A stretch of DNA of 39,625 nt from assembly GCA_039794845.1 (NCBI GenBank), contig JAUQVK010000052.1:1-39625 (forward strand), written 5' to 3'. Below, piece by piece: positions 1-39,625 of this stretch. This DNA is from Thermostichus sp. DRC_bins_24. GTDB taxonomy: Bacteria > Cyanobacteriota > Cyanobacteriia > Thermostichales > Thermostichaceae. Under the pieces are notes generated by a model that was not told the origin of the DNA, ran no database searches, and worked only from the letters and a program-made list of their open reading frames with translations. Made by a program: the position numbers and the translations under genes. Positions within the stretch are counted from its first letter, which is position 1, and every line of letters starts with the position of its first letter.

Positions 1-500
1 GGTGAATGGGCAGACATCGGTGGCACGTTTGACCGGTGTAGGCCGGATTGACCGCAACAACCTTCACACCCGCCCTCAAAGCCTTGTACTCAATGAACCC
101 CCTCAACCGGTGGAACGCCCAACTGTTACTGCGCCTGCGCTTGTTTGGTTGCGAGGCTGTTGGTTGATACGCTCACGGATGCCGGTCAAGTCTTCCAGGG
201 CAATCCCGGCTTGGTTGGACTTGGCGGTTTGAACGAGACTTTTCGAGATGGGGGGATTCACCCCACTTTGGAATCGGCGCTCACGACCGGATAACCGTTG
301 CAGCAATCCACGCACTCGGCGGCGTGTACTGCGTGTGCCCTTACCGGCCCTTTTCTGGAGCTTGGCTCTCAAGTTGGCCAAGTGGTCACGCACCTGGGTT
401 GTGGCTTGTCCATTCCGGTGCCGTCCCTCCGAAGTGTGGGCAATATCGGTACGGCCCAAATCCACGCCCAAGACATCCCGACACCCCCTCGAAAGGGTAG
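1..500 (-). pseudogene. tnpB: IS200/IS605-family TnpB remnant, 5'-truncated and frameshifted, running off the window edge
   Basis: ORF 103..555(-) contains RuvC-I (VLGVDLG) and RuvC-II (IALEDLTGIR). After a frameshift near 140, another frame reads KRRRSNSWAFHRLRGFIEYKALRAGVKVVAVNPAYTGQTCHRC, a typical TnpB stretch leading into the Zn finger. No N-terminal half is present. Confidence 0.9.
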
Positions 501-574
501 GGTGCGGGGCTCCTGCTGCCCTGGCTGAGTAGATTTTTGTAACAATTCCTCTCATAATAGGATTGATGATATGA

Positions 575-1021
575 ATGGATCCCTTACCGATGAATGGCTC
601 GCAACCGGATCCCAGTTCAGAACCGAACCCCTCTGGCTTAAAAACCTCCGGGCCCCCGAGGCTGATCGAGCTGGCGGAAGACGAAACCGATGCGCAGCTG
701 AGCGATCCCCTGCAAATGCAGCGCTACGAGTGCCGCTCCTGTGGGTATGTCTACGAACCTGCCAAAGGGGATCAGCTGAATCGGATCCCGGCGGGCGTAG
801 CCTTTGAAGAGTTGCCTGCTGATTGGAAATGTCCGGTGTGTCGGGCTGACAAACGCCTTTTCAAAGCCGTGGGAACCAAGGGCAAGCCCTCGGGCTTTCA
901 GGAAAATCTGGGCTACGGGCTCGGAGTCAATGTATTGACTCCTACCCAAAAGAACTTGCTCATTTTCCTGGGATTGGCGCTGGGATTTTTATTCCTGATG
1001 AGTTTTTATTTCGTCGAGTGA
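575..1021 (+). CDS. rubA: Membrane-anchored rubredoxin (photosystem biogenesis)
   Basis: YECRSCGYVY...WKCPVC rubredoxin motifs, a GFQENLGYGLGVN linker and a C-terminal TM helix; directly upstream of ycf48. Confidence 0.95.
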   Translation: MDPLPMNGSQPDPSSEPNPSGLKTSGPPRLIELAEDETDAQLSDPLQMQRYECRSCGYVYEPAKGDQLNRIPAGVAFEELPADWKCPVCRADKRLFKAVGTKGKPSGFQENLGYGLGVNVLTPTQKNLLIFLGLALGFLFLMSFYFVE

Positions 1022-2016
1022 TGGTCAAGATGTTCAAGCCTCTGAGAATGGTGGTGCTGGTTGCTTTCTCGGTGCTGCTCATGGCAGCGCGGCTGCCGAG
1101 TATGCAGGTGGTCCCCTGGCAACAGGTGGAAGTGCCCACCGAAAACACCCTGTTGGACATCGCCTTCACGGGCAGCTCTCCCTCCCATGGCTGGCTGGTG
1201 GGGGATAAAGCGACGCTGCTGGAATCCCAAGATGGCGGTTTGCACTGGCAAGTCCGTGAGCTGACCGGGCTTGAACCGGAAGCCTATCTGGCCTCGATTA
1301 GTTTTGCCGGAGCAGAGGGCTGGGTGGTCGGGCAACCGAAGATCCTCCTGCACACCCTCAATGAGGGATCCGACTGGATCTCCATTCGTTTGAGCGAGCA
1401 ACTGCCCGGTGAACCGATTTTGATCCAAGCCCTGGGGCCTGGGTCGGCAGAGATGGTGACCAATGTGGGGGCTATCTACCGCACCGAAGATGGTGGGCAA
1501 AACTGGCATGCGCGAGTGGATCAACCCATTGGGGTGGTAAAAAACATTGCCCGTAGCCCTGCGGGCGAATATCTGGCGGTGTCCTCTCGGGGCAGCTTTT
1601 ACTTCCTCTACACCCCGGACAGCCAAACCTGGAAGCCCTATCCCAGGGAGAGTTCCCGCCGTATTCAAAACATGGGCTTTGGGCCCAATGGCAGCGCCTG
1701 GAAGCTGAACCAAGGGGCAGAAATCACCCTCACCGATGACTTCACCTCCGGTGAGTGGATTCAGCCGATTCGTCCCGGTCGTGCCCTCAGCTTTGGCTAC
1801 CTGAATGCGGCCTACCAAAACGACCATGACCTGTGGGTGGTAGGGGGCGGCGCCACCCTGATCCACAGCCCCGACGGTGGCAAAACCTGGGAACAGGCCA
1901 CCAAGGTCAGCCATGTGCCTGCCAACTTCTACAGCATTGAATTTCCCACCCCAGACCGAGGGTTTATTCTCGGGCAGCGGGGTACCCTCCTGCGCTACGT
2001 TGGCTCCAACTCCTAG
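1021..2016 (+). CDS. ycf48: Photosystem II assembly factor Ycf48/Hcf136
   Basis: BNR/Asp-box repeats (SQDGGLHW, TEDGGQNW, SPDGGKTW), AVSSRGSFY and SSRRIQNMGF motifs; TGATG stop/start overlap with rubA. Confidence 0.95.
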   Translation: MVKMFKPLRMVVLVAFSVLLMAARLPSMQVVPWQQVEVPTENTLLDIAFTGSSPSHGWLVGDKATLLESQDGGLHWQVRELTGLEPEAYLASISFAGAEGWVVGQPKILLHTLNEGSDWISIRLSEQLPGEPILIQALGPGSAEMVTNVGAIYRTEDGGQNWHARVDQPIGVVKNIARSPAGEYLAVSSRGSFYFLYTPDSQTWKPYPRESSRRIQNMGFGPNGSAWKLNQGAEITLTDDFTSGEWIQPIRPGRALSFGYLNAAYQNDHDLWVVGGGATLIHSPDGGKTWEQATKVSHVPANFYSIEFPTPDRGFILGQRGTLLRYVGSNS

Positions 2017-3138
2017 TTGCACTTAGGGATCCCTTTGAACACAAGGCTTAGGGACAGCGCATCCCCTCCCCGCTTGTTGGTTGCCGCCAGCGGCACCGGC
2101 GGGCACGTCTTTCCGGCCTTGGCCATCGCTGAGCAACTGCCCGATTGGCAGATCGAATGGCTGGGGGTGCCGGATCGGATGGAGGTGAAGCTGGTGCAGG
2201 AACGCTATCTCCTTCACCGCATCGCCATGTCGGGTTTACAGGGATCCCCCCTTGAGAAGCTGCGGGCCTTGGCTCAATTGGGCCGTTCAACCCTGCAGGT
2301 GCGCCAAATCCTCAAGGCAGGGCAGTTTGACGCAGTGCTGACCACCGGAGGCTACATCGCCGCTCCCGCCATCTTGGCGGCCCGTTCCCTGGGGGTGCCG
2401 GTGCTCCTGCACGAGTCCAATCTGATCCCCGGCAAAGTCACCCGTGGGTTAGGGAAACTCTGCCGCGTCGTGGCTCTGGGCATGGCAGAAACCGTGGAAA
2501 AGTTGCCCGGTCTCAACACTCAGGTGGTGGGTACACCGGTACGGGCTGAGTTTTACACACCCCAGCCTTTTCCCGCGGATATCCCCATCCCGCAAGGGGA
2601 TCCGATGATCCTGGTCATGGGGGGCAGCCAAGGGGCCCGTGGTCTTAACCGCATGGTGGTGGCCTGTGCCGAGGCTTGGTTGCAAACGGGGGCCTGGATT
2701 GTGCATTTGACCGGCGAGACCGAAGCCGCCGCCCTAGAGGCCATCGCCCCCCACCATCCCCGCTATTGGCGCTTTCCCTTTCGAGAGGATATGGCCAGTT
2801 TGCTGCAACGGGCGGATTTCGCCATCAGCCGTTCGGGCGCCATGAGTTTGGCGGAACTGGTAGCCACGGCCACTCCGGCGGTGTTGATCCCTTATCCGTT
2901 TGCCGCCGAGGATCATCAGTACCACAATGCCCTTGCCTTTGTTCGACACGGGGGGGGTGTGGTCATGCGAGAATCCGAAAAGAATCTGGACTGGCTTCGG
3001 CAAACGGTGCTGACTTGGTTGGCCCAACCGGAAACTGTTGCCCAAATGGCCACCAACCTGAAATCGACTGCCTATCCCGCAGCGGGCCAGGCCATCGCCC
3101 ACCTATTGCAAGGAATCCTCCAAGATTCGGCCCGTTAA
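2017..3138 (+). CDS. murG: Lipid II GlcNAc transferase MurG (start uncertain)
   Basis: ASGTGGHVFPA, TTGGY, HESN, GGSQGA, SRSGA and PYPFAAEDHQYHNA motifs. Confidence 0.95.
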   Translation: MHLGIPLNTRLRDSASPPRLLVAASGTGGHVFPALAIAEQLPDWQIEWLGVPDRMEVKLVQERYLLHRIAMSGLQGSPLEKLRALAQLGRSTLQVRQILKAGQFDAVLTTGGYIAAPAILAARSLGVPVLLHESNLIPGKVTRGLGKLCRVVALGMAETVEKLPGLNTQVVGTPVRAEFYTPQPFPADIPIPQGDPMILVMGGSQGARGLNRMVVACAEAWLQTGAWIVHLTGETEAAALEAIAPHHPRYWRFPFREDMASLLQRADFAISRSGAMSLAELVATATPAVLIPYPFAAEDHQYHNALAFVRHGGGVVMRESEKNLDWLRQTVLTWLAQPETVAQMATNLKSTAYPAAGQAIAHLLQGILQDSAR

Positions 3139-3157
3139 CTCCCCCAAGGGGGCAGCC

Positions 3158-3922
3158 GTGGTACAGCAGAGATTGGACAGCCATCCCCATCGCTTACATC
3201 ACCGCCCTGAAGCTGTGGAGCCCCCAACCATCGAGCACCTGCTGACTCGGCTGGAACAGTGCTTCGGGATCCCCAAACCCTCCAACACCGGTGGAGGGGT
3301 GCCTGTTTGTCCGGATCTGTTGGACGAGTTGGTGGGCATGATCCTCTCCCAAAACACCACCGTTCGCGTTCGCGGTGTGCAGCACTTTCACAACAGCAGC
3401 CGCGCCTTTCGCGCCCTCAAGGCAGCCTTTCCTTCCTGGGAAGCCGTTTTGGCTGCCGATCCCGAGGAGTTGGCGCTGGTCATCCGCTCCGCCGGCGGAT
3501 TGGCCAACCCCAAGGTCACTCGCATTCAAGAAGTTTTGGCCGCCATTCGAGAACGGCAGGGATCCCTAGAGTTGGGGTTTTTGGCGGAGATGGAAACCGA
3601 CAGCGCCCTCGACTATCTGCTCTCCTTGAAAGGGATGGGGCTGAAAACCGCCACCTGTGTGCTGTTGTTTGGTCTGGGCCACGATCTCTGCCCCGTCGAC
3701 GCCCACGTCCACCGGGTGGCCAATCGCCTAGGCTTGGTGCGGGCCAAACACCCCGACGATACTTTTGCGCAACTGTCCAGCCGCATTCCCGTCGGCAAAG
3801 CCTATTCCCTACACATCAACCTGATCCGCCTCGGCAAACGCATCTGCAAAGCCCGTATGCCCGAGTGTGGCCGCTGCCCGCTGCGCCAAGAGTGTCCTTC
3901 TGCCCTACTGCGACAACGCTGA
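3158..3922 (+). CDS. Endonuclease III-like HhH-GPD glycosylase with 4Fe-4S cluster (start uncertain)
   Basis: ILSQNTT, HhH motif LKGMGLKTA, PVDAHVHRV, and C-terminal CxxxxxxCxxCxxxxxC. Confidence 0.88.
   Translation: MVQQRLDSHPHRLHHRPEAVEPPTIEHLLTRLEQCFGIPKPSNTGGGVPVCPDLLDELVGMILSQNTTVRVRGVQHFHNSSRAFRALKAAFPSWEAVLAADPEELALVIRSAGGLANPKVTRIQEVLAAIRERQGSLELGFLAEMETDSALDYLLSLKGMGLKTATCVLLFGLGHDLCPVDAHVHRVANRLGLVRAKHPDDTFAQLSSRIPVGKAYSLHINLIRLGKRICKARMPECGRCPLRQECPSALLRQR
3362..3385 (+). repeat. 24-nt double-hairpin element inserted in frame in the nth-like gene
   Basis: GTTCGCGTTCGCGGTGTGCAGCAC reads as CGC-gttc-GCG plus GTG-tgcag-CAC. It adds 8 aa inside the SQNTxxxNS motif and has the same architecture as the unit at 21181-21282. 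Confidence 0.65.
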
Positions 3923-5746
3923 CCCTTCTGGAACCGGTTGAACCTTGAAGCTCTGATCAGGGATCCCATCTTCTACTGAAGGACTGTCTGGCTCAAGGGC
4001 TTGCCGCACCGATTGCAACTCTTGAGAGAGCAACACCCGCTCGCGATCCAACAGACCCACAATCTGCTCCGGATCCTCGCGGGAGACCACCGGCAGCTGG
4101 CGCAAGTCGTACTGGTACATGGGCTCGGCGGCCACCATCACCGCCTCATCTGGGAAGGTGGTGAGAACAGGAGCCTGGCTCACCTGCTGGACCGTCAGTT
4201 CCGCCAATTCCGCACCCTCTTTGCGGGCCAACGCCCGTTCTAAGTCTTGCAGGGTGAGAATGCCCCGCAGCCGCTCCTGCTCATCCACCACCAAAGCACT
4301 GTGGCATTTCTCCTGCATCAAGCTCTCCAGGGCCTCGCGCACGGGCATATCCTGTCGCAGCAGTAGGGAGGGAGCCACCATCACCTCTTCTACCGTCAGC
4401 CCTACACTCTGCCCAGATTCACCATTGGCTCGCAGGCGCTCCTGCCGAACCGAGGGGTAAATAGCCGGGGAATGTAGCTGCTCCGTCAACCAAATGCTCA
4501 GCCCCACCGCTGCCATCAGGGGGAGCGCAATGTGATAGTCCCGCGTCATTTCAAACAGCAGCAAAATTGCCGTCAAGGGGGCCCGTACACTGGCCGCCAA
4601 CACTGCTGCCATTCCCACCATGGCGTAGGCTGCCGGGGGAGACAAAGCAACTAGGGGCAAAACCCGGTCGAGCACCTGCCCGTAAGCTGCTCCCAGCACT
4701 GCTCCCAAGAACAAGGCGGGGGCAAAGGTTCCCCCCACAAAGCCGCTGCCCAGGCTGAGCGCGCTCAACAACAACTTGCCCAGCAACAACAGCCCCAACT
4801 GGCCTAGTGAAAAGGGCACCGCCTGTAAAATCGATTCAATAGTCTCGTAGCCCACCCCCAACCCCAAGGGGATCCCCAAGCCCAGCAGGCCCAGGATCCC
4901 CCCCCCCAGGATCGGCTTGCTCCAGGCGGGCCAGGCAGCAAGGGGGCCACTGCCAAACAGGCGTTTGCCCCATTCCAGGCTGTAGCTCAAGGCAATCGAG
5001 ACCAAGCTGGCCAAAAGGCCCAAGCCCAGGTAGAAGGGCACCTCCAGCAGCCCCCGCACCTCGTAGGCAGGCAACACAAAGGCCGGCTGGGTAATGGCAG
5101 GTAGAAGAAAAGCGGGCTGCGCCCCCAACCCCACCTGAGCGATCAGGGCAGACACCACGGCTGACAACACCACCACACTGACCGCAGAAGTGGTAAAGCT
5201 CCGGGCTAAGGCCAGCTCCAGCGCCAGAAATACCCCCGCAATCGGCGCGTTGAACCCTGCCGCCAACCCTGCTGCTGCCCCCGCGGCCACCAACAGCTGT
5301 ACCCGCTCCCGAGATAGGTTCAGGTTCTGCCCCAGCAGGAATCCAAGCAAGCCACCACTTTCCACACTGGGAGCCTCAGGGCCCAGGGATGCCCCCGCAC
5401 CCAAGGAGATGGCAGCCGCCAACAACTTGAGGGGGATCCACCAAGGCCGGGGTGCCAAAGGTCGGGTAGGGCTGACCAAACTGGAGAGGCCAAAGCTGGG
5501 AAAAGGCACCGCCACTCCCAAAATGCTGATCAGCAAGCCCCCCAACACCGGTGCCAAAGCCAGCACCCAGGATCCCAGCGGCAACAGGCTATCCACAAGG
5601 GTGTCCTGCAACAGGTAGCGAAACCAGCCGATCAGATACCGAAACCCGATCACCAACAGACCCGTGCCCAAGCCCACCCCTGCCGCCAGCAGCAGCAGCA
5701 GGTTCTCAGAGGAGAGGCGCAGGCGGGGATCCGAAACGCTATTCAT
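3905..5746 (-). CDS. ClC-family chloride channel/H+ antiporter with C-terminal CBS pair
   Basis: GASLGPEAP, AGFNAPIAG, GFVGGTFAP and RAPLTAILLLFEMT motifs, many TM helices and two CBS domains. Confidence 0.93.
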   Translation of the reverse strand: MNSVSDPRLRLSSENLLLLLAAGVGLGTGLLVIGFRYLIGWFRYLLQDTLVDSLLPLGSWVLALAPVLGGLLISILGVAVPFPSFGLSSLVSPTRPLAPRPWWIPLKLLAAAISLGAGASLGPEAPSVESGGLLGFLLGQNLNLSRERVQLLVAAGAAAGLAAGFNAPIAGVFLALELALARSFTTSAVSVVVLSAVVSALIAQVGLGAQPAFLLPAITQPAFVLPAYEVRGLLEVPFYLGLGLLASLVSIALSYSLEWGKRLFGSGPLAAWPAWSKPILGGGILGLLGLGIPLGLGVGYETIESILQAVPFSLGQLGLLLLGKLLLSALSLGSGFVGGTFAPALFLGAVLGAAYGQVLDRVLPLVALSPPAAYAMVGMAAVLAASVRAPLTAILLLFEMTRDYHIALPLMAAVGLSIWLTEQLHSPAIYPSVRQERLRANGESGQSVGLTVEEVMVAPSLLLRQDMPVREALESLMQEKCHSALVVDEQERLRGILTLQDLERALARKEGAELAELTVQQVSQAPVLTTFPDEAVMVAAEPMYQYDLRQLPVVSREDPEQIVGLLDRERVLLSQELQSVRQALEPDSPSVEDGIPDQSFKVQPVPEGSALSQ

Positions 5747-5753
5747 AGTCTCC

Positions 5754-6635
5754 TCAAGAGGTGGACGAATCGGACGGTAGGGTCAAGATCTCCACACCTG
5801 TTTCCGTGACAGCGACGGTGTGCTCAAACTGGGCCGAGAGCTTACCATCCAGGGTGACAGCCGTCCATTTGTCCGCCAGCACCTTCACTTCCCAGGTGCC
5901 CTCGTTGATCATCGGCTCGATGGTAAAGACCATACCCGGGCGTAGTTTTTCCCCTTGCCCCGCCTGGCCGTAATGGGGGATCTGGGGAGCCGTGTGAAAT
6001 TGCCGACCGACGCCATGGCCGACAAAATCCCGCACCACCCCATAGCCGTGGGCTTCGGCATACTCCTGAATGGCTGCACCGATATCCCCGACTCTGCCCC
6101 CCGGTTTTACGGCGGCAATGCCACGTCGCAAACATTCTTCAGTTACCTCGACCAGTCGCCGTGCCCGCTCAGAGGGCTGTCCGACAAAGTAGGTTTTCGA
6201 GGTATCGCCGTGGTAGCCCCCTAAAATTGGGGTGACATCGATGTTAATAATGTCCCCTTCCCTGAGGATCTGCTTTGGACTCGGGATCCCATGGCAAACC
6301 ACCTGGTTGACGCTGGTGCAGATGGACTTGGGAAAACCATGATAGCCGAGGGGGGCACTTTTGGCGCCGTGGGCGCGGGTCCAACGCTCTGCCTCATCGT
6401 TCAAGTCTTGGGTGGTGATCCCGGGTTGCACCATCGGTTCGAGGTGATTGAGCAAATCTGCCGCCAACTGACAGGCACGCCGCATTTTTTCCAGCTCGCG
6501 GGAAGAGAGCAAAACTAGGGGTTGCGGGGCTTGGGCAAGTTGGTTCATGCCCATCTGCAGAGCCGATCCCAATTGTTTCCCCAATCGCTGGGAACGACAA
6601 CCCAAATCCGAAAATAACGTTCGCATCTCTTCCAT
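5754..6635 (-). CDS. map: Type I methionine aminopeptidase
   Basis: CTSVNQVVCHGIP, DIINIDVT, GDTSKT, GHGVG, FTIEPMIN and SAQFEHT motifs. Confidence 0.96.
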   Translation of the reverse strand: MEEMRTLFSDLGCRSQRLGKQLGSALQMGMNQLAQAPQPLVLLSSRELEKMRRACQLAADLLNHLEPMVQPGITTQDLNDEAERWTRAHGAKSAPLGYHGFPKSICTSVNQVVCHGIPSPKQILREGDIINIDVTPILGGYHGDTSKTYFVGQPSERARRLVEVTEECLRRGIAAVKPGGRVGDIGAAIQEYAEAHGYGVVRDFVGHGVGRQFHTAPQIPHYGQAGQGEKLRPGMVFTIEPMINEGTWEVKVLADKWTAVTLDGKLSAQFEHTVAVTETGVEILTLPSDSSTS

Positions 6636-6726
6636 CGCTAAAGCTTTCCGTAAAATTCTGGGTCAGAAGGAATCTTGCTGTGGATCCTGTAGGCCGAGGT
6701 TCCAAAGCAGCCAATATCTCCAATAT

Positions 6727-7299
6727 CTACAGGCCCAGCTGCCGCCGATGCCGAATCCGCTGCACCAGCCACAGACCCAAAAAATAGCTGATCAAGGCTC
6801 CCCAAAAACCCACAAAAGCACAGCCGGCAAAGAGCGTCACAGAGACTTCCATGCCCCACTGCATCCAACTTTGCCAAGTGGCCGCCACCAGCTCCGTTGT
6901 GGCCACTGAAGTCTGGGATCCCAGCAGCCATTCCCCCACCTGATAATTAAAGGCATAGATGGGCACATAGGTGAAGGGATTGCTCACCCAAGTCCCTGCC
7001 GCCGCCGCCAGCTTGTTGCCCCGCAACGGCACCGCCAACACCAGAGCAGCCAAGGTTTGAAAGCCAAAAATCGGGAAACAACCCGCAAACACCCCCACTG
7101 CCAACCCCCGGGCAATCTGTTTTGGTGTGGACTGCAACCGCAGCAGACGTAGGTAAAGATAGCGCAGCCAACGCTTCCAGGAGGGATCCCGGCGTGCCAA
7201 AGTGAGAACAGGCTGAGACTCAAAACTGGGCCCAGCGGATCCCGATAGGCGAGAGAAGGAAGGCAAGAGGGGCAGCCTCAACCAGAGGGGGGGACGCAT
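6727..7299 (-). CDS. DUF2062 family membrane protein
   Basis: STPKQIARGLAVGVFAGCFP...GTWVSNPFT signature. The ATG at 7299 was chosen over the upstream extension. Confidence 0.85.
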   Translation of the reverse strand: MRPPLWLRLPLLPSFSRLSGSAGPSFESQPVLTLARRDPSWKRWLRYLYLRLLRLQSTPKQIARGLAVGVFAGCFPIFGFQTLAALVLAVPLRGNKLAAAAGTWVSNPFTYVPIYAFNYQVGEWLLGSQTSVATTELVAATWQSWMQWGMEVSVTLFAGCAFVGFWGALISYFLGLWLVQRIRHRRQLGL

Positions 7300-7404
7300 G
7301 GTGGCAAAGTGAGAGAAGGTGTTAAGTCCTGTAAATCCAGTGTATCTTTCCCGCCACTGGCGACAAAGGATTATGGGACAGCCGATCAGGAATTCATGGA
7401 GGCT

Positions 7405-7420
7405 TGTGAGCCATCTCACA
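7405..7420 (+). promoter_or_regulatory. CRP-family (SyCRP1-type) binding site
   Basis: Perfect TGTGA-N6-TCACA (TGTGAgccatcTCACA), with a TAN3T -10 element (TAGCTT, 7442-7447) at class II spacing. Confidence 0.7.
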
Positions 7421-7449
7421 GCTGGGAGGGCAAAAATCTCCTAGCTTGG

Positions 7450-7463
7450 GTACAAAAAGCTAC
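7450..7463 (+). promoter_or_regulatory. NtcA box
   Basis: Perfect GTA-N8-TAC (GTAcaaaaagcTAC), 29 nt before the SLH gene ATG. Confidence 0.55.
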
Positions 7464-7492
7464 TCACGAGTTGACAAGGGAGAAAAACAGCC

Positions 7493-8326
7493 ATGAAAAG
7501 ACAAAAGCTCGCATGGGCGATAATTCTGCCGTTGATGGGGATGGGGATCCCAGCCTTTGCTCAGGCCAATCCTTTGGTGGAATGTGTTCAGGGCTTAATG
7601 GCTCTGGGCATTGCTGCTGAACCCGCGCTAGAAGCCTGCCGGGAACAACTGGGATCCCCGAACAAACCCACAGAAGACCCACAGCAGACAGCCACAGTTG
7701 GGGAATTTTCCGATATCGCCGGAGTTTTCGGAGAAGCCGAGATCCGCCAGCTGACCCAGTTGGGCATTATCGAAGCGGACTCTGAGCAGTTTCGCCCCGA
7801 GGATCCCATCCAGCGCGGCCAGTTCGTCATTTGGCTGGTGCGGGCCTTCAACACCTACTATCCCGACCGAGCGATGCGCTTCGGAGCCACCCCCAATTTT
7901 TCCGACACCACCGCCGATGCCCCCTATAGCCGCTACTTGGGAGCGGCCCAGGATGCTGGCTTTGTGGTGGGTTTTACCGACGGCACCTTCCGTCCCGAGG
8001 AAATCTTGACACGGGAACAGATGATTGCCATCAAATCTCGAGTGGATTCTGATCACCGTGACAATCGGGATGCAAGCGCTTTGCGGCGGGCTCTGCAAAA
8101 TCAATTTGACGATGTGGATCAATTTGACGATCAGTTTCTGCCCTTTATTGCCCACGACCATCTCGGTGCAGCCGGGCAGAGAAACTTCGAGCGCCTCTAC
8201 GGCACCACCCGCAGCTATCGACCCAAACAAGCCGTGACCCGAGCAGAAGCAGCTGTTTTGCTCTCGCGGTTCGACCGGGGTAGCCGAGTCACCGCGGCAC
8301 AAGCGCTGCAAAGAAAAGCAAACTAG
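7493..8326 (+). CDS. Secreted S-layer homology (SLH) domain protein
   Basis: Signal peptide ending in AFA; SLH repeats FSDI...FRPEDPIQR, GFTDGTFRPEEILTREQ and YRPKQAVTRAEAA. Confidence 0.88.
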   Translation: MKRQKLAWAIILPLMGMGIPAFAQANPLVECVQGLMALGIAAEPALEACREQLGSPNKPTEDPQQTATVGEFSDIAGVFGEAEIRQLTQLGIIEADSEQFRPEDPIQRGQFVIWLVRAFNTYYPDRAMRFGATPNFSDTTADAPYSRYLGAAQDAGFVVGFTDGTFRPEEILTREQMIAIKSRVDSDHRDNRDASALRRALQNQFDDVDQFDDQFLPFIAHDHLGAAGQRNFERLYGTTRSYRPKQAVTRAEAAVLLSRFDRGSRVTAAQALQRKAN

Positions 8327-8478
8327 GTGAGCTTATCCACCAGGGCCAACACAAAGTTCAGACCCAAATAGGAGACCAGCGCCACCAAAAACACAAACAG
8401 GGTGATGCTAAACAAAGATTGCAGGGATCCAAAGCCAGAGCTTGCCTTCTGTTCCGGCTTTTCGGGGGGAGTTGCCAT
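8323..8478 (-). CDS. Small single-TM protein (51 aa)
   Basis: MATPPEKPEQK followed by a ~25-aa hydrophobic stretch. It fills the gap downstream of the permease. Confidence 0.55.
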   Translation of the reverse strand: MATPPEKPEQKASSGFGSLQSLFSITLFVFLVALVSYLGLNFVLALVDKLT

Positions 8479-8601
8479 GATCAATCCGCTGAGGAGGGTG
8501 TGACTTTCCTTAGGATCCCACTTTGGCCGTGCATTTGCATCTGCAGGCTTAAGGGGGCAAGCCCCTCTGCACAGCACGTGGTCAAGCTTGTAATGAACCT
8601 C

Positions 8602-20738: not shown

Positions 20739-21099
20739 GTCGCATCAGTTTTTTGTAAAAGGCGGTGGTAAAGTCCGGGGGTTGCCCCCGCTGTACCAGG
20801 GTGACCACATCGATCAAGTGATCCACAAACTCGTAGTTGGCGATGGACAGCTGATAGGTGAGGTCGGCATCCTGGGCAAAGATCAACTGCACCACAGTTA
20901 AATCGGAGGGCAAAGGAGACATATGCCAGCTGGCCAGGAACCGAACCGGTTCCTCCCCCTCAATGGCTCGTTGTCCCTCCAGGCTAGCTTTTTTGTAAAG
21001 ACCGACGGCAAGGGCCAAATATTGTCGGCGGGCAACCGCGTAATAGGGCTGATAGACAGCAACTTCCGGTAAACTTGCGGGTTCGAGTTGAAGGGCCAT
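20728..21099 (-). CDS. ebsA: Type IV pilus/secretion factor EbsA
   Basis: LEPAS..EVAVYQPYY...LYKKASLEGQRAIEG...PLPSDLT...YEFVDHLIDV resembles cyanobacterial EbsA; overlaps the cimA start by 11 nt. Confidence 0.85.
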   Translation of the reverse strand: MALQLEPASLPEVAVYQPYYAVARRQYLALAVGLYKKASLEGQRAIEGEEPVRFLASWHMSPLPSDLTVVQLIFAQDADLTYQLSIANYEFVDHLIDVVTLVQRGQPPDFTTAFYKKLMRHED

Positions 21100-21180
21100 A
21101 GCGCGCCAAAATAAGGGAAGGTCAATACAAGCCGAAATGAAACAGAGCTGAATTAACAGGAGAACATCCGACCGGTTCCA

Positions 21181-21282
21181 GCCTATCGCGTTAGCGGGCC
21201 GGAGGCCCATCGCGTCAGCGGGCCGGAGGCCCATCGCGTCAGCGGGCCGGAGGCCCATCGCGTCAGCGGGCCGGAGGCCCAT
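21181..21282 (+). repeat. Tandem array of a 24-bp unit, about 4.25 copies
   Basis: GCCCATCGCGTCAGCGGGCCGGAG occurs three times identically plus one variant (2 changes), with no spacers. Confidence 0.95.
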
Positions 21283-21509
21283 GAGTAGGTTGCCCGATTG
21301 TCTATCTTGAGAGATCTTCAGAGCTCTTCCGTCCCTCGAAGTCATGCTCGGATGAGGGATCCCGCATGCAAGGCTAGGGGGAACCGTTGGAAAGTCAGGG
21401 AACTCTGGGAAACAATAGGAGAGGAGTACAGGGGGATCCCGGCTCGTAACCGGCTATTCTCCTGAACGCCCTTCCCCAGTCATCCAGACCCAAGCAATCT
21501 CTGGCCTCA

Positions 21510-22385
21510 ATGAACATGACGCAAGACCCGACTGCCCCTTCCCTTACCCCAACCCCGCCGTTGGAGTGGGATCCCGTCTTGCAGCAGAAGTTTCGGCAGC
21601 TACAGCAGATCTTTGCCGAGATGGAGCAGGTGCTGGTGGCTTATTCCGGCGGCATCGACAGCACCTTGGTGGCCAAGTTGGCCTGGGATCAGTTGGGGGA
21701 TCGGGCCTTGGCGGTGACAGCGGCTTCCCCCTCACTGCTGCCGGAAGATCTGGAGGAAGCCATCGAGCAAGCCCAACAAATGGGGATCCGCCATGAAATT
21801 GTGGAAACCCATGAGCTGGAGGATCCCAACTACGCTGCCAACCCCATCAACCGCTGTTATTTCTGCAAAAGTCATCTCCACGATACCCTCCGTCCCCTGG
21901 CCCAAACCCTGGGATATGACTGCGTGGTGGATGGCCTCAATGCCGATGATCTGTCGGATTATCGACCGGGGATGCAGGCGGCCCTGGAGCGCGGAGTGCG
22001 TTCGCCCCTAGCAGAGGTGGGAATCAGCAAGCTGGAGGTGCGGCAATTGTCTCGCCATTTGGGGTTGCCCTGGTGGGATAAACCGGCTCAGCCCTGCCTC
22101 AGTTCCCGGTTTCCCTACGGAGAGGGGATCACCGCCGAGAAGTTGCGCCGGGTGGGGGCGGCAGAACGCTATTTGCGCCATTTGGGTTGGCGGCAGGTGC
22201 GGGTGCGCTCGGAGAAAGATACGGCTCGCATCGAGTTGCCCCCCCATCAAATCTTGGAATTTGTGCAGAAAACCGACCTAAAAGCTTTGGTGAAAGCCTT
22301 TCAAGCGGCGGGCTATCTCTACGTCAGCCTGGATTTAGAGGGCTACCAAAGCGGCAAGCTTAATCGCGTGCTCACCTCTTCTTAG
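21510..22385 (+). CDS. larE: LarE-family ATP-dependent sulfur transferase (TIGR00268-like)
   Basis: AYSGGIDS PP-loop, NRCYFCK, DYRPG, PCLSSRFPYG and DLEGYQSG motifs. Confidence 0.92.
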   Translation: MNMTQDPTAPSLTPTPPLEWDPVLQQKFRQLQQIFAEMEQVLVAYSGGIDSTLVAKLAWDQLGDRALAVTAASPSLLPEDLEEAIEQAQQMGIRHEIVETHELEDPNYAANPINRCYFCKSHLHDTLRPLAQTLGYDCVVDGLNADDLSDYRPGMQAALERGVRSPLAEVGISKLEVRQLSRHLGLPWWDKPAQPCLSSRFPYGEGITAEKLRRVGAAERYLRHLGWRQVRVRSEKDTARIELPPHQILEFVQKTDLKALVKAFQAAGYLYVSLDLEGYQSGKLNRVLTSS

Positions 22386-22445
22386 CCCACAGCGGCTGGA
22401 GGCCACAGGAAAGGGCGGATTTTTTGCTTGGGGTGATAAGGGGGT

Positions 22446-24323
22446 ATGAAAGGTTCTCTGCTGCTATGGCTCTGTCTGGGGATGCTGGGGTTATCAACCG
22501 CCGCCATCGAGGCCATAGCCCAGAAGGAGGGTGGGATCCCTCGGCCAGCGGCTCCGGCTCCTTCCGCAGACTCCCCAGATCCCTTTGATGCAGACGCCCT
22601 CAATGCCCTCTCTGCCCGCACTTTGCAACTGCGCTCTGACCGACAAACCTTTGACCAACGGGCGGAAGTTTTTGAGGCAGAAGGCAATGTGGAAATGCGC
22701 CTGGGTCGCTCGATTCTGCGGGCAGATCGGATGCGGATCGAGCTGCGGCAACGACGGGCAGTCGCCGAAGGGAATGTTTCCATTCAGCTGGATCAACAGC
22801 GTATTCAGGGATCCCGGCTGGAATACGACTTTGCCCAAGAGCAGGGATCCCTGGACAATGCCTTTGGAGAAGTGGATATTCGCGCCCTGGATGCATCTGG
22901 ATCCCAAGCACGGGGGGCTGCAGCCCTTGGCCCGGAACGGTTGATTCGCTTTCGCGCCGATCGGATTCGTTTTGATGCCAACAACTGGGAAGGAGAAAAT
23001 GTTCGCCTGACCAACGATCCTCTGGACCCACCGGAATTGGAAATCCGCAGCCCCCGTGTGACCTCCAATTTGCAAGCGGATGGCTCTAGCCTACTGATCG
23101 CCGAGTCGGGGCAACTGGCCTTCGACCAAGTCTTTTTTCTACCCCTGCCCATCCGGCTGCGCTTTGATCAATTCAGTCGTCAACCACCGGTTAGCCTGTT
23201 TTACGATGACTTCGACATCGCAGAATTGCGCCGTGGCTTAATCCTGCAGCCCAACTTTGAGCTGCTGCGGGATCCCAATGTTAGCTTGGTGTTCTCGCCC
23301 CAACTCTATCCGCAACGCCTTTGGGGTAGCGACCAAGGGGTGTTGGACGGAATCGGGCTACGCACCGACTTTCGCTGGCTACAACCGGAGCTGAACGCTC
23401 AAACTTCTCTGTTTGTGGAACTGCGGGGGATTGTATTTGAGGAGTTTGCCAGGCGCTTGCGGGCCCAAGCGGAGCATCGCATCACCACCGGCGATGGCGG
23501 GCAAGTCACCTACACCTACGCCTATCGGGAACGGTACTTCAGTGGACGCTTGGGGTTCCAAATTGTGGAAAATCGTCTCGGCCTTAGCTACAGTTCACCA
23601 ACCATTCGCCTGGGCAATACGGGGTTGGATCTCAGCTATCGCCTGTCCACCGATTATATTGATGCCCTGGGGCAGCCGGATGAAATCGACACCGATCCTG
23701 ATTTGGCGCTGGAAAATGCCACCGAGCGCATCCAACTGACGCGGCTGCAACTGGGGGCGACGCTGAATCGTTCCTTTCCCCTGTGGAGCCCCCCCTCCCC
23801 TGCCCCAGCTCCCCCGCCCCGCTTCTCTGCGCTGCCGATCGAGCAGGGGGTGTGGCTCAACACCGGCGTCAGCAGCAGCCAATCTTTTTACTCGAATGGC
23901 CGCACCCAGAGCTATACCTCCGGTAGTGTCGGCATCGATGCAGTGATTGGGGCATTTGTAGCCGATACCTTCGACTACACCAACCTAAGCGTCACCTACT
24001 CCAATGGTTTCTTGGCCGGGGCCTCGCCTTTTCTGTTCGACCGCATCACCACACGGGAGCAGTTGGTTTTGGGCTTTTTACAACAACTGTACGGGCCGGT
24101 GCGGGTGGGGGCTGAAACCACGGTGGATTTGCAGTCGGGGCAACAGGTGGATACCACCTATCGCCTGGGCTACGACCGCCGTACCTACGGCTTTAGCTTG
24201 CAATACAACCCGGTGCGTCAGTCGGGAGCGTTGGAGCTGCGGGTGGAAGGCTTGAACTGGGATCCCGGCGAGTCTACCCCAGGGGAAAGGCCCACAACCG
24301 GATCGGGTATGAACGAGCCTTGA
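22446..24323 (+). CDS. LptD-like outer-membrane protein (OstA N-domain plus DUF3769-like barrel)
   Basis: Signal peptide; AEGNV repeats; TNDPLDPPELE, SPFLFDR, QQLYGPVR and YDRRTYG...YNP motifs. Confidence 0.8.
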   Translation: MKGSLLLWLCLGMLGLSTAAIEAIAQKEGGIPRPAAPAPSADSPDPFDADALNALSARTLQLRSDRQTFDQRAEVFEAEGNVEMRLGRSILRADRMRIELRQRRAVAEGNVSIQLDQQRIQGSRLEYDFAQEQGSLDNAFGEVDIRALDASGSQARGAAALGPERLIRFRADRIRFDANNWEGENVRLTNDPLDPPELEIRSPRVTSNLQADGSSLLIAESGQLAFDQVFFLPLPIRLRFDQFSRQPPVSLFYDDFDIAELRRGLILQPNFELLRDPNVSLVFSPQLYPQRLWGSDQGVLDGIGLRTDFRWLQPELNAQTSLFVELRGIVFEEFARRLRAQAEHRITTGDGGQVTYTYAYRERYFSGRLGFQIVENRLGLSYSSPTIRLGNTGLDLSYRLSTDYIDALGQPDEIDTDPDLALENATERIQLTRLQLGATLNRSFPLWSPPSPAPAPPPRFSALPIEQGVWLNTGVSSSQSFYSNGRTQSYTSGSVGIDAVIGAFVADTFDYTNLSVTYSNGFLAGASPFLFDRITTREQLVLGFLQQLYGPVRVGAETTVDLQSGQQVDTTYRLGYDRRTYGFSLQYNPVRQSGALELRVEGLNWDPGESTPGERPTTGSGMNEP

Positions 24324-24353
24324 TCCCAACAGCCAAAAGGGAAACAGAAAAAG

Positions 24354-24369
24354 TGTGATCTTGCTCACT
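24354..24369. promoter_or_regulatory. Probable CRP box upstream of the DUF1830 gene
   Basis: TGTGA-tcttgc-TCACT (9/10 consensus) in an AT-rich intergenic region. Confidence 0.5.
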
Positions 24370-24608
24370 ATTTTTTGGAAATTTTCTATGGCAAATTGCG
24401 CCCATTCAATGAGGGATCCCAATATAAATCCGCCATCGATCGGAAGACAGTTGCGGAAATCGATAAAACGGTCAAGTAAACTACAAAAATCATTTTTCTG
24501 GAATTGATTTCTGCCAATTGGGATCGCCGTATCGCAGACTACCACAACGATCCCCGGCCGATGTTAGGGTAGATGGTAGGCTGAGCAAGGTGGGCTGGTG
24601 ACCCGATT

Positions 24609-24890
24609 ATGCAAACACTCGATGCGATCCCCGATAAAAAACGGTCGGAGCGAATAACCTGTAGCTATATCAACGCAACTAGCTCGATTCAAGTGGCTCG
24701 CATCACCAATATTGACAATTGGTATTTCGAGCGGGTGGTTTTTCCAGGGCAGCGACTGATCTTTGAAGCAGTGCCCGAAGCCAAGCTGGAAATCCATACG
24801 GGCATGATGGCCAGCTCCATTCTGGCCGATACAATCCCCTGTGAAAAGCTGCGCGTCCGAGAAACCGAACCTGTGACGGTAGTGGCCTGA
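24609..24890 (+). CDS. DUF1830 family protein
   Basis: CSYINATSSIQVARITNIDNWYFERVVFPGQRLIFEA...LEIH...DTIPC..L signature. Confidence 0.9.
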   Translation: MQTLDAIPDKKRSERITCSYINATSSIQVARITNIDNWYFERVVFPGQRLIFEAVPEAKLEIHTGMMASSILADTIPCEKLRVRETEPVTVVA

Positions 24891-24929
24891 ATCTTCTGGC
24901 CTGGATTTTCGCGGTGCGGGATAGCCCCC

Positions 24930-25070
24930 GGGGGTATCCCACTTTTGTAACCCTCACCCTAAATCCCTCTCCCAAAGCGGGAGAGGGGCTTCCAAGCCGA
25001 CTCCCCCTATTCCCTTTTTGGGAGAGGGGGCTGGGGGATGAGGGCAAACTTGCATAGCTGGGATGCGCCC
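24930..25070. mobile_element. MITE with imperfect 21-bp TIRs enclosing two REP-like hairpins
   Basis: Left end GGGGGTATCCCACTTTTGTAA versus right-end reverse complement GGGCGCATCCCAGCTATGCAA. Internal CCCTCACCC..CCCTCTCCC/GGGAGAGGG..GGGGATGAGGG. The right end sits in CTAG. Confidence 0.7.
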
Positions 25071-25486
25071 TAGCCCCCACGGTCTGGCTCCTCTCCCGTC
25101 CCGTCTCTTTCTTCGTCGGGGGAAGGCCGGGGAGAGGGGCTGGCTGAGCGGGGTGGCGGTGACGGCAGCGAAATGGCCAAGAAGCGGGCGCTCAGCCTCA
25201 CCGGGCTGGTTTCCAGTCGTTGGGGTGGCCAAGGGAACCGTAGCCAGCGGGCCGTAACCTCCAGCAGGCTAGGGGGTGGAGTCGGGGTAGGTGTTGGTAG
25301 TGGCGTTGGGGTGGGATAGAGATCCGTTCGCGGGGGGCGCGGGGTACTGACTCGGAAGGCATCAGGAGGAGGTTGGGTGAGGGGGACATTGGGATCTCCG
25401 CATCCCAGTAAACCTAGGCCGCCTGCAAGCAATAGGCTCCACAGCTTCTTTGCGCCTCCGCTTCCCATGAACATCCTGTCGAACAT
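25070..25486 (-). CDS. Pro-rich putative lipoprotein (start possibly 25468)
   Basis: KK, a hydrophobic core and the lipobox LLGC, followed by a PT-repeat linker. Confidence 0.65.
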   Translation of the reverse strand: MFDRMFMGSGGAKKLWSLLLAGGLGLLGCGDPNVPLTQPPPDAFRVSTPRPPRTDLYPTPTPLPTPTPTPPPSLLEVTARWLRFPWPPQRLETSPVRLSARFLAISLPSPPPRSASPSPRPSPDEERDGTGEEPDRGG

Positions 25487-25498
25487 CCCTAAAGGGTA

Positions 25499-26224
25499 TC
25501 ATCGGGATCCCAGAGCTCTGATCTGGGCTTGCAGTTCTTCCTCCAAATTGGATAGCTCGCGGGCCATGATCACGTATCGATTGGTGGTCATATTCTTGGC
25601 AGTAAATTGATTCAGCAGCATCTGGTCGCGGGCCACCAAGTGTTTGAAGTGTTGATCAACTGGGGTGTGGGGGTTCTCGATCAGGCGGCTGCAAATTTGC
25701 AAGGCAACCACCAGCTGAGCCCGCACCTGGAGAAACACCGACTGGATGTAGTTTCGTTCAGCCTCGCTCAGTTGTCGAAAATCTCGCCAATACTGCCCCC
25801 CCTGCACCGACTGCTTGAGCTCCTCCACCCAATGGTTGTAATCTTTCACCTTGCAGGCCAGATCGGTGGCGAATTTCATAATCTCAGGCTCGCTATGGAG
25901 AAGATGTGCTTCCTGCCAGCGCTGACGGATGCGGCGCAGATCACGCTCCAACTGCAGATTGGCTCGCAGGATCACCAGCAAGACAATCAATAGGATCCCG
26001 GCAGCCGCGGTGTAGAGCAACCAATGGCTGGGATCCCGAATCACCAAGAACACCGTCAGGGCCATCGCCAACAGACAGAAGACCAGCGCCCCCCAAAACC
26101 GTAACCGTTGTTGTTCCAAACGCAGGTACTCCCCCCGCAGATCAAAGGCCTCACAGCAGGCCTCCAGATCGGCAGCCATGATCTGGCGGAACTCGTTCAC
26201 AGAGATCTGTTCAACACCAATCAT
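25499..26224 (-). CDS. Hypothetical protein with 2 TM helices and a coiled-coil
   Basis: Two hydrophobic segments and a helical C-terminus; co-oriented with its neighbours. Confidence 0.75.
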   Translation of the reverse strand: MIGVEQISVNEFRQIMAADLEACCEAFDLRGEYLRLEQQRLRFWGALVFCLLAMALTVFLVIRDPSHWLLYTAAAGILLIVLLVILRANLQLERDLRRIRQRWQEAHLLHSEPEIMKFATDLACKVKDYNHWVEELKQSVQGGQYWRDFRQLSEAERNYIQSVFLQVRAQLVVALQICSRLIENPHTPVDQHFKHLVARDQMLLNQFTAKNMTTNRYVIMARELSNLEEELQAQIRALGSR

Positions 26225-26267
26225 CGAGGACACCCCCAGACGCACGTGGAATCGAGGCGGAGCTGCA

Positions 26268-26816
26268 TTAAGGCTTGCCTTGCCAATTTTGAGCGGATTC
26301 TGTGCTCTTCTCCAGGGGCTCAAGCGCCTCATGGGCAGGAACCACCATCAAGCCGTACCCTCCCCCGCGACAAAAATCCACGATCTCTTCTGTATCAAAA
26401 CGCTCCGGTACCGGCTTGGGCAATCCTTGCTGGGCCAGCCTTTGGGCATATTTTCGGGCCCCAAACGAGCTTTCAAATGCAAGGACGATATCCTGACCCC
26501 CGACTTGGCGGGTACAGATCCCTTCCTGACCGTTTACCTGGTAGAGCAGCACGATTACATGAGGGGGAAGATCTTCGGGACTGATCCAAGGCAAAACATT
26601 TTCCCCTTGGGCTCCCTGAGGGGCGCCGAGCAACACATCCCGAGCCTCATTCAGCCGCGCCAGTTGCACCTCAAACAAGGGCCTTTGGCGCTCATCTTCC
26701 AATTCTGCCAAGGCGGTGCTGAGGGTTTGATATTCCTGAAACAATCGCCCCCGGATCTCCCGTTCGCTTGCGCCCGGGGAAAGCTTAAGAATTTCGAGAG
26801 CTTCTGCAGTATTCAT
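26268..26816 (-). CDS. J-domain-like N-terminus fused to DUF3110
   Basis: EALEILKLSPGASEREI...LNEARDVL (no HPD) plus VLLY...EGI...IVLAFES...A.KYA..L...EEIVDFC. Confidence 0.75.
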   Translation of the reverse strand: MNTAEALEILKLSPGASEREIRGRLFQEYQTLSTALAELEDERQRPLFEVQLARLNEARDVLLGAPQGAQGENVLPWISPEDLPPHVIVLLYQVNGQEGICTRQVGGQDIVLAFESSFGARKYAQRLAQQGLPKPVPERFDTEEIVDFCRGGGYGLMVVPAHEALEPLEKSTESAQNWQGKP

Positions 26817-26914
26817 GAGTAGGCTCTGATCTCGATCCAAATAACCATTCAGAATCATTGCCTAGACTAACCGTTCTCAGAACTCCAAGGGAGAAATGCT
26901 CAGGTGAATCTGCT

Positions 26915-27068
26915 TACAGCCCTTTACGCCTAGGGCACGCTGGCGCGTTCGCCCATGGCGGCCCATAGGGCACCGCTAGTCATATGTAACAACCGTGGAA
27001 GTTGAGCTCTACCCCCTAAGGCTAAAGCAGCACAAGCCCTGCCGTAGAAAACCCGCGTAAGGGCTGTA
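26915..27068. mobile_element. 154-bp MITE-like element, the most complete copy of the family
   Basis: Perfect 10-bp TIR TACAGCCCTT/AAGGGCTGTA (extends to TACAGCCCTT(T)ACGC); TA at both ends; non-coding. Confidence 0.75.
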
Positions 27069-27104
27069 TTCTATGGTTACTCCAAATAAGAACGATACAC
27101 CTTC

Positions 27105-27145
27105 GACTCCCCTCTTCCGCTCTAGGAGAAGAGCTGAGGGTGAGA
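27105..27145 (+). repeat. Degenerate REP-like hairpin
   Basis: actcccctcttccgctctaggagaagagctgagggtgagaa resembles 19021-19059. Confidence 0.55.
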
Positions 27146-27235
27146 ACAGATGTTGCGAACTCAACTCAAAGAACTACAATCGAGGAGCTATAACTGTCCG
27201 TAAGCAACAAAGAGAGCACCGACAGAGAAACCGGC

Positions 27236-27463
27236 TCACCGGGTTCGCTGATGACCGGTTCCGCCAAGGGGTGGTTCGGTACGGGGATCCACTCTAGGTT
27301 GTCCAGATGAAGAAGGCAGGGGGAAGCCCAACTCATGTGCCTCCCGTGCCAGCAAAGCCAACAGCGACGGATCCGACTGGGCGTGTTCCACCCGTTTTTT
27401 GAGGCGGTTCCACAGGTTTGCCCTATGGACACGTTCCCACTCTTCCTCCTGCTCACGTGTCAT
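27236..27463 (-). CDS. pirA: Probable PirA-like small protein (PII-interacting regulator of arginine synthesis)
   Basis: VHRANLWNRLKKRVEHAQSDPSLLALLAREAHEL resembles the PirA pattern as recalled (HRxxLxxxLxxRxExA...LLxxLxxE); strong GGAGGT RBS; NtcA-like box upstream. Confidence 0.6.
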   Translation of the reverse strand: MTREQEEEWERVHRANLWNRLKKRVEHAQSDPSLLALLAREAHELGFPLPSSSGQPRVDPRTEPPLGGTGHQRTR

Positions 27464-27481
27464 GTTACCTCCACCTATCCT

Positions 27482-27495
27482 GTATCAATCTTAAC
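27482..27495 (-). promoter_or_regulatory. NtcA-like box overlapping a -10 element
   Basis: Minus strand GTTaagattgaTAC (5/6 consensus) contains TAAGAT and ends 18 nt upstream of the ATG at 27463. Confidence 0.5.
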
Positions 27496-27580
27496 TAGGA
27501 GCACGGGATCCGCCGTCAGGAAGTGTTGATGGACTTCAAGGGGTACAGCGGATACAGCAGCGCGAGTGTAGAAGCAAGAT

Positions 27581-29428
27581 TTAGCCGCGGATGCCGGTTT
27601 GCACCCTCCAGAGGGCAGCATAGAGGCCATTTTTGGCCAGCAATGTATCGTGATCTCCAGATTCAGCAATTCGCCCTTGTTCCATTACATAAATTTGATC
27701 CGCCTCCCGAATCGTGGAGAGGCGATGGGCAATGGCAATGGTGGTGCGGTTGCGGGTGATTTTTTCCAAAGAGCGTTGAATGGCCGCTTCCGTTTCGTTG
27801 TCCACAGCACTGGTGGCCTCATCCAAAATCAAGATCGGCGGATCTTTAAGAATGGCGCGGGCAATAGCGAGGCGTTGCCGTTGGCCTCCTGAGAGCTTCT
27901 GCCCCCGCTCTCCCACAATCGTGTCATACCCTCTGGGCAAGGACTCGATAAACTCGTGGGCTTCCGCCAGTTGGGCAGCTCGTACGATCTGCTCGGAGGT
28001 AGACTCAGGGCTGCCATAGGCGATGTTTTCAGCTACAGTTCCGTGAAACAAAAACACATCTTGACTGACCCAACCGATGGCCCGGCGCAGATCCCGCAGC
28101 TGCAGCTGGCGAATATCAACGCCATCCAGAGTAATGACCCCGGAACGAATTTCGTAGAGACGCAACAGCAGCTTCACCAGCGTGCTTTTTCCTGAACCGG
28201 TGGCACCGACGATGGCGATGGTTTGTCCCGCCGGGATCCGCAACTGCAATCGCTCGATAATCGGTTGGCGATTGGGATAGGCAAAGGTAACATCCTGTAG
28301 GACGATTTCTCCTCGTACTTTCTCCTTAACCAAGGGAAGGGTGCCAGATTGAATTTGAATCGGGGTGTCCAACAAATCCAAAACCCGATGGGTGGAGGCC
28401 ATGGCCCGTTGATATTGATCCATGGTTTCCCCTAGGCGGGTGAGGGGCCAAAGCAGCCGTTGGATCAAAAACACCATCATGCTGTAGACTCCCACCGACA
28501 TCAGGCCATCCGCGGTTTGAAAGCCTCCAAACAGCAAGGTCGCCGCAAATCCCAACAAGATCACATTGCGAATCAGGGGAATAAAGGCAGCACTGAGGGC
28601 AATGGCCCGAAAATTGCTCTGGCGATAGGCTTCGCTATCGGCCCGCAGGCGCTCCATCTCATAGTCTTCGGTAACAAAGCTCTTGATCGTGGTCATGCCC
28701 CCCAGATTGTTGGCCAAACGACCACTGAGGAGGCTCACCTTGCCCCGCACCTCGGCATAGCGGGGGGCCAGATAACGCTGAAAAATCAGGGATCCCCCAA
28801 CCACAAAGGGCATGGGCAAAACGGCTGTCCAGGCAATGCCCGGTGCCAACAGCACAAAAGCAATCGAAATGATGACAATGGTGGCGGCGACATGGATGAG
28901 CTCATTGGCCCCAATATCCAAAAACCGCTCCAACTGGTTGATGTCATCGTTCAAGATGGCCATCAGACCGCCGGTGCTGCGTTCCTCGAAGTAGGCGGTC
29001 TCCAGCTCTTGCACATGGCGATAGGCATCCAGCCGCAGGTCATGTTCGATGTTTTGGGCCAAATTCCGCCACAGCCGCGCATAGGCATATTCAAAGGCCG
29101 ATTCCAACCACCAGATCAAAAAACTGAGGCCGGTCAAGATCAGAAACTGTGTGCGCAGATCCCCCAGATCCCCCATCGTGAACCAGTTGATTAGGGGACT
29201 TTCCCGTTGGGCCACGATGTCGATGGCAGCCCCAATGATGAAGGGGGGGGCCAAGTCGAAGAACTGGTTCAAGACCGAGCAAAGGGTGGCCAGCCCCATT
29301 TGTCGGTGGTAGGCCCGTCCGTAGCTGAGCAGACGCCAAAGGGGGTGAGGCTTACGAGCCGGGGGCGGGGATCCCTTCTGGGCTGCCGTGGCGGTGGCTA
29401 CTGAAGACAGGCGAATGGTGTCGGTCAT
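27581..29428 (-). CDS. ABC exporter, fused permease/ATPase (MdlB/MsbA-like)
   Basis: TM domain, GATGSGKST, LSGGQRQR, ILDEATS and IAHRLST motifs. Confidence 0.95.
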   Translation of the reverse strand: MTDTIRLSSVATATAAQKGSPPPARKPHPLWRLLSYGRAYHRQMGLATLCSVLNQFFDLAPPFIIGAAIDIVAQRESPLINWFTMGDLGDLRTQFLILTGLSFLIWWLESAFEYAYARLWRNLAQNIEHDLRLDAYRHVQELETAYFEERSTGGLMAILNDDINQLERFLDIGANELIHVAATIVIISIAFVLLAPGIAWTAVLPMPFVVGGSLIFQRYLAPRYAEVRGKVSLLSGRLANNLGGMTTIKSFVTEDYEMERLRADSEAYRQSNFRAIALSAAFIPLIRNVILLGFAATLLFGGFQTADGLMSVGVYSMMVFLIQRLLWPLTRLGETMDQYQRAMASTHRVLDLLDTPIQIQSGTLPLVKEKVRGEIVLQDVTFAYPNRQPIIERLQLRIPAGQTIAIVGATGSGKSTLVKLLLRLYEIRSGVITLDGVDIRQLQLRDLRRAIGWVSQDVFLFHGTVAENIAYGSPESTSEQIVRAAQLAEAHEFIESLPRGYDTIVGERGQKLSGGQRQRLAIARAILKDPPILILDEATSAVDNETEAAIQRSLEKITRNRTTIAIAHRLSTIREADQIYVMEQGRIAESGDHDTLLAKNGLYAALWRVQTGIRG

Positions 29429-29605
29429 AACCAGGGGAAAGGATTTGAAATCTGAGCGAAAGTTTAAGTTAGCCTAGCAGACTCTTTTGGGTCTGTGTTG
29501 TTCAGGCGCGTGATGTTTGAGTTCAAGGGGTTTACAGCTGCGGATCCCTGTATGTGGGAGACGGGAGAGAATAGAGACAGGCCAAACCCGATCTGATGGA
29601 CGCCG

Positions 29606-29947
29606 ATGAGTAACCCTGCAGAACCCACCCTTTTGGATGTCTTGAACGAAGTGCGTCTGATTCGGGAGGATGTGGCGCGAGACATTGCCCGCTTGGATCA
29701 GCGAGTGAGCCAGTTGGATCAGCGAGTGAGCCAGTTGGATCAGCGTGTGGGTCAACTGGATGAACGAGTGGGTCAACTGGATGAGCGCATCACCCAGAAC
29801 GACGAACGGCTGCGGCAGGAAGTGCAGCGCTGGGATGAGCGGTTTTTCAAATTTGCCGAAGACGCTGCCAACCGTGCCAATACCTTAATTGCGGGGGCCA
29901 CCATCAGCGTGATTGCGGGGGTAATTCTGCTCTTGTTACGGCAGTAG
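29606..29947 (+). CDS. Heptad-repeat coiled-coil protein with C-terminal TM anchor
   Basis: (LDQRVSQ)n heptads, WDERFF and a hydrophobic tail. Confidence 0.8.
   Translation: MSNPAEPTLLDVLNEVRLIREDVARDIARLDQRVSQLDQRVSQLDQRVGQLDERVGQLDERITQNDERLRQEVQRWDERFFKFAEDAANRANTLIAGATISVIAGVILLLLRQ
29693..29788 (+). repeat. 21-bp coding tandem repeat, about 4.5 copies
   Basis: TTGGATCAGCGAGTGAGCCAG twice identically, then diverging copies. Confidence 0.9.
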
Positions 29948-32164
29948 ATCCGCAGGGATGGGGTGCAGCCGTTGCGCCAGGTGAGTATACCGCCGTTGGG
30001 CATTCACCTGACGGACGGCGATGGCGATGGCTTTGGAGGTGCCCACCAGCAGGGCCAGTCGCTTAGCGCGGGTAAGGCCGGTATAGAGCAAGTTGCGGCT
30101 CAACATCGGGAAGTGCTGGGTATGGATGGGCAGAATGACAATAGGGTATTCGGAGCCTTGGGCGCGGTGAATGGTGATGGCATAGGCCAGAGCCAGTTCG
30201 TTCAAATCGGCGAAGTCGTAGGAGATGGTTCGCTCCCCGAAATCAATGTGCATCTGTTGGTCTTCCAAATCGATGCTGCGAATGCGGCCCAGATCGCCAT
30301 TAAAAATGCCCAGATCATAGTTGTTGCGCAGCTGGATCACCCGATCCCCCTCGCGGTAGAGGCGTTTGCCCCGTTCCAGTTGCGTGCGGTGGGGCTGAGG
30401 AGGATTGAGCAGCGCTTGTAGGACGGTATTCAAATGGTTGGCCCCCACCCATCCCCGGTTCATCGGGCAGAGTACCTGGAGCTGCTCCAAGGGATCCCAA
30501 TCCAACGTTCCCAACCGGGCCGGGAGCGTTTCTGTGATCAGGGTTTGGATCTGGTGCACCACCGTTTCCGGTTCAGAGGCTTCGACAAATTGACAGTCCC
30601 CGCCAAATTGGGGCAGGCGACCTTGGTTGATGCGGTGGGCATTGCTGACGATCTGGCTTTGGGCGGCTTGGCGAAACACCTGGGTTAGGTGAACCGTTGG
30701 GATCCGCCCCGAGGCCAGCCAGTCCCTTAAAACCTGGCCGGGGCCGACACTGGGGAGCTGATCTGGATCCCCCACCAACAACACCTGGGCTTGAGGAGGG
30801 ATCCCTTTGAAGAGGTTGTAGGCCAGCACCAAGTCGATCATCGAAACCTCATCGATCACCAGCGCATCGGCGGCAAGGGGATGGTCGAGATCCCGCTTGA
30901 AGCGCATCAGGCGCGGGTCGAACTCCAGCAGGCGATGGATGGTTTTTGCCTCTTGCCCGGTTACCTCTGCCAGGCGTTGGGCGGCCCGCCCGGTGGGGGA
31001 GGCTTGCAGGACGGTTTTGCCCATGGCTCGCCAGAGGGCGGTGATGGTGCGGGTGGTGGTGGTTTTGCCGGTGCCGGGGCCGCCGGTCAGGATGAAGAGG
31101 GGCTGTTGCGCCGCCATGAGAACAGCCCGGTGCTGCTCCTCCGATAGCCGGATTCCGTGGTGATCGGTGTAGCGCTCTAGCCAGTTTTGCACCCGCTGCA
31201 GATCGACTTCCAGAGGGGATCCTGGAGATGGATCGTGCAATCGTTGTTTCAGCAACTCTGCCAAGCCTACCTCAGCGGCGTACAGAGGCGGGTGATAGCA
31301 GGCAGCGAGACCATTGGGCAGCTTTTCTGCTTTGATGTGATCTTGGCGCACCAATTGACGGGCATTTTCCCGCAGGCGTTCTGGGATCCCTGCTTGGTCG
31401 GTCAATCCCAAAAGGGTGGCCGCTTGGGCGATCAGGTCTTCGATCGGCAAAAAACAGTGGCCTTCTTCGGTGGCGGTGAGCAGGGCATAGCTGAGTCCGG
31501 CTTGAAGTCGTGCATCGCTATCGGCAGGGATCCCCAGGTTTTGGGCGATCTGATCGGCGGTTTTGAAGCCAATGCCCCAAATATCCTGTGCCAATTGATA
31601 GGGGTTGTGTTGCACCGTGGCGATGGCGGCATCCCCGTAGGTTTTGAAGATTTTGACGGCGTGGGTGGTACTTACCCCGTGGGATTGCAGAAACAGCATC
31701 ACCTCCTTGATGGATTTCTGTTCTTGCCAAGCCTGCTCGATGCGTTGTACCCGGTAAGAGCCCACCCCTGGCACTTCCCGCAACCGGTCAATTTGCTGCT
31801 CGATCACCTGCAGGGTTTCCAGACCAAAATGGTTAACAATGCGCTTGGCCGTGGCGGGCCCCACCCCTTTGATCAGTCCCGAACCCAGGTACTTTTCAAT
31901 TCCCGTCAGGGTGGCCGGCTGGGTTTCTTGAAAACGGTCGGCGCTGAATTGGGATCCATATTGCGGATGCTCTTTCCAGGATCCCCACAGTTTTAGGGTT
32001 TGGCCCGGTTGAATCTGTGGAAAATAGCCCACCACTGTCACCAGATCCACTTGCCCACGCACCTGCAATCGGGCGACGGTATAGCCGTTCTCCGGGTTGT
32101 GGTAGGTGATGCGCTCGAGGATGCCCTCCAGCTCTGTGGGGGTTGTCCAGCCTTGTTGGTTCAT
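29936..32164 (-). CDS. recD2: RecD2 SF1B helicase
   Basis: KYLGSGLIKGVGP HhH, GGPGTGKTT, IDEVSM, GDPDQLPSVGPG, FRQ, NGDLG, TIHRAQGSEY and LLYTGLTRAK motifs. Confidence 0.95.
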   Translation of the reverse strand: MNQQGWTTPTELEGILERITYHNPENGYTVARLQVRGQVDLVTVVGYFPQIQPGQTLKLWGSWKEHPQYGSQFSADRFQETQPATLTGIEKYLGSGLIKGVGPATAKRIVNHFGLETLQVIEQQIDRLREVPGVGSYRVQRIEQAWQEQKSIKEVMLFLQSHGVSTTHAVKIFKTYGDAAIATVQHNPYQLAQDIWGIGFKTADQIAQNLGIPADSDARLQAGLSYALLTATEEGHCFLPIEDLIAQAATLLGLTDQAGIPERLRENARQLVRQDHIKAEKLPNGLAACYHPPLYAAEVGLAELLKQRLHDPSPGSPLEVDLQRVQNWLERYTDHHGIRLSEEQHRAVLMAAQQPLFILTGGPGTGKTTTTRTITALWRAMGKTVLQASPTGRAAQRLAEVTGQEAKTIHRLLEFDPRLMRFKRDLDHPLAADALVIDEVSMIDLVLAYNLFKGIPPQAQVLLVGDPDQLPSVGPGQVLRDWLASGRIPTVHLTQVFRQAAQSQIVSNAHRINQGRLPQFGGDCQFVEASEPETVVHQIQTLITETLPARLGTLDWDPLEQLQVLCPMNRGWVGANHLNTVLQALLNPPQPHRTQLERGKRLYREGDRVIQLRNNYDLGIFNGDLGRIRSIDLEDQQMHIDFGERTISYDFADLNELALAYAITIHRAQGSEYPIVILPIHTQHFPMLSRNLLYTGLTRAKRLALLVGTSKAIAIAVRQVNAQRRYTHLAQRLHPIPADLLP

Positions 32165-32192
32165 CAACAGTCAGGATATTTCACATCAAGAA

Positions 32193-33350
32193 TCATGAAC
32201 CCGATTCCTCGGTAAGGACTTCTGCAATGGCCACCGCCACCCGCTCCTGTTGTTGGCTCGTCAGTTCAGGGAAACAGGGCAAGGACAACACTTGGGCGGC
32301 ACAGGTTTCCGCATTGGGCAGATCCCCAGGCTTGTAGCCCAGCCTTTGATATACCGGTTGTAAATGTAAGGGGATGGGGTAGTAAATGCGGCTGCCAATG
32401 CCCCGATCCTTCAGGTGCTGTTGCAAATCATCCCGGCAATGGGGATCCGTCGGATCCGGGCTGGGGACACGCACCGTGTATTGATGCCAAACAGAGTTCC
32501 CTCCCACTGTCAAGCTGGGCAGGATCAAGCCGGGGATCCCCTGTAACAGGCGATGGTAGTACTCAGCGATCCCCTGTCGCCGCCAGTTCCACTCCCGCAA
32601 ATAGGGCAACTTTACCGATAAAATCACCGCCTGTAGCGCGTCAAGGCGGCTATTGATGCCGATCTGAGCATGTTGGTACTGCCGAACTTGGCCGTGTTCT
32701 TTGAGAATGCGTATTTGACGGGCCAATGCGGGATCCCGGGTCACCACTGCCCCGCCGTCTCCAGCCGCCCCCAAGTTTTTGGTAGGAAAAAAGCTGAAGC
32801 AGCCGACATCCCCCCAGGTGCCAACGGGCTTGCCCCCCCAGCAGGCCCCGACCGCTTGGGCACAATCTTCGATGACCGCCAGCCGATGCCGCCGCGCAAC
32901 AGCAAGAACCTCCGTCATGGGGGCCGCCCGGCCGAACAGATGTACCGGAATCACGGCCTTGGTGCGGGGGGAAATTTTCGCTTCCAGAAGCCCTGGATCG
33001 AGATTGAAACTCTGGGGATCCACATCCACGAAAACAGGGCGTGCTCCCACCCAATCGATCGCCTCCGCAGAGGCAAAAAAGCTAAAAGCCGTGGTGATCA
33101 CCTCATCCCCTGGCTGGATCCCGAGGGCCCGTAAGGCAAGCACCAAGGCATCGGTGCCGGAATTGCAGCCAATGGCTTCCAGATCGCCCCCCCCCAAAAA
33201 TTGCGCAAACAGCTCCTCAAAGTGCCGCACAGCAGCCCCACCGACGTACTGTCCGGAGGCCAGCAGGGCTTCCACCTGAGGCTGAAGCTCAGCAGCCAAG
33301 GCACGGTATTGCAGGGTTAAATCCAGCAGCGGGATAGGTTCATCCGTCAT
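32193..33350 (-). CDS. DegT/DnrJ/EryC1/StrS sugar aminotransferase
   Basis: CNSGTDAL, IEDCAQA, SFFPTKNLG..GDGG and NSRLDALQA motifs. Confidence 0.94.
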   Translation of the reverse strand: MTDEPIPLLDLTLQYRALAAELQPQVEALLASGQYVGGAAVRHFEELFAQFLGGGDLEAIGCNSGTDALVLALRALGIQPGDEVITTAFSFFASAEAIDWVGARPVFVDVDPQSFNLDPGLLEAKISPRTKAVIPVHLFGRAAPMTEVLAVARRHRLAVIEDCAQAVGACWGGKPVGTWGDVGCFSFFPTKNLGAAGDGGAVVTRDPALARQIRILKEHGQVRQYQHAQIGINSRLDALQAVILSVKLPYLREWNWRRQGIAEYYHRLLQGIPGLILPSLTVGGNSVWHQYTVRVPSPDPTDPHCRDDLQQHLKDRGIGSRIYYPIPLHLQPVYQRLGYKPGDLPNAETCAAQVLSLPCFPELTSQQQERVAVAIAEVLTEESGS

Positions 33351-33660
33351 GGCTCTGCCTCTGGCTGCCTCATCCAATTCCCGAGGATAGGATCCCGCCT
33401 AGGATGGGAAGTCGGCAACTCCTCTCGCCTCTGAACAGTTACCCGATCCACCTGCACGAGCAGTTGCTCTATTCGCCCAAGTCGACTTTCTGTACCGGCC
33501 CTGGCCATGCGGAGTTTGATTTTGGATCGTTCTCTCGTAGCTTATCTTCTGGGTGTGTCGATTGGATCCCATCCCGATCCGAATCTGAGATAAAGTTGAC
33601 GCGGTGTGTCCCTGGTCAGGGATCCCATCGGCTGGATATGGCCATCTATTAGGATGCTCT

Positions 33661-34668
33661 ATGCAGGATGCTTCTCTACAAGTTCGCGGTAGCGTGCCCT
33701 TGGCACCCAGAATTCTGGCCCTTGTCCCTGGAGGGATCGGCGACCAAATTCTCTTCTTCCCCACCCTGGCGGGTTTGCGGCAACGGTTCCCGGAGGCCGA
33801 GATTGAGGTGATGGTGGAGCCGCGGGCGGTTTCCGCCTATGAAGTTTGCCCCTCGGTGAATAGGGTGCTGACCTTCCCCTTTAAGGAGCAGATCTCGTTG
33901 GGTGATCTCAGCGATCTGTTGGGGCGGATTCGGGAGCGGCAGTACGATGCGGTGCTGAGCCTAGGGAAAGGGATTGGCGCAAAACTGCTGCTCTGGCTGA
34001 CCGGGATCCCGAAGCGGGTTGGGTATGCCCCGCCAGGGAAGCCTTGGCTCACCGATCCGGTACCCTTGAAGTCCGCCCAGTATGCGGCGGAAATGTACCA
34101 CGACCTGTTGCAGGGGTTTGGCATTTTCTCCAAGGCTGGGATCCCACAAATTCGCCTGAAAAAATCAGACCTAGAATGGGCAGAACAAGAACGCAAGCGC
34201 CTTCTGGGGGATCCGGGCAAAGATTACGTGCTGCTGCACCCCGGAGCCAGTCAACTGTCGGTGCAAAAAGGGATCCTGAAAATTTACCCCCCTGCCAACT
34301 GGGTTAAGGTGATCCAAGGCTTTCGGGAAAAACGGCCCGAGCTGCCGCTGGTGTTGGTATTGGGGCCAGAGGATGAGAAGCTGGCGGATGGCTTCCTGTC
34401 GCAACTGCCGGATTTGCCGCTGAGTCGGCCTGCCCAACTGGGACAACTGGCGGCCCTGATCGCAGGGGCAACACTGCTGTTGTGTACCGATAGCGCCCCG
34501 ATGCACTTGGCGGTTGCCACCCAAACCCCTCTCGTGGCTCTGTTCGGCCCAACGGATCCGGCGCGGTTGTTGCCCTCAGAAGGGCCTTTTCGGGCGGTCA
34601 CTGCTGCGGATGGGGTGATCGATTCCATTCCGGCTGAGCAGATTCTGCAGGTGATCTTCCCAAACTAG
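33661..34668 (+). CDS. Glycosyltransferase family 9 (RfaF-like)
   Basis: RILALVPGGIGDQIL, LLHPGAS, TDSAPMHLA and ALFGPT motifs. Confidence 0.92.
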   Translation: MQDASLQVRGSVPLAPRILALVPGGIGDQILFFPTLAGLRQRFPEAEIEVMVEPRAVSAYEVCPSVNRVLTFPFKEQISLGDLSDLLGRIRERQYDAVLSLGKGIGAKLLLWLTGIPKRVGYAPPGKPWLTDPVPLKSAQYAAEMYHDLLQGFGIFSKAGIPQIRLKKSDLEWAEQERKRLLGDPGKDYVLLHPGASQLSVQKGILKIYPPANWVKVIQGFREKRPELPLVLVLGPEDEKLADGFLSQLPDLPLSRPAQLGQLAALIAGATLLLCTDSAPMHLAVATQTPLVALFGPTDPARLLPSEGPFRAVTAADGVIDSIPAEQILQVIFPN

Positions 34669-34672
34669 GGCC

Positions 34673-35656
34673 ATGCTCACTTTAGAGGATGTTTATGCCG
34701 CCCAGGAACGGATTGGGCCACGGATTCACCGCACACCGATCCACAGCAGCCGCTCCTTAAATCGTCTAGTTGGGGCTCAGGTTTTCTGTAAGGCGGAATC
34801 GTTTCAGCGGGGCGGTTCGTTTAAGGTGCGCGGGGCAATGAACTTCCTCTCCAGCGTGGAGGAAGGATCCCGTCGGCGCGGGGTGGTGGCCTTCTCTTCT
34901 GGAAACCATGCCCAGGGGGTAGCGATTGCGGCGGCGGCGTTCGGGATCCCGGCAACCCTAGTCATGCCCAGGGACGCCCCCCAGGCCAAGATTCGGGCCA
35001 CGCAAAGTTATGGGGCGGAAATCCACTTTTATGACCGCCAAAGAGAAGACCGGGAAGCCCTAGCCCAGCAGCTGGCAGCCGAGCGCGGAGCCCTGCTCGT
35101 TCCGCCCTACGATGACCTGCGCATTATGGCCGGACAGGGAACCTGTGCCCTGGAGTTTTTGCAGCAGGTGCCTGAATTGGATGCACTGGTGGTGCCCCTG
35201 GGGGGTGGAGGTTTGCTCAGCGGCTGTGGGGTGGTGGCCAAGGCCCTCCATCCCAAGATTCGCCTCTACGGGGTGGAGCCGGAAAGCGGCAACGACTATG
35301 CCCTCTCCCTGCAACAAGGGGAACGGGTGCGGATCCCTCTGCCCGATACGATTGCCGACGGGATCCGCACCACCTGCCCAGGGATCCATCCTTTTCCAGT
35401 GATTCAGCGCTGGGTGGATGAGGTGGTGCTGGTGAAGGATGCGGAGATCCTACAGGCCATGCAGCTGCTGCTGACCCGCATGAAGTTGGTGATCGAGCCG
35501 ACGGGGGCGGTGGGGGTAGCCGCTCTTCTGGCCAGAAAAATCACTCTGCCTGGGCAACGGATTGGAGTGGTTCTCTCCGGCGGCAATGTGGATGCCGAAA
35601 TCCTGGCTTTGGCCTTGCAATCCGGTCATTCTAGCCATGCGGACGAAGGGACTTGA
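34673..35656 (+). CDS. PLP-dependent Ser/Thr dehydratase family enzyme (hydroxyaspartate ammonia-lyase-like)
   Basis: KAESFQRGGSFKVRGA, FSSGNHAQG, GGGGL and LSGGN motifs; no regulatory domain. Confidence 0.92.
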   Translation: MLTLEDVYAAQERIGPRIHRTPIHSSRSLNRLVGAQVFCKAESFQRGGSFKVRGAMNFLSSVEEGSRRRGVVAFSSGNHAQGVAIAAAAFGIPATLVMPRDAPQAKIRATQSYGAEIHFYDRQREDREALAQQLAAERGALLVPPYDDLRIMAGQGTCALEFLQQVPELDALVVPLGGGGLLSGCGVVAKALHPKIRLYGVEPESGNDYALSLQQGERVRIPLPDTIADGIRTTCPGIHPFPVIQRWVDEVVLVKDAEILQAMQLLLTRMKLVIEPTGAVGVAALLARKITLPGQRIGVVLSGGNVDAEILALALQSGHSSHADEGT

Positions 35657-35718
35657 ACCCTTACACCTTGCGGTACTAGATCCTAAGTCTAGCGCGTCTG
35701 CCATTCCGCCACGTCCGC
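35638..35718 (-). tRNA. trnL: tRNA-Leu(TAG)
   Basis: Reverse complement GCGGACGTGGCGGAATGGCAGACGCGCTAGACTTAGGATCTAGTACCGCAAGGTGTAAGGGTTCAAGTCCCTTCGTCCGCA has a long variable arm and anticodon TAG. Confidence 0.96.
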
Positions 35719-35769
35719 AAACCGGGGAACCACCGGGGATCCCGCTCAACGATATTAACCCAGGCCCTG

Positions 35770-36741
35770 CTAACCGGGTAACTGAGCCACTGCAATCTTC
35801 AGATCATTTGTGGCATCCAGAACCACCCAGTCTTGTCCGGCGGCCCGCTTCCACAGCTCAAAATGCAAATGTGGCCCGGTCACCTCTCCGCTCGCCCCCA
35901 CATAGCCAATCACGGATCCCTGTTCCACCACATCCCCGGCAGCTACAGCGACCTTAGACATATGTCCATAGCGGGTGCGCTGTTGGCCCGCGTGTTCCAA
36001 CACCACGGCAATGCCCAACCCCCCCAACGATCCGGAAGCCACCACCTTGCCGCTAAAAGAGGCCAAGATCGGTGTGCCCATACTGGCCCCCAAATCCACC
36101 CCGGCATGAAACTCCGGCTGCCCTCGAATCGGGTGTATGCGCATACCGAACCCCGACGTGATCGGCACAGGATGGGGCAAAGGATACAGCAAGCGCTCGT
36201 CACCCGACGCCAACTCAGGCAAAGCCGGTGTTTCAGGTTCAGGGTCTTGAGGTTGGTTGGGATCCTCAATGCGGATCTCTTGTCCCGGAGAAATAATGAT
36301 GCGGCGACCGGAGGCCCGTTCCATCAGCACCACCGGCACCACAATTGGGTTGTCCGAATCGGGAGGAGCCGCTAAATCGCGGGTTTCTTCCGGCTCAAGG
36401 ACGATTTCTCGACCCACCACCGTCTCGGTACGGGTTTCCGCCTCCAGGGTTAGGGGTTCGTTGGGTTCCAGGGTAGAAGTCGTGGTCTCCAGATTGCTGT
36501 CTGGCATCGGAATGGATCCATCCAACAGCAAGGCAGCAGCCCCAGGAGTATCCAGAGCCGGTTCAACCACAGGTGGTGGAGGTAAACGGTTCGGTTGCGG
36601 TTGGGCCAGAAGGGTGGTGGGATAAAGCCAGAGCAGACCAAGCCCCAGCCCCAGCCCAAAGCTTAGCCGTCGCAGCTGCCGAGATTGCGGAAAAAAAAGT
36701 CGCAAGGCCGCCAACAAGGGATCCATCACCGGTTTCAACAC
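35770..36741 (-). CDS. M23 family metallopeptidase
   Basis: ITSGFGMRIHP, HAGVD, YGHM and TGPHLHFE motifs; N-terminal hydrophobic signal. Confidence 0.92.
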   Translation of the reverse strand: MLKPVMDPLLAALRLFFPQSRQLRRLSFGLGLGLGLLWLYPTTLLAQPQPNRLPPPPVVEPALDTPGAAALLLDGSIPMPDSNLETTTSTLEPNEPLTLEAETRTETVVGREIVLEPEETRDLAAPPDSDNPIVVPVVLMERASGRRIIISPGQEIRIEDPNQPQDPEPETPALPELASGDERLLYPLPHPVPITSGFGMRIHPIRGQPEFHAGVDLGASMGTPILASFSGKVVASGSLGGLGIAVVLEHAGQQRTRYGHMSKVAVAAGDVVEQGSVIGYVGASGEVTGPHLHFELWKRAAGQDWVVLDATNDLKIAVAQLPG

Positions 36742-36759
36742 AGGCCACTCAGGGAAAGA

Positions 36760-37611
36760 CTACAGGCTGTCAGGAACGGGAATGTGATAGCTGAAGCGCA
36801 CTTGGTGGGGGGAAAGGGTCAAAATGGTCTCCCGCCGGGGGGACGCGCTCTCCCCTTGTGTTTGTACCCGGATCCTCCCATCCGCGGCAAGGCCCAAAAC
36901 CGTGGCAACGGCCTCTCCTTGGGACCACTCCAGCTGCGGTTGCACCATCCAGTCTTCGTACTCAGAGCGGATGGTGGCCAATCCTGACTGCTGCCAGGTG
37001 CGAAAGCCGCGCTCCATGCCCCCCAAAACCAGGGCTCCGATTTCGGTGCGATCCTGCTGGGATCCCAGCACCCGAGCCAGGGTGATTGCCCCTTCCGGAA
37101 CCGGATTGTTCAGATTCAACCCCAAACCCGCCACCAAACCCAGCAGTTGGCCGGCCCCCCCAAAGCGGCTCTGGAGCAGCAGCCCCCCCAGCTTCAGCAA
37201 GCACCCAGGGCGCTCCTCATCCAGCCAGACCAGATCGTTCGGCCACTTCAACCGCAGCGGGATCCCCAGCCTTTGCCGCAACGACCCAACCACTCCCCAA
37301 GCTAAGGCCAAGGTTAACTGCAGCAAAGACTCATCCAGGGGCCGGGATCCCAGCCCGTCAGGCCCGCCGGGGCCCAGCCATACCGATAAGTACAGCCCCC
37401 CCGGCTCAGACTGCCAAACCCGTCCGTGTTGTCCTTTTCCAGCCCATTGGCGGGTACTGACCAAGACGGTGCCCACTGGCAGCGGCTGGGGAAATTGGCG
37501 GCCCCAGTCGAGGAGCAAGCGGTTGGTAGAATCGGTGGCAGCCACCTGCAGGAGGTACTGGCCCCAAGCCCCTTGGCCCACCAGGGATCCCAGCCGCAGG
37601 GGGGATAACAT
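36760..37611 (-). CDS. birA: Biotin--[acetyl-CoA-carboxylase] ligase
   Basis: DSTN, Q.AGKGQ.GR.W.S..GGLY, KWPND, KLGGLL and GLGLN motifs; no HTH. Confidence 0.9.
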   Translation of the reverse strand: MLSPLRLGSLVGQGAWGQYLLQVAATDSTNRLLLDWGRQFPQPLPVGTVLVSTRQWAGKGQHGRVWQSEPGGLYLSVWLGPGGPDGLGSRPLDESLLQLTLALAWGVVGSLRQRLGIPLRLKWPNDLVWLDEERPGCLLKLGGLLLQSRFGGAGQLLGLVAGLGLNLNNPVPEGAITLARVLGSQQDRTEIGALVLGGMERGFRTWQQSGLATIRSEYEDWMVQPQLEWSQGEAVATVLGLAADGRIRVQTQGESASPRRETILTLSPHQVRFSYHIPVPDSL

Positions 37612-37621
37612 CCGCCTAAAC

Positions 37622-38254
37622 TCAGCTCAACACGATATCTTCCGCCGGACGCTGGGCCAGCCGCTTCAGGTTTTGGTAGCGCAGCATATCCAGCAACTCA
37701 TTGCCGGAGCGCCCCTCCAAGCGGGCCTCCACGTGCAGAGCCTGTCCCAAAGCTTCCACCGCCTGGAGCCGCGGGATCCCGCGCAGCACCATGCGATCGA
37801 CGGCATAGGCATCGGCAGCCAGCAGGCGTCGGTCATTGGTTTGGTCGCGGCGCAACTGCCAGAGGGCCAAGCCACTCAAACCACCCGAAACCGTCGCCCC
37901 CACCGGATCCTGTTGGACGGCCTCGAAAATCAGGCTCAAGCCCCCCAGCGCCGCCATGGCCAGGTAAAAATCAATCTGGCGCGACACGGCCCGACTGTAG
38001 TAGCCCACCTTGTGCAGAAACAACCCCGCCCGCTGTATCGGTGTAAACTGTCGCCATTCATAGGGCTTAATGAACAGCCGCATCTGTCGTTCCCAGGGCA
38101 TTTGCCGCCGACCCTTGATCACCGAGGTTTGCCGTTCCGGGGCAGGCAGAATTTTCACGCTTTCCCGCATACTGGCAGGGAGCAAATCCAGCAGACGGTC
38201 GATCTCAGCCTGCTCAAGAATGTGGTTTTCGTAGCCGTAATACTCTGTATTCAT
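37622..38254 (-). CDS. DUF3318 family protein
   Basis: [14 protein letters not shown]...AD..A...EARLEGR...R.QNL pattern with 2 TM segments. Confidence 0.8.
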
Positions 38255-38988
38255 GCCGGGCCTACCCCTGAGCTTAATCCCATTGCCTGACGCATCTCTC
38301 GCACCGCCCGATCCAACCCCACCAGTACCGCTCGACTGACAATGCTATGGCCAATGTTCAGCTCCTCCATGCCGGGGATCCGCGCCACCGGGCCGACATT
38401 CCAGTAGGTGAGCCCATGCCCCGCGTTCACCCGCAAGCCGAGATCGATGGCCTGTTGGCTGGCCTCTTCTAGGTGGTTGAGTTCCACCTCCCGCTCCGTT
38501 CCCGGGGAGGCTTCAGCATAGCGCCCTGTATGCAGTTCGATCCACTGGGATCCCACCTGGGCGGCGGCTGCAATCTGGGTCGGATCCGGGTCGATAAACA
38601 GGCTGACGGGAATGCCGGATCCCTGCAATTGGCTCACCACATCGCCAAGACGCGACATCTGCCCTGCCACATTCAGTCCTCCCTCGGTGGTCACCTCTTC
38701 TCGCCGCTCCGGCACCAATGTGACGTAGTCGGGTTTGAGCTCGAGGGCAATTCGCACCATCTCATCGGTGGCCGCCATTTCTAGGTTGAGATGGGTGCGC
38801 ACGGTTTGCCGCAGCAGGCGCACATCCCGGTCTTGAATGTGGCGGCGATCCTCGCGCAAATGCACCGTGATGCCATCTGCCCCCGCCAATTCCGCAATCA
38901 CTGCAGCTGCCACCGGATCAGGCTCTACGGTACGACGCGCCTGTCGAACGGTGGCGATGTGATCAATGTTGACTCCGAGACTTAACAA
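38251..38988 (-). CDS. pdxJ: Pyridoxine 5'-phosphate synthase
   Basis: [35 protein letters not shown] and ELNIGH motifs. Confidence 0.97.
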
Positions 38989-39175
38989 AGGTTTGGCTAC
39001 TTTCGCTGCGAGGGGTTTGAAGATGGTTTTAATTTTACACTTTAGTCAATTGGTGCTGGTTGTGCCGGTCAGACAAGTCAGGCTGCCATCGCTGCCATCC
39101 ATGAAGATCACATACCACTCTATAGACTACAGTGATGAGGAACGATGTCCCACCTAGGTGGGATCTGGGCTTGCC

Positions 39176-39625
39176 ATGACTGATCCAGATGCCTCTCTGG
39201 CGCTAGGACGACACACCAAGATCGACCGAACACGGATACCGGCCTTGATCGCCCAATATCTGCCGGTGGAGATCTGCATCTACTATCAGGTCGTGCCGGT
39301 TGCCCTGGATACCGACAGCTTGATCCTGGGCATGGTGGATCCCCAGGACTTGGCGGCGCTGGACTACATCGGTAAAATGCTCGCCTACTCGCAAATTTCG
39401 GTCGAGCCTTTCCCCCTCACCTTTGAGCAGCAGCAAGACCTGATCGCTTACTATTTCAGCCATCCCCCCGATCCAGCTGAGGTGGCTCAACTGCACGCCC
39501 AGGCCCAAGCCAACCGGGTCACCCGAGAGGTACCCACTCCTAAGGCAGGACTGGAGACCCAGATGGCTCCGGCTCCCCCCGTTCCCCCTTCGGCCGGCCA
39601 AACCTCCCCCCCCGCCCCTCCAAGC
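39176..39625 (+). CDS. 5' part of a gene with a GspE/PilB N-terminal-like domain (runs off the window; absent from the ORF track)
   Basis: Manual translation: MTDPDASLALGRHTKIDRTRIPALIAQYLPVEICIYYQVVPVALDTDSLILGMVDPQDLAALDYIGKMLAY... Confidence 0.7.
   Translation, partial: MTDPDASLALGRHTKIDRTRIPALIAQYLPVEICIYYQVVPVALDTDSLILGMVDPQDLAALDYIGKMLAYSQISVEPFPLTFEQQQDLIAYYFSHPPDPAEVAQLHAQAQANRVTREVPTPKAGLETQMAPAPPVPPSAGQTSPPAPPS

Follow-up and report, generated by a model that had tools for sequence, protein, structure and literature searches.

An SDR-like 25-nt double-hairpin repeat in Thermostichus with adenine junctions and local same-strand clustering

The window analysed here, a whole stretch of 39,625 nucleotides at the start of contig JAUQVK010000052.1 of Thermostichus sp. 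DRC_bins_24, carries a gene for an EndoIII-like DNA glycosylase with a likely start at position 3173, whose top PDB matches are 8A5C/4UNF (Table 1). An initial annotation had reported that the SQNTxxxNS motif expected in this gene is split in frame by eight residues, and the gene does read SQNTT-VRVRGVQH-FHNS; five orthologs from the same genus read SQNTT-D-x-NS and are exactly eight residues shorter. The annotation placed a 24-nt insert at 3362..3385. That insert is real, but its extent was misjudged, the unit being 25 nt long (3363-3387) and replacing one target A for a net gain of 24 nt, or eight codons. The described layout, CGC-N4-GCG followed by GTG-N5-CAC, is found at 3365-3385, and the double hairpin stands, except that the second hairpin has four base pairs closed by a GNA triloop and not the 3-bp form proposed. 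The loop of the first hairpin reads GTTC here and GTTA in the relatives, against a family consensus of GNNA.

Table 1. Positions of the glycosylase gene, its insert and the other repeat copies in the window.
Feature	Positions	Strand	Basis or context
EndoIII-like (HhH-GPD, 4Fe-4S) DNA glycosylase gene with insert	3158..3922	+	Pfam HhH-GPD
Left target bases CCG, at -5 to -3 in (C)YG^A	3360..3362	+	empty orthologs ACCG-A; family consensus
25-nt unit (x, T, 21-nt core, n, y), decayed copy	3363..3387	+	ortholog alignment; filled/empty pairs
Hairpin 1, CGC-GTTC-GCG	3365..3374	+	sequence, orthologs, loop counts
Hairpin 2, GTGT-GCA-GCAC (consensus XYZC-GNA-GZ'Y'X')	3375..3385	+	sequence; covariation
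Tandem array, four copies of GGCC-GGA-GGCC type, period 24	21185..21281	+	between ebsA and larE
Possible third copy, decayed, loop CTT (non-GNA second loop), uncertain	33683..33707	+	near start of heptosyltransferase-like gene

Full glycosylase orthologs were obtained from nine genomes of the genus, and their alignment places the eight residues in only four, namely the window's genome (G000), G010, G004 and G008, in each of which 24 extra bases follow ACCG. These bases are absent from the other five and likewise from the ortholog of a more distant relative. The four inserts differ from one another and from the family consensus, which argues for one old event in the common ancestor of the carriers; the window insert is an old, decayed copy that three relatives have in common with it. 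Insert carriers have Val in place of an Asp conserved in the empty orthologs; this Asp can vary, since the best PDB match has His at this position. Purifying selection on the gene persists despite the insert, with dN/dS of 0.12-0.18 among insert-bearing orthologs versus 0.08-0.18 among the others. A second nth-like gene lies on contig C88. A contig from another sequencing run spans 3204-3773 with 28 substitutions and no gap, indicating that the insert is not an assembly error, and none of the sequencing-run contigs compared skips the 24 nt. A contig in run X1 is identical, and the genome may derive from that run.

Elsewhere in the window, the same-layout unit with a changed second stem that had been noted near 21181-21282 resolved into four copies with a GGC/GCC stem at period 24, spanning 21187-21279. 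The same site between ebsA and larE also holds arrays in G010 (four copies) and G008 (at least 11, across an N gap), and such period-24 arrays fit either re-insertion at a copy's own 3' end or slippage. The candidate third copy shows no clean 24-nt gap in its G006 matches. At positions 26914-27068 lies one member of an abundant repeat, about 155 bp long (177 BLAST pieces genome-wide for a 400-base query) and probably a miniature transposon, with mini-hairpin loops and, on the minus strand, a stretch resembling the small dispersed repeats (SDRs) of Nostoc. Two tRNA genes lie on the minus strand (13452-13525 and 35638-35718), and Rfam at gathering scores returned nothing beyond them.

We counted the family with a pattern that has no pairing built into the second stem, and found 47 copies in G000 and between 14 and 297 per genome in all 11 relatives of the genus, compared to 0-3 matches in 19 other genomes; the reversed pattern gave 0-2 matches within the genus. 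The pattern is far commoner than chance, with 52 loose matches in G000 versus 0 and 2 in single order-2 and order-5 Markov simulations, and 39 of the 52 form a perfect 4-bp second stem. Across 382 single copies, the stem-2 columns carried 1.11, 1.08 and 0.55 bits of mutual information (at most 0.055 after shuffling); two of these columns each use three Watson-Crick pair types, and stem 1 occurs in a variant in which CGC/GCG becomes CCC/GGG. The stem covariation anticipated by the initial annotation is thus present, and its view that structure rather than sequence is conserved holds through the compensatory changes in stem 2. Copies are also present or absent between species, with a biased target site. 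In G005 and G006, which are about 94% identical at the nth locus, 28 of the 53 G005 sites that could be mapped are without a copy in G006. The family has been active more recently elsewhere than at the window's glycosylase site, and filled and empty sites, covariation and the G005/G006 differences bear out the proposal that a mobile, structure-defined micro-element is or was active in this lineage.

Among the matches listed, the commonest variant occurs in hot-spring Synechococcus, Thermostichus, Geitlerinema BBD 1991-9, a Thermosynechococcus, a Gloeomargaritales and one Chloroflexi bin. Seven loci of Geitlerinema BBD 1991-9 (L314, L317, L328, L329, L339, L342 and L358) have near-identical flanks, so in this genome the element rides inside a larger repeat. 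Across the phylum, a wider pattern found matches in 137 of 401 genomes; it is abundant in one family (f13, probably Nostocaceae), where it occurs in 44 of 46 genomes at up to 361 copies, mostly with a 3-nt first loop. Among viral contigs, one of 119 matches had a paired second stem, which is the chance level; BLAST against plasmids gave only matches at E near 1-3, and the N. punctiforme plasmid pNPUN01 contains no pattern match. By a crude gene caller, 110 of 254 single copies in G006 and 27 of 41 in G000 lie within called genes; the net gain is a multiple of three, which lets many copies survive there. One 1562-codon ORF of G000 (contig C63, 4611-9296) contains four in-frame sense copies. A literature search whose scope excluded the 2008 SDR survey, which may list these genomes, found no description of the family in Thermostichus.

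Comparison of filled and empty sites defines the junction. Of 494 single copies, 160 had an ungapped empty counterpart, in a reference set made up of G000, most of G006 (2.4 of its 3.05 Mb) and short loci from other relatives, and 119 pairs remained after removal of near-duplicates. The empty-site junction base is A in 101 of the 119 pairs, whereas at filled sites it is T in 75, A in 30, C in 12 and G in 2. Where length was left free, the net gain was 24 nt in 49 of 56 pairs, and in 40 pairs with identical six surrounding bases the empty base was A in 36. In 19 of these 36 clean pairs neither end base of the insert is A; the right end base is A in 14 pairs, and the left end base in 3. The insert is therefore best described as a 25-nt unit (x, T, 21-nt core, n, y) replacing one base. 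The insertion target is (C)YG^A, with only 49 of 119 empty sites being exactly YGA. The TTC direct repeat that the initial annotation noted around the insert is a chance feature: TTC-type repeats occur in 6 of 119 site pairs versus 6.2 after shuffling, and a target-site duplication was rejected on this count. Avoidance of stop codons was also rejected as the cause of the A-to-T change, which affects intergenic copies too (77 of 122 G-type copies end in T). Mismatch is raised at flank positions -4 and +3 (26% and 22%), as it would be if the insertion overwrote these bases, but codon third positions show part of the same rise; we found no signal of pairing between left and right flanks, between x and +3, or between core base 11 and -4.

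Target bases covary with element bases. When core base 12 is G, the flank carries C at position -5 in 204 of 221 copies, compared to 37 of 106 others, and this link is seen in every genome and gene context, although subfamily history could produce it without pairing. Among the 53 copies with a CCC stem, 42 have G at flank position -4 (33 of 38 in G005 and 9 of 15 elsewhere) and 11 do not. The corresponding counts are 17 of 475 for CGC-stem copies overall and 1 of 6 for those with the same second stem. The comparison is confounded by nesting and kinship: most CCC-stem copies sit inside another copy, in its GGA loop, and the 33 sites of G005 are not independent. G005 has undergone a lineage-specific burst of the CCC-stem variant, at 38 sites, mostly nested in other copies where flanks are seen. 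To judge from these sequences, the landing of the CCC-stem variant at GG^A suggests a self-encoded guide, and we infer that the first bases of the element, T-C-G, pair with the target Y-G-A. Such pairing would account for the near invariance of the T, for the A and G, and for the choice of C or T (by G-T wobble), and the T-C-C of the CCC-stem variant would read G-G-A. The full account, a self-guided 25-nt single-stranded DNA whose first bases would read the target and whose mini-hairpins would recruit a strand-transfer enzyme that swaps out one adenine, is possible but doubtful.

Copies also cluster by strand. Consecutive G006 copies less than 2 kb apart share a strand in 80 of 108 cases, compared to 54.7 when sense/antisense labels were permuted (0 of 5000 permutations reach 80), a tendency that has faded at 5 kb; in 23 neighbour pairs both copies lie antisense. 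Cores are identical in 20 of 108 neighbour pairs versus 3.8 expected. Within a subtype, copies close to each other agree at x, n, y and flank -4 more often than distant copies do, and the end bases are inherited. Sharing of flank -4 between neighbours is 0.68 versus 0.48; most other flank positions show no excess identity between neighbours, and homology to the donor flank beyond -4 was rejected. There is no genome-wide strand bias (137 versus 139) and no global replichore bias. The occurrence of like variants on the same strand nearby, antisense pairs included, points to local hopping of single-stranded DNA. Import of segments from other lineages could explain the shared variants but not the shared strand of neighbours.

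The loops bear on which nucleic acid folds. In 327 intact independent copies, loop 1 is GNYA in 270, GNRA in 41 and ANNA in 16, and loop 2 is GNA in 283 of 303 relaxed-scan matches. The sequences GCGNNAGC and GCGNAGC are the consensus of extraordinarily stable DNA mini-hairpins, which are nuclease-resistant, have little affinity for SSB and are far more stable than their RNA counterparts (PMC13037366). Both consensus hairpins of the family have these loops and the C-G closing pair; the available part of that source describes mini-hairpins at phage origins and promoters and does not mention mobile repeats. ViennaRNA predicts the same double hairpin with DNA or RNA parameters and does not separate the two. 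From the loops, we infer that the folded form is DNA rather than RNA.

Our preferred reading, to which we give a probability of roughly 0.4, is that the insert is an old copy of a 25-nt non-autonomous element that hops in cis as single-stranded DNA, with an IS200/IS605-type Y1 transposase acting in trans as its likeliest mover. The unit is predicted to fold into two DNA mini-hairpins, would find its single strand at the replication fork and likely hops in cis along it. There, a strand-transfer enzyme, most likely a Y1 (HUH) transposase, would act in trans; at (C)YG^A sites the unit stands where the empty site has a single base, mostly A. IS608-type TnpA works by pairing with a guide, targeting the lagging strand and binding hairpins (PMC6006769; PMC3201880), making an IS608-like reaction the best model. 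Y1 transposases are encoded in all 11 relatives of the genus, but also in genera without the element (27 of 31 genomes), so their presence is not specific. The sole Y1 match in G000 is a broken IS200/IS605-type tnpA remnant on the minus strand of contig C103 (about 11470-11900). The initial annotation's remark that no mobilising enzyme is recognised agrees with our searches, in which none was linked to the element: 62 of 77 listed proteins from copy clusters include no transposase or mobiliser, and the clusters lie in ordinary genes. Further points stand against this reading. IS608-type insertion is not known to lose a target base, whereas in 19 of 36 clean pairs neither end base matches the target A, and a pair of IS ends, with hairpins of 20-25 nt, is much longer than the element. 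The lack of a genome-wide strand bias and the exact YGA at only 49 of 119 empty sites also count against it.

Several hairpins in these genomes resemble IS ends. Five in G006 (L105:3150-3230 and four others) are read as IS605-type right ends by their motif; they carry a decayed copy at the tip, and one of them adjoins a tnpA. IS605-type ends of this kind are a possible carrier between genomes or species. In the IS-end-like hairpins at G000:C91 51387 and on G000:C96 (minus strand, script position 579), the tip itself is identical to hairpin 1 and is followed by CGGAGTC. They thus resemble the whole element and may perhaps represent its origin.

Other routes were weighed against this reading. 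Polymerase template switching, or capture of a nuclease-resistant oligonucleotide at the fork, would need no dedicated enzyme and accounts for local same-strand copying, inherited end bases and the loss of one base. The -4 base common to neighbours (0.68 versus 0.48) is in its favour, as are the nuclease resistance and poor SSB binding of mini-hairpins (PMC13037366). We nevertheless consider it unlikely, given the missing excess of flank identity between neighbours at most other positions and a fixed length (49 of 56) and A junction (101 of 119) that are hard to obtain from microhomology alone. Host topoisomerase I, which prefers C at -4 (PMC3467081), might instead cut and rejoin the single strand, making use of this preference. 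Target position -5 is occupied by C precisely when the element's own 3' end has the matching C (204 of 221), and this C lies four bases before a cut after A. The same route predicts that the target A is kept on the left, as seen in only 3 of 36 clean pairs, and leaves both the restriction to some lineages and the target shift of the CCC-stem variant unexplained; we hold it to be improbable.

Movement through RNA, by reverse transcription or RNA-templated gene conversion, has reportedly been discussed for the Nostoc SDRs. A slight excess of sense copies (156 of 270 point the same way as the nearest gene), the ability of the double hairpin to fold as RNA and the non-templated end changes, which are typical of reverse transcriptases, fit such a route. 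Yet the loops are mostly GNYA rather than the RNA-type GNRA (270 versus 41), and whole clusters lie antisense to their genes, leaving an RNA route with a low probability. That the repeat is not mobile at all, and reflects local duplication, slippage or chance sequence, could draw on the tandem arrays, which may grow by slippage; identical units at unrelated sites with empty orthologs, and 52 matches compared to 0-2 in simulations, speak against it, and the filled/empty pairs rule it out so nearly completely that we leave it only a token probability.

How elements of SDR size move has been a question since 2008, and this family supplies concrete, testable rules that narrow the candidate enzymes: a 25-nt unit, a duplication-free A junction, a hop range of a few kb on one strand, DNA-type loops and a variant with another target. 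The family also adds eight-residue loops to many working proteins in thermophilic cyanobacteria. If the element does guide itself, no smaller sequence-programmed mobile element would be known, and its junction rule would also account for the insertion of SDR5 in HIP1.

Among known systems, MITEs of the DDE type are set apart by terminal inverted repeats and target-site duplications, neither of which the family has. REP/REPIN sequences moved by RAYT (TnpA-REP) are, like the family, short hairpin repeats with many copies and local clusters; however, position frequencies of the family reveal no GTAG/CGTC tag, its copies often lie inside genes (110 of 254 in G006), and RAYT (NF047646) was above cut-off in none of 12 genomes of the genus. 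IS200/IS605 elements (IS608, ISDra2) and their non-autonomous derivatives are likewise hairpin-defined and strand-specific, produce no target duplication and have their target read by element bases, as would be the case here. In contrast to them, the family is far smaller, its guide, which in these elements lies 5' of the hairpin foot, would be 3 nt overlapping the stem, it often replaces one target base, and it has no linked tnpA.

The SDRs of Elhai et al. 2008 reportedly range from about 21 to 27 nt, conserve their structure by compensatory changes, nest in one another and occur within genes, and the likeness to them drawn by the initial annotation is apt in size, dispersal, structure conservation and in-gene copies. 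The Thermostichus family is similarly dispersed and multi-copy with a net length of 24 nt, keeps its structure by compensatory changes in both stems, has filled and empty orthologous sites (119 independent pairs) and nests, with CCC-stem copies inside the loops of other family copies; a 3-nt-loop form of its pattern is, moreover, abundant in f13. It differs in its 4-nt first loop and in its hosts, which are Thermostichus, hot-spring Synechococcus and a few other named genomes and not Nostocaceae alone. G000 contains 78 copies of HIP1 versus 4573 of GGGATCCC, the known hot-spring Synechococcus variant. Accounts of SDRs in citing papers (PMC4390886, PMC3116915, PMC3733652, PMC5861425, PMC2884548, PMC13756078) present SDR1-8 of Nostocaceae as very short dispersed repeats with no known enzyme (PMC5861425, PMC4390886, PMC13756078), and the available part of PMC5861425 states that no repeats resembling SDRs had been detected in HIP1-rich genomes outside Nostocaceae. 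SDR5 is 21 nt long and inserts between bases 3 and 4 of GCGATCGC (PMC4390886). It is reported only from within HIP1 (GCGATCGC), whereas the empty sites of the family are diverse (C)YG^A contexts; the SDR5 junction within GCGATCGC is CG^A and fits the YG^A target of the family. By the descriptions in these citing papers, the family is an SDR-like element that is new in host range and loop and that has testable rules of movement.
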